Origin: an uncultured delta proteobacterium
Lineage (GTDB): Bacteria; Desulfobacterota; Desulfobacteria; Desulfobacterales; JAFDCJ01
Assembly (NCBI GenBank): GCA_963769935.1
Contig: CAVYNY010000010.1
Location: forward strand, 761,487 to 825,486
Direction of reading: 5' to 3'
DNA length: 64,000 bases
Shown: piece after piece, positions 1 to 64,000 of the stretch
How positions within the stretch are numbered: the stretch's first letter is position 1
Layout of the letters: the number at the start of each line of letters is the position of its first letter
Notes under the pieces: model-generated
The model's input: the letters and a program-made list of their open reading frames with translations, nothing else
What the model was told of the DNA's origin: nothing
Databases searched by the model: none
Position numbers and translations under genes: made by a program

Positions 1-663
1 ACGACATTCATGCCTTTTAGGTGTAAATAATCCAACCAATCACCGCAGCCACAGCCTATATCTATCACCCACATGCCGGGCTCAAGATTCAACTTTTTGA
101 TTGCGTATTCGAACTTGTCACTTTGTGCCTTTTCTCGCGATTTAAAATAATCGCCATTATAAAAATTAAAACCGTAATCAAGCCCTTGACCGAATAGCGA
201 GTCATTAAAAAATGCACTAACCACATATCCACGTTGTATTCTTTTCTCCGGATTGAAGACTTCTTGCCATAGTGTATCATGGTTCATACCTATTGGTTAG
301 CGAGGCCTACAAAAGGAATTATTGATTTTTAAAAATTAGGGCGAACCCCAGATGTTGGGGGCGGTCTTTTTCTCTGCAACCATTTGATACATTGAGAATA
401 ACCACGGTTCGGGCAAGGTTGGAATATCATCTACGTATCTGAAATTTGCTGATTTTCCATGTATTCTCAATATATCACCACCACCCGGAATTATCTTTTC
501 GATTGACTAAACCTCATTAGATTCGTTATAAATCCCCTTCAGCTATTTCTGTTTCTCCTACCCCAGCGGACCTGAAGCGATTTTCTATTTCCAGAATCGA
601 ATCCGAATTCTCTTTAACTTCACATTTGACGTTAAATACATTGAATTTGTTAAGGTTTTTCGG

Positions 664-3600
664 ATGACATCCCAAATTGAAATCCCGGTAAAGATTACAA
701 AACCAAGAATGGATTTGACCTTGAATAGGGAAAGCCTGTTCGCTCTCCTGGATAAATATCGAGAATATCCAGTGATCTGGGTCGTCGGACCCGCAGGATC
801 GGGAAAAACCTCGCTGGTATCAAGTTACATCGAACAAAGAAAAATTCCATATTTATGGTACAAGGTCGATGAAACCGACGCTGATGCCGCGAACGTATTT
901 TTTTATCTTCGTCTTGGCGCGAAAACTGCCTCACTCCGAAAAAAATTTGGTCTTCCGCTGTTCACTCCGGAATATGCTTTGGGCCTTCCTGCATTTACGA
1001 GGCGATTTTTCGAAATTCTGTTTGAAGAACTCGGAAAGCCTTTGATGCTTGTGTTGGATAATTTTCAGAAATCGGCGAAAGGTGCTCTGCCTGAAATCAT
1101 CCGTAATGCACTATCAGTTGTTCCCCAAGGCATAACGCTCGTTGTTATAAGCCGAACCAAACCGCCCCCGCAGATGGCACGCGCAATAGCTAACCAAAAA
1201 ATGCAAATTGTGGGGTGGGAGGATCTTAAACTAAGCTTTGATGAAACCACATTGCTTGTAAAGCGAGTCCATCAAAAAGATCTTTCAAATTCGACGGTCC
1301 ATAAACTCTATAAAAAAGTCGATGGTTGGATAGCAGGGCGAAATTTTTGTTGTCTCAAACGGATATAAAGAAGCTGCACCCACAAATTCTGCAATGTGAT
1401 ATCTGCAGATTATTTTTGATTATTTTGCAAACGAAGTGTTTGAAAATGTCCCTGAAGAAATCCAAAATTTTCTTGTGGCAACATCGATGCTCTCCCGATG
1501 TGGGTCGCGGAAATGGCCCAGGCCTTAACCGGTCACAGTGAATCTGAAAACATCCTGGAAATGCTTTATTCGGATAATTTTTTTACATTCAAACACAGAG
1601 GCAATTCGGATTTTTATAATTACCATGCACTTTTTCGAGAGTTTCTTATTCCAAGGGCAAATAAACGGTTTTCGGCTGAGGTTCATACTAAATTAAAAAG
1701 CAGGGCCGCCACGTTATTGGAGTCTATCGGAGACATAGAGAATGCAGCAGCGCTTTACCGTCAGATTGGAGATGATACTAAATTCATAAATTTGATTTTG
1801 CGGAATACCCCAAATCTATTGGAACAAGGTAGACATAAAACTGTTGAAGATTGGATAACAAGCTTGCCCGATAAGGCAGTTGATTCGAATTCGTGGTTAC
1901 TGTACTGGTTGGGAAAGTGTAAAGTCGCCCTTCAAACCATCGCAAAGCCGTCCTATTTTCGAAAGAGCCTTAAAACAGTTTGAAGCCCACCAAGATCCTC
2001 AGGGAATTTTCCTTGCCCTGTCAGGCGTTTTCCAGTCGATAATCTATTCTTTCGATAAGTTTGACTTATTCGATCAGTGGATTCCAGAAGTTGAAAAATT
2101 CTGCCACAGTTACCCGGTTTTTCCATCGCAGCAAGTTGAGGCATTAATCACATCAGATATGCTGTACGCTTTTATGCTGAGACAAAGCAATCACCCCGAC
2201 TTCTCAAGGTGGGAAAACAGGAGTTTAATGCTTATCGAGAACAATCTTTCATTGCGGCTTAAAATGCAGTTGTTACTTCCCCTTTTATAACATCGAATTT
2301 TTTCCGGAAAATTGGCAGATGCCCGAAACATTATCGAAATACTTGATGGTTTAATTTCATCTCTCAATGAATCTCTCATTGGTTGAAATTACAATGGGTG
2401 ACGCCAAAGCACTTTTTAATTGGCTAATTACTCGGGTTCAACGCTTGTAAAAAATTCGTCAACAAGTCGATAGACTTGGCTTTAAACAATGGTATCCACA
2501 CATTGTCTTTATTTTTAAATGGTCACAATGTGGCAAGATTGCTAAGTTGTGGGGAAAATTCTAAAGCCGATAAAATCTTAAAGTCGATAAAAGCAGATCT
2601 GAGCCAAATGGGAGCTTGGAATAAAAAATACTACCATTATCTTTGTCTATGGAGAGCCCTCATTGCCAGGGACTTGGATGAAGCGGAAGCTCAATCCAGG
2701 CTCGCTTTAGCTCATGGTGAAATCGCCGGTATGCCGCAGACGATGGCAATTGCCTGCTGGGGCAGAGCTATTGTCTTGCAACTAGAGGGAAAAGAACAAA
2801 CTGCAGTAAAAATGTTAGCGGATGCCTTAGATCTTTGCGAAATATATGACATTCGCCAGGTTAAATTTGGCTGTCTGCTCACAGAAGCCCGATTTGCGTT
2901 CGATCGGGACGATCGGCCAGCTGGTTTGAACGCGCTGCAGCGAGCATTTTCGGTGGCAAGCCAGAATTCCTATTACAACACCTATTTCTGGAGACAGGAT
3001 GATATCGCGGACTCTCGAAAAAGCACTTGAGGCCGGTATCTGCGAAAATCACATGAGAAATTCATCTGCAGACGACGTCTTTATCCGCCGGATAATTACA
3101 TTCATTTGGTAAATTGGCCGTGGCCCATCCGGATATTCACGCTTGGACGGTTGGAAATCCAAACGAATGGAACACCGCTGAAATTTAAAAGCAAAGCCCC
3201 TAAAAAGCCCCAGCACCTGCTCAAGACCGTGGCAGCTCTTGGCGGCCGCGAAGTGTCCAATGATCTTATCCTTGACGCACTATGGCCGGAGCTGGATGGC
3301 GATGCAGCGCACAGCGCGTTTACGAGCTGTTTGCACCGCTTGAGAAAACTGCTGGATAATGAACAAGCCATTCGAGTTCAGGATGGAAAAATCTCTTTTA
3401 ATAGCAAAATTTGCTGGCTTGACCTTTGGCCATATGAGAAATTGATCCGCCAGGCGGAGTCCCTCTGGTTGGATACAACCGATAAAAATGGGAGCTCAGA
3501 GGCTGTTAAACTTACCAGAAAAAATCATGGCTCAATACAATGGAGTTTTCCTGCCCGATGATTCCAGTGCCTCTGGATGATTACCCATGCGTGAAGGCCT

Positions 3601-3938
3601 CACCAGCAATTTCTGGTTGCCTTCGACCCCTAATCCAAAATTACGAAGCTGCCCAAAAGTGGGATAAAGCTGTATTGGCCTTTACTCGGGGCATCGATGT
3701 CGATCCTCTGGCCGAGGATTTTTACCGTGGCCTGATGCGCTGTTTTCAACGACTCAAGCGACCATCGGAAATCATATCAACCTACCGTATCTGTCAAACC
3801 AATCTGTCCACTCACGCCGGCCTGAAACCATCTCAGGAAACGGTCGATCTTTTCACTTTTCGCTCATTTAGCTGTTGGCTGTATCCACACTGTTATCAAC
3901 TATTTCCCCAAATAGTTAGATCTACAGATTTGATATAG
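664..3938 (+). pseudogene. MalT-like STAND NTPase / TPR / wHTH / BTAD transcriptional activator, split by at least 5 frameshifts (pseudogene or sequencing indels)
   Basis: Consecutive ORFs 664-1368, 1498-1983, 1880-2290, 2476-3030, 3106-3561 and 3540-3938 carry domains in the expected order: Walker A GPAGSGKT, Walker B LVLDNFQ, DGWIAG, YNYHALFREFL, a helical TPR-like region, WPWPIRIFTLGRLEI (wHTH) and BTAD-like RGIDVDPLAEDFYRGLMRC. Confidence 0.85.
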
Positions 3939-3981
3939 TCATTATCCCGCCGACGACCCATTCAACATTTTTTTGCTATCA

Positions 3982-4014
3982 GTGACCGATCTGTGACCCC
4001 CGCGATGCTAAACA
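3982..4014 (+). promoter_or_regulatory. Direct-repeat box GTGACC-N5-GTGACC (11-bp period) upstream of a possible -10 (TAAACA)
   Basis: Sequence gtgaccgatctgtgacccccgcgatgctaaaca. An 11-bp period is typical of SARP/OmpR-type wHTH binding sites, and the box lies just downstream of the BTAD regulator. Confidence 0.5.
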
Positions 4015-4120
4015 TTTAATCCGATCGAGCTTATTTTTCGAAGCTAAAACGAATTGAGATGGCGGCAAATCTTTACCGGTTGCCGATTCAAGTTCTTACA
4101 ATCCTTGGTGAGATAGGCCA

Positions 4121-4982
4121 ATGGATAGAGAAATATCAATTGACCGATTGCATGCGTCATCGCAAGCAAGGGAAAAAATCAATGCATTTAGTTACTTGGA
4201 GCTACCTATCAAATGCCCGATAATCATCTCTCTTACCATTTTCCTCTCATTTGTCGCTTCAACCGTTACAGCCCGCCAAAGCATATTTTATCCAAATTTC
4301 GAAGTCTGTATTAATTATGCGGATAGAGAAGATATTGAACTTGCATTAGGTGCCGTCCAAAAAACATACGATTTTTTTATGTCTATCGGATATTCAAAAA
4401 AATACCCTCTGTGGATTTTTTTTCAGGAAAAGGTTGAGATTGAAACTGTGACCGGTGAGTTAATTCGTGTATACGGCAAGCTCAACAAGGATAATCAAAT
4501 TTATTTAACCGATTGGAATGAACCCTGGCTGACCAAACAAAACCCATATGGTTTGCAAATGAACAAGGATTTTTACGAAAGTTTAATTCCTCAGAAATTG
4601 CACATTTTATTGCTGAAAAAATCGTCGGCCGCAAAATCGAAAACACCCTTTCCGAATATATCGCCTACGTTGTTCAGCTATCACGGAAGTACCGCCCACT
4701 ATGCGGCAGGAAATTTTAGGCCAGCGTCACCTAACGGCCTTTAAAACCGAAGAAATCGATCTTGATATAATGCTGTTTGACCCCGTGATTTTTGGCTTCA
4801 AATCGTACCTTCATTGCATGCAGAGCAGGGGACAATATCTGAAAGAAAGTGTCTGCAGCATCATCAGGGAACCCGACAGTATCGCTTACTGGCGATTTCG
4901 TCCGAGAATTATTTCGAATCTCAAGCGTGCAGCTAATCATGATTCTTTCAGCAGTTTCGTAAAACCCAATGATCACATATAG
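4121..4982 (+). pseudogene. Secreted DUF6639-like / HEXXH zincin-like protein, frameshifted
   Basis: Signal-like hydrophobic segment. An alternative frame near 4590 reads (H)EIAHFIAEKIVGRKIENTLSEYIAYVVQLS and continues into ORF 4701-4982. Confidence 0.55.
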
Positions 4983-5294
4983 CTATTTTGCAGAAAAGGG
5001 AAAATGGCGGTCTCTCATCTCAACAAAGGGGGAAAACCAAATGAAAGCGGTCAACCTCAGTTTGCCTTCAATCGGAGAAATTGCGGAATCGATCAGAAAT
5101 ATCAAAAGTCCTTTTGGCTCTGGTATGAAAAATTGGCCTCATTTTGTGACCGGCACCTTACCGCCGATTGGATGGATAAAGTCCGTCAAGATCCTGATAA
5201 ATGGCCTTATTATTAATCGCTTCTGCAGAACCACCATTTTTCTTCCTCGGCATATTTGGCCTCCATTATCTTTATGTTTAGGTTGCCTGGTGGC

Positions 5295-6047
5295 CTACCC
5301 CTGAGGTATGGACCGGCTGAGCCAGTCCTCGAAACGGGTCGGGCCGATGCGCGGGTTATCGCCGGGGGTGAGGCTTTGATCGTTCACCGCCATGCCGTAG
5401 TAGCGCGCCTTCGGATCGGTGATCACCGTCCGTGCGTCCCCGGTTGCGCTCAGGAATTGCCGCACGAGTTCGTCCTGACGGATCGGTTCGGGACCGGCCA
5501 TTCGATCGTGCCGTTCACCGGCTCCCCGAGGGCGACGTCGGCCATGACGGCGGCGACGTCATCCGACACAATAGGCTGCATCAGAGCCGGCGGAAGCCGA
5601 ACCGTCTGTCCTTCGGTCGCCGATTGGGCGATGCCGCCCACGAACTCGAAGAACTGCGTTGCGCGGACGATCGTGTAAGGAATCGAGGAAGCCTTGATAA
5701 GTTTTTCCTGGGCCATCTTTGCGCGGAAGTAACCACTCGCCAGAAGGCGGTCGGTGCCGACGACCGACAGCGCCACATGATGTCCGACGCCCGCGGCGGC
5801 TTCCGCGGCGAGGAGGTTCCGGCCTGATGTCTCGAAAAACTCCAGGACTGCGTTGTCCTCCCACGAGGCGCATTCGCGACATCGACGACCACCTGAGCGC
5901 CGGCGAGCGCTTCCGCCAATCCCTCGCCAGTGACGGTGTTGACACCCGATGAGGTGATGCGGCCACCACCTCATGGCCATGCTGACGAAGCTTGTTCACG
6001 AGCTTCTTCCCGATAAGCCCGCTGCCCCCGATGACGACGATTTTCAT
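5295..6047 (-). pseudogene. NmrA/SDR-like NAD(P)H-binding oxidoreductase, frameshifted
   Basis: Motifs MKIVVIGGSGLIG (Rossmann), HHVALSVVGTDRL, YFRAKMAQE, TIVRATQFFEF and GPTRFEDWL, spread over several frames. Confidence 0.85.
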
Positions 6048-6186
6048 GGTCGATCCTTTCATTTTTATTCATATTTGACCCTTGTTTTTCCCTTTCACAA
6101 TTCGGAGAGGAATGGCCGTGAATTCTCGAACATAGATTGGACTTGCAATTCTCATTCGGTGTTTCTGCCGTAGGCCATTCCGGCCG

Positions 6187-6594
6187 TCACTTCACCGTTA
6201 CTAGTATCGGAGTCCCTTTGGTCTTGACCAAGACGACCAGCATTTTGGCCGGCTTGGTCTTGCTTGCGTTCCGGTCCACGACATGAACATCGTTGGGCCC
6301 TTCGTAAAACGTCTGTCCCGGCGTAAGCGTCACTTCTTTTCCTCCTTTCAACTGCATTACAACGGATCCTTCCAGCACGTAGACAAACGCTTGCGCATCG
6401 TGCCGATGCACGGGAGCCTACATCCCCGGCGGATATTCCACGGTAATCATAACGACTTCCTTGTCCGGATTGTCTTTCAGAGCTTTCGACATGAGCGTCG
6501 CGACGTTAGGCTGCAGAGCCGCCACCGTGCTCGCCATGAGGCAAAGCAGAAGCAATGAGATCGTCGTCCTCTTTATCACTGATTTTTTATACAT
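6187..6594 (-). pseudogene. Exported cupin-domain protein, frameshifted near 6415
   Basis: Signal peptide and KEVVMITVEYPPG, then HRHDAQAFVYVLEG...GQTFYEGPNDVH in another frame. Confidence 0.8.
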
Positions 6595-6696
6595 TTTGCA
6601 CCTCCGACTATAAGCTTGGGACCAAGGGCGGCCCGGGAGGACCAAGATCTGGCCGAAGGCACCGGCCGGCGGTCCCAACACCCACAGGCCACCGGT

Positions 6697-6792
6697 TCAG
6701 CCCTTGATGAAGGCCAGCAGGTCGCGGTCTCGATTGATCCTGATGCGTGGCCGTGAGACCGTGCGGCGCGCCCGGATAGTAGATTTCCTTGT
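6697..6792 (-). pseudogene. C-terminal remnant of a non-heme chloroperoxidase-type alpha/beta hydrolase
   Basis: The minus strand reads KEIYYPGAPHGLTATHQDQ...DLLAFIKG*. The upstream part of the gene is absent. Confidence 0.7.
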
Positions 6793-7171
6793 TTTGTCTC
6801 CTTTTTCATGGGCCGGCCGTATTGCTTGGGCGCTTTTTGGGTCTAAGCATTTCACCCATTGTTTCCACTTGATGTCCGCCTATCAATGTTTGCCGGGTTT
6901 TTGTGACTGTTTCTAAATTTTATGGGAGGAAATACAACAGTATTCGCGAGGAATCGTTTGGCATGCTAATCATATTTATCTACGGGGCGGATATTGTATT
7001 TTCACACTTATACTCCTTGAGTTATCATCAGGTAATTGAAGTAGCTCGAGATTCAATTAGGTATAAACTAACCTGTTTCCTTTTTTTGCACCTAAGGTAA
7101 TCCATTGCTAACTGTTGTCAAGAGAAACAAATAATATAATTATGTGAAATAAAAAATATTGTCTTAAATAG

Positions 7172-7200
7172 TTGACAGTTACACAAAATATCGGTATAGG
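7172..7200 (+). promoter_or_regulatory. Putative sigma70 promoter of the TetR gene
   Basis: TTGACA-17 nt-TATAGG. Confidence 0.5.
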
Positions 7201-7269
7201 TAAGGCATGTGATCCTTTGTGGCTAAAAATTTGAAAGTATACAGTTTTGTTTCTAAAATTAAGGGAAAT

Positions 7270-7835
7270 ATGGGCAAATTAACTCCCAGAGAGCATATAA
7301 TCAACACTGCTATCGAGTTGTTTCGTGAGTATGGCTATCATGCCACGGGCGTTGATAGGATCATAGATGAGGCGGGTGTATCAAAAAAAACACTTTATAC
7401 TCATTTTCGTTCGAAAGAAGAGCTTCTAATCGCAGCGCTTCGCCACTATGACGGAGTTTTCAGAAACAATTTCATGCGGAAGGTGGATCAATTAGCAAAG
7501 TCACCCCAAAAAAAGCTTCTCGCTATTTTCGATGTTGCGCAGGATTGGTTTTCGCAAAACAAATTTTTCGGCTGTATGTTTATCAATGTCATCGGTGAGT
7601 ATTCCAAAAAAACTCGCCGATTAGGGATATTTGCAAGCAATTCAAACAGTTGATGTGGACTTATTTCAAGGAGCTTTGTGTGCAGGCCGGTGTTGAAGAA
7701 CCGGATGTTCTCGCTGATAAGCTGGCATTGCTGTTTGAAGGGGCTGTTGTTACCTCGCAGGTATCCCAAAAACCGCAAGCCGCCAAAACAGCAAAACATA
7801 TCGCCAAGTCATTGATCGCACAGATACCGAAATAG
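7270..7835 (+). CDS. TetR/AcrR-family regulator, with a 1-nt frameshift in an A-run near 7610
   Basis: TGVDRIIDEAGVSKKTLYTHFRSKEEL HTH and GCMFIN; the C-terminus LADKLALLFEGAVV is in the next frame. Confidence 0.9.
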
Positions 7836-8221
7836 TTTACCTTTCAATTCACAAACTTTATTGAATCCTCAAGTTATAGACCATGTCAGAATATTAGCCC
7901 TATAGCATTGTATATTGCATCTGCGAATCAAACAATTTGGGGTTTGGTTAAAAATAAAGGTGTCGTGCCCTATATTAAATCCGACCAATTATTCGATTCT
8001 ATTGAATATTTCTACACAAAATACACACAGCTTATGATCAATTGAAGTGTTATCTTGCTTATCGAATCTGTAAACCCAATTGCAGGGCAGGGCACCTTAA
8101 GACGTTAGGATTTATGCATAGCGCATGGCGCGGCGATCGGGCAATCGTACAAATTACCCATCCTTCAACGCTTATCTCGCTGCTCTAAGGTCGAGGCGAT
8201 CATGATCCCGAATTCCAGGTA

Positions 8222-11200
8222 TCATCCCAGACGGCGGTGCAATTCGCGTCCAGCCGACAGGCGATCTTTGCGGGGATACTTGAGATAGGGTATGATCACA
8301 TCGTTTTTGCTGCCGGCGGTGCCGTCGTAGGTGATGGAGACAACGGGGACGCCGGTTTGGCGCTCGATTTCAGCGGCCATGGCCTCGGTAATCAAAGCCG
8401 CACAGCAGAAGGCCGGGCTGGCCTGCACGAACAGGGCAACCTCCGGATGAAGTTTTTTGGTATAGTGAATTTTTAAAATATTATCCATCGATTCACCGGT
8501 GTGTTCCAGGCGCAAATTGTACCGGGCCAGGATCTCTCGGGCCGGTTCATCATATTCCGGCTCCGGTTCCTTTAAAATGCGCTGAAAATAGCTGTAGTAA
8601 ATTTTTTCCTTCATTTTTAAGGTGGCCATCAGGGCCTGGGAAGAAAGCGCACTTAAATAATGCCCCTCGATCAGCCATTTTCTAAGATAGGGCCCTGAAA
8701 TCATCTTCAGGTATTCGCTGTAAGGCGTCGTGAGGACCTCCCCGCCGTTGCCCTCGATGAAGTGAATCAGATCCTGGTTGATCACGTGATTGTCCCGGGC
8801 GTAAAGATCGCCGAAGACGGCCACCTTCGGTCTCGGCGGCTGTCCGGTGCGATCGATCGTTTCAATCCCCGCAAGCTTGGATGCCACCTCGGCCACCGCC
8901 TGCTCCTTGGTACGATTTCCGAGAAAGGCCTCCCGCAAAATATCGACGGCGCCGGCGATCACACGGTCGGTTTCACCTTTGTGGCGTTCATAGGGCCTGA
9001 TTTTGCACCCGATTTTGCGGAGCAGGCCGCCGAACATGTAGACGAAATAATTGTTGACGGGCAGGGTGACGGATATATCGACCATCGACAGCTCCCCCAA
9101 ATAGACATCCGCCCGTTCCATACCGTTGCCGTAGGAATTCAGAATGCTTTTGATATGGTGGGGATACAGCTTGAGGTTGCAGGCGATTTCTCCGGCCGGC
9201 ATCCACAAGGCGGTGCGGGCCGGATCCAGCCCGTGGTCCTGCACGTAGTCGATAAATTCCTGGGCAATAATGTTCAGGGGAATACACTGGCCGCTGTTGA
9301 AGCGCATGCTGCGCCGGATGCCGGGGGGCGTCTCTTCCAGGCAGCGCGCATCGAGTCCCGCCCGGTTGAGATTGGCCGCCAGCAGGTTGAGGGTGATCGG
9401 ATCCCAATTGGGCAGAATCATGGTTTTATTCAATAATTTTTTAGACTTATAGGAAACCAGCGGCGTCATGGCAGCGGCGGATGCGACGGCCGGCCGGGTT
9501 GCATGATGATTGCGAAAGGCCCGGACAGCCGACTCGATCCGGGTCTCGTAACCGCCCGCGGAATCGTGGTCATCGAGCTGCAATATCAAGTACGGTTTGT
9601 CATGGGACGCCATAATTTGTTTGAAATAATCGATGGCAAACGAATCCGGCGAGCACTTGAAGGCGGTCATCAGAATGGGATAGGCCCCGGGTGATTTGGC
9701 GACAACCTCGGCCGCCTCCAGAATCTTGGCGGCATAGTGCCAATGAAGTTCATTGAGCAGGGGCGCAATCGACGCCACATCCTGCTTGGAATAGGAGAGC
9801 ATGTCTTGAAAGAAGGTTTTGATGCCCAGGCCCGCCAGGATACCGGGGATACCTTTGTGCAGGGCGCCGGAAAGCACGGTATAAGGGCGACCCAGCAGCA
9901 CTGCGTGCAGATCATCGGCGCGGTCGGTGTGCTGCCGGTAGGCAGCCTGCCACCGGGACCGGCAGGAATCCATGAACTCCCGGGCCCGGTCATAGGCGGC
10001 GGCAACTTCAAAATAGCTGAGGCGCCTGGCACACAGTCCTTTCAGCATCCGGAACAGCTGAGCCTTGGTGTGAAAACTGCTGTAAAGGTAGTGCACCACC
10101 GGCGAAAGAAATTTTTTGCCGGTCCCGTCTCCGCCGGTCAGGGAGGTCAGGCTGGGTGCAAACTGGGTATAATAGCAGAATTGCCGCCGCGGCCCCCTTT
10201 CCCGCCCTTTTTTATCAAGGTAAAACGGTAAAAAGATATAATCGGCGCGCTGCAGCAGGGCCTGCACATGGCCGTGCAGGTCGGTCATGGGGGCACAAAA
10301 TTCGGCGCCGGCGATGCGCTTGCCGTCTTTGAGGCTGTCCCGGCACCCTTCACTGGTTACGGTTTTAATGCCCAGCATATTAAAAAAGTATTGCCACAAC
10401 GGCACATCTTCCAGCAGATGCAGGGCGGCCGGCAGGCCGATGGTAAATTCTTCTTTAATTTCAGCGCCGGCGTTGCAGGCAAACACTCGGCGGCGCTCCT
10501 TGAGAAGATCAAAACCGGTGCGGTTGTTGTTCACATAGTGTCTGATATCGTAATCCCGGCCGCACAGAAATCCATAGGCCACCTGTTCGCTGCCGATTTC
10601 GGCCACCGTCAGTTTGCAGTGGTTGGTGCATAGATCACAGGTTTCAGAGCGCAGCGGGATCTGTTTCTTGTAAAGGTCCAGACCCCTGAACCGGGTGGCA
10701 GGGACGCCCTGGTCGCTCAGCATCAAGGCGCTGCCCAGGGCGCCGGTCAAATGACAATAGCGGGATACCCTGATGGGCCGGCCGAGTCTTTTTTCAAAGG
10801 CCGCTGCCAGGGCCTTGTTTTTAGCCGTCGCCCCCTGAAAGGAGATGACGCGGCCGATGTTTTTTTCAACCGCCACCTTGGTCAGATAGTTCTCACACAC
10901 GGAGTGCAGCACCGCGGCCAGCATGTCATCCACCGGGTAGCCCTCATTGAGATAATGATTGAGATCTCTTTCCATAAACACGGTACAGCGATCGCTGGCC
11001 ATGGGGGATCGGCGATGCGCCGCCCGCGCTGCATACTCGGACAGCGGGCAGCCGAGTTTCTGGGCCTGCTCCTCGATGAAACTTCCCGTGCCGGCGGCAC
11101 AGACATTGTTCATGACCGAAAAGGTAACGCGGCCGTTTTGCAGGGTCGTGAATTTGGCGTCCTGCCCGCCGATCTCGATAATCGTGTCCACCTGCGGATC

Positions 11201-12478
11201 GATTTCAACGGCGGCCCGGGCATGGGTCGTGATTTCATCGACGGCCATATCGGCACCGATAATTTTGCCGATAAATTTGCGGCCGGCCCCGGTGCTTCCC
11301 GCCCCGGCAATACTTAAATCGATGCCGGTCTTTAGCATCATGTCGCGGACGGCGCCGAAGATCGCCTGCACCGCCGCCACCGGTTTGCCGGCGGTACGGG
11401 TGTAAAAGCCGGCCAGGACGGTTTTGGCTTTATCCAGCAGGACGGCCTTGGTGCTGGTGGAACCCACATCGATACCCAGATAGGCGGCAACCGGCCGGCC
11501 GGGCTGCAGGTCGACATAGGTATCGACTTCCACCGGTCCGGTATTCTTCGATTCCGCAGCGCTGAATTCATAGGATTCAAGACCTTCAAAATCCGGGTAA
11601 TCGGAAAGGTTTAATTCCAGCGGTTCATGAACATATTGCAGGCGGGTATGTCCGGCGATCAGAACATCCTCCGGCGACTGAAGCCCGGGGCCAGCCGGCA
11701 GACGCTCCTCATCGGCCAGGCTCAAGGCGGCCCCGACGGCCGCGTACAGCAGCGTTTCATCGCAGATTATCTCTTGGCCGGTCAGCGCGCGCAGGTGTTT
11801 GACGACGGCCCGGTTTAAGGAGACACCGCCGGTAAAGATAATGGGGCCGTGAACGTCAGCGGCGCTGAACAGGGTATCGACAATGTTGCGTGCCAGGCCG
11901 AGGCACAACCCGTCGCAGATTGCCGACAGGGTGCAGCCTTCCTGCTGGGCATGGGCCAGATCGGTTTTGGCGAACACGGCGCAGCGGGATGCAATCCGGG
12001 GCACATCCCCCCGATTGCTCAAAGCGATGCGGCTGAGTTCGGACGCACCGCTCAAATTCAACCTGCGGGCCTGCTGATCCAGAAAGCTGCCGGTGCCCGC
12101 GGCGCAGCCGGTGTTGGATTTATAGCCCAGATAATTGCCGTGTTCGTCCAGGCGGATCAGGCCGAATTTTTCACCTCCCACCAACAGGATGCAGCCGGCC
12201 TTGGCATGAAACCGGCGCACCGCCTTCATCACCGCGACTCGGCTGTCGAAGCGCTGCGTCACTTTTACAATGGCCGGGGTCGATTCGGTCGCGGCAACAG
12301 CACCGATGCCGGTCAGATCGAATTTGCCAAGAATTTCGGCCAGCTTGGGCGCCGTATTGCCGTGGTGAAATTCATAGGCGCTTTGCACGATTTGTTGCTG
12401 GGGATTTACGACGGCCGCCGCAATGGTCACCGAACCGATATCGATGCCGAGGATATTGGGATAAGAAGACATGGTCAA
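8222..12478 (-). CDS. Acyl-CoA dehydratase activase (two BadF/BcrAD-type ASKHA ATPase modules plus DUF2229/2-hydroxyacyl-CoA dehydratase-like domains)
   Basis: GIDIGS and GIDVGSTSTK, two CAAGTGSF motifs, IIEIGGQDAK, CDLCTNHC, FKCSPD; 1418 aa. Confidence 0.9.
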   Translation of the reverse strand: MTMSSYPNILGIDIGSVTIAAAVVNPQQQIVQSAYEFHHGNTAPKLAEILGKFDLTGIGAVAATESTPAIVKVTQRFDSRVAVMKAVRRFHAKAGCILLVGGEKFGLIRLDEHGNYLGYKSNTGCAAGTGSFLDQQARRLNLSGASELSRIALSNRGDVPRIASRCAVFAKTDLAHAQQEGCTLSAICDGLCLGLARNIVDTLFSAADVHGPIIFTGGVSLNRAVVKHLRALTGQEIICDETLLYAAVGAALSLADEERLPAGPGLQSPEDVLIAGHTRLQYVHEPLELNLSDYPDFEGLESYEFSAAESKNTGPVEVDTYVDLQPGRPVAAYLGIDVGSTSTKAVLLDKAKTVLAGFYTRTAGKPVAAVQAIFGAVRDMMLKTGIDLSIAGAGSTGAGRKFIGKIIGADMAVDEITTHARAAVEIDPQVDTIIEIGGQDAKFTTLQNGRVTFSVMNNVCAAGTGSFIEEQAQKLGCPLSEYAARAAHRRSPMASDRCTVFMERDLNHYLNEGYPVDDMLAAVLHSVCENYLTKVAVEKNIGRVISFQGATAKNKALAAAFEKRLGRPIRVSRYCHLTGALGSALMLSDQGVPATRFRGLDLYKKQIPLRSETCDLCTNHCKLTVAEIGSEQVAYGFLCGRDYDIRHYVNNNRTGFDLLKERRRVFACNAGAEIKEEFTIGLPAALHLLEDVPLWQYFFNMLGIKTVTSEGCRDSLKDGKRIAGAEFCAPMTDLHGHVQALLQRADYIFLPFYLDKKGRERGPRRQFCYYTQFAPSLTSLTGGDGTGKKFLSPVVHYLYSSFHTKAQLFRMLKGLCARRLSYFEVAAAYDRAREFMDSCRSRWQAAYRQHTDRADDLHAVLLGRPYTVLSGALHKGIPGILAGLGIKTFFQDMLSYSKQDVASIAPLLNELHWHYAAKILEAAEVVAKSPGAYPILMTAFKCSPDSFAIDYFKQIMASHDKPYLILQLDDHDSAGGYETRIESAVRAFRNHHATRPAVASAAAMTPLVSYKSKKLLNKTMILPNWDPITLNLLAANLNRAGLDARCLEETPPGIRRSMRFNSGQCIPLNIIAQEFIDYVQDHGLDPARTALWMPAGEIACNLKLYPHHIKSILNSYGNGMERADVYLGELSMVDISVTLPVNNYFVYMFGGLLRKIGCKIRPYERHKGETDRVIAGAVDILREAFLGNRTKEQAVAEVASKLAGIETIDRTGQPPRPKVAVFGDLYARDNHVINQDLIHFIEGNGGEVLTTPYSEYLKMISGPYLRKWLIEGHYLSALSSQALMATLKMKEKIYYSYFQRILKEPEPEYDEPAREILARYNLRLEHTGESMDNILKIHYTKKLHPEVALFVQASPAFCCAALITEAMAAEIERQTGVPVVSITYDGTAGSKNDVIIPYLKYPRKDRLSAGRELHRRLG

Positions 12479-12696
12479 TCTCCTAAAATTTTCAAGTTTA
12501 TGGCGACTATAAAACTTTAGGAAAGCACAGAGAATAGAATCAATTCGCTTTACTTATTCAACCAGTCCGTTGCCCGTTATGTATGACAAAAAAAGAAAGG
12601 CGTGTCAAGCTTAAGGTTTAGCCGTTTCATGGAACAATCAAAGCAGTATCCACCCGTCTTAGATACAGTAAGTTTTCTGCTCCAAATGCCGTTCTA

Positions 12697-12850
12697 AAAT
12701 TCCAAATCTCAATACTCAAATTAAAAATACTATTAAAATTCAAAATCTCAATTTCCAAAATGTTCCCGGTGCCTACGCAACCCATCAACTTATCAGCCAA
12801 TCAACCTAATAAACTCAACAAACTCAATAAACTCAATGAACTAATCAACT
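12697..12850 (+). repeat. Low-complexity short-period tandem repeats (AAATCTC/AAATTC-like and AAACTCAAT-like 9-mers)
   Basis: aaattccaaatctcaatactcaaa... and aaactcaacaaactcaataaactcaatgaactaatcaac. Confidence 0.75.
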
Positions 12851-15676
12851 TCATCCCTTCGCCCGGGTGCAGCGATCCACCAGGTACAGAATGGATTTGT
12901 AGTCAAGGCCGCTGTGGGTGGCCAGGCCGATTTCGCAGGTGCGGCTGGTGGAGTAGCCCTCCCTGACCTCGGGCGTCAGCTGCTGTTTCAGATGCCGCAG
13001 GCCGAAGGCGTTCAGCTCGGGTACGTTGAACCCCCGGTCGCCGGCAAAGCCGCAGCAGATCACATCCGGTGCGACCACCTTTTCCGCGCACATTGCAGCC
13101 AGGCGCAGGAAGTCGGCCTCCAGTCCCATTTTCTTGGCGCTGCAAACCGTGTGAATGGCGACGGTCTCCGGAACCTTTTTAAATTCGAGGCGCCGGGTCA
13201 GATATTTGAGCGTGAATTCGATGGGTTCAAACAGCTGCAGGCGGGCATCCAGAGTTTCTTTCATGTGGTACAGGCAGGGGCTCATGTCGCATAAAATCGG
13301 GATGCGCCCGTTGTCCGAGGCGCTCAGCAGGGCATCGCCCAGCTCCCGGGCCTTTTCGCCGGCGGTCTCGGCAAATCCCTTGCTGGCAAAAGGCATGCCG
13401 CAGCACAGCGTGTCCATGCGGTCCGGGTAGATGATGCCGTAGCCGGCTTTCAGAAGCAGCGATTCGGTCTTGCGATTCAACGACTCTTCACGCGTGCGTC
13501 CGGCCGGCCCCATACCGCGGTTGATGCAGGCCGGGAAATAGACGACTTGATCCGTCGCGCCCGATCCGACGCTGCGCAGGGCAATGGCCTCCGCGCCTTT
13601 GGGCATGGCCGGGGTCCACAACGGAATCCGGTTGCCGGACAGGCTGCGCAGCCCGGCGGTGAGGGTTTTCATCAGTCCGGTGCCCAGCATATAGTGAAAA
13701 ATGTTGAGCAAATTCAGCCCCCAGCGGCTTAAGGCTGCAACCGTATCCATCCGTTTGGCAACCTGGGCGCCGATTTGCCGCGCAGCCGGCGTCAATTGAT
13801 CATGGCGCAGGGCTTTGATGAGTTTGCCGGTGTCGATCTCAACCGGACAGGTCAGGGCACACAGACCGTCGGTGGCGCAGGTCTGGTCTCCGTACCAGAT
13901 ATATTCCTTTCTGAGCTCCGCCAGGCGTGCGGGATCTTCTCCCGTAGCGGCCAGACGGGTCATCTCCCGGTAAATGACGATGCGCTGGCGGGCGGACAGC
14001 GTAAAATCATGGGACATGCAGCTGCGCTCGCAGAAGCCGCACTCGGTGCAGGTGTCCACCAGATCGTTGGCAGGCGGCATGGGCTTGATATTTTTGGCAT
14101 GCGCCTCGGGGTCGTCGTTGATAATAACGCCGGGGTTGAGCATACGGCCGGGATCAAAAATCGCCTTGATCTCCTGCATGGCCCCGTAGATCCGATCGCC
14201 CCATTCCCGCCGTACAAAGGGCGCCATGTTGCGGCCGGTCCCATGCTCGGCTTTCAACGAGCCGTCGTATTTGTCCACGACCATGGCAGCGAGCGCTTCC
14301 ATAAACGCCTTGTATTTATCTATCTGCGCAGATTCCGCCATATCCGGCGTGAGCACGAAGTGCACGTTGCCGTCGAATACATGTCCCCAGATGATGGTAT
14401 CTTCGTAGGCAAACTTTGCGAAGAGCCCCTGCAGGTCGAGCAGGCAGTCGCGCAGATTCTCGATGGGTACGGCAATGTCTTCGATGATGACCGTGGTCCC
14501 TTTCCGGCGGGCAATGCACACCGACGGAAACAACCCTTGGCGGATGTTCCAAAGATCCGCCTGCTTGTCCGGACTGGTCGAAAATTCAAATTCGCGCGCC
14601 ATGGGAAAGCCGGCAAAGCCGGCCTTGATTTCAGCCACCTGCTGCTGCAGGACGGCCGGGTCATCGGCCGCGGTTTCAACCAGCAGGGCCGTCACCGACT
14701 CCCCCAGTTCTTTTATGTAGGACGGCATGCCGGGTTTGTCTTCCACGGATCGCAGGGACACCCGGTCCATCAGCTCGGCGGCGCTCACCCGGCACTCCTT
14801 TAGCACCAGAACGGCCTCGCAGGCTTTGGCAATGTCGGGAAAGAGCATCAGCCCGGTCGCTTTCATAGCCGGTTCGTCGAGCGTGCGAAATGTGACCTCC
14901 GCAATAAAGCCGAGGGTCCCTTCCGATCCGATTATCAAATGCTGGATGATCTCGATGGGATCGTCAAAATTAACCAGAGCGCTGATACTGTACCCGGTAG
15001 TGTTTTTGATCCGGTATTTGCGCCGGATGCGGGCCACCGTCTCAGGCTCGCTTTTCAGCGATCGGGAAAGGTTCAGGATCCGATCGACCATATCTTTCTT
15101 ATGCCGCAGAAACGCAGCGCGGCTTTCCGGATCCCGCGTGTCCAGCACCGTACCGTCGCAGAAAACAATCCGCATGCCGCAAACCGTACCCATGCTGTTG
15201 CCGGTAATACCGCTGGCCATGCCGCAGGAGTTGTTGGAGACGATGCCGCCGATTTTAGCGGAGTTTATCGAGGCCGGGTCCGGCCCGATTTTTTTGCGGT
15301 AGGGTGCCAGGCAGCGGTTGGCCTCCGCACCCAGCATACCCACTCCCAGGGTAATTTCGTTCCGGTCGGGGCTGATGTGGTAATCACGCCAGCCTTCGGG
15401 TCCCAGCATCATCAGGACCGAATCGCTCGCGGCCTGACCCGAGAGGCTGGTGCCGGCCGCCCGAAATGTAACGCCCGTGTCATGCGCCCGGCAGGTCTCC
15501 AGAACCGCCAGAACTTCTGTTTCATTCTCGACTTTGACGATCAGCCGGGGGACCATGCGATAGAAGCTGGCATCGGTGCCGTAGGCCAGGGTTCGCAGGG
15601 GATCGGTGATCAGCCGGGCGAGTGGAATTTTGGCGCTCAGACGATTAAAGATCGATTGATAAGGTTCGGCAAGCAT
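12851..15676 (-). CDS. dld: FAD- and Fe-S-binding D-lactate dehydrogenase (Dld-II type; GlcD+GlcF-like fusion)
   Basis: AYGTDASFYR, FRAAGTSLSGQA, GSLKAEHGTGRNMAPFV, CTECGFCE..C, TCATDGLC..CPV, CCG domains and CCGFAGDRG. Confidence 0.85.
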   Translation of the reverse strand: MLAEPYQSIFNRLSAKIPLARLITDPLRTLAYGTDASFYRMVPRLIVKVENETEVLAVLETCRAHDTGVTFRAAGTSLSGQAASDSVLMMLGPEGWRDYHISPDRNEITLGVGMLGAEANRCLAPYRKKIGPDPASINSAKIGGIVSNNSCGMASGITGNSMGTVCGMRIVFCDGTVLDTRDPESRAAFLRHKKDMVDRILNLSRSLKSEPETVARIRRKYRIKNTTGYSISALVNFDDPIEIIQHLIIGSEGTLGFIAEVTFRTLDEPAMKATGLMLFPDIAKACEAVLVLKECRVSAAELMDRVSLRSVEDKPGMPSYIKELGESVTALLVETAADDPAVLQQQVAEIKAGFAGFPMAREFEFSTSPDKQADLWNIRQGLFPSVCIARRKGTTVIIEDIAVPIENLRDCLLDLQGLFAKFAYEDTIIWGHVFDGNVHFVLTPDMAESAQIDKYKAFMEALAAMVVDKYDGSLKAEHGTGRNMAPFVRREWGDRIYGAMQEIKAIFDPGRMLNPGVIINDDPEAHAKNIKPMPPANDLVDTCTECGFCERSCMSHDFTLSARQRIVIYREMTRLAATGEDPARLAELRKEYIWYGDQTCATDGLCALTCPVEIDTGKLIKALRHDQLTPAARQIGAQVAKRMDTVAALSRWGLNLLNIFHYMLGTGLMKTLTAGLRSLSGNRIPLWTPAMPKGAEAIALRSVGSGATDQVVYFPACINRGMGPAGRTREESLNRKTESLLLKAGYGIIYPDRMDTLCCGMPFASKGFAETAGEKARELGDALLSASDNGRIPILCDMSPCLYHMKETLDARLQLFEPIEFTLKYLTRRLEFKKVPETVAIHTVCSAKKMGLEADFLRLAAMCAEKVVAPDVICCGFAGDRGFNVPELNAFGLRHLKQQLTPEVREGYSTSRTCEIGLATHSGLDYKSILYLVDRCTRAKG

Positions 15677-15922
15677 TGTTATCTCCTGTTATTCGAGCAA
15701 TGGCGAAAGTTGAGTACTATATCAGATAAAATATTTAAGGACAACCACGGATGGGGCAAGCCGGAGTGACGGCGGCGTGCATAATTATTTAACGCTTGTA
15801 AACCTTGCCGGCCCTATGATAGCCATTAAAAGGCCGTAAAAGGAAACTGGAAAAATCAAGCTTCAAATACCGACTCCCAAACAATTACGAATAGCCAAAA
15901 TTCACAAGGTGAGGTTGTAAAG

Positions 15923-16726
15923 ATGACGATCAAAGTGTGTTTGGCCGGCGCAACCGGCTGGGCCGGCTCGGCACTTGCAAAAGCAATTCATGCGGCCGCT
16001 GATATGGAACTGGTGGGTGGCGTGTCCCGAACCCACGCGGGCAGGCAGCTGGCAGAGGCCATCAATTGCCCTGGAATTTCCCTTACCCTCAGCGGCACGG
16101 CCGCCGAAGCCCTAAAGGCGAATTGTGACGTTTTTGTCGAATTCACCAAACCCGACATCGCCCTGAATAACATCCTGCTGGCGCTGGAAGCCGGCGCGCA
16201 TGTGGTGGTGGGGACTTCCGGCTTGACGGACGACGACTTCCGCCGGATCGAGGAGGCAGCGGCCGCAAAGGGGCGCGGTGTGCTGGCCGCCGGCAATTTC
16301 GCCCTGACGGCTGTTTTGCTGCAAAAATTTGCGGTGATGGCCGCCAAATATATTCCGCACTGCGAAATAATCGATTATGCCCACGCCGACAAAGTCGACG
16401 TGCCGAGCGGAACCGTGCGGGAACTGGCCCACCGTTTGGGCCGGATTCGCAAATCGGCGCTGGACATCCCCTTGGAAGGTGTCCAGGGACCCCGCGAGAC
16501 CCGCGGTGCACGCCTCGACGGCACCCAGGTTCACGCCGTGCGTCTTCCGGGATATGTTATCGCCGCGGAAGTCATATTCGGGATGCCGGACCAGAAACTG
16601 ATCCTGCGCCATGAAGCCGGGGCCGGGGCCGAACCCTACGTCGACGGCGCCCTGCTGGCGATCAGAAAAGTCGGCACGTTCACCGGACTGCGGCGCGGGT
16701 TGGATGCGGTGATGGATTTAGGCTAA
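15923..16726 (+). CDS. dapB: 4-hydroxy-tetrahydrodipicolinate reductase
   Basis: VCLAGATGWAG, VVVGTSG, GNFA, HADKVDVPSGT, HAVRLPG. Confidence 0.9.
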   Translation: MTIKVCLAGATGWAGSALAKAIHAAADMELVGGVSRTHAGRQLAEAINCPGISLTLSGTAAEALKANCDVFVEFTKPDIALNNILLALEAGAHVVVGTSGLTDDDFRRIEEAAAAKGRGVLAAGNFALTAVLLQKFAVMAAKYIPHCEIIDYAHADKVDVPSGTVRELAHRLGRIRKSALDIPLEGVQGPRETRGARLDGTQVHAVRLPGYVIAAEVIFGMPDQKLILRHEAGAGAEPYVDGALLAIRKVGTFTGLRRGLDAVMDLG

Positions 16727-16797
16727 AGCTTTCAACCAAAGGTGCCGAAATCGGAGAAAAACGGTCTATGTTAGGCCTGCACGAATGGAAGGAAAGC

Positions 16798-17568
16798 ATG
16801 AGCACATCCCCAAAATGTCCGCAATGCGGCTTCGCAGCCGACACACCCTTTAAGGAATGCCCCCACTGCGGCGTCATCCTCAGCAAATTTTTGCAGAGTT
16901 CCGAAGAAGGCGGCCAGGCCGAAGGCAGATCGGCTGCCGAAAAGAATTCCTACCTGGCGCAGCTGGCCGGAGCCGACGCGCTGATTATCCGGCAGCAGAA
17001 AGAATGGGGTGAAATCCTCACCGGATTTGAAACGAAAAACCGGTATGAGGTAATGGACCACCTGAACAATCCGCTGATTGAGGCCTTGGAGGAAGGCGGT
17101 TCGGCCCTGACCACGATCACCCGGATATTTTTGAAGGCCCTGCGGCCTTTTACCATGCATCTGTTTTCACCGCAGGGAACCGGACTCTTTAAACTGACGC
17201 GGCCGTTTCGCTTTTACTTTCATGAACTCGAAGTTTGCCGGCCTGACGGCGCCCCATTGGGCAAAATCAAACGGCGCTTTGCCGTATTGCGCAGAATGTA
17301 CGCGGTCCTCGACCGCCAGGGCCAAGAAATATTCAGACTTTTCGGCCCGCTGCTGCATCCATGGACCTTTCAGATTCGAAAAGACGGGCAGGAGCTGGGT
17401 AAAATTACCAAAAAGTGGAGCGGCCTGGTTAAGGAATCATTTACGGATGCCGACAATTTCGGCATCACCTTTCCGCCGGGAATCGACCTTTCGCAAAAAG
17501 CCGTCCTGTTAGGAGCTGTTTTTCTGATTGATTTCGTACACTTTGAAAACCGAAGCAAACGCAACTGA
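16798..17568 (+). CDS. Zinc-ribbon plus phospholipid-scramblase-like (LURP-one/tubby-C fold) protein
   Basis: N-terminal CPQC...CPHC; GFETKNRYEV, LRPFTM, GKITKKWSG, FTDADNFGITFP, KAVLLGAVFLIDF. Confidence 0.8.
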   Translation: MSTSPKCPQCGFAADTPFKECPHCGVILSKFLQSSEEGGQAEGRSAAEKNSYLAQLAGADALIIRQQKEWGEILTGFETKNRYEVMDHLNNPLIEALEEGGSALTTITRIFLKALRPFTMHLFSPQGTGLFKLTRPFRFYFHELEVCRPDGAPLGKIKRRFAVLRRMYAVLDRQGQEIFRLFGPLLHPWTFQIRKDGQELGKITKKWSGLVKESFTDADNFGITFPPGIDLSQKAVLLGAVFLIDFVHFENRSKRN

Positions 17569-17671
17569 CAACCGACGACTCGGAATTTCCACTTCTGATT
17601 TAGGCATCCGTGTTTACACCAATCCAATGCACGCTGCATGGCAGACGGGTGTTCTTTTTCAATTACGCAAG

Positions 17672-17701
17672 AATCAGCCGCCCGGCGCCGGGCGGCTGAT
17701 T
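17672..17701. terminator. Perfect 30-bp palindrome between convergent genes
   Basis: aatcagccgcccggcgccgggcggctgatt is its own reverse complement. Confidence 0.65.
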
Positions 17702-17727
17702 GCAAACGTCTCCAATTAGGTTTCAGT

Positions 17728-18009
17728 CTATTCAACGACAATCATATCTTTATTATTCTCATATGTCTTGTCGCCGATCCCCGAGACCATGGTTATATCT
17801 GCAGGACTTTTGAAGGGGCCGTTTTTATCGCGGTACTCAATGATCTTGGCCGCCGTACTGGGGCCGACACCTTTCAGCTGAGCCAGTTCTTCGGCTGATG
17901 CCTTGTTAATATTGATTTTGGCAGCGTCTCCGGCATACACACTGATTCCACTCAACAAAAGCGCCAATACCGCCACAAGCACTGGAATAATAACTAGGCT
18001 TCGCTTCAT
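17728..18009 (-). CDS. comEA: ComEA-family helix-hairpin-helix DNA-binding protein
   Basis: Signal peptide; KININKASAEELAQLKGVGPSTAAKIIEYR..NGPFKS...VSGIG. Confidence 0.9.
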   Translation of the reverse strand: MKRSLVIIPVLVAVLALLLSGISVYAGDAAKININKASAEELAQLKGVGPSTAAKIIEYRDKNGPFKSPADITMVSGIGDKTYENNKDMIVVE

Positions 18010-18437
18010 AGTTCTCCTCCTTTTGAGTTGAATTTTCTTTTTCCCAATACTCTCAAGCCGGCCTCCGCATGTTCCTAATGGAAGCAGTTTGTGGTGTCAA
18101 CCCTTTTTTACTGTCGTCAATAAGAAGCATAATTATCTTCTTTGTTAACTAGTCAATTGTAGTAAAACCTCATCAAGTCATGTCAATTTTATAAAAAAAA
18201 TATTAACTAGAGTAAAATAAAGTAAAAACTAAAAATCCATAATTTTTTTTTCAAACAATTAGCTGCATAGAATATTGACCCGGAAGATCGATCTCTGATT
18301 TCACCTTTTGCCTTTTATCTTTAGCCCTCATATGAAACTTGGAATCTTTTATAATCAGAGACGCTATTGATTTTTCGTATACTGTTCCATTTTTATAATG
18401 TATATTCAGGTATCCTATTCGAATTTTATATAAAATT

Positions 18438-19124
18438 GTGGGGCACAACACTTGGAGGAATACGTACTTGTCCAGACTCCCTGAATCCTTTCATGAACTG
18501 CAGGCTGTTTTCGACCGCTGGGCGGAGGCGCTTCAGCAGTACCGGGACAATGAAAACCGCATCGCTTTCATCGGCAATGAAATGCCCGGGCTGCTGTTGA
18601 ACCGTTCTCATTTCAAGAAAATCCTGACCAACATCGTCCGGGGCGGCAATTATCCCGATGCGCGCCAGGCCACCTTGTTCTCAAATGAGTTCATTCTTTT
18701 CATCAACGACCGGCGGATTTTTTCCGTCCGTTTGTACATCTACGAGCCGGGTCAATATACACCCGTTCACGACCACAATTCCTGGGGCGTCTACGGTTGC
18801 GTCTCGAAAAAGATCGAAGTCATTCGCTACCGGCGGACCGACGATGAATCGAAGCCGGATTACGCCCGTCTGCAGGAAATCGAACGACCGGTCCTGCAGC
18901 CCGGAGAGACGACATCCGTACTGCCGCTCAACGACGGCATCCACCAGGCCGGCAATCCCAACAATCAGACTGCCATGATGCTCGGCGTTTACGGCACGCC
19001 TATCCGCAGACTTTACGTGAATCAATATGACATCCTGCAAAACTCCGTAAGCAGACGGTATCCGCCCCGTCTGCGGAAAAAGAGACTGGCAGCGAAGGCC
19101 CTCGAAGCATTAGACGGCGATTAA
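18438..19124 (+). CDS. Cysteine dioxygenase-family cupin
   Basis: YEPGQYTPVHDHNSWG...GIHQAGN 3-His cupin motifs. Confidence 0.75.
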   Translation: MGHNTWRNTYLSRLPESFHELQAVFDRWAEALQQYRDNENRIAFIGNEMPGLLLNRSHFKKILTNIVRGGNYPDARQATLFSNEFILFINDRRIFSVRLYIYEPGQYTPVHDHNSWGVYGCVSKKIEVIRYRRTDDESKPDYARLQEIERPVLQPGETTSVLPLNDGIHQAGNPNNQTAMMLGVYGTPIRRLYVNQYDILQNSVSRRYPPRLRKKRLAAKALEALDGD

Positions 19125-19194
19125 GTTTGATACTTCAAAATAAAAAAATGCAACCTAATTCTAGATTTCGGCTTTAATATTACCAGGATCAGCC

Positions 19195-19497
19195 ATGCCT
19201 TCCTATCCATCCGTAATTCCATTGCATACCACCGTGAAGGGCCGCGTACGCCTTAAAATCGAGGGCCTGGCCCACTGCCAGGCCCTAAAAATCGAGCTCG
19301 AAGCCACATTTTCCCGGCAGCCGGATATCCGCTCGGCCTCGGCCAGCTCCTTGGCCTTGCAGCTTTTGCCGTTTTTTGTTCCCGGACTGCGCCGCCTGCT
19401 GAAGATTGCGCCCCTGACACCCGTCGACCTGGCCCTTGCCGGCGCCAACGCGGTTCTGGCCCTGGCTGTCCATAATCGCCTAAAACATTGCCGATGA
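19195..19497 (+). pseudogene. Internally deleted cation-transporting P-type ATPase (N-terminal HMA2-like segment fused to the last TM segments)
   Basis: LHTTVKGRVRLKIEGL...SASAS runs directly into SLALQLLPFFVPGLRRLLKIAPLTPVD; no DKTGT or TGES motif. Confidence 0.65.
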
Positions 19498-19500
19498 AAG

Positions 19501-19680
19501 GTTTCAGGTTTCGGGTGTCAGAAGACAGAGGCTGCGAGGCTGGAAGGCCGGAAGTTGGAAGCTTGGAGGCTGGAAAGCAAACCCTCGGATCTTTGTCCAT
19601 CCCTTTTACCACTCACCTGCAACCTTTCCGCCTTTAACCTTTGGCCTTTGCTGACACCGAACCTGACACCTGGAACCCTT
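19501..19680. repeat. Composite short-period repeat with terminal inverted motifs
   Basis: gtttcaggtttcgggtgtcag ... ctgacaccgaacctgacacctggaacc flank ~8-mer repeats (gaggctg/gaagctt) and cctttccgcctttaaccttt. Confidence 0.7.
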
Positions 19681-19754
19681 TATATATAGCCTTGCACCTG
19701 CCCCTTTTATGCTGTAGACAATGAGTTCCTTAAGCTGAGGAAGGAGGAGCGACC

Positions 19755-20246
19755 ATGCCGGACATGCTGATCAAATTGTATGACCTGGAGGATGATTGGA
19801 GTTTCATGGAGGCGCAAAAAGAACAGGGAATTGCGATCCGCAAACCCATCGGACCTGAGGCGCATTTAATCCGCAAGTGGGTATTCGATCAATTCAGCGC
19901 CGGCTGGGCTGCTGAAACCGATGCGGCCCTGGCCAACCGGCCCCGCAGTTGCTTTATAGCCGTTAAGGATTCAATGATCATCGGCTTTGCCTGCTATGAT
20001 GCAACCGCCCTGGGATTCTTCGGACCCATCGGTGTTGCCGCGTCCCATCGCCGGAAGGGCACCGGCACGGCGCTGATGACGGCGTGTCTGCTCGACATGA
20101 AATTAAAACAATATGGCTATGCAGTTGTCGGCGGCGTGGAAGACACGGATTACTACCGAAAAAACGCCAGGGCCGTTGAAATCCCCGATTCATCGCCGGG
20201 CATTTACGGCAAAAAATTGAAGATTGAATATAAGGTAAAAGGCTGA
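19755..20246 (+). CDS. GNAT N-acetyltransferase
   Basis: MPDMLIKLY, FFGPIGV..HRRKGTG (acetyl-CoA motif A), GYGYAVVGG. Confidence 0.85.
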   Translation: MPDMLIKLYDLEDDWSFMEAQKEQGIAIRKPIGPEAHLIRKWVFDQFSAGWAAETDAALANRPRSCFIAVKDSMIIGFACYDATALGFFGPIGVAASHRRKGTGTALMTACLLDMKLKQYGYAVVGGVEDTDYYRKNARAVEIPDSSPGIYGKKLKIEYKVKG

Positions 20247-20307
20247 AGGTAATTAGACTGAGCGCAGCGAAACCACAAATATTCAATTTTCAATCTTCAA
20301 TATTCAA

Positions 20308-21582
20308 TTATCTAAGCCAGTTGCGGTGTTTTTCGGCCCGCTCGGACACGGTCTGTCTGAGCCACGCTTCAAGATCCTTGACGCAATAAAACTTCGGCTG
20401 CAGCAGATTGTCATCGGCAGCAATCCGTCCCTCTTCAACGGCGATCCCGGCCAGCTTCGTGTAAGGATAGATGCGAATGCCCACCGTAATTTTTAGCGCA
20501 TCCAAATTCAGGGATTCGACAAAATCAAAACTTTCCGCCACGGTTTTACGCGTCTCGCCGGGGCCTCCCAGCAGCAAGAAGCCCATGCGCCGGATGCCGG
20601 CCTCCGCAAACATATCACTGGCCCGGCGGATGTCCCGGGGACCGAAGCGCTTGTTCATGTCACGCAGCATCATGTGGTGGCCGCTTTCAAAACCCAGGCT
20701 GACTTCCGTGCAGCCGGCGCGAGCCATAGCGTCGACCAGCGGCCTGGAAACCCGGCCGGGATACACGATGCACCGCCAGCGAAAGTCCAGTCCGGCCGCG
20801 GCCATCCGCCGGCATAGTTCGACGGCGTAAGGTTGGGGCAGGTTAAAGGTGTTGTCGACAAAAAACACCTGCGAGAATCCGGCGCTAACCCAGCCTGCCA
20901 GCTCCTGCACCGCAGCCTCCGGCGAACGTTTGCGGATGAGATGCCCCTCGATGGTCGAAGTCGAGCAGTAGCTGCAGTTCAGCGGGCACCCCCGCCGGGT
21001 TTGAAACGGCAGCCAGTAATGCTGTTTTCGACGATCCCCCGAGGTCATCAGGGACGGGTCGGGCAGCGCGATTGCGTCCAGGTTTTTCACGAATCGGCGA
21101 CCGGCCTGCTGTCCGCGGCCCGGCAGATAAAGCCCGGGTACGTTTGAAAGGTCCTTTTTCGCCTCGATTTGCGATAACAGGGCCGGGAACGCAATTTCAC
21201 CCTCGCCCTGGATGCCCATGTCGGCCCCTAAATACTCCAGGGCGCTTTGCGGAAAAATACTGTAGCCGGCGCCTCCCAGCACTATCGGCGCCGGTGACAG
21301 CTGCCGGCATAATTCGATGACCTCCCCGGCCTGGTCAAGCATAAAATGGGTCGCTCCCATCGCCTGGTCATCGATGTTGCGCACTGAAACACCGATGACT
21401 TCGGGACCAAAGGCTGCCACCCTGTTTTTGAGCGTCTGTTGATAATCATCTTGCGCCATCAGATCCAGGAATTCCACCTCGTGGCCCGCCCGCTGGGCGG
21501 CGGCCGCCACACAACCCAGTCCCATGGGCAGGGTCGGCATGTTGATGTCCTCACGGTTGGCTGAAATAAGCAGGACTCTCAT
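20308..21582 (-). CDS. B12-binding radical SAM protein
   Basis: B12-binding domain (IVLGGAGYS), TRRGCPLNCSYC, FFVDNTFN, LGFESG, LLGGPGET. Confidence 0.9.
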   Translation of the reverse strand: MRVLLISANREDINMPTLPMGLGCVAAAAQRAGHEVEFLDLMAQDDYQQTLKNRVAAFGPEVIGVSVRNIDDQAMGATHFMLDQAGEVIELCRQLSPAPIVLGGAGYSIFPQSALEYLGADMGIQGEGEIAFPALLSQIEAKKDLSNVPGLYLPGRGQQAGRRFVKNLDAIALPDPSLMTSGDRRKQHYWLPFQTRRGCPLNCSYCSTSTIEGHLIRKRSPEAAVQELAGWVSAGFSQVFFVDNTFNLPQPYAVELCRRMAAAGLDFRWRCIVYPGRVSRPLVDAMARAGCTEVSLGFESGHHMMLRDMNKRFGPRDIRRASDMFAEAGIRRMGFLLLGGPGETRKTVAESFDFVESLNLDALKITVGIRIYPYTKLAGIAVEEGRIAADDNLLQPKFYCVKDLEAWLRQTVSERAEKHRNWLR

Positions 21583-21787
21583 AATGTTTTAGGCTTTCGC
21601 TGCTGCGCTTTAATTGGAAGTGCGTCATCCCTTTAATTATTGCCGCATAATACAAGCTATAATTTAACACCGTTTCTACCCCGCTTCAAGAAACTAAAAA
21701 TTTTGAGGCAACGCGCAATAAAATCTTGCGCAATTTTGCGCGATATTGCATAAATTCAGATTAAATCTTAAAAATTCATAGACGTAA

Positions 21788-22801
21788 ATGGCTCGCAGAT
21801 ATCAAAACAAAACAGACTGGCAACGGCTGCGATCGATAACCGAAAGCGGCCTCAATGCAAGCGGCAAATTTCCGTTTTCGGTCAGCGTTGACGGCAAAAT
21901 CGAATGGATCGACAGCGGCCTGTACCATGACAACTACCGTTTCTGGATTGTCGGGCCGGAACTTCCCGAGGCGTGGCAGGACAAATCCCTGCTGCTGCGG
22001 CTCAGCACCCAAAAAAGAGTGCCGCGGTCCAAAACTGAAACAGTCCAATATCTTTTGCGGGAAGCGCAAACCCTGCAAGCTTTAAAAGACGAGGCGTTCG
22101 CTTTTGAAACGCCGGAGCTGATCTGTATGGTGAAATCGGAAGCCAGGCAGCCGGTCGGTTTGGTTGAAAACTGGGTCTGGGGCATGTCGCTGCAGTTTTA
22201 TAAGGACAGCAGTTATGCGGATAGAATCATTCCGACCATTGCAGCGGTGGCCGCCGCCGTCCACCATCTGCCGCCCGGCCGATTCAGCCATCTGCCGGCT
22301 TTCCCGGACAGCCGGACCCACATTCTGAAGGAATTGAAAAGCCTGCCGCCGGCGCTGTTCCGCGAATACCCGGCCGCCCGGGCGGCTCGCAAATGGATTC
22401 TGTCCCGTCTTCCCGCCAACCGGCCGGCAACCGTTCTGCACGGCGACCTTTTGCCGCAAAACATCAACTGCGGTGAAAACAAGGGCGAGTGGAAAATTGC
22501 AGTCATCGATTGGGAGTTTGCCGCAATCGGCGACCCGGCTTACGATCTGGCCATTGTGACTCGCGGCGACCGCAGGCTCATGGGAAAAAATAACGGACTG
22601 CAGCATTTGATCGACAATTACCGGGAGACCGACGGCATTGATCTCAGCGTTGCCGATGTCCACATCCATGAGCTGCTGATGATTTTGAATTGGCTGTGGG
22701 ACAGTGCTAAGGGATATCGCAAACAACTAACTGAGGGCCACGGCCCCGCTCATTATGCCCAGCGCATGGAATCCCTGCTGCGCCGGGCGGAAACGGAGTA
22801 A
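21788..22801 (+). CDS. Aminoglycoside phosphotransferase (APH)-family kinase
   Basis: VLHGDLLPQNI, VIDWEFAAIGDPAYDLA. Confidence 0.85.
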   Translation: MARRYQNKTDWQRLRSITESGLNASGKFPFSVSVDGKIEWIDSGLYHDNYRFWIVGPELPEAWQDKSLLLRLSTQKRVPRSKTETVQYLLREAQTLQALKDEAFAFETPELICMVKSEARQPVGLVENWVWGMSLQFYKDSSYADRIIPTIAAVAAAVHHLPPGRFSHLPAFPDSRTHILKELKSLPPALFREYPAARAARKWILSRLPANRPATVLHGDLLPQNINCGENKGEWKIAVIDWEFAAIGDPAYDLAIVTRGDRRLMGKNNGLQHLIDNYRETDGIDLSVADVHIHELLMILNWLWDSAKGYRKQLTEGHGPAHYAQRMESLLRRAETE

Positions 22802-22879
22802 CAGAAGTTGCCAGGGGGGTGGGAAGAGGCAGCCTTGTCCAGGTCCCAGCCCGGAGGTCCAAACTAAGGAGAAGGAAAA

Positions 22880-23521
22880 ATGGCGAACATAGAAGGCCTG
22901 AAATACAGACTGGAAGATCTGGTTCATCGCTCCTGGGATGTGAAGGGCATCGCGGAGAGGTTCGAAAAACTGGTCCGGGAGGGCATTCCTTCCAACCGGC
23001 CCGAGCCCACGGATTTTTTAGCACGCAAGCAGGAGATTGTCAAAGGGGTCGAGCGGCGGGCCGAGGAATATGAATATCTCAGCCACAGCTGCGCCAAGGG
23101 CAGCGCCCTGGCCCTGATGGAAGCGTTCGGGCTGGGCAATATAGCAATTATCAGGGCGCTCTCGCCGTTTCCCGGCTTTGCAATGACCGGCGGCATCTGC
23201 GGAGCTGTGACCGGAGCCCTGGTTGCTCTGGGATTGTATTTCGGCAGCGACGACCTGCAGGACTATGAGGGCACCGGCCGTACAATGTCCGCCGCCCGCA
23301 AGTTTATTCCGCGGTTCGAAGAGGAAGTCGGCTCCATCTATTGCCCCCGCATCCAGCAGGACTTTGTCTTCGATAAGTACATGGATCCGCGCGCCAGCCG
23401 GGAAAATTTTGAGGCATTTGTCGCGGCGCACGGCTACGAAAAGTGTTCGCTGCTGCCGGGAATCGGCGCCCGTATTGCGGCCGAAATTATTTTTGAAAGC
23501 ATGGAAAAAGATCACAATTAA
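22880..23521 (+). CDS. C-GCAxxG-C-C family redox protein
   Basis: SCAKG, GGICGAVTG, GSIYC, EKC. Confidence 0.8.
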   Translation: MANIEGLKYRLEDLVHRSWDVKGIAERFEKLVREGIPSNRPEPTDFLARKQEIVKGVERRAEEYEYLSHSCAKGSALALMEAFGLGNIAIIRALSPFPGFAMTGGICGAVTGALVALGLYFGSDDLQDYEGTGRTMSAARKFIPRFEEEVGSIYCPRIQQDFVFDKYMDPRASRENFEAFVAAHGYEKCSLLPGIGARIAAEIIFESMEKDHN

Positions 23522-23545
23522 GAATCTAATAAATGGGGAAACACT

Positions 23546-24307
23546 ATGAGCTGGTTTGGAAAATTGACCTTCGGCGCAGTGGGTCTGCTGTTGGGCGGCC
23601 CCCTTGGCGCGATTGCCGGCGCAGCCTTGGGGCACATCCTGATCGACAGGCAAGGCGGGCTTATCAAGCACGAGTATTACACTGAAAGGCCGGAATTTGT
23701 GGGAACCGAGCAGGCCCAGGCCTCCTATTTTGTGAGCTTATTTTCGATTCTGGGCAAGCTCTCCAAAGTCGACGGTAGGGTCAGCCGGGATGAAATCGCC
23801 GTTGTGCAAGACTTTATCAACAGTCTGCCGATGGATGAAGCCCAAAAGGAATTTGCCCGCCGGGTTTTCAGAGAAGCCAAGGACTCTCCCTACGCCATCG
23901 AAGATTTTGCCGCGCAGCTTTACCGGGCAGTCGGCAGGCAGCCGGCAGTAATGATGTCCTTTTTTAGCCTCCTGTTTCACGTCGCCGCCGCCGACGGCAC
24001 CCTGCATCCGGCCGAAGAAGCCGCCCTGAAAAGCATCCAGAATATTTTTCGGATCAGCGACAGCCGGTATGAAGACATCAAGGCGGTCTACATCAAAAAC
24101 GAGGATAAATATTACAAAATTTTAAACTGCACCCCCGCGTGTTCCAATGAAGAAATCAAGGCCAACTACAAGAAGCTCGTAAAGGATTTTCATCCCGACA
24201 AGATCATTGCCAAAGGACTGCCGGAAGAATTCGTCGACTTTGCCTCCGAGCGCTTTCGTGAAATCCAGGAAAGCTACGAAAAAATAAGAAAGGAACGCCA
24301 CTTCTGA
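23546..24307 (+). CDS. djlA: DjlA co-chaperone (TM + TerB + J domain)
   Basis: GGPLGAIAGAALGH, KVDGRVS..EI, J domain with FHPD. Confidence 0.9.
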   Translation: MSWFGKLTFGAVGLLLGGPLGAIAGAALGHILIDRQGGLIKHEYYTERPEFVGTEQAQASYFVSLFSILGKLSKVDGRVSRDEIAVVQDFINSLPMDEAQKEFARRVFREAKDSPYAIEDFAAQLYRAVGRQPAVMMSFFSLLFHVAAADGTLHPAEEAALKSIQNIFRISDSRYEDIKAVYIKNEDKYYKILNCTPACSNEEIKANYKKLVKDFHPDKIIAKGLPEEFVDFASERFREIQESYEKIRKERHF

Positions 24308-24365
24308 AATTTTAAAAGCTGGCCTTGGCAAGTGGGAGCAAATTGCTAAAAGCACGTTTAGTGGG

Positions 24366-24820
24366 GTTTCAGGTGTCAGCCCCGCCGCCGGCCAAAACAA
24401 CGGCCGGTCTGATCGAAAAAGAAACATAATAGTTCACCGCAGAGCCCGCCGAGAACGCCGAGAAACAAAAGTTAAATTAATCTCTGCGCTCTCTGCGCTC
24501 TCAGCGGTGAGACACTTCGTAAAAATGGCATCGAATTTAAGGAAGTTTCATATAAGCGGCGCCGCTGGTCGCGAGCGTCCAGTCTGATCGATAAAAGAAA
24601 CTTTTAGGAACTCGGACACAGTTGGATTTAATATCACGCCCACTTCGTTGGAGCTCACAGAGACCGCGGAGAACATTTTTCTTTCGCCGCAGGCGGCTGT
24701 AACCCCAAACCTCTGTGATCTCTGAGCGCTCTGTGTGAGATGCAGTTTCATATAAGATGGCAGGAATCGGGTGTCAACCGGCGGCTGCGGTCAACGGCCA
24801 TGCTGAAACCTGAAACCCAA
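24366..24820. repeat. Cluster of palindromic / REP-like intergenic elements
   Basis: Two GTTTCA...TCTGATCGA.AAAGAAAC units (24366-24425, 24545-24601) and two CAC(C)GCAGAG...CTCTG.G.TGAG hairpins (24434-24510, 24633-24740). Confidence 0.75.
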
Positions 24821-24847
24821 TAATGACTTCTTAAAGCGAGGTGTACC

Positions 24848-25336
24848 ATGCAAGACATACCGGATTTGTTGAAGGGCCTTGAACGCACCGGCCGCATCCT
24901 GTCGGAATTCGTGCACAGCATTCCGGCCGAAAAAATGAACCTGCGCCGCGGCGACGGCTTCTGGACCATCGGCGAGCACGTCAGCCACCTGGCCCAGGTG
25001 CAGCCCATGCTGCTGGAGCGCCTGCAAAGATTCATCGCTGAAGACCACCCGGAATTTATTCCCTATATACCCGGCGACGGCGAGGCTGAAGCCCAGCCGC
25101 CGCAAATGCCGGTCAACGAGGCCCTGGAATCCTTTGCCCGCCACCGGGCCCAGCAGCTGGCGCTGCTGGAAAACGCAGATGAAGCCGTCTGGCGGAAAAC
25201 CGCCGGCCATCCGGAATACGAACTTTATTCCATGCATATCCTGGCAAGACACATCCTGCTGCACGATTACTGGCACATGTACCGCATGGAAGAACTCTGG
25301 TTGACCAGGGATGCGTACCTGACGAAGCTGGATTGA
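24848..25336 (+). CDS. DinB/YfiT-family protein
   Basis: WTIGEHVSHL ... HILLHDYWH metal-binding His triad. Confidence 0.85.
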   Translation: MQDIPDLLKGLERTGRILSEFVHSIPAEKMNLRRGDGFWTIGEHVSHLAQVQPMLLERLQRFIAEDHPEFIPYIPGDGEAEAQPPQMPVNEALESFARHRAQQLALLENADEAVWRKTAGHPEYELYSMHILARHILLHDYWHMYRMEELWLTRDAYLTKLD

Positions 25337-25371
25337 AGCCGGGCGATGGTGTCATCCGGGTGCATTCCTGG

Positions 25372-25406
25372 ATATCCAGCATCGAGTATCGAGCATCCAG
25401 CATCGA
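25372..25406 (+). repeat. Heptamer tandem repeat (ATCCAGC/ATCGAGY)
   Basis: atatccagcatcgagtatcgagcatccagcatcga. Confidence 0.75.
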
Positions 25407-25501
25407 CCTCGTGAATGCGATCGTCTGGCGCTGACCCTCTTAAATAGTTATACGGATTTATACAACGTTAAAATAGACTAGCCACTGGAGAGGTGCCGAT
25501 T

Positions 25502-26785
25502 ATGGAACAGGGCCTGATCACCTGCCCGAACTGCGGCCGGGAATTTGAACTGTCGGATGCGCTGACCGGGCGGATTCGGGAACATCTGAAGGTCGAGCTG
25601 CTGCAGGAGGTGTCCCGGCGTGAAGCGGAGCTTAAAAAAAAGGGCGCGGCTCTCAGGGCGCAGGAAGCGGAGATCTCCCAAAGCCGCGAGGCGATTGACG
25701 CCGAAATCGAGTCTCGTCTGAAAGAGCGTCTGGCCGAGGCCGAAAACAAGGCCGCCCAAAAGCTCGCCGGGCAGTATGCGGAGCAGCTCAAGGAGCTGCA
25801 GCAAAGCCTCGCGGAAAAAGATGCGGCCATCAGGAGCTTCAGAGAGCAGGAGCTGGAGCTGCGCAAAAGACAGCGTAAACTGGAGGAGGACCGGGACGCA
25901 TTCGAGCTGGAAGCGGCCCGCAAACTGGATGAGGAGCGGGAAAAAATCCGGAGTGAGGCCCTGAAAAAAGTGGCCGAGGCGCACCGGCTCAAGGACCTGG
26001 AGAAGGACAAGGTGATCAATGACCTGCGGAACTCGCTCGAGGATATGAAGCGCAAGGCCGAACAGGGCTCCATGGAGACCCAGGGCGAGGTGCTGGAACA
26101 GGACTTCGAAGCGCAGCTGAAAGCCTTCTTTGTCCATGACGACATCCAGCCCGTGCCCAAAGGCATCCGCGGGGCCGATCTCGTACAAACCGTGCGCACG
26201 CCCATCGGCGCCGAATCCGGCATCCTGCTGTGGGAAACCAAAAACACCAAGGCCTGGAGCAGCGCCTGGATCCCCAAGCTCAAGGACGACATGATCGAGG
26301 TGCGGGCTTCGATTGCCATCCTGGTCTCCGTTGTACTGCCGGAGGGCGTCAACCGCTTCGGACAGCTCGACGGGGTCTGGGTCAGCGATCCTCTTTCCGC
26401 CCTTCCGCTGGCCGCCGCCCTGCGCGAACAATTGATGGCGGTCGGCCGCGAGCGCACCGCCTCCATCGGCAAGGGCGAAAAGATGGAGGCGCTGTACCAG
26501 TACCTGGCCGGCGTCGAGTTCAAACAGAAAATCGAGGGGATCGTCGAAGCCTTCACCTCGATGCAGGATCAACTCAACCGCGAACGCCGGGCCATGGAGC
26601 GCCACTGGAAGCAGCGCGAAAAGGAGATCGAACGCGTCGTCAAAAACACCGTGGGCCTGTACGGCGACATGCAGGGCATTATCGGCGGCCAGATCCCGGC
26701 CATCCCGGCCCTGGAACTCGACGGCGAATCTGCGCGGCAGCTGCCGGGTGAATCCGACACCATGTTTTCCGAACATGAAGAATAG
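25502..26785 (+). CDS. DUF2130 coiled-coil / PD-(D/E)xK-like protein
   Basis: ITCPNCG, long coiled coil, QGSMETQGEVLE, GADLVQ, ILLWETKNTK. Confidence 0.85.
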   Translation: MEQGLITCPNCGREFELSDALTGRIREHLKVELLQEVSRREAELKKKGAALRAQEAEISQSREAIDAEIESRLKERLAEAENKAAQKLAGQYAEQLKELQQSLAEKDAAIRSFREQELELRKRQRKLEEDRDAFELEAARKLDEEREKIRSEALKKVAEAHRLKDLEKDKVINDLRNSLEDMKRKAEQGSMETQGEVLEQDFEAQLKAFFVHDDIQPVPKGIRGADLVQTVRTPIGAESGILLWETKNTKAWSSAWIPKLKDDMIEVRASIAILVSVVLPEGVNRFGQLDGVWVSDPLSALPLAAALREQLMAVGRERTASIGKGEKMEALYQYLAGVEFKQKIEGIVEAFTSMQDQLNRERRAMERHWKQREKEIERVVKNTVGLYGDMQGIIGGQIPAIPALELDGESARQLPGESDTMFSEHEE

Positions 26786-26872
26786 GGTTGCCTCCCAGAA
26801 ATAAATATTTGCAAAGATTTGGGCAGCGATAGAATCAAAAATGTTTTTTTGCATTTTATGAAAAGAATTTTT

Positions 26873-26953
26873 ATCACGAAAACACGAAACCTTGAAAGCA
26901 CGAAATTTATCTTGTCTACTTTTCGTGTTTTCGTCCTTTCGTGCTTTCGTGAT
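26873..26953. repeat. Inverted repeat built from CACGAAA units
   Basis: atcacgaaaacacgaaac..gcacgaaa ... tttcgtgttttcg..tttcgtgctttcgtgat. Confidence 0.75.
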
Positions 26954-27006
26954 TAATTTGTCCTTTTTAGTTCTCCGCCTCTGGCGGATCCGGGTTAGGG
27001 TGGCTA

Positions 27007-27345
27007 ATGAAAGAAATTATTGAAAAATTAAGAGACTTTGTCGACGCAAGAGACTGGGCCAAGTTTCATTCGCCCAAGAATCTGGCGATGGCCCTGAGCG
27101 TGGAGGCGGCTGAAATCGTCGAACATTTCCAGTGGCTGACCCAGGAACAAAGCTATCGGTTGGAGCCGGATAAACTTGAAAAGGTGCGCGACGAAATCGG
27201 TGATGTTTTCATCTACCTGACGATGCTCGCGGACAAGCTCGGAATAGATCCATTGGCAGCGGCTTTCGATAAAATTGAAAAAAACGAAAAAAATTATCCT
27301 GCGAGCCTGGTCCGGGGAAAATCCAAAAAGTACAAAGAATATTAG
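27007..27345 (+). CDS. MazG-like nucleotide pyrophosphohydrolase (dCTPase-like)
   Basis: RDWAKFHSPKNLAMALSVEAAEIVEHFQW, DEIGDV. Confidence 0.9.
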   Translation: MKEIIEKLRDFVDARDWAKFHSPKNLAMALSVEAAEIVEHFQWLTQEQSYRLEPDKLEKVRDEIGDVFIYLTMLADKLGIDPLAAAFDKIEKNEKNYPASLVRGKSKKYKEY

Positions 27346-27624
27346 GATATCTGCCGGCGTCCACGGCATCCACTGCCGCTCTTAACTCTGCGGCACTTTT
27401 GCGAGAGAATTTATCTGCGCCAAACCGCCCGCCTTTTAAACATTTATCGCACCTGCCCCGGCAAAGAAAGCTTGTGCCCACCTCCTAAAGTCTTAAAATT
27501 AGCCTTTCCTTTTTAATATAATTATTGCAAATTAACCTTGTAAAATTAAATTAAAGTAAAAACCGGATGAAAAAAACCCACAATCCCGCATGTGCGATTT
27601 TTCAGGTAGGATAAATAAGGAGCA

Positions 27625-29337
27625 ATGATGAGCGGCGAAAACTTGCGACCCGATAGTTCCCTGCAGGCAATGTTCAAGACCGGAGGGCGCAGGCTCGGAT
27701 TCTGGCAGGTGGGGGCCAATCTTATCGGCGCCTGTGTGGTCACTTCGTATTTCGTCGTTTTTGATCGGATATTTTCGGCGGAGGGGATCCGGTATACCTT
27801 TTATGTGGTTGCCGTCATGTTTCCCATTCTGGTCGTAATCGGCAATTTTTTTTCCAGTTTTTGGCAAAAGGATTTGAACCGCTTTTTAGCACTGGACACC
27901 GAGCAGCGGAAAAATCATGCTGATCTGCGAAAAAAGGCCCAGCGCAAAGTCCTCGATCTGCCGCTTATGTCGGCCGCAATAAGCTTCCTTAACTGGTTGC
28001 TTGCCGCCGTTACAATGACCACCTTTAGCCTGATTTCAGGATACGGCGGCACGGAATCATTGACAGTTCGGATAATTGACGGAATAAGGGTCTTTGTGGG
28101 CAACATCATCGGCGGCATCGTGGTGGCGGCCATTATTTTTCTTATAACCGAGGCCAAATGCCGCCGGGTATGGCCGTACTTTTTCCCTCACGGGGGTCTG
28201 GTCAAAACGCCGGGGGTAGTTCGCATCAACCTGCGCACGCGGATGTCGGTGATATTTATTCTGGCCAGCATTTTGCCGCTGATTTTAATGGGGGTGCTGT
28301 CGTATAACAAGGCCCGCCTGATGCTGGTCATGAATCCGGCGGAAGTCATCCAGAGCCTGCTGTACCTGACCGCATTTTTACTGACGGTCACCCTGGCCGT
28401 GGCGCTCATATTATCCCGCCTGTTCAGCACCGGCATCATCGATCCGGTCAGACGGATGGAAGCGGCCATGGCCAGGGTTGAACGAGGGGACCTGACGGCA
28501 ACCGTCGCGGTCACCAGCAATGACGAACTGGGGGCGCTGGCGGAGAACTTCAACCAGATGACCGAGGGGCTCAAAGACCGGTACCGCTTGCGTCAATCGA
28601 TGGATCTGGCCAAAGAAGTGCAGCAAAATCTTCTGCCGAGGGGCAATCCCCGGTTTCCCGGCTTGGATATCGCCGGCACAAGCATCTACTGTGATGAAAC
28701 CGGCGGTGATTATTTCGACTTTTTCGACAACGCCGCACCCGACGCCAAAAAATATTGCGTGGTCATCGGCGATGTATCCGAGCATGGCATCCCATCCGCC
28801 CTTCTGATGGCCTCGGTACGCGCATTTTTGCGCCAGCGCTCCGCCCTGCCCGGCAGTATTGCCAGTGTGGTAACCGACGTAAACCGGCAGCTGACCTGCG
28901 ATGTGGCGGAAAGCGGTCGATTCATCACCCTGTTTTACCTTCAAATCGATATGGACAAGCGCAGCCTGCGCTGGGTGCGGGCCGGACATGAACCTGCCGT
29001 GCTTTACGACCCTGCGACCGATCGTTTTGAAGAACTCGGCGGCCGGGGCATTCCCCTGGGAATCGACAGCAGCTGGCAGTATACCGAAGAAGAATATGCC
29101 GCGCTGGCGGCCGGTCAGATCATTGTTTTGAGTACGGACGGCATTTGGGAGGCCCGCAATCCGCAGGACGAAATGTTCGGCAAACAGGCCCTGTACCGCA
29201 TCGTTCGCCAGAACTCCCGCGCCGGAGCAGCCGCAATTCAGGATGCCGTCCTGGCGGAGCTGCGGCAATTTCAGCAGGAATTAGAGCCGGCCGACGACAT
29301 CACGCTGGTCATCATTAAAATCAACGGCGATAGCTGA
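27625..29337 (+). CDS. Membrane HAMP + SpoIIE/PP2C serine phosphatase (RsbU-like)
   Basis: Multiple TMs, NDELGALAENFNQM, ETGGDYFD, IGDVSEHG, RAGHEP, STDGIWE, DDITL. Confidence 0.9.
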   Translation: MMSGENLRPDSSLQAMFKTGGRRLGFWQVGANLIGACVVTSYFVVFDRIFSAEGIRYTFYVVAVMFPILVVIGNFFSSFWQKDLNRFLALDTEQRKNHADLRKKAQRKVLDLPLMSAAISFLNWLLAAVTMTTFSLISGYGGTESLTVRIIDGIRVFVGNIIGGIVVAAIIFLITEAKCRRVWPYFFPHGGLVKTPGVVRINLRTRMSVIFILASILPLILMGVLSYNKARLMLVMNPAEVIQSLLYLTAFLLTVTLAVALILSRLFSTGIIDPVRRMEAAMARVERGDLTATVAVTSNDELGALAENFNQMTEGLKDRYRLRQSMDLAKEVQQNLLPRGNPRFPGLDIAGTSIYCDETGGDYFDFFDNAAPDAKKYCVVIGDVSEHGIPSALLMASVRAFLRQRSALPGSIASVVTDVNRQLTCDVAESGRFITLFYLQIDMDKRSLRWVRAGHEPAVLYDPATDRFEELGGRGIPLGIDSSWQYTEEEYAALAAGQIIVLSTDGIWEARNPQDEMFGKQALYRIVRQNSRAGAAAIQDAVLAELRQFQQELEPADDITLVIIKINGDS

Positions 29338-29546
29338 AATTAGTATAGTTGCAACATTTCAGCTGTCTGAAAGAAGCCGCAATTCAAAACGAATTTTCAT
29401 GAAAATAATTTTCATTACACGCGACCCCTGCTTCGCCTGTAGCCTTAATTCGTGTGAATTCGTGTCCATTCGTGGCTGACTAATTTTAAAAAAAACTAAA
29501 ATCGTGTGAATATTCCTGTGGGATTCGATGAAAAGGAGGTCCGACC

Positions 29547-29963
29547 ATGGCTACGACGACGGTTCGCTGGTTGAATGAAACACACTTTGTGGGTATCGAT
29601 TCCGGGAGGCATTCGGTGGTGTTGTCCGGGCAGGACGACGGCATTGGCGTCAGTCCCTCCCAGATGCTGCTGGTTGCGTTGTCTGCGTGTTCAGCAGTGG
29701 ATGTCGTTGAGATATTGAAGAAAAAACGCAAAAAATTGACCCTGCTGGAGATCACCGCCAGCGGCGAGCAGGATCCGGAACCGCCGTGGGCGTATCGCAA
29801 GATCCACGTCCGATACCGCCTCGGCGGCGAGGGGCTGACGGATAAAGCGGTTGCGCAGGCCATTAACCTCTCCCAGGAAAAATATTGCTCGGTGGCCGCT
29901 ACGGTCAGGGGCGTCGCACAGATCACCACCGAATATGAAATTGTGGCACCGGATGCCGGATAG
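29547..29963 (+). CDS. OsmC-family protein
   Basis: SPSQMLLVALSACS..DVV, SQEKYCSV. Confidence 0.9.
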   Translation: MATTTVRWLNETHFVGIDSGRHSVVLSGQDDGIGVSPSQMLLVALSACSAVDVVEILKKKRKKLTLLEITASGEQDPEPPWAYRKIHVRYRLGGEGLTDKAVAQAINLSQEKYCSVAATVRGVAQITTEYEIVAPDAG

Positions 29964-29965
29964 CT

Positions 29966-30041
29966 TACCGCAGAGCTCGCAGAGACCGCCGAGAAAAAAA
30001 TTTTCAGTTAATCTCCGCGATCTCTGCGCTCTCAGCGGTGA
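29966..30041. repeat. REP-like hairpin element, same family as 24434-24510, between convergent genes
   Basis: taccgcagagctcgcagagaccgccgaga...tctccgcgatctctgcgctctcagcggtga. Confidence 0.8.
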
Positions 30042-30070
30042 GACTCTTGGCAAAAATCCAGCGGATCCGC

Positions 30071-30973
30071 CTAAAGGCCGAAAGCCTCCAGCGCCCGTTT
30101 TGCAACCACGTCCCCCCATTCCTGCACAAAATGTCCGGCTTCTTTGACTTCAAAGGGATCCGGACATCCCTGGATGACTTTTTGCAGGGCCTTCATCACC
30201 GGAGGACCGAGCACCGGGTCCTGCATGCCGACCGCCATAAATGCCTCACCGGACCACTCCGACTTGAACCAATCCCTGGCCTTGCGGGACAGCGCGGCAC
30301 CCGGGGCGTCGGGAGAATCCGGAACCATGGCCGGAAACCGGCGAACACCGGCCTTGTACCGCGCGTCCGGAAACGGCGCATTGTAGGCGCTAAGTTCATC
30401 ATCCGTGAGATGCGGGCAGGTGCGTTGCATCAATTTGGGAATATCAAAATCCGGATTGTCTTTGACAAACTGCCGCCAGGCCAGAAAACCCTCCGAAAGT
30501 TTGGCTTCACCCGTGGCCAGGGCGGTGTTCATCAGCAGCAGCCGCGCGAAGCGGCGGGGCATTGCCATCGGCAGGGTCAATCCCAGCAGGCCGCCCCAGT
30601 CCTGGCAGACCAGGATGAGGTTGTTTAAATCAAGCTGTTCAATCAACGCGAGCAGCGAGCCGCGCTGGAAATCGAATTGATAGACCTGATCCGCGACCGG
30701 CTTGTCGGAACGGCCGAATCCGAAATAATCCGGTGCCACCACGCGATGGCCGGCGCCCGTGAAAACAGGGATCATCCTGCGGTACAAAAAACTCCAGGTC
30801 GGCTCGCCGTGCAGGCACAGAAAAACGTGGGAAGCATCGCGGGGACCTTCGTCCACGTAGTGCAGCCGCATTCCTTCATAGCCTTTTAAATTCTCGATGT
30901 AGCGGGGTGCATACGGAAAATCGGGCAGGCTGTTGAATCTTTCTTCGGGTGTTCTGAGTATTTCAGACATCAC
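30071..30973 (-). CDS. Haloalkane dehalogenase (DhlA/HLD-I-like alpha/beta hydrolase)
   Basis: LRTPEERF..LPDFPYAP, LHGEPTWSFLYR, GFGRSDKP, nucleophile motif QDWGG, AGHFVQE. Confidence 0.9.
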   Translation of the reverse strand: MMSEILRTPEERFNSLPDFPYAPRYIENLKGYEGMRLHYVDEGPRDASHVFLCLHGEPTWSFLYRRMIPVFTGAGHRVVAPDYFGFGRSDKPVADQVYQFDFQRGSLLALIEQLDLNNLILVCQDWGGLLGLTLPMAMPRRFARLLLMNTALATGEAKLSEGFLAWRQFVKDNPDFDIPKLMQRTCPHLTDDELSAYNAPFPDARYKAGVRRFPAMVPDSPDAPGAALSRKARDWFKSEWSGEAFMAVGMQDPVLGPPVMKALQKVIQGCPDPFEVKEAGHFVQEWGDVVAKRALEAFGL

Positions 30974-31300
30974 ATCGCCTTTCGTGCTTTGGGGATAAAT
31001 TTAGGGTTGTCCGGCTTTTATTTGCAAATCCATTGCCTTTTCTGCTCGGTATCGGGATCATACCCCCAAGGCTTGACACAGCCGTTCGCTAAAACCTGTC
31101 TGACCCTTTAAAAGCTTTATTTTTGCAAGGTTTATAGGACACCAGGCCGCTCGGTCAATCTCGGGGAATTCAACCTGTTTGCCGGAGCGCGGCGGCCACT
31201 CCATCGAAAATGGATTGCTTTTGATTCTGCCGGCATCGCCATCACCTTCACCGGCTTAAAAGATTGATAAAAAAGCGTCGCTTTTTGCAGGGTGCCCATT

Positions 31301-31471
31301 TTAAGGCAGTTTTTCAGGCTTGCAGAGATTCTGGGAGTTGACTGCACTTCGGCCGCAGTTTTTGCAGAAATACTTGGCCGGGCGGATCAGCTTGATAAAT
31401 TCTTTGGTATTGGATTCGATAAAGCCCTCTTCCTGCAGGGCGCACAAGGTTTTTTCACTGGTATCGCTCAT
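31301..31471 (-). CDS. Small 56-aa Cys-rich protein, missed by the ORF track
   Basis: MSDTSEKTLCALQEEGFIESNTKEFIKLIRPAKYFCKNCGRSAVNSQNLCKPEKLP*, with an AAGGAG RBS upstream of the ATG. Confidence 0.75.
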   Translation of the reverse strand: MSDTSEKTLCALQEEGFIESNTKEFIKLIRPAKYFCKNCGRSAVNSQNLCKPEKLP

Positions 31472-31734
31472 CGATTTCTCCTTTCAAGTGCAAATATTGC
31501 TGCATCCGGTCTGCCTTTCAGCCGCAACGAACGGATGTGCATAACAATAAATATACACTCGAGCGATCCTGTCAAGCAGGCCCTTGCCATGCCCGCAACC
31601 GGAATCGGCCAAACAATACGACTTTGATAGACCATACAGGAGGTGACCTTATTGGGTGGGCACCCCTCCGCGGTCTGAATTAAAAGCTTTCATTTTCAAC
31701 GCCAACTATTGCCCAATTTAATTGCTTAACCGCA

Positions 31735-33426
31735 TTAGAAGTCCCCGAAATCCGCGCTATCCAGCGGGATCACCTGCTCCGGGCTGACTTTCTTGGTCTG
31801 ATGAACTGCGGTTGCCTTGCTTTTGAACTTTTTTACCGGGGCCTTGCGCGCCTCATGGGTTCTCGTTTGGGTTGGCCGGGTCATTGGCGACCGGCCACTG
31901 CCGAAACCGTTGACGCTCCCCTCAACGATAGAAAGTAATTCTTGCACAAAACTGCTCAACTGCTCTGCCTGGGCGTTCAACTCTTCAGATGCCGCGGCGT
32001 TTTCCTCGGCATTGGATGCATTCTGTTGAACCACCTTGTCCATATCAGCCACGGCGGTGTTTACCTGTTCAATCCCCTGAGCCTGCTCGCGGGAGGCGGC
32101 TGAGATCTCGGAGACCAATCCGGCCACTTTGGTAAATGACTCATTGGTCGCGACCACAATTCCGGTGCCATCCTTGACTTTATTGCTGGTATCTTCTATC
32201 AGGGCGGAGGTATTTTTAGCTGCTTCAGCTGCCCGCATGGCAAGGTTTCGCACTTCATCGGCAACCACGGCAAAACCGGCGCCCGCTTCACCGGCCCTTG
32301 CCGCTTCAACCGCCGCATTGAGCGCTAATAAATTGGTCTGAAAAGCAATTTCGTCAATGGTCTTTATTATCTTGCCCGTTTCTTCGCTCGCTTTGGATGT
32401 TTCAGCCATGGAACGGCTCAACTCGTCCATGGCTTTGGACGCCTCTTTCATGAGGTTGTCCGCCTCCGCGGAGTTGTCGGCATTCTGCCTGGTCATGGAG
32501 GCCATCTCTTCCAATGATGATGAGGTTTCTTCGATGGACGCCGCCTGCTCGGAGGAGCCTTCCGCCATCTGCTGGCTGGATGACGAAACCTGACCGGCGG
32601 CTGAGGCCGTCTGTTCAGCCCCTTGGCTCATGCCCTCGATGATCCGCCTGAAATTTTGTCCGGTTTCTTCCAATTCCACCGCGCTGAAGGATTTCAGTCC
32701 CTTGAATATTTCCTTAAATGGCTTGGTAATGCTCCGGGAAATGAAAATCGACAGCGTAAGGCCAACGATTACGCTGATAAAAGAAATAGCCAGCATTCCT
32801 TTTTTAGCGGATTGCTCCTCACGTTCCGCGGTAATCGAAGCCGCTGCGGTAAATTTTTCAATTTTATTTGAGAATTGCGCCAGACCATCGTCAAGCGCAT
32901 TTTCTAATTTTTCAATTTTTTCTGCCAGAACCTCGGCTTCATGAATTTTTCCTTGCTGGACCAGGCTGAATAACTGACGGGCTTGATCCTCATAATCCGC
33001 ATGTTTCTTTCCGATGGCCTTAAGGTGTTCATTGACATCGTCAAATTCTCGTCGCGCTTCGGCGGTAGCGGCCGCCTTGGCGGCATGATCGGCAATTTCC
33101 GCTCCCTGCTTGAGTGCCTCGTCTACTTTTTTGGTGCGTTCTTCGAACTGCTCCTCTGCATTTTTCAGTCCCCTTTGAGCTTCTTCCTTTGCCGCCAGGA
33201 CTTCACCAAACCGCAAGGCTTGGTGAAACCAAACGGCTTGTTCCAGTTGAGTTACAGTAATCTCGGTTATAACCCCGGTCAGGGGGATATCTTCTTCGGT
33301 AACTCCTCTAATTTCTTCGCCGACATTGCCTATCTTTATAACCCCGACCACAGCGGATATCACCATTAAAACCAAAACGATTACTACCATTCCAATAATT
33401 TTGGTTCCTAACTTTAACTTTTTCAT
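31735..33426 (-). CDS. Methyl-accepting chemotaxis protein
   Basis: Two TMs around a 4-helix sensor; [38 protein letters not shown]-terminal DFGDF pentapeptide-like tail. Confidence 0.95.
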
Positions 33427-33817
33427 ACTACTATTGCCTTTCATTAAAAATTTAACGAAGCCGCCGATAGACAGCTCATATCAGGTAAAGATAGTCAGGT
33501 ATTTACCCGCCCTGTTGTCAACAGCCCTGCCGGTTTTGCCTATTGGTTCTGCTGATTTCGACATTTAGATAGACCTCCGTTCGGTTTTGCTTGTATATCG
33601 TCACTTTGCCGGGGAACTTGAAGGAAATGATCAACTATAATAATATAGGGTCGGATAGTACTCTTCGAACGAAAGCTGTGGGCCGGACCCCGGGCATTTG
33701 AGCCCGGTCTCCTGTTGACTCGTAAGATGGAAGAAGGTAAGCTGATCTTCACATTCGGACAGATCAGAAAATTAAAAAACCATCCCATTTTTTGAGCGAT
33801 CAGTTAAGGAAAAAGCC

Positions 33818-34684
33818 ATGGAACTGGATCCCAAATTCGCAGGCGCCCGGCTGCGCCCCTGTCGGATCGAGGTCGACCGGCGCAAGACCACCAACTACGC
33901 CGCCGCTGTCGGCGACGACAACCCGCTTTACTTCGACGACCGGCAACCCGCCGGCCTGATCGCCCCGCCCATGCTGGCCGTGGCCCTGACCTGGCCCATC
34001 TCTTCCAACCTTGGCGACTATCTCGAAATAAAGGACTTTCCAACGGAAGTTTTCCCGACCCAGGTTCACTATACGGAAAGGCTCGATTTCCATCGACCGG
34101 TCCGGCCGGGAGACCGGTTGACCATAAACGGCCGCATTGCCGCCATCCTGCCCCACCGGGCCGGGACGCACTGCTGGATATGCTATGAAGCCTTTGACCG
34201 GCAAAACCGTCCGGTCTTCACCGAACATAGCGGGGCTCTCTTCCGCGGCGTGGCCTGTCCGGGCGAGGGGGTCGCACTGGACCTGCCCGAGGAGCCGCAG
34301 GGCGATTGGCGCGCCGATCCGGTCTGGAGCCGCGAAATCAAGATCGACCCGATGCTGCCTTACGTTTACGACGGGTGCACCGACATTGTCTTCGCCATTC
34401 ATACCTCGCCGGCGTTTGCCGCCGGCGTGGGCCTGCCCGGTGTCATTTTGCAGGGCACCTGCACCCTGGCGCTGGCCGCCCGGGAATTGGTCAACCGGGA
34501 AGCCGGCGGGGACCCGGCGCGGCTGAAAACCCTGAGCTGTCGTTTTACCGGTATGGTCTATCCGGGAACCCGGATCAGGCTGGATCTGAAATCCCGCGAC
34601 AATGAAAATCTTTTCTTCGAGGTACTCAATCAGGAGGGTGAAAAAGCCGTCGGCAAAGGCTATGCACGTATTAATCCGCCCTGA
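33818..34684 (+). CDS. MaoC-like double hot-dog dehydratase
   Basis: YAAAVGDDNPLY, IHTSPAFA..VGLPGVILQG, RFTGMVYPG. Confidence 0.85.
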   Translation: MELDPKFAGARLRPCRIEVDRRKTTNYAAAVGDDNPLYFDDRQPAGLIAPPMLAVALTWPISSNLGDYLEIKDFPTEVFPTQVHYTERLDFHRPVRPGDRLTINGRIAAILPHRAGTHCWICYEAFDRQNRPVFTEHSGALFRGVACPGEGVALDLPEEPQGDWRADPVWSREIKIDPMLPYVYDGCTDIVFAIHTSPAFAAGVGLPGVILQGTCTLALAARELVNREAGGDPARLKTLSCRFTGMVYPGTRIRLDLKSRDNENLFFEVLNQEGEKAVGKGYARINPP

Positions 34685-34851
34685 GATATAGCTCATTCAA
34701 AGTTGTGAGCAGTTCTTTAAAGCTGAAGGAACTTGTTGGACTTTACGGCCGGCGGATTGATACCTTTAGGCTGCGCATAATTTTTTTTTCTTGTATCTTA
34801 GCGGCAGCTTTAAGATGAAAAACCGGTTAAAGCTAAGGGAAGGAGGATCTC

Positions 34852-36447
34852 ATGACCTGGCAGGATCTTAATCAAACCTGGCACTACGTGGAAAAATGGG
34901 CTGCAGCCCGGCCCGCAGCCGAAGCCCTGGTTTTCGGAGATGAACGCGTAACCTGGGCCGGATTCAAAAAGGACATGGATCGGACGGCCAAGGCCTTTTT
35001 GGAGGCCGGCGTCCAAAAGGGCGACCGCATCGCCATGCTTTCCATGGCCAGGACCGAATTTCCCATAACCTTCATGGCTGCAGGCAAAATAGGGGCCATC
35101 TGGCTGGGGCTCTCCCCCAAATTTACTCTGGATGAACTGCGGTTCATCCTCAATGACTGCAGGCCGGCGGTCCTCATCACCCTCGAGGAATACATGGGCC
35201 AAGACCTGGGACCCACGCTCGAGACCCTGATGGCGGAGTGCGGCTTTCTTAAAAAAGTCCTCGTCATCGGCAGCGCCATCGAAGGCGCGGCGAGTTATGC
35301 CGCCTTTGTCGACCGGGACCGCCCCGAACTCGATGAAACTTTGGCCGCCCGGGCCGCCGAAGTCGATGAGCACGACGAGGCCCTGCTCCTCTATACTTCC
35401 GGGTCCACCGGCAAGCCCAAGGGCGTGGTTCACACCCACCGCAGCATTGTTGCCAACATTCGGGTGGAGATCGACAAATTCTATTTTGGCCAAGACACCC
35501 GCACGCTGCTCCACTTTCCCATCAACCATGTAGCCGCGGACGTGGAGATCGGATTCGGCGCCATTATGGCCGGCGCCTGCCTGGTGCTCATGGACCGCTT
35601 CGATCCGGCCGCCACCCTGGCCGTGATTCCCGGCCAAAGGATAACCGCCCTGGGGCAGATCCCGGCCATGTTCCTGATGGAGTTCAAGGAGCCCACCTTC
35701 GGCCAAACCGACCTAAGCAGCCTCAAGTCCTTCTTGTGGGCCGGCGCGGCCGCACCCAAGATCATGATCGACGTCCTGGGCAATGTCTGCCGGCAGACCG
35801 GCGCGCTCATGTTGACCGGGTACGGCTCCACCGAAACCTGCGGATTTGTCACCTACACCGAGAAAGGCGACGGCGTTGAAAAGCTGCTGAAGTCGGCCGG
35901 CAAAATCGTCCCGCCGTTTGAACTCAAAATAGTGGACGAAAACCGCCGTGAAGTGCCGGTCGGACAGGTTGGAGAAATCGCGGTGCGCGGCGCCTTCCTG
36001 ATGAAGGGCTATTTCAACGATCCCCAGGCCACCGCCGCGGTCATTGACGGGCAGGGCTGGTATTACACCTCGGACCTGGCTTCCAAAGATGCCGACGGCT
36101 ATATATACATTGCCGGACGCAGGTCGGAAATGTACAAATCCGGCGGGGAAAACGTATACCCGCGCGAGGTCGAAGACCTCATCGAAACCCACCCGGCGGT
36201 TCTGTTTGCCGCGGTTATCGGCGTGCCCGATGAAATCTACCAGGAAGTGGGCTGGGCCTATGCCATGCTCAAGCCCGGGCAGGAAGTTTCCGAAGAGAAG
36301 CTCCAACAGCTCTGCAAGGAGAAACTGGCCAATTTCAAGGTGCCCAAACGCTTCTTCGTCCGTCCGCTGCTGCCGCTGCTGGCCAGCGGCAAGGTGGACA
36401 AAATGGGCCTTAAAAAGGAGGCTGCAAAAATCCTGGCCGAAAAGTAA
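34852..36447 (+). CDS. AMP-forming acyl-CoA synthetase
   Basis: YTSGSTGKPKG, GYGSTET, WYYTSDL, KSGGENVYP, SGKVDK. Confidence 0.95.
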   Translation: MTWQDLNQTWHYVEKWAAARPAAEALVFGDERVTWAGFKKDMDRTAKAFLEAGVQKGDRIAMLSMARTEFPITFMAAGKIGAIWLGLSPKFTLDELRFILNDCRPAVLITLEEYMGQDLGPTLETLMAECGFLKKVLVIGSAIEGAASYAAFVDRDRPELDETLAARAAEVDEHDEALLLYTSGSTGKPKGVVHTHRSIVANIRVEIDKFYFGQDTRTLLHFPINHVAADVEIGFGAIMAGACLVLMDRFDPAATLAVIPGQRITALGQIPAMFLMEFKEPTFGQTDLSSLKSFLWAGAAAPKIMIDVLGNVCRQTGALMLTGYGSTETCGFVTYTEKGDGVEKLLKSAGKIVPPFELKIVDENRREVPVGQVGEIAVRGAFLMKGYFNDPQATAAVIDGQGWYYTSDLASKDADGYIYIAGRRSEMYKSGGENVYPREVEDLIETHPAVLFAAVIGVPDEIYQEVGWAYAMLKPGQEVSEEKLQQLCKEKLANFKVPKRFFVRPLLPLLASGKVDKMGLKKEAAKILAEK

Positions 36448-36493
36448 AGCCTTAAGTTGCAAAAGATATTTATGCAGCGAGGGCTTATGGCAT

Positions 36494-37135
36494 TCATTTA
36501 CGGCAGCATATCAGCTTGCTTCTTCCCGAGGGGGTGCGGCGCAATGTCACCGCGGGGAAAACCTGCTGAAACGGCTTAAGACCGGATTCCACAAACTCCC
36601 TGGCATCGGCCGATCCCATTGCCATGAGCCGAAGGCGAAACATGAACCTGGCCACAGGCCGCGTGGGCACCTCGTGCTCCATGATCAGCACGACGCCGTC
36701 ATTGCGGACCACGCGCTTCATTTCATGCAGCGCTTTGGCCCGCTCCTCTCCTTTGAGTTCGTACAGGGCATGGGAGCAGCTGACAACATGGAACAGGCTG
36801 TCGCCAAACGGAAGGCCGGCGGCGTTTCCCTGAATAAAGGCGACGCCGCCGGCCGAACTTTTTTGCCGGGCCGCAAGCAGCATGCCCCGCGAAAAATCGC
36901 AGCCGATAAGGGTCCCCAGGGGATGGCGGTCGGCAAAAGCCGATAATACCGCGCCCGTCCCGCAGCAAATATCGAGGACCCGCGGTTTCTCAACCTGATC
37001 CAGGGCCGCCCCGTCCACGAGAAATGAGCGTGTGCCGGTTTCATCCCGGCGGGCATGCAGCTGGATGAAACGGTCATAGAAATGTGAAAATACATCGTAG
37101 TAGCGTCGCCGCCAAAACCTTGATCGGGTTTCCAT
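36494..37135 (-). CDS. Class I SAM methyltransferase (UbiE-like)
   Basis: VLDICCGTG, DFSRGML, GNAAGLPF, EMKRVV. Confidence 0.85.
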   Translation of the reverse strand: METRSRFWRRRYYDVFSHFYDRFIQLHARRDETGTRSFLVDGAALDQVEKPRVLDICCGTGAVLSAFADRHPLGTLIGCDFSRGMLLAARQKSSAGGVAFIQGNAAGLPFGDSLFHVVSCSHALYELKGEERAKALHEMKRVVRNDGVVLIMEHEVPTRPVARFMFRLRLMAMGSADAREFVESGLKPFQQVFPAVTLRRTPSGRSKLICCRK

Positions 37136-37195
37136 TGCGCAGGGTTTGCTTTACTTTATGAGTCAAATATGATGGAATCATGAAAAAGGAATATT

Positions 37196-37477
37196 GTGAT
37201 GGATATCCGCCTGGATCTTTCCCGGCATTGTATCGAAACCGAGATTAAAAAACAATATAACAAAGCGGTTTCGGCCTACTTTAAGGGCGGTATGGAAGAA
37301 AAACGCCGTCTGGAGTCGACAATTGAAGTGATGGGCCGGGCGCTCGAGATCCTGAATTTTTCGCATTTGCGGACCCAATATCCGCCGCTCGCCGGCGGCA
37401 GCGACCGGGAAGTCATCATAGCCTGCGAAAAGGAGGATTTAATGATAACCATTGACGGAAAAAAGCTGAAGGATTAG
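37196..37477 (+). CDS. Hypothetical protein
   Basis: 93-aa ORF with protein-like composition, co-oriented with the MFS gene. Confidence 0.6.
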   Translation: MMDIRLDLSRHCIETEIKKQYNKAVSAYFKGGMEEKRRLESTIEVMGRALEILNFSHLRTQYPPLAGGSDREVIIACEKEDLMITIDGKKLKD

Positions 37478-37498
37478 CGGGAACCGGGAGAAGCTTCT

Positions 37499-38767
37499 TT
37501 GTCGGCAGCACCCTTGCGCTATTTTACCGGCCTGGCGTCTTTTCAAATGCTGGCCATGTTTCGCCGCGGCCTCTTTTACGCCTACCTTTCCATCTACCTG
37601 CGCCACTGCCTCGGCCTCAGCGTCACTGAGACGACCCTTTTTGCCACCCTGCCCATGGTGGTCAACGTACTGGCCCAGACCCTGGTCTGGGGCAGCTTAT
37701 CCGACCGGCTCCAGCTGCGCCGCACGTTGATCATCGTCGGCGAAATGCTGGCCGCCGGCGGAACGGTTCTGACCTGGTACATCCATCGGCAATTTGCCGA
37801 CCCGGCTGCCGCCGGCTACGCCATCATCGCCGGTCTGACAGCGATTGAAATTTTCTGGTCGATGTCCAACATCAGCTGGAGCGCCCTGGTTTCCGACCTC
37901 TATGACGCCGGGCAGCGCAGCCGCATTCAGGGGTGGCTTGCCAGCCTGGGCGGCGCCGGGCGCATGGCCGGGGTCTGGATCGGAGGTCTGCTCTATGACG
38001 GACTGGGTTTAAAGGCTGAGGGATGGGGATTTTTCGAGGGTCCGCTCTTCTTTGTGGCGGCCGGCGTCATGCTGATCTCCACCCTGCCCCTCCTTTACCT
38101 GCCCGAAGGCGGCACCGGAAAAGATCAGGCAGGCGCAGCCGCAGATCTCCGCCGGGAGAGATCATCCGCCTCGGCCGCCGTTTACCTGGTCTTTTTGGCC
38201 GGCATGACCCTTATCAACTTCGGCCGCAATTCGATTGCGATTATCTTTACCCAGTATCTGACGCTGGATCCGGGCCTGGCGCTGGACAGCCGGATGCTGG
38301 CCAGGGTCGTCAATACCCAGTCTCTGGCCATGGTCGCCCTGGGCTGGATGGCCGGCTCGATCTGCCGGCGAATAGGCAACGGCGCCGCGCTGCTGGCCGG
38401 CACCATGGCTGCCGTTGCCGGGCTGTCTCTGCTGGCTTTCACGCCTGCCCTGCCCATGGTCTTTGCGGGCTGCTTTTTGCGGGGCGTGGGGGATGCGGTG
38501 ATCATGGCGGCCGCCTACACCTTCGCATCCATATTGATCCCGCCGCAGAAGCGCGGGCGGCTGTTTGCCTGGTTCAACGCCACCTTTTTCCTCAGCTTCG
38601 GCATGGCCGGCACCTTGATTGCCGGCCCCATCGTGGACGGGTTGATCGCCGCCGGCTATGCCCAGCCGTGGGCTTATCGGGTTTCATTTGCCGCCGGTGC
38701 CGCTTTGACCGTCGCCGGCCTTTTGATCCAGGCGGGACTGATCTGGTTTCTTAAAAAGCGTACCTAG
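37499..38767 (+). CDS. MFS transporter
   Basis: About 12 hydrophobic segments; WGSLSDRLQLRR (motif A). Confidence 0.9.
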   Translation: MSAAPLRYFTGLASFQMLAMFRRGLFYAYLSIYLRHCLGLSVTETTLFATLPMVVNVLAQTLVWGSLSDRLQLRRTLIIVGEMLAAGGTVLTWYIHRQFADPAAAGYAIIAGLTAIEIFWSMSNISWSALVSDLYDAGQRSRIQGWLASLGGAGRMAGVWIGGLLYDGLGLKAEGWGFFEGPLFFVAAGVMLISTLPLLYLPEGGTGKDQAGAAADLRRERSSASAAVYLVFLAGMTLINFGRNSIAIIFTQYLTLDPGLALDSRMLARVVNTQSLAMVALGWMAGSICRRIGNGAALLAGTMAAVAGLSLLAFTPALPMVFAGCFLRGVGDAVIMAAAYTFASILIPPQKRGRLFAWFNATFFLSFGMAGTLIAGPIVDGLIAAGYAQPWAYRVSFAAGAALTVAGLLIQAGLIWFLKKRT

Positions 38768-38900
38768 TGCTGCGGACCGGAAATACATAATCAAATTGAA
38801 ATAATTTTCCATTAATGGTATCAACAACAGTCATACTGTGTCAGCCGCAGGGCGGATAGCGAAAAAAATCCAGGTCCAGAGGGCCGGGCATTGACTTCAC

Positions 38901-39020
38901 CCCAGCTTCCGGGTCGTAGAGCCTACAGCCCGGAGAGAGGGGCGGTTTCTGTCGCCAGATAACCCATGGAATAGTGGAATGGCGGCCTCCGGCTCTTAGA
39001 GCCTACGGATCGGAGAGAAA
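38901..39020 (+). repeat. Dispersed repeat motif T(C)GTAGAGCCTAC.GC.CGGAGA, two copies
   Basis: gtcgtagagcctacagcccggagag and ctcttagagcctacggatcggagag; the same motif occurs at 42008-42075. Confidence 0.7.
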
Positions 39021-39111
39021 GATGGAGTAATGTTAGATTAAACGAGTGAGCAGACCCCTTCTAAAGGGGGCTTTTCTGAATCTGCCCACGCAACCAAGGA
39101 GCCGACGCTAT

Positions 39112-39663
39112 ATGAGCCTTACCCCGGAAAAGCGGAAAAGCCTGGAGACAATATTCAAGAAAAAAGGCTACACCGACTACAAATGGATCGATCCCAAAAA
39201 AATCATCGTGGCCCAGTGGGTGCGCCTGAAATGCCAGTTCGGCTGCGGCGAATACGGCCGGGGCGGCGCCTGTCCGCCCAACACCCCGTCGGTGGCCGAA
39301 TGTGAGCGGTTTTTCGGCGAATACGGCGATGCGGTCATCCTGCACTTCGAGGGCACCATGGACAAGCCTGAAGACCGCCATGCCTGGTCGCGCAAGATCA
39401 ACGCCAAACTGCTCAAGCTTGAGCGGGAGGTCTTCCTGGCCGGCTTTGAGCGGGCCTTCCTGCTGTTCATGGACTCGTGCTGCTTTTGCAAGGAGTGCAC
39501 CGGCGACCGAAAGACCTGCAGCCAGCCGCACATGGCCCGGCCTGCCCCGGAGGCCATGGCCGTGGACGTGTATACTACCGTGCGGCAGTTCGGGTTTCCC
39601 ATCGATGTTCGCATCGCCTACGACCAGAAGATGGACCGCTATGCGTTTTTGATGGTGCATTAA
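39112..39663 (+). CDS. DUF2284 metal-binding protein
   Basis: WVRLKCQFGC..YG...CPP, SCCFCKEC, RPAPEAMAVDV. Confidence 0.85.
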   Translation: MSLTPEKRKSLETIFKKKGYTDYKWIDPKKIIVAQWVRLKCQFGCGEYGRGGACPPNTPSVAECERFFGEYGDAVILHFEGTMDKPEDRHAWSRKINAKLLKLEREVFLAGFERAFLLFMDSCCFCKECTGDRKTCSQPHMARPAPEAMAVDVYTTVRQFGFPIDVRIAYDQKMDRYAFLMVH

Positions 39664-39706
39664 AATTCAGGACAAACCGGCCCGCGAAGGCCGAAAGGAG
39701 GCTCAA

Positions 39707-39898
39707 ATGAAAGTACGCATCAATGGTCAATGTATGGGCGACCGCAACTGCAACAAGCTTTGTCCGGAGGTTTTCGAATACGACGAAGACCAGCTGCTGT
39801 CCATCGTCAAATTTGACGAAATCCCGGAGAAGTACCACGATCTGGTCCGTCAGGCAGCCGCCGAGTGCGTGCCGGTGGCCATCGAAATCGAAGAGTGA
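39707..39898 (+). CDS. Monocluster ferredoxin
   Basis: CMGDRNCNKLCPEVF ... AAAECVPVAI; RBS AGGAGG. Confidence 0.85.
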   Translation: MKVRINGQCMGDRNCNKLCPEVFEYDEDQLLSIVKFDEIPEKYHDLVRQAAAECVPVAIEIEE

Positions 39899-39906
39899 GC
39901 CCTAGG

Positions 39907-40803
39907 GTGGAAAATTTGAATCATCTCACACAATTTTTACCATCTCTTTTGGTTCTCTTCGTATATGGCCTGTTCTATTTGACGGCAAAGGTATTGGTTG
40001 CCCGCAACAAGCTTAAAAAAAGAGAATCCCCTTTTCCAGGAAATTTTCTGAGAATCCCCGGGGAGCGATTCCGAAGCCGTTTACAGAGCGTCAATGCTGA
40101 TATCAACGTCTATTTATTCTCTGCCTTTCTTGCACCGCTGATTATTTACTCGGGCCTTATTACGCAGGCCTATTTCGGCAACAATACACCTTCAGTGGCG
40201 TTCATTCTGATGACAATCTTACCGGCGGCAGTTTTGGAAGCGCATTTCATCTTTAAACTGGTAAAGTTAATCAACAGGCGCCGCAAACTCAGGCTTGGTT
40301 ATGAAGGCCAACTTGCCGTCGGTCAGGAGTTGAACCAGCTGCTGCGGTATGGATATTATGTCTATCACGATTTTCCGGCGGATAAATTCAACATCGACCA
40401 CATTGTCGTGGGGCCGGCAGGGGTGTATGCGGTTGCGACCAAAGCCTGGCAAACGGCGAAAACCGGCAACGGGCAATCCGATGGCAAAGTCATTTACGAC
40501 GGCCAAAAGCTGCATTTCCCCGACTGGACGGAGACAAAGCCGCTTAAGCAGGCCCGCAGGCGAGCCCAGTGGCTTTCAAAATGGCTCAGTTCGGCGGTCG
40601 GCGATTACATTCACGTTCAACCGGTTGTAGCTTTGCCGGGATGGTTTGTTGACCGTATGTCGGCCAACAGTTTGCCGGTAATCAATCCCAGAGAGGCTCG
40701 ATCCATTCTGAATTCAAATCAGGGCAGCGTCCTGGATGAAAAAATGGTGTCCCGAATTGTCCACCAGATCGATCAGCGCTGCCGCGATGTACATTGCAAG
40801 TGA
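39907..40803 (+). CDS. Membrane-anchored NERD nuclease-domain protein
   Basis: N-terminal TMs, then LGYEGQ..VG..L, VYHD, NIDHIVVGPAGVYAVATK. Confidence 0.85.
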   Translation: MENLNHLTQFLPSLLVLFVYGLFYLTAKVLVARNKLKKRESPFPGNFLRIPGERFRSRLQSVNADINVYLFSAFLAPLIIYSGLITQAYFGNNTPSVAFILMTILPAAVLEAHFIFKLVKLINRRRKLRLGYEGQLAVGQELNQLLRYGYYVYHDFPADKFNIDHIVVGPAGVYAVATKAWQTAKTGNGQSDGKVIYDGQKLHFPDWTETKPLKQARRRAQWLSKWLSSAVGDYIHVQPVVALPGWFVDRMSANSLPVINPREARSILNSNQGSVLDEKMVSRIVHQIDQRCRDVHCK

Positions 40804-40837
40804 ATTCTCCATTGCTTTTGGCCTTTGCCGGCCACCT

Positions 40838-41020
40838 TTATTTTTTTTCACACTCCAGCACCACTTTGACGGCCTCCTGGGTACCGGCCATTTCCACCGC
40901 CACATCGACCCCCCTGCCGCCGGTCAGATCGAGGACGGCCTCGATTGGGTCCTCTTTCCGGGCATTGACGGTTAAATCGGCGCCCAGCTGCCGGGCCAAT
41001 TCCAGCTTATCGTCCACCAC
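40838..41020 (-). pseudogene. Internal fragment of a Zn-dependent alcohol dehydrogenase (MDR)
   Basis: KLELARQLGADLTVNARKEDPIEAVLDLTGGRGVDVAVEMAG with no flanking domains. Confidence 0.8.
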
Positions 41021-41157
41021 TCGACTTCGGTTTTGACAAGGCTGTAAAAAGTGCCCATCTTTTGTAAAAAAGTTTGCCGATATTGCCTGCCAGGCAGACT
41101 ATTGCCACACCTTAGGTCAGGCTCGCAGTTGACAACTGAATTTAAAGGAGAATGCGA

Positions 41158-41982
41158 ATGAAATTTATAACAATTTCGCGACAATTGGGGTCCAACGGCG
41201 CTAAAATTGCCCGGGAGGTTTCCGAGAAGCTGGGGTATAAATTTCATGATACGGACAGCATCGACAATGTCGCCCGGCAGATGGGTTTTCTTGACAGTGT
41301 TGAGGGTTCTGATGAGCGGACACCGTCTTTTTTCAAACGCTTCTTTTCCCACAAAGCTGCAATAAACCAGGCGCGCCTGAATTCAGTGATTTACGAATTG
41401 GCCAAACACGGCAACGGGGTTTTTCTGGGCCGCGGCGGGCATATCCTGTTGAAGTCATTTTCGTGTGCCTTGCACGTCAGGGTGATTGCGTCACATCAAA
41501 AACGCATTCACAACCTGCTGCAGAGAGGATTCAATGAGCAGTCTGCCTTGCGGGCTATCGAGGAAAGCGACCGTGAACGAGCCGGTTTTATCAGCTATGC
41601 CTTTGGCAAAAACTGGGATGACCCGGGCCTCTATGACGTGTTATTGAATATGGACAAGCTGAGCATTCCCCTGGCCGTTGATACCCTCGTCGGGATCGCG
41701 CGCTCCGAAGAGATCACCTCGTGCTCGCTGGATTCCATGGAGACTCTGGCTAAACTGGCTCTGACCGCAAGAGCAGAGGCCGCTATCGAGGAGGCCGGGC
41801 TGTCATATGGGCCCTCTCTGACGGTAACCGTTTCCGTGGCAGAAATGGGAAAAGTCCGGCTGGACGGCACGGTCGGCGATGAAACAAGCAAAGTCAGGGC
41901 CGCTGAGGTTGTCAAGGGCGTCAGCGGGGTAGAAGCTGTAGACAACCTGATCCGGGTCAGACCCGCCGACCGCCATGCCTAA
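41158..41982 (+). CDS. Cytidylate-kinase-like protein with C-terminal BON domain
   Basis: ITISRQLGSNG, VFLGRGG, YDVLLN; BON: GKVRLDGTV...GVEAVDNLIRV. Confidence 0.9.
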   Translation: MKFITISRQLGSNGAKIAREVSEKLGYKFHDTDSIDNVARQMGFLDSVEGSDERTPSFFKRFFSHKAAINQARLNSVIYELAKHGNGVFLGRGGHILLKSFSCALHVRVIASHQKRIHNLLQRGFNEQSALRAIEESDRERAGFISYAFGKNWDDPGLYDVLLNMDKLSIPLAVDTLVGIARSEEITSCSLDSMETLAKLALTARAEAAIEEAGLSYGPSLTVTVSVAEMGKVRLDGTVGDETSKVRAAEVVKGVSGVEAVDNLIRVRPADRHA

Positions 41983-42007
41983 ACGGCAGAGAGCCGGGAA
42001 TCCTGAA

Positions 42008-42075
42008 CCAGCTTCCTGCCCGAAGGGCCTACAGCCCGGCTACCGGCTCGTAGAGCCTACAGCTCGGAGACAGGG
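42008..42075 (+). repeat. Dispersed repeat motif, same family as 38901-39020
   Basis: ccagcttcc...gggcctacagcccgg...ctcgtagagcctacagctcggaga. Confidence 0.7.
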
Positions 42076-42195
42076 AGAACCGGGTTGTCAATATTGCGAT
42101 GAATGTGCCCGCCGATATAGCCGTCGGCGGATTTTCCGCCGGCCTCAATTGCGGAGTGGCGGCGGCGTCCAACGACCCCTGCCGGGGTGGATTTC

Positions 42196-43374
42196 ATGAA
42201 ATGCTTGGCAGCCAGCGTTATCCTATTACTGTCTACCGTCGCGATCGCCCAAGCTGCCGGGTGCGACGAATTCGTCACCCTGGTCAGGCCCGCCAAAGAT
42301 GCTTACATGAAGCAGCATCGCATCTACCCGGTCCCGGCGTCCGACAAGGCCTTGGCGCTGGGATTCATGCCGCGGCTGTGGGTCCATCCGCAAAGCTGGC
42401 AGCCGATCTCTTTTGAAGACTATCTGGCTCGCGCCCGGGTTGTTCGCAACAGCGACAACCGGGTGGTCGGGCAGCATCCCACCTGGCGCAGTCTGGCCGA
42501 TCTCAGCGAAGAGGAGCAGTGCCGTCTTCATCTCGACGCACCGGATGTCGCCGCGGCCAGACCAGCCCCGGTTTACATCCAGATTTTCCGGGATGAAGCG
42601 CCCGGCAATCCTGCCGAACAGTGGACCTATGTCAAGTATAATCTGGTTTTCGACTGGAGCGGGCTGCCGGCCGAGATCAGCTGGCTCGCCCACGCCGGTG
42701 CCCTTCTGACCGGCGGCCATCCGGAACGCTGGCATCGGCTGGACATCCACGTGGCGGCCATTATGGCCTTTGATCGTGCGCAAAGACTGCGCCTGCTGAC
42801 CCTTGCCCAACACAATTACCAGCAGACCTATTTGCCGGGCCCGGATTTTCCATCCACTGAAAGGCCCTGTCTGGCGGCGGCCTTTCGCAGCAATGAATTG
42901 TATCTGGACGGCGGCCAAACGGTCCCCGTATATCACCGTGTCGTCCCCTTTTTCAAGGATGTGGCCTACCTGATCGATCCGGCCAGAAAACCACGCTTAT
43001 GGGCCCGGGATGTCATCTATGGCCGCAATGCCGGCGGCCGGGAGGTGCCCTTGCGTCCGGTTTTTATCGAACCCGGCTATCCGCTGGCAGACTTTTCCGG
43101 CCTGCTGGCGCCGCCGCAGCGATTTCTGGGCATCTACACCGGCCGCGACGGACCGCCGGGCTATAACTACTATGCGCTGCCGGCCGATATCCCCCTGGTC
43201 GACTTTGCCGCCATGGGGTTCTGGCGCGCCGGCGACAAGGATCTCCTGCACCAGCTGGAGCCGCTGATCACCGGACGTGACCCCATGTTCGGCGCCGACT
43301 GGCAGAAAATAGCGGCCTTGATGCGAAGGCGGCTGGCCGAATCACTAAGTGTTCATGCCGCTGATTTGCCATGA
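42196..43374 (+). CDS. Secreted hypothetical protein
   Basis: About 390-aa ORF with signal peptide MKCLAASVILLLSTVAIAQA; no recognised domain. Confidence 0.75.
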   Translation: MKCLAASVILLLSTVAIAQAAGCDEFVTLVRPAKDAYMKQHRIYPVPASDKALALGFMPRLWVHPQSWQPISFEDYLARARVVRNSDNRVVGQHPTWRSLADLSEEEQCRLHLDAPDVAAARPAPVYIQIFRDEAPGNPAEQWTYVKYNLVFDWSGLPAEISWLAHAGALLTGGHPERWHRLDIHVAAIMAFDRAQRLRLLTLAQHNYQQTYLPGPDFPSTERPCLAAAFRSNELYLDGGQTVPVYHRVVPFFKDVAYLIDPARKPRLWARDVIYGRNAGGREVPLRPVFIEPGYPLADFSGLLAPPQRFLGIYTGRDGPPGYNYYALPADIPLVDFAAMGFWRAGDKDLLHQLEPLITGRDPMFGADWQKIAALMRRRLAESLSVHAADLP

Positions 43375-43605
43375 GCGAGCACACATCTAAAAATGGTTTT
43401 GAGCCACAGCCCGTCAAGCTTTGACTCCGGTCACACAATCGACGGCCGGAATCGAGCGGAATAGGCAAGCATTCATCTGGTTTGACTTTTTACCATTATG
43501 ATGCTTAAATTATTTAAAAATTCTACGCCTACGATTCGTCGAAAAAATCTACCGGAACCGGACAAATGGATAAACTCAGTATCCATATAATCCAAAGGCA
43601 AAACA

Positions 43606-43773
43606 ATGGAAACCTTCCATGACCGGATTGAATAAAAACCTGACGTTATGTTAGGCAAGCCCGTCATTAGAGGGGCCAGGATTCCGGTGGAGCTTATCAT
43701 CCGCAAATTGGGAGAAAGCGCCTCTATTGGAGACCTACTTGACGCTTTCCCAAATCTTATTGCAATCACATAG
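43606..43773 (+). pseudogene. DUF433 antitoxin-like gene, internal stop and truncated
   Basis: METFHDRIE*KPDVMLGKPVIRGARIPVELII...DLLDAFPNL; TAA at 43633. Confidence 0.8.
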
Positions 43774-43792
43774 CCTGGTACGATCCCGGGCC
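43766..43792 (+). repeat. 27-bp direct repeat, copy 1 (copy 2 at 63837-63863)
   Basis: tcacatagcctggtacgatcccgggcc vs tcacatagcctggtacgaccccgggcc (1 mismatch). Confidence 0.8.
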
Positions 43793-43984
43793 CTGGTACC
43801 ACCCCGGGCCCCAGGCCTTAAAATCCATAATCACGAATTAAGGCTGAAAGCAAAATAAGGATCACTTGTGATCAATATTAAATTCGTGCTGATTCGAGGC
43901 TTTTTTCAGACGGCTAAATTGTTGCTGCTTTTGCGGCATCAGGGTAAGCTTGCCAAACGGCACTGTTTATTAAGGGGGTAAAAA

Positions 43985-44494
43985 TTGGAGTGGCCCTGTA
44001 AAATTGTTTCATTGTTGAAGGCCAATGATATTGGTTCAATATCATTTATACCGGATTCCGTTATCGGCCGGATTCTGAAAGCGGCTGAAAAGGATTCGTA
44101 TTTTCATTTGACGACTCTGGCGCGGGAAGAAGAAGGCATCGGCATCATCACGGGGGAATATTTGGGGGGTCGTCACGGTGCCCTGATGATGCAGAGCGCC
44201 GGACTGGGCAACTGCGTCAATGCGCTGGCGTCGCTTGCGATTCCCTACCAGATTCCGTTTGTCATGCTGATCAGCCAGCGCGGCGAGCTGGGGGAGTTTA
44301 ACGCCTGCCACGTCGCCATGGGAAAAGCGCTTCGCAGTATCCTGGAAGCCCTGGGAATCCAGCACTATACCGTGAATCGCGAAGATGAACTGGAAACTAT
44401 TCTAAACGGCGCCATTAAAACGGCCTATACGTCCGAGCAGCCGGTTGCGATTATTCTGTCCACCGCCCTGGTCGGATGGAAGGATGAAAAATGA
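43985..44494 (+). CDS. Sulfopyruvate/phosphonopyruvate decarboxylase alpha subunit (ComD-like)
   Basis: FIPDS, REEEGIGI, MQSAGLGNCVNAL, LISQRG. Confidence 0.85.
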   Translation: MEWPCKIVSLLKANDIGSISFIPDSVIGRILKAAEKDSYFHLTTLAREEEGIGIITGEYLGGRHGALMMQSAGLGNCVNALASLAIPYQIPFVMLISQRGELGEFNACHVAMGKALRSILEALGIQHYTVNREDELETILNGAIKTAYTSEQPVAIILSTALVGWKDEK

Positions 44495-45054
44495 TCAACA
44501 GACTTGAAGCAACCCGCTACCTGGTCGAGCAGCTTTCCGACGAGCCCATAATAGCGTCCTGCGGCAATCCGAAATTCGACCTGTTTGCCGCCGCCGAAAA
44601 AAGGAAGGCCAATTTTTATATGTGGAACTCCATGGGCATGGCTTCCTCCATCGGCCTGGGTCTGGCTATGGCTCGCCCGGATAAGAAGGTGATCGTGCTG
44701 GATGGCGACGGGGCTATTTTGATGAATTTAAATTCATTGACCACTGCGGCCAGCAAAGCGCCTGCCAATCTCATTCACATCATCTGGGACAATGCGCAGT
44801 ATCAGATCACCGGCGGTCAGCCTACCCATACCGGCGGAAAAGCCGATATCGAAGCAATTGCCAGAGGCGCCGGCTTCAAGCAGGCCTTAACTGTAGCCAC
44901 ACTTGCCGCCTTTAAAGAGGCACTTTCCCAAATCCTCTCCCAACCCGGCCCCTGGATCCTGGTGGCCAGGACAGATTCGTCAAAAGCGCTCGGCCGCCCG
45001 CCGAAAAGCCCCGTCTACATCAAGAATCAGTTTATGGAAGCTTTAAGGAGCTGA
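44491..45054 (+). CDS. Sulfopyruvate/phosphonopyruvate decarboxylase beta subunit (ComE-like, TPP-binding)
   Basis: NFYMWNSMGMASSIGLG, LDGDGAILMN, DNAQYQITGGQPT; 4-nt overlap with the alpha gene. Confidence 0.85.
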   Translation: MINRLEATRYLVEQLSDEPIIASCGNPKFDLFAAAEKRKANFYMWNSMGMASSIGLGLAMARPDKKVIVLDGDGAILMNLNSLTTAASKAPANLIHIIWDNAQYQITGGQPTHTGGKADIEAIARGAGFKQALTVATLAAFKEALSQILSQPGPWILVARTDSSKALGRPPKSPVYIKNQFMEALRS

Positions 45055-45590
45055 AACCAAACAAGTAGCTGAGTGAATGAGCAGCGGCTAACTCATTTGT
45101 TGTAATTAAAGACACATGGCTTGGCTTCCGGCTCAGGCGGCCCAACAAAATCAACAACTCCGGGGGTCAATGTAGAAATAGAACGGATGTCCCCATTGTT
45201 CATGGATCGCCGCGCACGCTAAAACGGCAGGCCTCACGATAGTAACCAACAACCAGCGGGAGCTTCAACGCGTACCAGGGTTGAGGGTCCGGAATTGGGT
45301 TGGCAGACAAGGTTCCGGAAACAATGACGAAACCTTTAAAACTGTCAACCTGTCGCCGGGCGGAATCCATTAATTGGAATGCGCGATCGATCTTGGTCTT
45401 TTATTCGATACCAAGGAAGAAAGTGCCCGGGGTCTTAAAATTGACTCAAAAATTCTGCAACACCAAAGGCGCGCGATCGGCTTTCAGAAAAGTGCCTGGA
45501 AAAGTTTGCGGTCTGAAACCGAAAGTTGCCGATACCGGAGGCTATGAGGTTTAGATTACATCACAATTTTATCTTAAACTAGGTTAGGCT

Positions 45591-46463
45591 TCAATGCAGC
45601 GCTCTTTTTAGGGCAGCAGCGGATTTTTCGAGAAGCTTAATGGAATCGATGTAGGTTTTCGATGCACAGCAGGCATACAATATATCGATTATCAGTATCT
45701 GGGCGACGCGCGATAGCATGGATTCTTGAAAAAAAGAAGACTCTTTTGTAGCGGTAAAAAGCTTGATGTCGCTATAGCGAGTTATGGACGAGTCATCGCA
45801 GTTGGTAATGCAGATGGTGGTGGCACCATTTTCTTTGGCTGCTTTTAGGGCGTTGACGGTGAAAATCGTGCTGCCGGAATTGCTGATTCCGATGGCAACG
45901 TTGCCTTTTTTCAAAATAGAGGAACTTACTGCCAGATGAGCTGGATCATTATAGACAATACACTGTTTGCCGATCCGGTAAAAACGCATTTTGGCACTTT
46001 CAGCCGCAATGGTTGATGTGCCCACACAATAGAGAACCACGAAATCGGCTTTATCGATGGCGACTACCGCCCGTTCAATTTCTAACGGATTTATAACCTT
46101 TTGTGTATCCTGCATTGCCTCGATATTCCGGTATAAAATTTTTTCCACGATTTTTTCGATAGGATCATCTTTATCGACATCATCATAAACAAACTTTTCT
46201 TTACTGTTGGCCTCTATGACGTTTTCCGGAGATATTTCCGCCAAACTGATTTTAAAATTCTGAAAATTGTTGAGGCCGATTTCTTTGACGAATCGGGTCA
46301 CCGTGGCTTCCGAAACATTACATTTGGCCGCCAGTTCGCTTATTTTTAATTTTTTGATTATGTCCGTGTTTTCCAATGCATACCGTCCCACACGCTTGAC
46401 GGCCGGATTCAAATAAGGTAAGAGGCGTCGGATTTTAACTAATATATTTTGTTCTGGGAGCAT
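45591..46463 (-). CDS. MurR/RpiR-family regulator (HTH + SIS)
   Basis: ISELAAKCNVSEATVTRFVK, VGTS, GISNSGST, SRVAQILIIDIL. Confidence 0.92.
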   Translation of the reverse strand: MLPEQNILVKIRRLLPYLNPAVKRVGRYALENTDIIKKLKISELAAKCNVSEATVTRFVKEIGLNNFQNFKISLAEISPENVIEANSKEKFVYDDVDKDDPIEKIVEKILYRNIEAMQDTQKVINPLEIERAVVAIDKADFVVLYCVGTSTIAAESAKMRFYRIGKQCIVYNDPAHLAVSSSILKKGNVAIGISNSGSTIFTVNALKAAKENGATTICITNCDDSSITRYSDIKLFTATKESSFFQESMLSRVAQILIIDILYACCASKTYIDSIKLLEKSAAALKRALH

Positions 46464-46554
46464 CGGGGGATAAGCTTTGTAATGTTGCCAAAAAGGGTTT
46501 TAAGTCATTTCTTCCTCATTCTAATACGCCGGGTTCATTCCACTAGTAAAAATA

Positions 46555-47799
46555 CTATAAATCAGCGGAGTTTTCCACCAATAGTTCAATTATTATGGCA
46601 TAGTATCCCTCAAGGGACTTCAACATCATTTCGATATTAACCTGCTCTTCGGGCGTGTGAGCATATTTTTCTTCAGTCCCTGAATAGCCGATGGTAGGAA
46701 TTCCCAACAGTGCCGCGGTCATACTGCCGTCGGTTCCGAATTTCCAATAATTAATTTCCGGCGTTTGGCCGATTTTTTTCAGCGCGTTCATTGTTTTGAC
46801 CGCAAAAGGATGATCGGCCTCTGTAATCCATGGAGGATGATATTTTCGAACTTCTTTCTGATATCCCGTATAGGAGGTCTCCACGAACTTTCTCGGATAT
46901 ACGGCGGCCTTAAAGTCCGGATCCGTTTGCTGTATTTTCACAAAAAGAGTCTCAAATTCTCGCATCAGGTCCGCCACCTCTTGTCCGGGCATATAGCGTC
47001 TGTCAATAGAGATTTCACATTCATCCGGTATGATGCTCAACGTGCCGGGACGGCAAACGAGATTGGTGATGGTGATGGAGCTATTTCCAAGCAACTCGTG
47101 GCTTTTCATATGGTCCGCCGCGGATCCGAAAATATACTCCAATATGGGCACCATTTTTTCAAGTGCGTTGACGCCGGCTTCCGGGCGGGACGAGTGCGCG
47201 GTTCGGCCAAAGGTTTTGACTACAAGTTCCACTTTTCCCCGTTGTCCTAGAACCACATTGAGCCCGGTAGGTTCGCTCAAAAAGACAACATCGCAGTGGA
47301 TTTTATTTTTCGAGAACGTATTTTCGAATAGATATTCGATACCAAACATCTCTGCAGCCTCTTCGTGGACCACTGCGCTAAACACGAGCGTGCCGGACAA
47401 TCCTTGTCCGGAATTGTTGAGTTGCTGAAACAGCTTCATCATATAAAGTTGGACGGAAAGCCCGCCTTTCAGATCGCAGGCGCCTCTGCCATGGATATTG
47501 GCGTCATCATCGATTTCTGCGCCAAAGGGATCGAAGCCGTTCCAGTTTTCGATATTGCCAGCGGAGACAATGTCGAGATGTCCGTTGAGAAGAACGGTGG
47601 GACCGGGTCGGGATCCTTTCACCACACCCACTACGTTGCCGATGTCGTCGATAAATGCGTCATTCACATGGTATTCTTTCAGTTTAGCTAAAATGAAATC
47701 AGCCAGCACCTTTTCTTCCCCGGTGAAAGACGGAATTCTTATCAAGGCCTGGGTCAGTTCAATCAGTTCACGGCGTATCGATTCATCTACCTGAAACAT
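46555..47799 (-). CDS. M20-family metallo-amidohydrolase (YgeY/ArgE-like)
   Basis: LNGHLD, HGRGACDLKG, VHEE, SEPT, GRTAHSS, GTDG, AHTPEE. Confidence 0.9.
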   Translation of the reverse strand: MFQVDESIRRELIELTQALIRIPSFTGEEKVLADFILAKLKEYHVNDAFIDDIGNVVGVVKGSRPGPTVLLNGHLDIVSAGNIENWNGFDPFGAEIDDDANIHGRGACDLKGGLSVQLYMMKLFQQLNNSGQGLSGTLVFSAVVHEEAAEMFGIEYLFENTFSKNKIHCDVVFLSEPTGLNVVLGQRGKVELVVKTFGRTAHSSRPEAGVNALEKMVPILEYIFGSAADHMKSHELLGNSSITITNLVCRPGTLSIIPDECEISIDRRYMPGQEVADLMREFETLFVKIQQTDPDFKAAVYPRKFVETSYTGYQKEVRKYHPPWITEADHPFAVKTMNALKKIGQTPEINYWKFGTDGSMTAALLGIPTIGYSGTEEKYAHTPEEQVNIEMMLKSLEGYYAIIIELLVENSADL

Positions 47800-47833
47800 G
47801 AGCACTCCTATCTGCAGCGGCAAATTAAGGGAA

Positions 47834-48772
47834 TTAAAAAATCGGCTTTCCTTTCAGAAGGTTCAGCCAGTAGTCGATCCTGGGATCGCTCCAGAAGCTT
47901 CGCAATCTGGCCATTTTTGAACCAAGCCATTCAAAGTAGTCAAACGTGCTTACCGGCGAGTTGACCGCCTGGACACAAGACCACATCGCCCACTTGATGT
48001 CCTGGAGAATTTGATAAAGTTTCATGCGTGCAAATTTTTCCTCGTCGAATCCGCCGCAGTAGTACTTGACCAGTTCCATTTGCATGGCTTCGGTGAAGTA
48101 GTTCACAGCCGACCAGATGCCAAAATCGTACCAGGCATCATTCATCGAGGCGTATTCGTAGTCTATGAGATACACTTGCTGATTTTCCTCTACCCACATG
48201 AAATTGGCGGACCACAGGTCGTTGTGACACGGCACATAGTCGATACCGGCGGTATAGATGGCATCTTCGATATTTTTAAAAAGCCATTCCATCCGGTCTA
48301 TTTCGTAGGGGATGTATCCGCCAAGTTCCCGGGCCATTTGAAGCATGTTTTTGGTCTGCTCGAAGGCGGTTTGCTGCAGCGGCATGGCGAGCTGGGCGTG
48401 GTTGTGAAACTTTCTGGCGGTATCGATCATTTTATAAAATTTGTTTTCGTCAAAGACATCGCCAAACTTCATGGGCACACAGTCGTGAATCCAGCTGAAG
48501 ATTTCCACTCCGCTATCCGGGAAAAAGTGAAACACTTCCGGGCCGATGCTCTCCTTTTGGGCAATCAGGTTGGCTTCGTGACAATTTTTTCTGTCGATAA
48601 AACTTTCCGTGCCCACCCCCGGGATCTTTACGAAATAGCTGCTCCCATCAACCGTTACCTTCCAGTTGATGTTGGTTTTTCCCCCTGGAACCAGCTCATA
48701 TTGACACGTCTTATCCTTCCAGGCGTCGATTCGGTTGATGATTTCAATCAACTGCTCTTCATGCGTTTTCAT
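47834..48772 (-). CDS. Choline/ethanolamine-kinase-like phosphotransferase
   Basis: GGKTNINW, KIPGVGTE.FIDR, PCHNDLWSANF, LIDYEYASMND. Confidence 0.85.
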   Translation of the reverse strand: MKTHEEQLIEIINRIDAWKDKTCQYELVPGGKTNINWKVTVDGSSYFVKIPGVGTESFIDRKNCHEANLIAQKESIGPEVFHFFPDSGVEIFSWIHDCVPMKFGDVFDENKFYKMIDTARKFHNHAQLAMPLQQTAFEQTKNMLQMARELGGYIPYEIDRMEWLFKNIEDAIYTAGIDYVPCHNDLWSANFMWVEENQQVYLIDYEYASMNDAWYDFGIWSAVNYFTEAMQMELVKYYCGGFDEEKFARMKLYQILQDIKWAMWSCVQAVNSPVSTFDYFEWLGSKMARLRSFWSDPRIDYWLNLLKGKPIF

Positions 48773-48855
48773 CTCCGTACCTCCTCTGAAATATTCTTTC
48801 CGTTTTCCGGACAAATTCACTTTGGTATGCCCGCAACTGAATTTGGACATTCGGC

Positions 48856-49016
48856 TTAGGGTTCACGAAAAATTAGTTCACAATTTTAGGCGTTGCGGCG
48901 CCCGGCTGGCAAGGCGCGAAAACGCAGGAATATCTGGATATTCCGAGCTTTCGCAACGCAGCCGGGCGGGATGCAGCAGCGTATAAAATGCGAAGTTATT
49001 TTTGAGTGAGCCCTTA
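48856..49016. mobile_element. MITE-like palindromic element (~160 bp)
   Basis: Imperfect terminal IRs ttagggttcacgaaaaattagttc / gaagttatttttgagtgagccctta; internal palindrome centred on ggaatatctggatattcc. Confidence 0.7.
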
Positions 49017-49988
49017 AGCAAAAAGATGGCATTCCACCTCGTGTGTGTTGCTGGTTCGAATCATTTGAGGGTCGATTTTTTTGCAAACCGGCATTGCTTC
49101 CGGACATCTGGAGCGAAAGCTGCATCCGGCTGGAATGTTTATCGGACTCGGAACCTCCCCGCTAAGCACTTCCAAATCTTCCTGCATCAGTCCGCCCTCT
49201 ATAGAGGGAACAGCCGCCGAAAGCGCTTGAGTGTAAGGATGCAGCGGATTATCAAAAATATCCTCGTTACTGCCGCGTTCGACGATTCTGCCAAGATACA
49301 TGACCGCCACCCGATCGCACATGTGTCTGACCACACCGATGTCGTGGGCGATGAGCAGATAGGAGAGCCCCCTTTTCTCTTTTAAACTGGAAAACAGGTT
49401 CAAGATGTGGGCCTGTACCGATACGTCCAGTGCTGACACGGCTTCGTCCAGGATGACGATCGCCGGATCGAGAATAATGGCCCGGGCAATGTTTATCATT
49501 TGTCTCTGACCCGCACTGAAACTGAGCGGATAACGGTCGTATGCATCTGCTTCGAGGCCGACTTCGGCCATAACGCTGATGATCTTTTTGCGTTTTTCCT
49601 TGGCGGTCATGTTTTTGCGATGGATATTTAACGGATCGCCTATAATATCACCGACTTTCATCCAGGAGGGAAGCGACAAATAGGGATCCTGAAGCACGAG
49701 CTGCACTTTTTCTCTCAGCTGCTTCATTTCCCGTTTTGTCGTTTTATGAATGTTTTTTCTCTGGTACAGGACCTCGCCGCTGGTGGGTTTTTCCAGCATT
49801 ATAAGCAGGCGCGACAACGTAGATTTTCCACAACCGGATTCACCGACATATCCAAATGATTCATCTTTGAGCAGAGAAAAAGAAACGCCCCTGACGGCCT
49901 TGATGACCTCGGATTTTTTAAAGAGACTTTTTTTCTTCAGCGGATAGTCCTTATAAATGTTTTTGGCTTCGATAAGTGCTTGTTCCAT
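49014..49988 (-). CDS. Peptide/opine ABC transporter ATPase (DppF/OppF-like)
   Basis: GESGCGKST, FSAGQRQ, ILDEAVSALDVS, PLHPYT, GCSFRSRC. Confidence 0.92.
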   Translation of the reverse strand: MEQALIEAKNIYKDYPLKKKSLFKKSEVIKAVRGVSFSLLKDESFGYVGESGCGKSTLSRLLIMLEKPTSGEVLYQRKNIHKTTKREMKQLREKVQLVLQDPYLSLPSWMKVGDIIGDPLNIHRKNMTAKEKRKKIISVMAEVGLEADAYDRYPLSFSAGQRQMINIARAIILDPAIVILDEAVSALDVSVQAHILNLFSSLKEKRGLSYLLIAHDIGVVRHMCDRVAVMYLGRIVERGSNEDIFDNPLHPYTQALSAAVPSIEGGLMQEDLEVLSGEVPSPINIPAGCSFRSRCPEAMPVCKKIDPQMIRTSNTHEVECHLFA

Positions 49989-50041
49989 TTCAATCCTCGG
50001 TATTGCCGCCCTGAATGGAAAGGCAGCGACGGTCAGGTAAA

Positions 50042-51100
50042 TCACAGCGGCGTTCGATTCAGCTCGGATGCCAGAAAGCATTTTGAATAGTGCATACCGG
50101 TGTCTTTGAGAAATACGGGATCCGGCGGATTCCGGCGGCAGACGGCCATTGCCAGATCGCAGCGATCCAGAAATACACATAATGGATTTTGAAGATCTGT
50201 TTCGACGCGGCTGGGGGTGAATCCCTGTATCGTTTTCAGGCGTTTGAGTCGTTGACCCTTGATCTGCGGTGTCGAGTCGATTAATCCCCGGGTGTATGGA
50301 TGGGAGGGTTGTGAGAACACCGCCTGCCTTTCGCCGTGTTCCACGATAACACCGGCATATAACACCATAATTTCATCCGCGTATCTTGCCAGTATGGGCA
50401 GGGAGTTTGTTATCAGAATCAGGGTGGTTCCCTGGCGTCGCTTGAGTTCTGCAAGAAGTTCGAGAATCTGCTGCTGGATGGTGACATCCAATGCTTGGGT
50501 CGGGTTGTCTGCCACGATCAATTCGGGATTCGAACTTAGAGCGTCGGCGATCATTGCACGCTGGATCATACCGCCGCTGAACATCGCCGGATATTCTTCA
50601 AGGCGTCTGCGGGGCGAGGGAATTTTGACTTTTCGGAACAGCTCAACAGCCAAATTTGTGGCGTCTTTTCTGCTGATGCCTTTGTGATGCCGCCGAATCG
50701 TTTCGATAATTTGACTGCCCACCGTCAAAGTCGGGTCAAATGCGGACATCGGATCGGAAAAGATCATCGATATCCGGCTGCCGCGGATTTTGTTCGTTTC
50801 TTTTTTGTCTATCTTTAATAAATCCATCCCGTTAAATAATATTTCGCCGGACAGTATTTGCCCCGGTTTTTCGATTAGATTCAGGATTGACAAGGCCAGA
50901 ACCGATTTTCCGGATCCGCTTTCTCCGACAATGCCTAAAACCTGCTCCTTTTTCATGTCAAATGAAATGCCCCGCAGCGCCTGGATGACGCCCCTGCGGG
51001 TATAGAATCTTACCGTGAGCCCGTTTACCTGCAATATCGGAACATCTATATCGGTCGCTTGGCCGCCGGCGGCTTTATCTTTCGGTTCAATCGATTTCAT
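50042..51100 (-). CDS. Peptide/opine ABC transporter ATPase (DppD/OppD-like)
   Basis: GESGSGKS, FSGGMIQR, IVADNPTQALD, PSHPYT. Confidence 0.92.
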   Translation of the reverse strand: MKSIEPKDKAAGGQATDIDVPILQVNGLTVRFYTRRGVIQALRGISFDMKKEQVLGIVGESGSGKSVLALSILNLIEKPGQILSGEILFNGMDLLKIDKKETNKIRGSRISMIFSDPMSAFDPTLTVGSQIIETIRRHHKGISRKDATNLAVELFRKVKIPSPRRRLEEYPAMFSGGMIQRAMIADALSSNPELIVADNPTQALDVTIQQQILELLAELKRRQGTTLILITNSLPILARYADEIMVLYAGVIVEHGERQAVFSQPSHPYTRGLIDSTPQIKGQRLKRLKTIQGFTPSRVETDLQNPLCVFLDRCDLAMAVCRRNPPDPVFLKDTGMHYSKCFLASELNRTPL

Positions 51101-51193
51101 GCGATGTCAATGCCTTTCAGCAGGGAAGTCGTCGGAGCTGCTCGATTTTGTGCCCGACAGTTTTGATCGTCGCGGTTTCTATATGTCGGTGCC

Positions 51194-52054
51194 CTACGTT
51201 TCTATAATGGTTTTGCGGACTTTTTCCATGCCGGATCCGACCATATTGATGGAGATCAGCAGCATGCTCAAGACAACACCGGGCATGGTGGCAATCCACC
51301 AGGCGTTGACCAGATATTTTCGCCCGTCTGCAATGATATTGCCGAAAGAGGGCTGCGGGGGTTGAATGCTGAGACCCAGGAAACCGAGAATTGCTTCAAA
51401 AATGATCATGCGTGCGATATCAAGGATGGCCACCAGTGCGACACTCGGCAGTATTCCCGGGGCAATGTAGCGAAAAATGATCCGCGGTCCGGAAGCGCCG
51501 ATAATTTTGGCCGCCCGCACATACTCTTTTTGCCGCTCACCCAAGACAATACTGCGGGTTACCCGGGCGTATATCGGCCAACTCGAAATGGCCAGAACCA
51601 GGATGATGCTGAACATGTTGGGTCGGGTGACACCCAGTATGGCAATGGCCAGCACAATCATGGGCAAAGAAAGCTGTGCGTCGGTAATGCGCATCTGGAT
51701 GGTGTCGAATACTCCCCCGTAATAGCCCGAAGTCATTCCTAGTGCCGATCCGAACAAAAAGATCAGCAGCACCGTGGAAAATCCGATAATCAGCGATACC
51801 CGAAGGCCGCTAAGTACTCTTGCCAGCAGATCCCGGCCCAAAGCATCCGTTCCCAGCGGATATTCCCATGTGCCGCCGCTCATAAAAACCGGTGGTTTGA
51901 GACGATTCCTGATATTCATTTTATAGGGATCGTGGGGCAGCAGATGCGGTCCGGCGATGGAGGCCGCCAGCAGGATAAGAAATATACTCAGTCCGGCAAT
52001 GACGCCGACGTTTCTGAGAGCGAGTTTAAAAAAAGGATTTTTAGACGCCTGCAT
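51194..52054 (-). CDS. ABC transporter permease (DppC-like)
   Basis: PLGTDALGRD, EYVRAAKIIGA, LGFLGLS. Confidence 0.92.
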   Translation of the reverse strand: MQASKNPFFKLALRNVGVIAGLSIFLILLAASIAGPHLLPHDPYKMNIRNRLKPPVFMSGGTWEYPLGTDALGRDLLARVLSGLRVSLIIGFSTVLLIFLFGSALGMTSGYYGGVFDTIQMRITDAQLSLPMIVLAIAILGVTRPNMFSIILVLAISSWPIYARVTRSIVLGERQKEYVRAAKIIGASGPRIIFRYIAPGILPSVALVAILDIARMIIFEAILGFLGLSIQPPQPSFGNIIADGRKYLVNAWWIATMPGVVLSMLLISINMVGSGMEKVRKTIIET

Positions 52055-52113
52055 CGTTTTATTCTTTCAAGCCATTGGATGATGAAGTCAAATACACCGA
52101 TTCAAGGACCGCG

Positions 52114-53097
52114 CTAGAAGGTGATTCGCCTGTCGACGTATGAACACAGGAGGTCGACGATGATATTGATAAAAACGAAAACGCCGGCAAACAGGATCAC
52201 GATACCCTGAATGAGCGGAAAATCGCGCTGCAATACCGCATAGATGGTCAACAACCCGAGACCCGGAAAGTTAAAAACATATTCGACAACAATCACCCCG
52301 CCCAACAGAATACCAATTTGGACGCCCAGCACATTGAGCAGCGGAATCAGGCTGTTGCGGAAGCAGTGCTTCATGATAATGGACCAGGCCGATAGTCCCC
52401 GCGCCCTGGCGACCTTGACGAAATTCATTTGCAGAACATCGATCATCGAAGAACGAATGGTTCGCAAAAGGATCGGCGCCAGCTCCAGAGAAACGGCTAA
52501 AGACGGCAAAATGACGTAGGTAAATCCCTTGTATCCCACACTGGGCAAAATTTTGAGCCGTATAGAGACGATGAGCATCAAAATGATGCCCAACCAGAAA
52601 TTAGGCACCGAGATGCTCACAGAGACAAAGGCATTGGCAAATTTATCTATCCATCCCCCCTGTCGGAGGGCGGCGACAATACCCAGAGGAATACCCATGA
52701 GAAGGGCCCACCCGATGGCCATTGCCCCCAACAGCAGGGTCAGCGGGATTCGCTCGACAATCAGATCGAAGACCTCGGCCCTGGCGTGGGCTCTTTTATC
52801 ATTCCAGGCCTCGCCGCCGACCGAGCCGCCGCTTTTGGGCCGGATAAAAGAATTCCCGAAGTCGCCTCTTACGATTCCTTTCAAATAGCGCCCGAACTGG
52901 ATGAGCAAAGGGTCTTTCAGTCCCAATTCTTTGGCGACCTTCTGCAGGACCTGGTCCGGTGCCGCGCCGCCCACCATCAACCGAACCGGATCCCCGGGTA
53001 CGACCCGCATGACCATAAATATAAAAAAGACGGCAAAAAAAACGATAATCAGGCCTTGCGCGCTCCTTCTTGCCAGAAAATAAAGTATGTAACCCAT
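52114..53097 (-). CDS. ABC transporter permease (DppB-like)
   Basis: VPGDP, SVPNFWLG, ARARGL, VEYVFNFPGLG, QRDFPLIQG. Confidence 0.92.
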   Translation of the reverse strand: MGYILYFLARRSAQGLIIVFFAVFFIFMVMRVVPGDPVRLMVGGAAPDQVLQKVAKELGLKDPLLIQFGRYLKGIVRGDFGNSFIRPKSGGSVGGEAWNDKRAHARAEVFDLIVERIPLTLLLGAMAIGWALLMGIPLGIVAALRQGGWIDKFANAFVSVSISVPNFWLGIILMLIVSIRLKILPSVGYKGFTYVILPSLAVSLELAPILLRTIRSSMIDVLQMNFVKVARARGLSAWSIIMKHCFRNSLIPLLNVLGVQIGILLGGVIVVEYVFNFPGLGLLTIYAVLQRDFPLIQGIVILFAGVFVFINIIVDLLCSYVDRRITF

Positions 53098-53116
53098 CTT
53101 TTGCCTTTCTCATCAC

Positions 53117-53145
53117 AGACGGAGTGGAAGTCTTCCACTCCGTCT
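53117..53145. terminator. Intra-operon hairpin after the binding-protein gene
   Basis: agacggagtggaag-t-cttccactccgtct, a perfect 14-bp inverted repeat. Confidence 0.7.
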
Positions 53146-53159
53146 TGCAAAAAAGAAAA

Positions 53160-54755
53160 TCACCCGGTTTTCGTCGCTTTTTCCAGATCCATCATGCCGT
53201 TTGGATAAATATAGTAGTTTTCCAATTTTTTATTGAGCCCGTGGATGAACACCGATGTAAACAAAGACAGGCTCGGCGCTTTTTCAGCGATCAGCGGCAG
53301 GGTATCGGTTTTAATGATTTTTTCTCTGAGTTCGAGGGTTTCCGCGTTTCGCTCACGATCAAGGGAGGCATCGATTTCCGGGTCTATGATGCCCGTGATC
53401 CGTTTGGATGACGAATGGAAATGCATCCGCAGCACCAGATCGGGCTCCGGGGAGCCGGTACACCAACCGCAGTCGATCATGTGTCCGGGACCGCCGCCGG
53501 GGCGATCGTAGAGCTTCTGGTTCCAGGCAGCGGTTTCCAGCACCGAAAGTTTGACATTGAAGCCCGCTTCGTTGAGCATCGCGGTAATGACTTCTCCGTA
53601 CTCCTTGGTCTTCGGGTAAAACCCGACCGAGGTGATGTATTCCAGTTCGGGCAGCCCTACTCCCTTGGGATATCCGGCCTCCTCAAGGAATTTGTTGCAC
53701 TGATCCATGTCGTACTCCGGATAATTGGGCACCTTGGTGTAGCCGAATTTCACCGGTGAAATGTGGGCATAACTGGGGTAGCCGGATTTGCCGAGAAGAT
53801 ACCAGATCTGCTGACGATCGATGGCGTGGCAGGCGGCTCTTCTGATCCGCCAATCATCAAAAGGCGGTTTGCTGCATCGAAACCACAGGTATTTGTTTTC
53901 CACCGAGACCGCCGTATTGAGTTTCAGGTTTTTGTCTTTTTCAACGACATCCACCTGTTCGGATTCCAGCCTTTCGATGATATCGGCTTCTCCGGACTGC
54001 AAAGAGATCAAACGCGTGGTGGAATCGGGCACATAAATGAAGTGAAGCTTTTTGATTTTCGGAGCCCCTTTGAAATAATTTTCGTTGGCCGCCATAATGG
54101 TATCATCTTTGCGCTGCTCAACGAATTTAAAGGGTCCCGTGCCGTTGAGGCGCTGAGCGAGCCTCTGGGGATCTTTGATATCATTAGCGGACATGATCGG
54201 CAGAAAAGAAGATTGAAACCAGAAATGATAGGCCGGGTAGCCGTAATCACGGGTATGCACCTGGCAGGTGAGCCGATCGACGACCTCGACCTTGCAGGGG
54301 CCGGGATACCAGGCGCCGGCTGCTTTTTGGGGATCGGATGCATATTCGAAGGTTGCCTTCACATCCTCGGCTGAGAAATCCTTGCCGTCGTGAAACTTGA
54401 CCCCATCCCGCAACGTGTATTTGATGGTGTAAAGATCGACGATTTCCTGGGAGGTGGCCAGCTCGTAAATGAGTTCCTGAGGCTTTTCAACCGTCATCGG
54501 ACAGCGCGTAAGGTAATTGAAGACAAAAGCCTCTACATTCAGCTGAGCCAGAGTGGTATGGGATGTTGGATCCCAGTTGCCGGTCACGTTTTCCGCGGAT
54601 AGAAACACCACTGTGTCGGCACCGGTGGATGCAGCCCTTGCAGACCTCGGAAACAGACCTACAGAGGAGCCGATAAGTGGAGCAAATGCCAATCCTGTCC
54701 CCACTTTCAGTGATTTTTCCAGAAATGTCCTTCGTGTAATTTTGTTTTTCGCCAT
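53160..54755 (-). CDS. Family-5 (cluster C) ABC substrate-binding protein with twin-arginine signal
   Basis: ITRRTFLE TAT motif; LRDGVKFHDG, NGTGPFKF, PFDDWRIRRA. Confidence 0.92.
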   Translation of the reverse strand: MAKNKITRRTFLEKSLKVGTGLAFAPLIGSSVGLFPRSARAASTGADTVVFLSAENVTGNWDPTSHTTLAQLNVEAFVFNYLTRCPMTVEKPQELIYELATSQEIVDLYTIKYTLRDGVKFHDGKDFSAEDVKATFEYASDPQKAAGAWYPGPCKVEVVDRLTCQVHTRDYGYPAYHFWFQSSFLPIMSANDIKDPQRLAQRLNGTGPFKFVEQRKDDTIMAANENYFKGAPKIKKLHFIYVPDSTTRLISLQSGEADIIERLESEQVDVVEKDKNLKLNTAVSVENKYLWFRCSKPPFDDWRIRRAACHAIDRQQIWYLLGKSGYPSYAHISPVKFGYTKVPNYPEYDMDQCNKFLEEAGYPKGVGLPELEYITSVGFYPKTKEYGEVITAMLNEAGFNVKLSVLETAAWNQKLYDRPGGGPGHMIDCGWCTGSPEPDLVLRMHFHSSSKRITGIIDPEIDASLDRERNAETLELREKIIKTDTLPLIAEKAPSLSLFTSVFIHGLNKKLENYYIYPNGMMDLEKATKTG

Positions 54756-55154
54756 GAGATCCTCCTTTGGCTTTAGGTTTAAAGATTTAATATGCAGACA
54801 TTGGCCTTTCCAATGATCGAGAAGGGAGACACAGATTTTTAATCAACCCCTTAAGCCTTCAGCCAAGCTGAAGGTCCAGGCTTTGCCGGGCGGTTAAGAT
54901 AGAGATGGATCAAAAATGCACGCCTTCGAATGAATGGCGCAGTGGCGGTCCTATATTACATTAAAAGGTTTTCAATTAATGCAGGCAAATATCCGGATCG
55001 ACCGCATCAATGTGGTTTTGGAGATACATCCGAAGTATTCAATACCCGGAAAAGTGAGATTCAAGAAATATTTCAATCTCCCCGATGGGCTGAAAAGCGG
55101 CTATCGGGGCCGACACGTCAATATGCAACCTACAATGCCACCTTGTGTCAATTC

Positions 55155-55210
55155 ACCTTAAATAATAAATTTTTTTTTGTCAACAAATAAATTAAATAAA
55201 ATTTATTATT
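55155..55210 (-). promoter_or_regulatory. Putative sigma70 promoter with overlapping AT-rich inverted repeat (candidate RpiR operator)
   Basis: Minus-strand TTGACA(55183-55178)-17 nt-TAAGGT; IR aataataaattt (55161) / aaatttattatt (55199). Confidence 0.55.
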
Positions 55211-55809
55211 TTATCGGGGCATAATCATTATCATTTTCTTTGATTGGAATCATTCTCATTTTTCCAAACGAAATTGAAAAGTTATTCATCTCTCGCTATC
55301 CTGCAAAAGGTTAAAAAACGCACCCAACAGATTCAAAAATTGGATCCGCAGAGTTTATTCCGGTGATCGGGTGATGTCAGCACCGTCTGAATATCCTATT
55401 TCCCGTAAAAATAACCGGATCTTCCGGCATTGGTTTGGAGTAATTCTATCTTCAAGCTTGACAGCTTCAAATGTCAACTAACTATACGGTATATGTATAT
55501 CAAATCCTGTATCGATTATCGATCATATTGCAGTCAAGTAAAGGCCAGAGTCGCAGACGCGGCTAAAGAGGGATGGGTTATAGATAAATTGGAAATACCC
55601 GAAAAATTAGAGATCTTATTCTACAAGCAGAAGAGGAGTTTTCAAAAGAAGAGCTCATGCTATAAAATTTGCTGATTCCAATTCATTGTCACCGGAGACA
55701 CGATAACGGCTTATCTGGTTAACGGCCGTGTTTCAGCGTGCCCCTCTTTGATCCAATGAAGCCCGAATCCGTATACCCTCCATTCGGTCCATTATTTCAC
55801 AATTCATTC

Positions 55810-55848
55810 TTGACTATTAACACCAATGTAATTACAATGTGCTCACAT
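55810..55848 (+). promoter_or_regulatory. mazEF promoter with operator palindromes
   Basis: TTGACT-17-TACAAT; palindromes tgtaattaca and atgtgctcacat. Confidence 0.7.
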
Positions 55849-55866
55849 AGAGTGAGGAGGCGCCTT

Positions 55867-56121
55867 ATGAGAGCACGTGTAATTAAAATTGGTAATTCGC
55901 AAGGGTTGCGTATTCCGAAGCCAATTCTTGAGCAAACAGGCATTATGGATGATGTTGAAATAGAGGTGGGAAAAAATAAAATCATTATCCGGCCGATAAA
56001 AAATGCCCGGGAAGGATGGGATGATGCCTTCAAGATAATGGGAAAAAAGGGTGATGACAAACCTATTATCGATGATGAAAACCTCACACATTCATGGGAT
56101 GAAGAAGAATGGCGGTGGTAG
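55867..56121 (+). CDS. mazE: AbrB/MazE antitoxin
   Basis: MRARVIKIGNSQGLRIPKPIL ... acidic WDEEEW tail; RBS GAGGAGG. Confidence 0.9.
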   Translation: MRARVIKIGNSQGLRIPKPILEQTGIMDDVEIEVGKNKIIIRPIKNAREGWDDAFKIMGKKGDDKPIIDDENLTHSWDEEEWRW

Positions 56122-56438
56122 TGAAGCGTTTTGACGTTTACGTGGTGAATCTTGATCCGACTGTTGGGTCTGAAATTAAAAAAACCAGACCGTGCTTGAT
56201 TATCTCACCTGATGAAATGAATCGTCACATTCGAACCGTAATCATTGCACCGATGACTTCGGCCAATAAAGACTATCCCACCCGTGTATCCTGTACATTT
56301 AGAAAGAAACAAGGCCAAATCGTATTGGATCAGATACGAACAATAGATAAGATTCGGCTCATTAAGAAGCTCGCCACAATTGATTCAAAGGAACAATTGG
56401 AAGTTATTTCAGTCTTGCAGCAGATGTTTGCATTTTAG
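56109..56438 (+). CDS. mazF: PemK/MazF endoribonuclease toxin
   Basis: VNLDPTVGSEIKKTRPCLIISP, DQIRTIDK.RL. Confidence 0.92.
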   Translation: MAVVVKRFDVYVVNLDPTVGSEIKKTRPCLIISPDEMNRHIRTVIIAPMTSANKDYPTRVSCTFRKKQGQIVLDQIRTIDKIRLIKKLATIDSKEQLEVISVLQQMFAF

Positions 56439-56544
56439 AGCCGCCCAAAACCGTACGTATCCAAACTTGATTTCTCGCATAAGTTTCGAAAGACTGGATA
56501 GTTTCTCCCGCAATGATGCAACCAGGCTTTCTGCAAAGAAACAG

Positions 56545-58618
56545 TTACGGCTCATCGTCAAAAAGTTTGAGCTGATGATCGTCGATATCTTTTTTATTAT
56601 TGTCGCGGGCGGACTTTTTCGCCCGGGGTTTTGAGCTCCGCGGTTTTGTATCGGCAGCCGGCTGCACTGGCCGAGAAAAATTTATTTGGTTTTGATCCTG
56701 CTGGTTTTCCAAGCTATCGAGAATAGAGCCGGGAACCACAAATCCTTCCTCGGTTTCATAAAAACGAAACATGCCGGCAATTTTCGCTGAGCTGTATTCG
56801 GGATCGCCCAGAAATAGGTTGGCAGATTTTTGAATCATCCCGGCTTTGCTGCTGACGGTGGAGTTTTTCGTTCCAAAGAAAGCGTTCAGTTCGTCGGCCG
56901 TGATGTAAACTTCGTTCTCCGGATCAAACAAAAAATTCAGCCTTGCAATCATACATATAATAGCCGCGGCCCAGATTTCGGCCCGACCCCGCTGGATAGA
57001 AAGCTTGCGCATCCTGCCGAGTTTATCGCACAGCTTAAGAGCCAGACCGGTGTATTCCGGATCCAGTCTGGCGCGGCCAAATGCCTCAATTTTATCTTTG
57101 ATCTCGGCGACGCGATCCTCCTTGCGGCCGGCGCCGGCTCCGGCCCGGGCGGTCCTGGGTGATTCCAGCTTATCGAGCCCTAACCGGCGGCGGACACCTG
57201 CTATGGCAGCCGCTTCGGCTTCGCGCATGGGTACATCTGCAGCCGCAGGATGCATCTCTGCATCAACCAGAAGGGCTTCGACGCTCTCCCTGCCGTCCGG
57301 GGTCTTGACGGCCTGACGGGGCGTCAGCTGACCCAGGGCGGGTATTTTCATATCCACCCAATTTTCCCAGTGGGCAAGCATAGCCTTTTCGATCTGCTCC
57401 CGAACTTCCGGGATCTGCATCAGATCATTCTGCTCCGGATCCGGCGCGGCCATCTCGCCTCCTCGTTCCCGCATCTTTTCCAGCATGGCGTCGGGCGACT
57501 GGATTTCAGTTGTGATATAGCGGGCGTGTCTGCCAAGGCACGTCTTAATTTCTCTACGAATGGTTTCCGCGCGGCGGGCCGAATTGACCTCTATCTTCAG
57601 GCGCCGGTCTTCGATCATGAGCCTGCCGAGGATTATGTTTTCCAGCGCTGGCGTCATGTTTTGACCTTTTCGGCTCCAGGGAATCTCGGCCCGGATAACC
57701 CGCCCGGATTCATCCAGCTCGGCGGACTCCATCAGCTCCGCCTCACTGGTTGTTGCCGACAAATCTTTCAGCTTCTCAAAGACCAACCCGGGTGCATCGA
57801 TTTCATAGTGGATTGTGTGGAACCTCAGCGGGTCACCGTCGGTGTTTTGCAGCGCAGGCGGCTCCAACAGTGCTGAATAAATATTAAAATAAAGCTCCCG
57901 AATCTCGAGATCATGGTCGTACAATGTATCGAAGTCGATCGAATCGCCGGCATCCATCAGCCATTGCCGAAATCGGATCAACTCGGGCTTCATTTTCGGC
58001 GGTATCAGAATGGTTCCGCAGCCGATCAGCATGGCCACGGTATCGATTTGAACCACCCGCCCGAACAGGATCTGTCCCGGGCGGGCATTTTCAGATCCCT
58101 TTTTTCTCAATCACGTTGCTGACCGTGCCGCAGAAAATGTCCTTCAGACGATAGCCTTCTCCCGGACGGACCTCCTGGATTTCATAAAATCTGTAGGGCT
58201 GACGGACCGTGGCTTCGATGATCTGCGCCTCGAGGTGATTCAGCCGGTTTTTCCTATCGGCTGCGTATAATTCCGCAATCGTCATATCTTCAGGTCCGTT
58301 CAGCTGCGGGAGATCCGGATCAGGTTCATATTCCCAGTTAAATATGAACCAGGGATAAAAGAGAGGCTCGTGGTCAGCCAGATTTTCATCGGACAGGCCT
58401 TCATCCGGCCAACCCATAAATTCATCCAGCGCGAAACCCAGGGCATTCTCCCCAAATACCTTGTACCCGTGTTCCATCAAGCAAGGCACCAGCCGGTCGT
58501 ACGCCTCCCCCAGGCGCCGGTATAAAAGGTCTGAAGACACTTTTTCCTTATTTAGACAGCACTTTTTGTATTTTTTGCCGCTGCCGCACGGGCACGGTTT
58601 ATTGCGTCCGACCTTCAT
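56545..58618 (-). CDS. SEC-C motif protein with MbcA/ParS-like and C-terminal DUF6398-like domains, 1-nt frameshift near 58100
   Basis: GRNKPCPCGSGKKYKKCC; WVDMKIPALGQLTPRQA; EIWAAAII..IARLNFLFD; ORFs 58091-58765 and 56545-58110 overlap at an A6G3 run. Confidence 0.8.
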
Positions 58619-58906
58619 GGTCTGCCTCGAATGATTATGTCGATTGTCATTTGATGCCTGTAAATGCCCCTTTGTCAAGAAGAGGGAAACATTCCAGCCC
58701 GCGAATGTCAAGGATCTATTTTGCCACCCTTTTTTACCGCATTCATGGTCATCCGTCAGGACCATGAAATCGAGGTCGCGCTAATCAAAACCCAGCAGTT
58801 CAACCCCTGACAAATTCAACAGCAACAGCCGGCGGTTATTCACCTGCACGCCCCCTGAACCGGAATAAAATTACTTTCCATTTGAAAAAGAACTAATTAA
58901 CTGCGG

Positions 58907-58984
58907 TTGCGGAGTTATGGGGTTATTGAGCTGAAGGCTGTGGAATTCAAGGCTGAGTTTGCAGGTAAGATGAATTTTTACCTG
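58907..58984 (+). pseudogene. YhcG/DUF1016 PD-(D/E)xK nuclease fragment
   Basis: LRSYGVIELKAVEFKAEFAGKMNFYL. Confidence 0.75.
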
Positions 58985-59085
58985 CGCGATAAGCCACCGC
59001 GCGCCGGTAGCGCGCAGCGTTCGAATCTATACCCCCCCTCATTGATGATTGACACATTATACCTAATTGGGATATTTTTTATACC

Positions 59086-59261
59086 ATGGATTTCGAATTT
59101 GACCCTGTAAAATCAGATACCAATAAAAACAAGCATGGGATTGATTCCATGGATGCTCAAGCGCTTTGGAATGATCCCGACTTATTGGAGATTCCTGCGA
59201 ATATGACCGATGAACCAAGATTTCTTGTTGTAGGGAAAATAGGTGAAAAACATTGGTCAGG
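59086..59261 (+). pseudogene. BrnT-family toxin, 3'-truncated, no BrnA antitoxin
   Basis: MDFEFDPVKSDTNKNKHGID...DEPRFLVVGKIGEKHWSG, then unrelated sequence; the RIISVR end is missing. Confidence 0.75.
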
Positions 59262-59379
59262 ATGCAATGCAATCAGAAATATAGTGATGTCCTCTTCCCG
59301 CAGAGTCATCACCGACCCTGACGGCAAGAAAAAGATAATACGAACAAGTCATTTTCATTGTGAGATACGGAGAAGTGAT

Positions 59380-59554
59380 GCTTTCGTTTAACAACAACGG
59401 ACAACTAACAATCAGCCATTGACGGCGGAGCCCAAAAAAATCGGCTATATAAAGGAAGGCAGGGCCAAGTATGGCAAGCGTAGCCGGAAAAATTGAAACG
59501 TTAAGGGAAATCTTTGGGTGCTGAACGTAATAAGATCGGAGGTAGTCAACTCAG
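59380..59554 (+). repeat. ORF6N-derived spacer unit, copy 1
   Basis: The first 68 bp are identical to 61297-61364. Encodes LTAEPKKIGYIKEGRAKYGKRSRKN*, followed by a ~50-bp tail ending gtcaactcag. Confidence 0.85.
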
Positions 59555-59583
59555 TCCCCTATTTTCCATGAACATACATTAGA

Positions 59584-60003
59584 TCATTGCGGCATTTTCA
59601 GAACAACGGAAGGAAAGTAAGTATGGAACCGGCCTCGGTCTCCGGTGGCGAGTTTCCAGCCCATGATTTCGGCATGGGCGCCGATAAAAAAGTCGGGAAG
59701 CGGCATAACGGGAACCGGTGCATCGGTCTGAGATGTCCGCCGCCTCCGATACTTGCGGTATGCCGCGGCACAGCCGTCTGCCACTGCGGCGGGCACATCG
59801 AGAATCTCGACGCCCCAGCTGCGTATCCGGTCTGCAGCAGTTGAAGGATCTGCATCCCCGACACAAATCTCGGCCAGGCTGACCGCGTTGATGGCGGCGC
59901 CCTCACCGGCTATAGCATCGGCGATCGTCTCTTTGGCCCATTGGCAGAAAGGCGAGTCGCGATCGAAAGCGTAGACGAGTACGTTGGTGTCCAGAAGGAT
60001 CAT
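59584..60003 (-). CDS. vapC: PIN-domain (VapC) toxin
   Basis: ILLDTNVL, SLAEI, LPDFFIGAHA, LATGD. Confidence 0.9.
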   Translation of the reverse strand: MILLDTNVLVYAFDRDSPFCQWAKETIADAIAGEGAAINAVSLAEICVGDADPSTAADRIRSWGVEILDVPAAVADGCAAAYRKYRRRRTSQTDAPVPVMPLPDFFIGAHAEIMGWKLATGDRGRFHTYFPSVVLKMPQ

Positions 60004-60233
60004 GGCTCACGGGTCAGATCGCGGAGTTTTTCCCATGTCATCGTCAGTCGCAAAGGGGCCTTGCGCATGGCTTCCATACAAGCCTTCTTGCTCATGTGCT
60101 CGCTGCGTTCAGGCTTCTCAAGTCGAATCAGTAGAAAGCGCCCTTCCGCCTGCTGCTGAATGTCGAAGACATCCCCTGGTCGTCCGCCAGGCAGGAGGAT
60201 CCTCTTTTTGGTATCGACGGTGTATGTGCTCAT
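60000..60233 (-). CDS. AbrB-like antitoxin (VapB partner)
   Basis: MSTYTVDTKKRILLP..PGDVF; 4-nt overlap with vapC; C-terminal WEKLRDLTREP. Confidence 0.75.
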   Translation of the reverse strand: MSTYTVDTKKRILLPGGRPGDVFDIQQQAEGRFLLIRLEKPERSEHMSKKACMEAMRKAPLRLTMTWEKLRDLTREP

Positions 60234-60234
60234 A

Positions 60235-60268
60235 GTGGGAATATCCCACACTGTTGATTCATTGTCAA
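60235..60268 (-). promoter_or_regulatory. vapBC promoter/operator
   Basis: TTGACA-17-GATATT; near-perfect palindrome gtgggaatatcccac; ATG 6 nt after the -10. Confidence 0.6.
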
Positions 60269-60281
60269 TAGATCATATTAT

Positions 60282-60378
60282 GTTAGGAATATCGACCTTT
60301 TTCCACATGATTTTATGTTTCAACTGACTGATGAGAGTACCGGTCTTTAAGGCGCCAATTTGGCACCTTAAAGCGATG
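60282..60378 (+). pseudogene. ORF6N-domain fragment
   Basis: VRNIDLFPHDFMFQLTDE / EYRSLRRQFGTLKR*. Confidence 0.8.
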
Positions 60379-60569
60379 AAGGGCTCATGGGGGTCGGCAA
60401 AAATTATGAGGTCCTGGTTTCAAAACGAGTCCGAACCGAACAGAATTTTCTTGGCCACATCCTAACGCTGATAGATCGACCTATTTTTAAACCTGCCAAG
60501 CAAACATATTGGCCGGATAAAGCGAATTTAGAATGGCATCGCACGAAAAAATTTGGCTTGAGAGCTTAG
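60375..60569 (+). pseudogene. C-terminal fragment of an HNH-type putative restriction endonuclease
   Basis: DEGLMGVGKNYEVLVS...WPDKANLEWHR; the N-terminus and HNH core are missing. Confidence 0.6.
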
Positions 60570-60581
60570 TCAATTGATACC

Positions 60582-61154
60582 ATGTCGGACTACTACCAGC
60601 AAAATTTTAGAACCTATCATGAAAAAACATTTTTCGTGGATTCGGCCAGGTTTTTAACGCCTTTTGCTGAAAACCTGAAACCCGGAGCAACGATCCTTGA
60701 TATCGGATGTGGCTCCGGCCGGGACTTGCTCTGGTTAAAAAAGCGCGGCTTCAAAGTCATCGGATTTGAGAAGTCCCCAGGGCTGGCCGGTCTTGCCAGA
60801 AGAAACGCGGGCTGTGAAATTATTGAAGGCGATTTTGAAATCTTCGACTTTTCCGAAATACGGACAGATGCGATTCTATTTTCTGGATCACTGGTTCATA
60901 TTGAGCACGACAGGCTTTCGAACCTGATAAAAAAAATTGCAAATCAGACACATGCCTCGGTAATATACCTTTCGCTTAAAGAGGGAGCCGGAGCTAAATC
61001 GGCTGCGGATGGCCGAACATTTTATCTGTGGGATGATAAGGCGTTAAAACAGCTGTTTAGAGGGCTTGGATTTAAAGTTATTGATTCATCAAAAAGTGTC
61101 TCGATAGTTAATCCAAAAGATATCTGGCTGGGGTATGTGCTGGATAATTTTTAG
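60582..61154 (+). CDS. Class I SAM-dependent methyltransferase
   Basis: ILDIGCGSGRD, SLVH, YLSLKEG..DGRTF. Confidence 0.9.
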   Translation: MSDYYQQNFRTYHEKTFFVDSARFLTPFAENLKPGATILDIGCGSGRDLLWLKKRGFKVIGFEKSPGLAGLARRNAGCEIIEGDFEIFDFSEIRTDAILFSGSLVHIEHDRLSNLIKKIANQTHASVIYLSLKEGAGAKSAADGRTFYLWDDKALKQLFRGLGFKVIDSSKSVSIVNPKDIWLGYVLDNF

Positions 61155-61175
61155 CATCCATTGGATAAGAATGAT

Positions 61176-61472
61176 GATGATTTCATGTTTGAACCAAAAA
61201 GGAACACGATTCTTTAAGATCACAAATTGGGATCTTAAAAAGGGGGCATCATTCGAAATATCCTCCGTTCGCCTTCACTGAGCAAGGCGAAGTGAGGCTT
61301 TCGTTTAACAACAACGGACAACTAACAATCAGCCATTGACGGCGGAGCCCAAAAAAATCGGCTACCTAAAAGAAGGCCAAACCAAATACGGCATGCGTAG
61401 TCGTAAAAATTGAAAAAAACAAAGGGAAGCTTTGGAGGCTGGATGTAATGAGGTCAACGTTAGTCAACTCAG
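61176..61472 (+). repeat. ORF6N fragment plus spacer unit, copy 2
   Basis: DDFMFE / KEHDSLRSQIGILKRGHHSKYPPFAFTEQG, followed by the unit shared with 59380-59554. Confidence 0.85.
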
Positions 61473-61518
61473 CAACGACATCCCCGAATTTCTCTAATTG
61501 TTAATTGACGGAGGCAAT

Positions 61519-62661
61519 ATGGGTGCCATTAAAGGACCCCAAAAGGCAAAAGTGTTTATTTCATCACTCAATTCGTACAAACTTCCGAGCGGAAAGACGC
61601 TGTCAGAGGTGCGCCGAAAACTGGCTGTGCAAATCGAGACGCAATTTCCTTTTCTGTCCGCAGAGATCAATGAAGATTGGTCCGCAATGGGTGCGGCAGA
61701 TCCACGACGGACGACACAAGTCAAATCCCGGCAATGTCACCTTTTTATTGGCATTCTGGTGGATGATTACGGGTTTATCGAGAATACCGGACTATCGGCC
61801 ACACAAATTGAGTTCGATGCCGCTATTGAAGACAGCCGTGAAAAAATGCTCGTCTTCATGCAAAAAAACTTGCAAGATCCAATAGTATTGTCGAGACAGC
61901 CTGAACCCTACCAGCAACTGATTTCATCGCTTAAGGATTATCGCGGAGGTAAAATCGTCAATTGGTTTGATTCTGAAGAAGAATTGGTAACTCTGGTACT
62001 TGATTCCGTTGAACTATTCTGTGCGCAAACCCTGAGGGCCATTCGCCAATTTCCTGCCTATGCAAGCGACAAAACCCGCAGGGAAACAGAATGGGAATTG
62101 ATGACGTTCACAGAACGCCATGAAGCAATGATGGCAACATTTCGCACGGAGGCTGAAAAAATCAAGCTGATGGATACACGAATACTGGGAATGATTTTTA
62201 AGGCAGTCAACCAGCCTGCAGACCAATATTCGCTGCGCATTCGATCAAACAAAAAATCGATATATATCCCGGTCCTTTTCAGTGCCTGCCCGGATAGATT
62301 TTCTTATTCCGACGCTGCCCGCTATGTGGGGTATCCTTTCCGCAGCTGCGTCGAAAACTGGAAACTGGCTTACGGCCCGCTCCACATTGTTGCAGTAGCC
62401 AGATCTATCACGGACACCCAGGTCCGCCGCCATCTTGGGAACCCCGACATACATGTTTCCAGGGAAGCATGGGGCTTTTTCGCGGCTGACCCGGAACGTT
62501 TTATTCAGGTGGGATATCTAACGCAGTGTCTAAGTCCGCCACGGCTCATCAGGCGAGTACGTGAGTTCTTTACGTGGCTGGACTTTTACGAGCAAATTGA
62601 CCAACTCATTCAACGCGCAAAGGTTCGGGGAAAAATTTTAAAGGCCAGACCTGCTCAGTAA
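61519..62661 (+). CDS. DUF4062 (TIR/NDT-like) domain protein with uncharacterised C-terminal domain
   Basis: KVFISS...LSEVRR, CHLFIGILVDDYG, GLSATQIEFDAA; RBS GGAGG before ATG 61519. Confidence 0.8.
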   Translation: MGAIKGPQKAKVFISSLNSYKLPSGKTLSEVRRKLAVQIETQFPFLSAEINEDWSAMGAADPRRTTQVKSRQCHLFIGILVDDYGFIENTGLSATQIEFDAAIEDSREKMLVFMQKNLQDPIVLSRQPEPYQQLISSLKDYRGGKIVNWFDSEEELVTLVLDSVELFCAQTLRAIRQFPAYASDKTRRETEWELMTFTERHEAMMATFRTEAEKIKLMDTRILGMIFKAVNQPADQYSLRIRSNKKSIYIPVLFSACPDRFSYSDAARYVGYPFRSCVENWKLAYGPLHIVAVARSITDTQVRRHLGNPDIHVSREAWGFFAADPERFIQVGYLTQCLSPPRLIRRVREFFTWLDFYEQIDQLIQRAKVRGKILKARPAQ

Positions 62662-62671
62662 AATCAGTAAA

Positions 62672-62722
62672 AAGGGTAACTTTGGAGGCTGAATGAAATA
62701 AGATCGGAGTTAGCCAACTCAG
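62672..62722 (+). repeat. Spacer tail, copy 3
   Basis: aagggtaactttggaggctgaatgaaataagatcggagttagccaactcag matches the tails at ~59503-59554 and ~61422-61472. Confidence 0.8.
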
Positions 62723-62756
62723 TCAAGACCGAGTTTCCCATTCTTAAAAATTTCCC

Positions 62757-62785
62757 TTGCGCAATTCGCGATTCGCGAATAGAAT
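62757..62785 (+). promoter_or_regulatory. Promoter with palindromic operator, probably leaderless
   Basis: TTGCGC-17-TAGAAT; the spacer contains ttcgcga-t-tcgcgaa; ATG 6 nt downstream. Confidence 0.65.
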
Positions 62786-62791
62786 AAGGCC

Positions 62792-63298
62792 ATGATACTA
62801 AAACCGCAAGATATCTTTATTATGTTAAAGCTGGTAGTCTGGAATCGCTCTGAGTGGTCTTATCCGGCTTTATCACATGAGCTGTCTATGAGTGCCTCGG
62901 AAGTGCATGCCGGCGTCAAGCGAGCAGCTGCTGCAAGACTAATGGACCTGGACCGAAAAATACCCATTAAGAGCAGCCTGCTCGAATTCTTAATACACGG
63001 TGTTAAATATGCCTACCCTCCCGATCGCGGTGGAATTACTCGGGGAATGCCAACGGGTTATGCTGCTCAGCCTCTAAGAGATCTTATCATGCAGCCCGAC
63101 GAGCCGCCGCCGGTCTGGCCCGACCCGGAAGGACAGGTGCGCGGCTATGAATTCTCCCCTCTATACAGCTCGGTTCCCCATGCCTGCAAGGTCGATCCAA
63201 AACTCTATGAATTGCTGGCGCTCGTAGATGCCATCCGTGATGGAAGGGCTCGTGAAAGAAAAATTGCTGTAGAAGAAGTTCAATCAAGAATTTCGTAG
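62792..63298 (+). CDS. HTH-containing putative antitoxin (AbiEi-like partner of a nucleotidyltransferase-like gene)
   Basis: MILKPQDI..LKL, HTH-like WSYPALSHELSMSASEV, EFLIHGVKY, RGMPT, LYELLALVDAIRDGRARE. Confidence 0.65.
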   Translation: MILKPQDIFIMLKLVVWNRSEWSYPALSHELSMSASEVHAGVKRAAAARLMDLDRKIPIKSSLLEFLIHGVKYAYPPDRGGITRGMPTGYAAQPLRDLIMQPDEPPPVWPDPEGQVRGYEFSPLYSSVPHACKVDPKLYELLALVDAIRDGRARERKIAVEEVQSRIS

Positions 63299-63307
63299 CA
63301 TAAAAAA

Positions 63308-63623
63308 ATGAAACAACACTCGATATTTTTTGGGGACGAAGCTCGACGCATTCTTCGGTCGCGGAAGAGGGGATTATCTCGCAAGCCATGATATGGAGGA
63401 CATTATCAACTTCATTAACGGACGAGCCGAGGTAATAGAGGATATCAAAAACTCAGAACCGGATTTAAAAGATTTTATCGTTAAATCATTACAGGGGTTT
63501 TTGGAGGACGAGTTCTTTCTGGAGGCCTTGCCGGGCCATCTACTGCCTGATCAGGCAAGCCAGGGGCGGCGATCTATCATCCTGGAGAGAATTAAAAAAA
63601 TTATTGAACTTGGCAGCGGTTAA
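63308..63623 (+). pseudogene. N-terminally deleted nucleotidyltransferase-like (AbiEii-like) partner
   Basis: YFLGTKLDAFFGRGRGDYLASHDMEDII resembles the C-terminal helical part only; the ATG at 63308 is out of frame. Confidence 0.55.
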
Positions 63624-63836
63624 AAAAGGATACGAGCTCAGGGAACGAAAGAGTTTCCTATATAGTGAAAGCGGAATTTTTTGTCTTTTCAGTGAGATCG
63701 TGAAAGGTTTAGGGTTATATGGCAAGAGGAGGATCAGAATTCAGAGGGATTTCTTAAAGTTGTTATTTTGATGCCAAAAACATTGATTTAAGCCGAAATA
63801 AGAGGCGTCTTTAAAGCTCATTTTTATTAATTACAG

Positions 63837-63863
63837 TCACATAGCCTGGTACGACCCCGGGCC
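63837..63863 (+). repeat. 27-bp direct repeat, copy 2
   Basis: tcacatagcctggtacgaccccgggcc. Confidence 0.8.
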
Positions 63864-63897
63864 TCGTCATCGACTCGGTAACCGGGCACATTGCTGG

Positions 63898-63984
63898 GTT
63901 GGTAATGCGCTGTCCTTGCCATTGGATAACTGTTCGGTAAACATCGTCGTATCGGGGCTTGTCTTGAATTTCATTCCGGAAGAA
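63898..63984 (+). pseudogene. Methyltransferase internal fragment
   Basis: VGNALSLPLDNCSVNIVVSGLVLNFIPE; no N-terminus upstream. Confidence 0.6.
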
Positions 63985-64000
63985 GATAAAAGAAATAAAC

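Follow-up and report, generated by a model that had tools for sequence, protein, structure and literature searches.

Degenerate TIRtron ends in a decayed defence and toxin-antitoxin hotspot of an uncultured Desulfobacterales bacterium

The tails of the repeats at 58900..63630 end in degenerate terminal inverted repeats (TIRs) of a Y1 transposase element, the TIRtron or TIRYT (TnpA-Y1 subclass 2.1.2). The array they punctuate, in the window of 64,000 nucleotides that we analysed, is a decayed and fairly ordinary hotspot of defence and toxin-antitoxin (TA) genes, most likely reshaped by these ends. We judge it rather probable that the transposase cut and rejoined the DNA there, and that the ORF6N sequences among the cargo are likely passengers. 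In related genomes such ends meet foreign DNA at a near-fixed spot, and this likely accounts for the cutting and reshuffling of the island. The features are as follows.

58910..58987, + strand: C-terminal remnant of YhcG (DUF1016) at the array's left edge (Pfam PF06250, E 3e-5; PADLOC PDC-S02)
58991..63643, no strand: block absent from one population allele (run X3, one 482-nt contig)
59086..59391, + strand: brnT-like ORF, 3' end running into unit 1 (Pfam PF04365)
59369..59496, + strand: unit 1, a deleted ORF6N (few pre-junction codons, heptamer run, aa 159-178, stop)
59380..59447 = 61297..61364, + strand: 68-bp tract, the longest identical one
59434..59493 and 61351..61410: ORF6N aa 159-178 (units 1 and 2)
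59497..59543, + strand: linker 'a' after unit 1 (5 copies in the genome)
59544..59567, + strand: tail 1, degenerate TIR (9 nt lost) and 8-nt outer flank, inside to outside (11.0 bits)
59584..60003, - strand: vapC (PIN toxin), intact (Pfam PF01850)
60000..60233, - strand: likely vapB antitoxin, from position and overlap with the vapC start
60285..60376, + strand: ORF6N middle remnant, aa 49-79, without tail
60377..60569, + strand: HNH endonuclease C-terminal remnant (PADLOC HNH, E 0.001)
60582..61154, + strand: class I SAM methyltransferase, intact
61175..61303, + strand: ORF6N aa 56-99 of unit 2 (89% nucleotide identity over 61175-61287)
61175..61413, + strand: unit 2 (ORF6N aa 56-99, heptamer run in place of aa 100-158, aa 159-178, stop)
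61414..61461, + strand: linker 'a' after unit 2
61462..61493, + strand: tail 2, best-kept TIR and outer flank (13.2 bits, E 0.007)
61519..62661, + strand: DUF4062 gene, intact (Pfam)
62662..62738, + strand: linker 'a', tail 3 (degenerate TIR at 62712-62730) and outer flank (9.9 bits)
62739..62787, + strand: last 16 codons of a truncated gene, whole (281 aa) in genome G022
62792..63298, + strand: PDC-M21A (HTH), intact (PADLOC, E 2e-42)
63308..63623, + strand: PDC-M21B (NTase-like) pseudogene (PADLOC; comparison with G022)

The cargo modules proposed by a sequence-only reading hold: Pfam supports BrnT, PIN, methyltransferase and DUF4062, and PADLOC supports the HNH remnant and the HTH/NTase pair, which is PDC-M21A/B. 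Its vapBC call stands for the toxin; the antitoxin is placed by position, the family search with the candidate vapB having returned zero matches. The YhcG remnant is an addition to that reading. No brnA lies downstream of the brnT-like ORF, which has homologs on plasmids (residues 1-73/76 matched in 4 of 6 among the matches listed). Of 11 foreign loci, two have the same HNH piece next to the methyltransferase. The DUF4062 gene, tightly flanked by tails 2 and 3, has no homolog in the 22 congeners searched, none in viral contigs and two distant matches on plasmids; no close homolog of it or of vapC was found. PDC-M21B has lost about 390 nt internally, its counterpart in G022 measuring 235 aa. 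Altogether seven broken pieces (YhcG, brnT, three ORF6N, HNH, PDC-M21B) stand against five intact genes, and the loci of relatives differ in cargo, as had been anticipated.

The related repeats are real, namely the 68-bp identical tract, three tails (starting at 59488, 61406 and 62656) and three ORF6N remnants, and they are found in independent read sets too. The tract sits within a 130-nt repeat of 89% identity and is followed by 108 columns of just 72% identity (83% to G022); it is likely the product of gene conversion. A tail-specific profile, trained on the same five copies that it then recovers, singles out five copies in the genome, with E values from 1e-13 to 4e-11 and no further match under E 0.18, so that the tail repeats are not a matter of chance; the two copies beyond those first noticed lie on contig C12. 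Mis-assembly as the origin of the repeats might be suspected from the position of the array, only 0.4 kb from the contig end, and from a homopolymer frameshift at 58097 that is missing from two read sets. Against this, 28% of the positions outside the tract differ between the copies, and contigs of two studies cover the array at about 99% and reproduce its repeat structure; one independent contig bridges unit 2 with unique flanks, while others break 30 nt inside the tract, as a two-copy repeat predicts. An artefact is thus hardly credible.

Some contigs of other runs depart from the assembled array. In the X3 allele a 4.65-kb deletion joins 58990 to 63644, with 2 nt fitting either side and the joint away from the tails. 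A contig of run X4 leads from 61296 back to 59380; since 68 nt fit both sides and cover is lacking to the left of unit 1, it can be explained equally well as a short-word assembly chimera. Run X9 yields a diverged piece made of an ORF6N end and the linker. A fourth tail suspected at about 63630-63657 was discarded, the stretch giving no match to the TIR profile and being common to G022.

Linker 'a' was absent by pattern from 400 other genomes (12 of them congeners), and linker plus TIR was present in 1 of 401; weaker, partial matches to the linker numbered seven in 300 genomes, with at most two candidates scored per genome, and two matches in metagenomes were judged due to chance. Nor is the linker the gene end or promoter end of a TIRYT, as it matches neither end of intact elements. 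An Rfam search of the window and of C12:1-20000 gave zero matches.

The ORF6N remnants were mapped on an intact homolog of 178 aa (L070; Pfam PF10543, E 3e-34). Their CAAC-rich bridge replaces 59 codons with a short run of heptamers, from a family that is common in the genome. That the deleted unit was copied after it had formed is borne out; the idea that the remnants act as recombination anchors is not, for they start and stop at scattered codons. ORF6N is likely a passenger because the deletion junction also occurs in another species, with no tail there. A scan for the junction gave two matches, one of them a chance match in a coding region. In G020 an intact ORF6N lies inward of a sister-type TIR end, at a distance of about 45 nt, and in G022 a HigA-like gene is likewise found inside the end of a TIRYT remnant.

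The mechanistically relevant part of the unit is indeed the tail, as proposed; its 3' end corresponds to the TIR of an element family already in the literature. A TIR profile built from 75 foreign copies alone gives exactly three matches at E<=5 on the 64-kb window, and these are the three tails (9.9-13.2 bits, against 8.5 for the best of 20 shuffled windows); taken singly the tails are weak, two of them having internal losses. The TIR pattern occurs in 15 of the 23 genus genomes, in up to 36 copies. The tails themselves number three in the window and two on C12; their 3' end is dispersed through genome and genus. The Y1 transposase that was to be sought is involved, the TIR belonging to a Y1 element: the congener G011 carries an intact gene of 322 aa (L039; PF01797, E 2e-11) with a YIHLNP catalytic motif and a DnaA_C-like C-terminal HTH, to which the Pfam matches (Bac_DnaA_C/HTH, E 0.003-0.009) are weak and below the cut-off. 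In L037-L040 the TIR motif stands at both ends of the gene. As the cognate copy of this assembly, on contig C13, is internally deleted and devoid of the catalytic region, the array is probably a fossil. Besides, tail 3 and one C12 tail share an identical internal TIR loss; therefore an already degenerate end was copied. Linker plus TIR seemed by eye a plausible two-ended MITE, but no significant inverted partner lies within 130 nt of any window tail (p 0.3-0.75), the array has no left end, and neither unit 1 nor unit 2 has a TIR before its left edge.

Outside the TIR, foreign DNA starts at +8..+10 in 6 of the 15 informative copies (61 tested) versus 2/37 control anchors (p 0.005), this interval having been picked after seeing that set. 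Fixed beforehand for a second set of 41 new copies, mostly from one genome (G018), it contained the joint in 4 of 8 informative copies, the controls giving 7 of 82 (p 0.007), and all eight informative joints of that set fell within +4..+12. End-trimming by BLAST biases the controls toward low offsets. Conservation of the outer flank extends over about 7 nt and gives way to random sequence; the conserved stretch could reflect a preferred target instead of belonging to the end. On the inner side the homologous subject nearly always has a TIR too, the inner sequence travelling with the end. Tandem re-entry, or stutter, at +7..+13 was seen at 10 of 78 foreign ends, versus 8/815 shifted anchors and 2/78 inner edges; in L170 it is a 66-bp duplication of interior plus TIR, and in the own genome it affects 1 of 22 copies. 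One window tail out of three has a mappable outer joint, tail 3, where 9 nt outside the TIR the joint cuts the gene that is whole in G022. The GC skew was too weak to read a replication-strand bias in the orientation of the ends.

These patterns suggest that the Y1 enzyme would act on single-stranded DNA, placing a nick 8-10 nt outside GTCCCC and joining the end to another site. Outward joining would lose the intervening DNA, as may have happened at tail 3; inward joining would give a head-to-tail duplication of segment and TIR, so that the ends lie in one orientation, each closing off a piece of passenger DNA. Erosion of the product would have followed, through deletions at microhomologies and likely through gene conversion, as in the 68-bp tract.

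Other accounts share part of this evidence. Passive decay, with the TIR left over from a single old insertion and the tails spread by local duplication and homologous recombination without further action of a transposase, agrees with the copying of already degenerate TIRs, the conversion-like tract, the microhomology at other breaks and the loss of the catalytic region. We think it unlikely, for it explains neither the foreign joint of tail 3 at +9, an offset equal to that of other genomes, nor the recurrence of linker plus TIR after three different genes. Integrase or homologous recombination at the ORF6N 3' end, leaving displaced fragments between modules as at tRNA genes, would account for G022, in which ORF6N remnants recur next to the same SEC-C gene and the cargo is different. 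It is very improbable: the remnants differ in allele of origin and in codon range, the genome retains no intact ORF6N, no integrase lies near the array, and ORF6N is missing at tail 3 and at one C12 tail.

Under another account, the Y1 transposase would drive a dedicated cassette system of integron type, with linker plus TIR as reusable attachment site and gene-sized circles stacked in one orientation. In its favour, linker plus TIR begins within about 10 nt of the stop codons of three unrelated genes (ORF6N, DUF4062 and C12:9832-10416), the C12 gene being, like DUF4062, tightly flanked by two co-oriented ends; the ends run co-oriented in blocks (3/3 in the window, 3 and 10 on C12); the X4 joint and the variable cargo of relatives would fit as well. 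However, the broken pieces outnumber the intact genes, the X4 joint is ambiguous, the tails are degenerate, and no module was seen again elsewhere with the same tail. The non-integron cassette array of the earlier reading is not supported, since the mapped joint of tail 3 lies inside a gene and the X3 deletion bypasses the tails; the cassette system is, in our estimate, quite unlikely. The broader proposal that TIRYT is a gene-shuffling engine of defence islands—excising, duplicating and stacking passengers head to tail through a point 8-10 nt outside the TIR, an HUH counterpart of the integron with the array and the C12 island as its products—looks rather doubtful.

The reshaping by TIRtron ends that we favour compares with known systems in the following way. 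TIRtron/TIRYT (Di Nocera et al. 2013, PMC3733652) corresponds to TnpA-Y1 subclass 2.1.2 (Quentin et al. 2018, PMC6006769) and RAYT group 1 (Bertels et al. 2017, PMC5581495). The accessible text of these papers describes, as here, a Y1 HUH gene whose product ends in a DnaA_C/HTH-like domain, TIRs starting GGGG and framing the gene, and solo TIRs forming moderately abundant, clustered repeat families. The published motif GGGGWSAS, present in most but not all members (PMC3733652), is fitted by the tail TIR GGGGACGT at 6 of 8 positions. In that same text we found no cut site, outer-joint or stutter pattern, or link to defence islands; we also found no description of ORF6N arrays or TIRYT end joints, although the figures or supplements of PMC3733652 may list this TIR. 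Fragments of tnpA-REP, of the same subclass 2.1, are likewise dotted through variable clusters of prochlorosin genes, where diversifying recombination has been proposed (Laurenceau et al., 10.1101/2020.03.09.984088); there the cargo is one gene family, and the authors, in the part accessible, call causality unresolved. The ORF6N bridge resembles heptamer repeats of the TAACTGA type (PMC4679880), which, as far as described there, are intergenic, whereas the array run replaces codons of a gene.

Integron arrays also hold co-oriented spacers among TA and defence genes. Here, in agreement with the expectation of no integron, neither an attC-like fold nor an intact IntI was found: five tails on both strands fold with z of -1.1 to +0.8, without conserved R boxes by eye, IntI gives 0 matches over the TIGR02249 cut-off, with just fragments on other contigs, and a joint lies inside a gene. 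The IS200/IS605 elements (IS608, ISDra2) similarly use a Y1 transposase working on single-stranded DNA, and their non-autonomous ends persist. Their ends are subterminal hairpins, whereas the array tails are TIRs that fold no better than shuffles.

Subclass 2.1 is the second largest Y1 transposase group, present in about 15% of strains (PMC6006769), and we found no substrate or cut site assigned to it in the accessible literature, nor any biochemistry on TIRYT. The stutters, together with the fixed outer joint, yield a predicted nick position that is open to a simple test by cleavage assay. If true, the action of TIRtron ends would be a further route for trimming and rearranging TA and anti-phage genes in islands without an integrase.

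The related repeat units and three tails described from the sequence alone are borne out, the two units (deleted ORF6N repeats) sharing 130 nt at 89% with a 68-bp identical core:

59369, unit 1
59544, tail 1
61175, unit 2
61462, tail 2
62712, tail 3

The window forms the terminal part of contig C10, in a source genome of 8.0 Mb (96.7% complete). We compared the region with contigs of eight public runs from three studies. The closest match it at about 99% identity; one bridges unit 2 and others end 30 nt within the 68-bp tract, so that the repeat is present in the DNA and is not an assembly artefact. The tract is identical between the units, whereas the adjoining 108 columns are 72% alike, G022 being 83% alike there, which suggests that a later conversion made the tract identical.

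The five-tail profile (three tails from the window, two from C12) additionally retrieved a dispersed 35-nt motif, whose own profile gave 18 genome matches above the best shuffled score; nine were its own seeds and nine lay on C12. In reverse orientation the motif forms the left end of a Y1 transposase on C13 that has lost internal sequence, and an intact 322-aa Y1 gene in the congener G011 has it at both ends. A profile of the terminal inverted repeat (TIR) built solely from 75 foreign copies has three matches across the whole window, i.e. the three tails. By these comparisons each tail consists of a linker followed by a degenerate TIR, oriented from inside the element to outside, and a Y1 transposase, one of the enzymes that the sequence-only reading proposed to look for, is involved. 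Its homologs occur in 81 of 151 genomes of the order. The element belongs to the TIRtron/TIRYT class (PMC3733652), corresponding to subclass 2.1.2 in PMC6006769; the class is already known, and the TIR type here departs from the motif published in the former. A complete mini-TIRtron without gene, two perfect TIRs flanking about 85 nt, is seen in G011 (L121, C352:983-1114).

In the congener G022 (L089, L093) the SEC-C/DUF6398 gene (87%) and the PDC-M21 pair (91-95%) are kept and the genes between them differ, so that cargo does vary between relatives; the earlier cargo assignments also hold. From 62739 on, 9 nt beyond tail 3, the window is homologous to the PDC-M21 block of G022, which there carries the final 16 codons of a 281-aa gene that is whole in that genome. 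A paralog of a 312-aa gene and two remnants of this 281-aa gene, both genes belonging to the G022 island version, lie at 39865-40803 and 45320-45518 of the window. G002 and G018 have a TIR beside the same SEC-C/DUF6398 gene, with other cargo. In the window this gene (56545-58765) is split at 58097, likely by an assembly error, since the extra base is absent from two read sets and the G022 counterpart is one 707-aa frame. Directly left of it stands a mazEF pair (55868-56438); the hotspot reaches beyond the flagged interval. In a second, larger island (C12:5000-55200; L001, L066, L067) accessory genes, some of them TA-like, alternate with 13 TIR copies that form one forward block of 3 and one reverse block of 10, each co-oriented; the joint of one of these ends, at +10 (nt outside the TIR), falls midway along a HigA-like gene.

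The outer flank of the TIR is conserved over about 7 nt and random beyond. In a first set of 61 copies, the outer flanks of 15 resembled other sequence, the match beginning 4-60 nt out, and the joint starts at +8..+10, a window picked after seeing this set, in 6/15 against 2/37 control anchors (p 0.005). A second set (39 new stretches, 41 usable copies, one self-duplicate excluded) gave eight informative offsets: 4, 7, 8, 9, 9, 10, 11 and 12. Four of the eight fall at +8..+10, against 7/82 controls (p 0.007), in a set dominated by one genome and with two copies being one tandem event. Stutters, where at +7..+13 the sequence begins anew from a point further upstream, affect 10/78 foreign ends, against 8/815 and 2/78 in two controls, and only 1/22 source-genome copies. 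On the inner side homology reaches as far as the TIR, and the matching partner mostly carries one as well; interior-plus-TIR units are common to several species.

The ORF6N remnants correspond to aa 49-79, 56-99 and, twice, 159-178 of an intact 178-aa homolog in G020, aa 100-158 being swapped for a short run of a heptamer family common in the source genome. CAAC-rich 7- and 9-nt tandem repeats are plentiful in intergenic DNA genome-wide (e.g. C16:193100, C22:627898). The remnants had been proposed as recombination anchors. However, the intact G020 gene sits about 45 nt inside the end of a sister-type TIR, and the G022 locus, where no tail is present, has remnants that share the heptamer junction. 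We therefore read ORF6N as a likely passenger; its deletion would be older than these species or transferred between them. The G022 remnant is interrupted exactly at the deletion junction by a hairpin-type insert of 33 nt, CCCCG...GGGG (L093:4080-4115).

A dedicated cassette system built on linker and TIR is favored by the co-orientation of the ends and by three genes, unrelated to each other, whose stop codons are directly followed by linker plus TIR. Against it, the array holds seven broken pieces versus five intact genes, the tails showed neither a hairpin fold nor an inverted partner when these were sought, and the whole assembly has no intact IntI. Moreover, one population contig lacks 58991-63643 by a joint sharing 2 nt, away from the tails. 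We consider such a system improbable, and an HUH counterpart of the integron unlikely. Another population contig links 61296 back to 59380. Because the run behind it does not cover the DNA to the left of unit 1, this joint is explained equally well by a circle, by a tandem duplication or by a chimera of the assembly. Integron-integrase-like fragments, broken and all below the family cut-off, are seen at C13:559634-560334, C16:348155, C17:217862 and C20:456416.

We rather favor, with some confidence, that nicking and rejoining by TIRYT built and trimmed the island. The enzyme would nick single-stranded DNA just outside the TIR, a predicted cleavage modeled on the IS200/IS605 and RAYT families; rejoining the nicked end outward would yield a deletion, rejoining it inward a head-to-tail duplication. 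Neither fixed outer joints nor ORF6N arrays were described in the texts that our literature search covered, to which figures and supplements could add more. In the source genome an in-frame internal deletion takes out the catalytic region of the cognate transposase (C13:332150-332870, L029), while C9 and C15 carry two TIRYT genes that are intact but of a sister type whose TIRs differ. Because the cognate gene is defective, the array is probably inactive, unless these sister enzymes act in trans.
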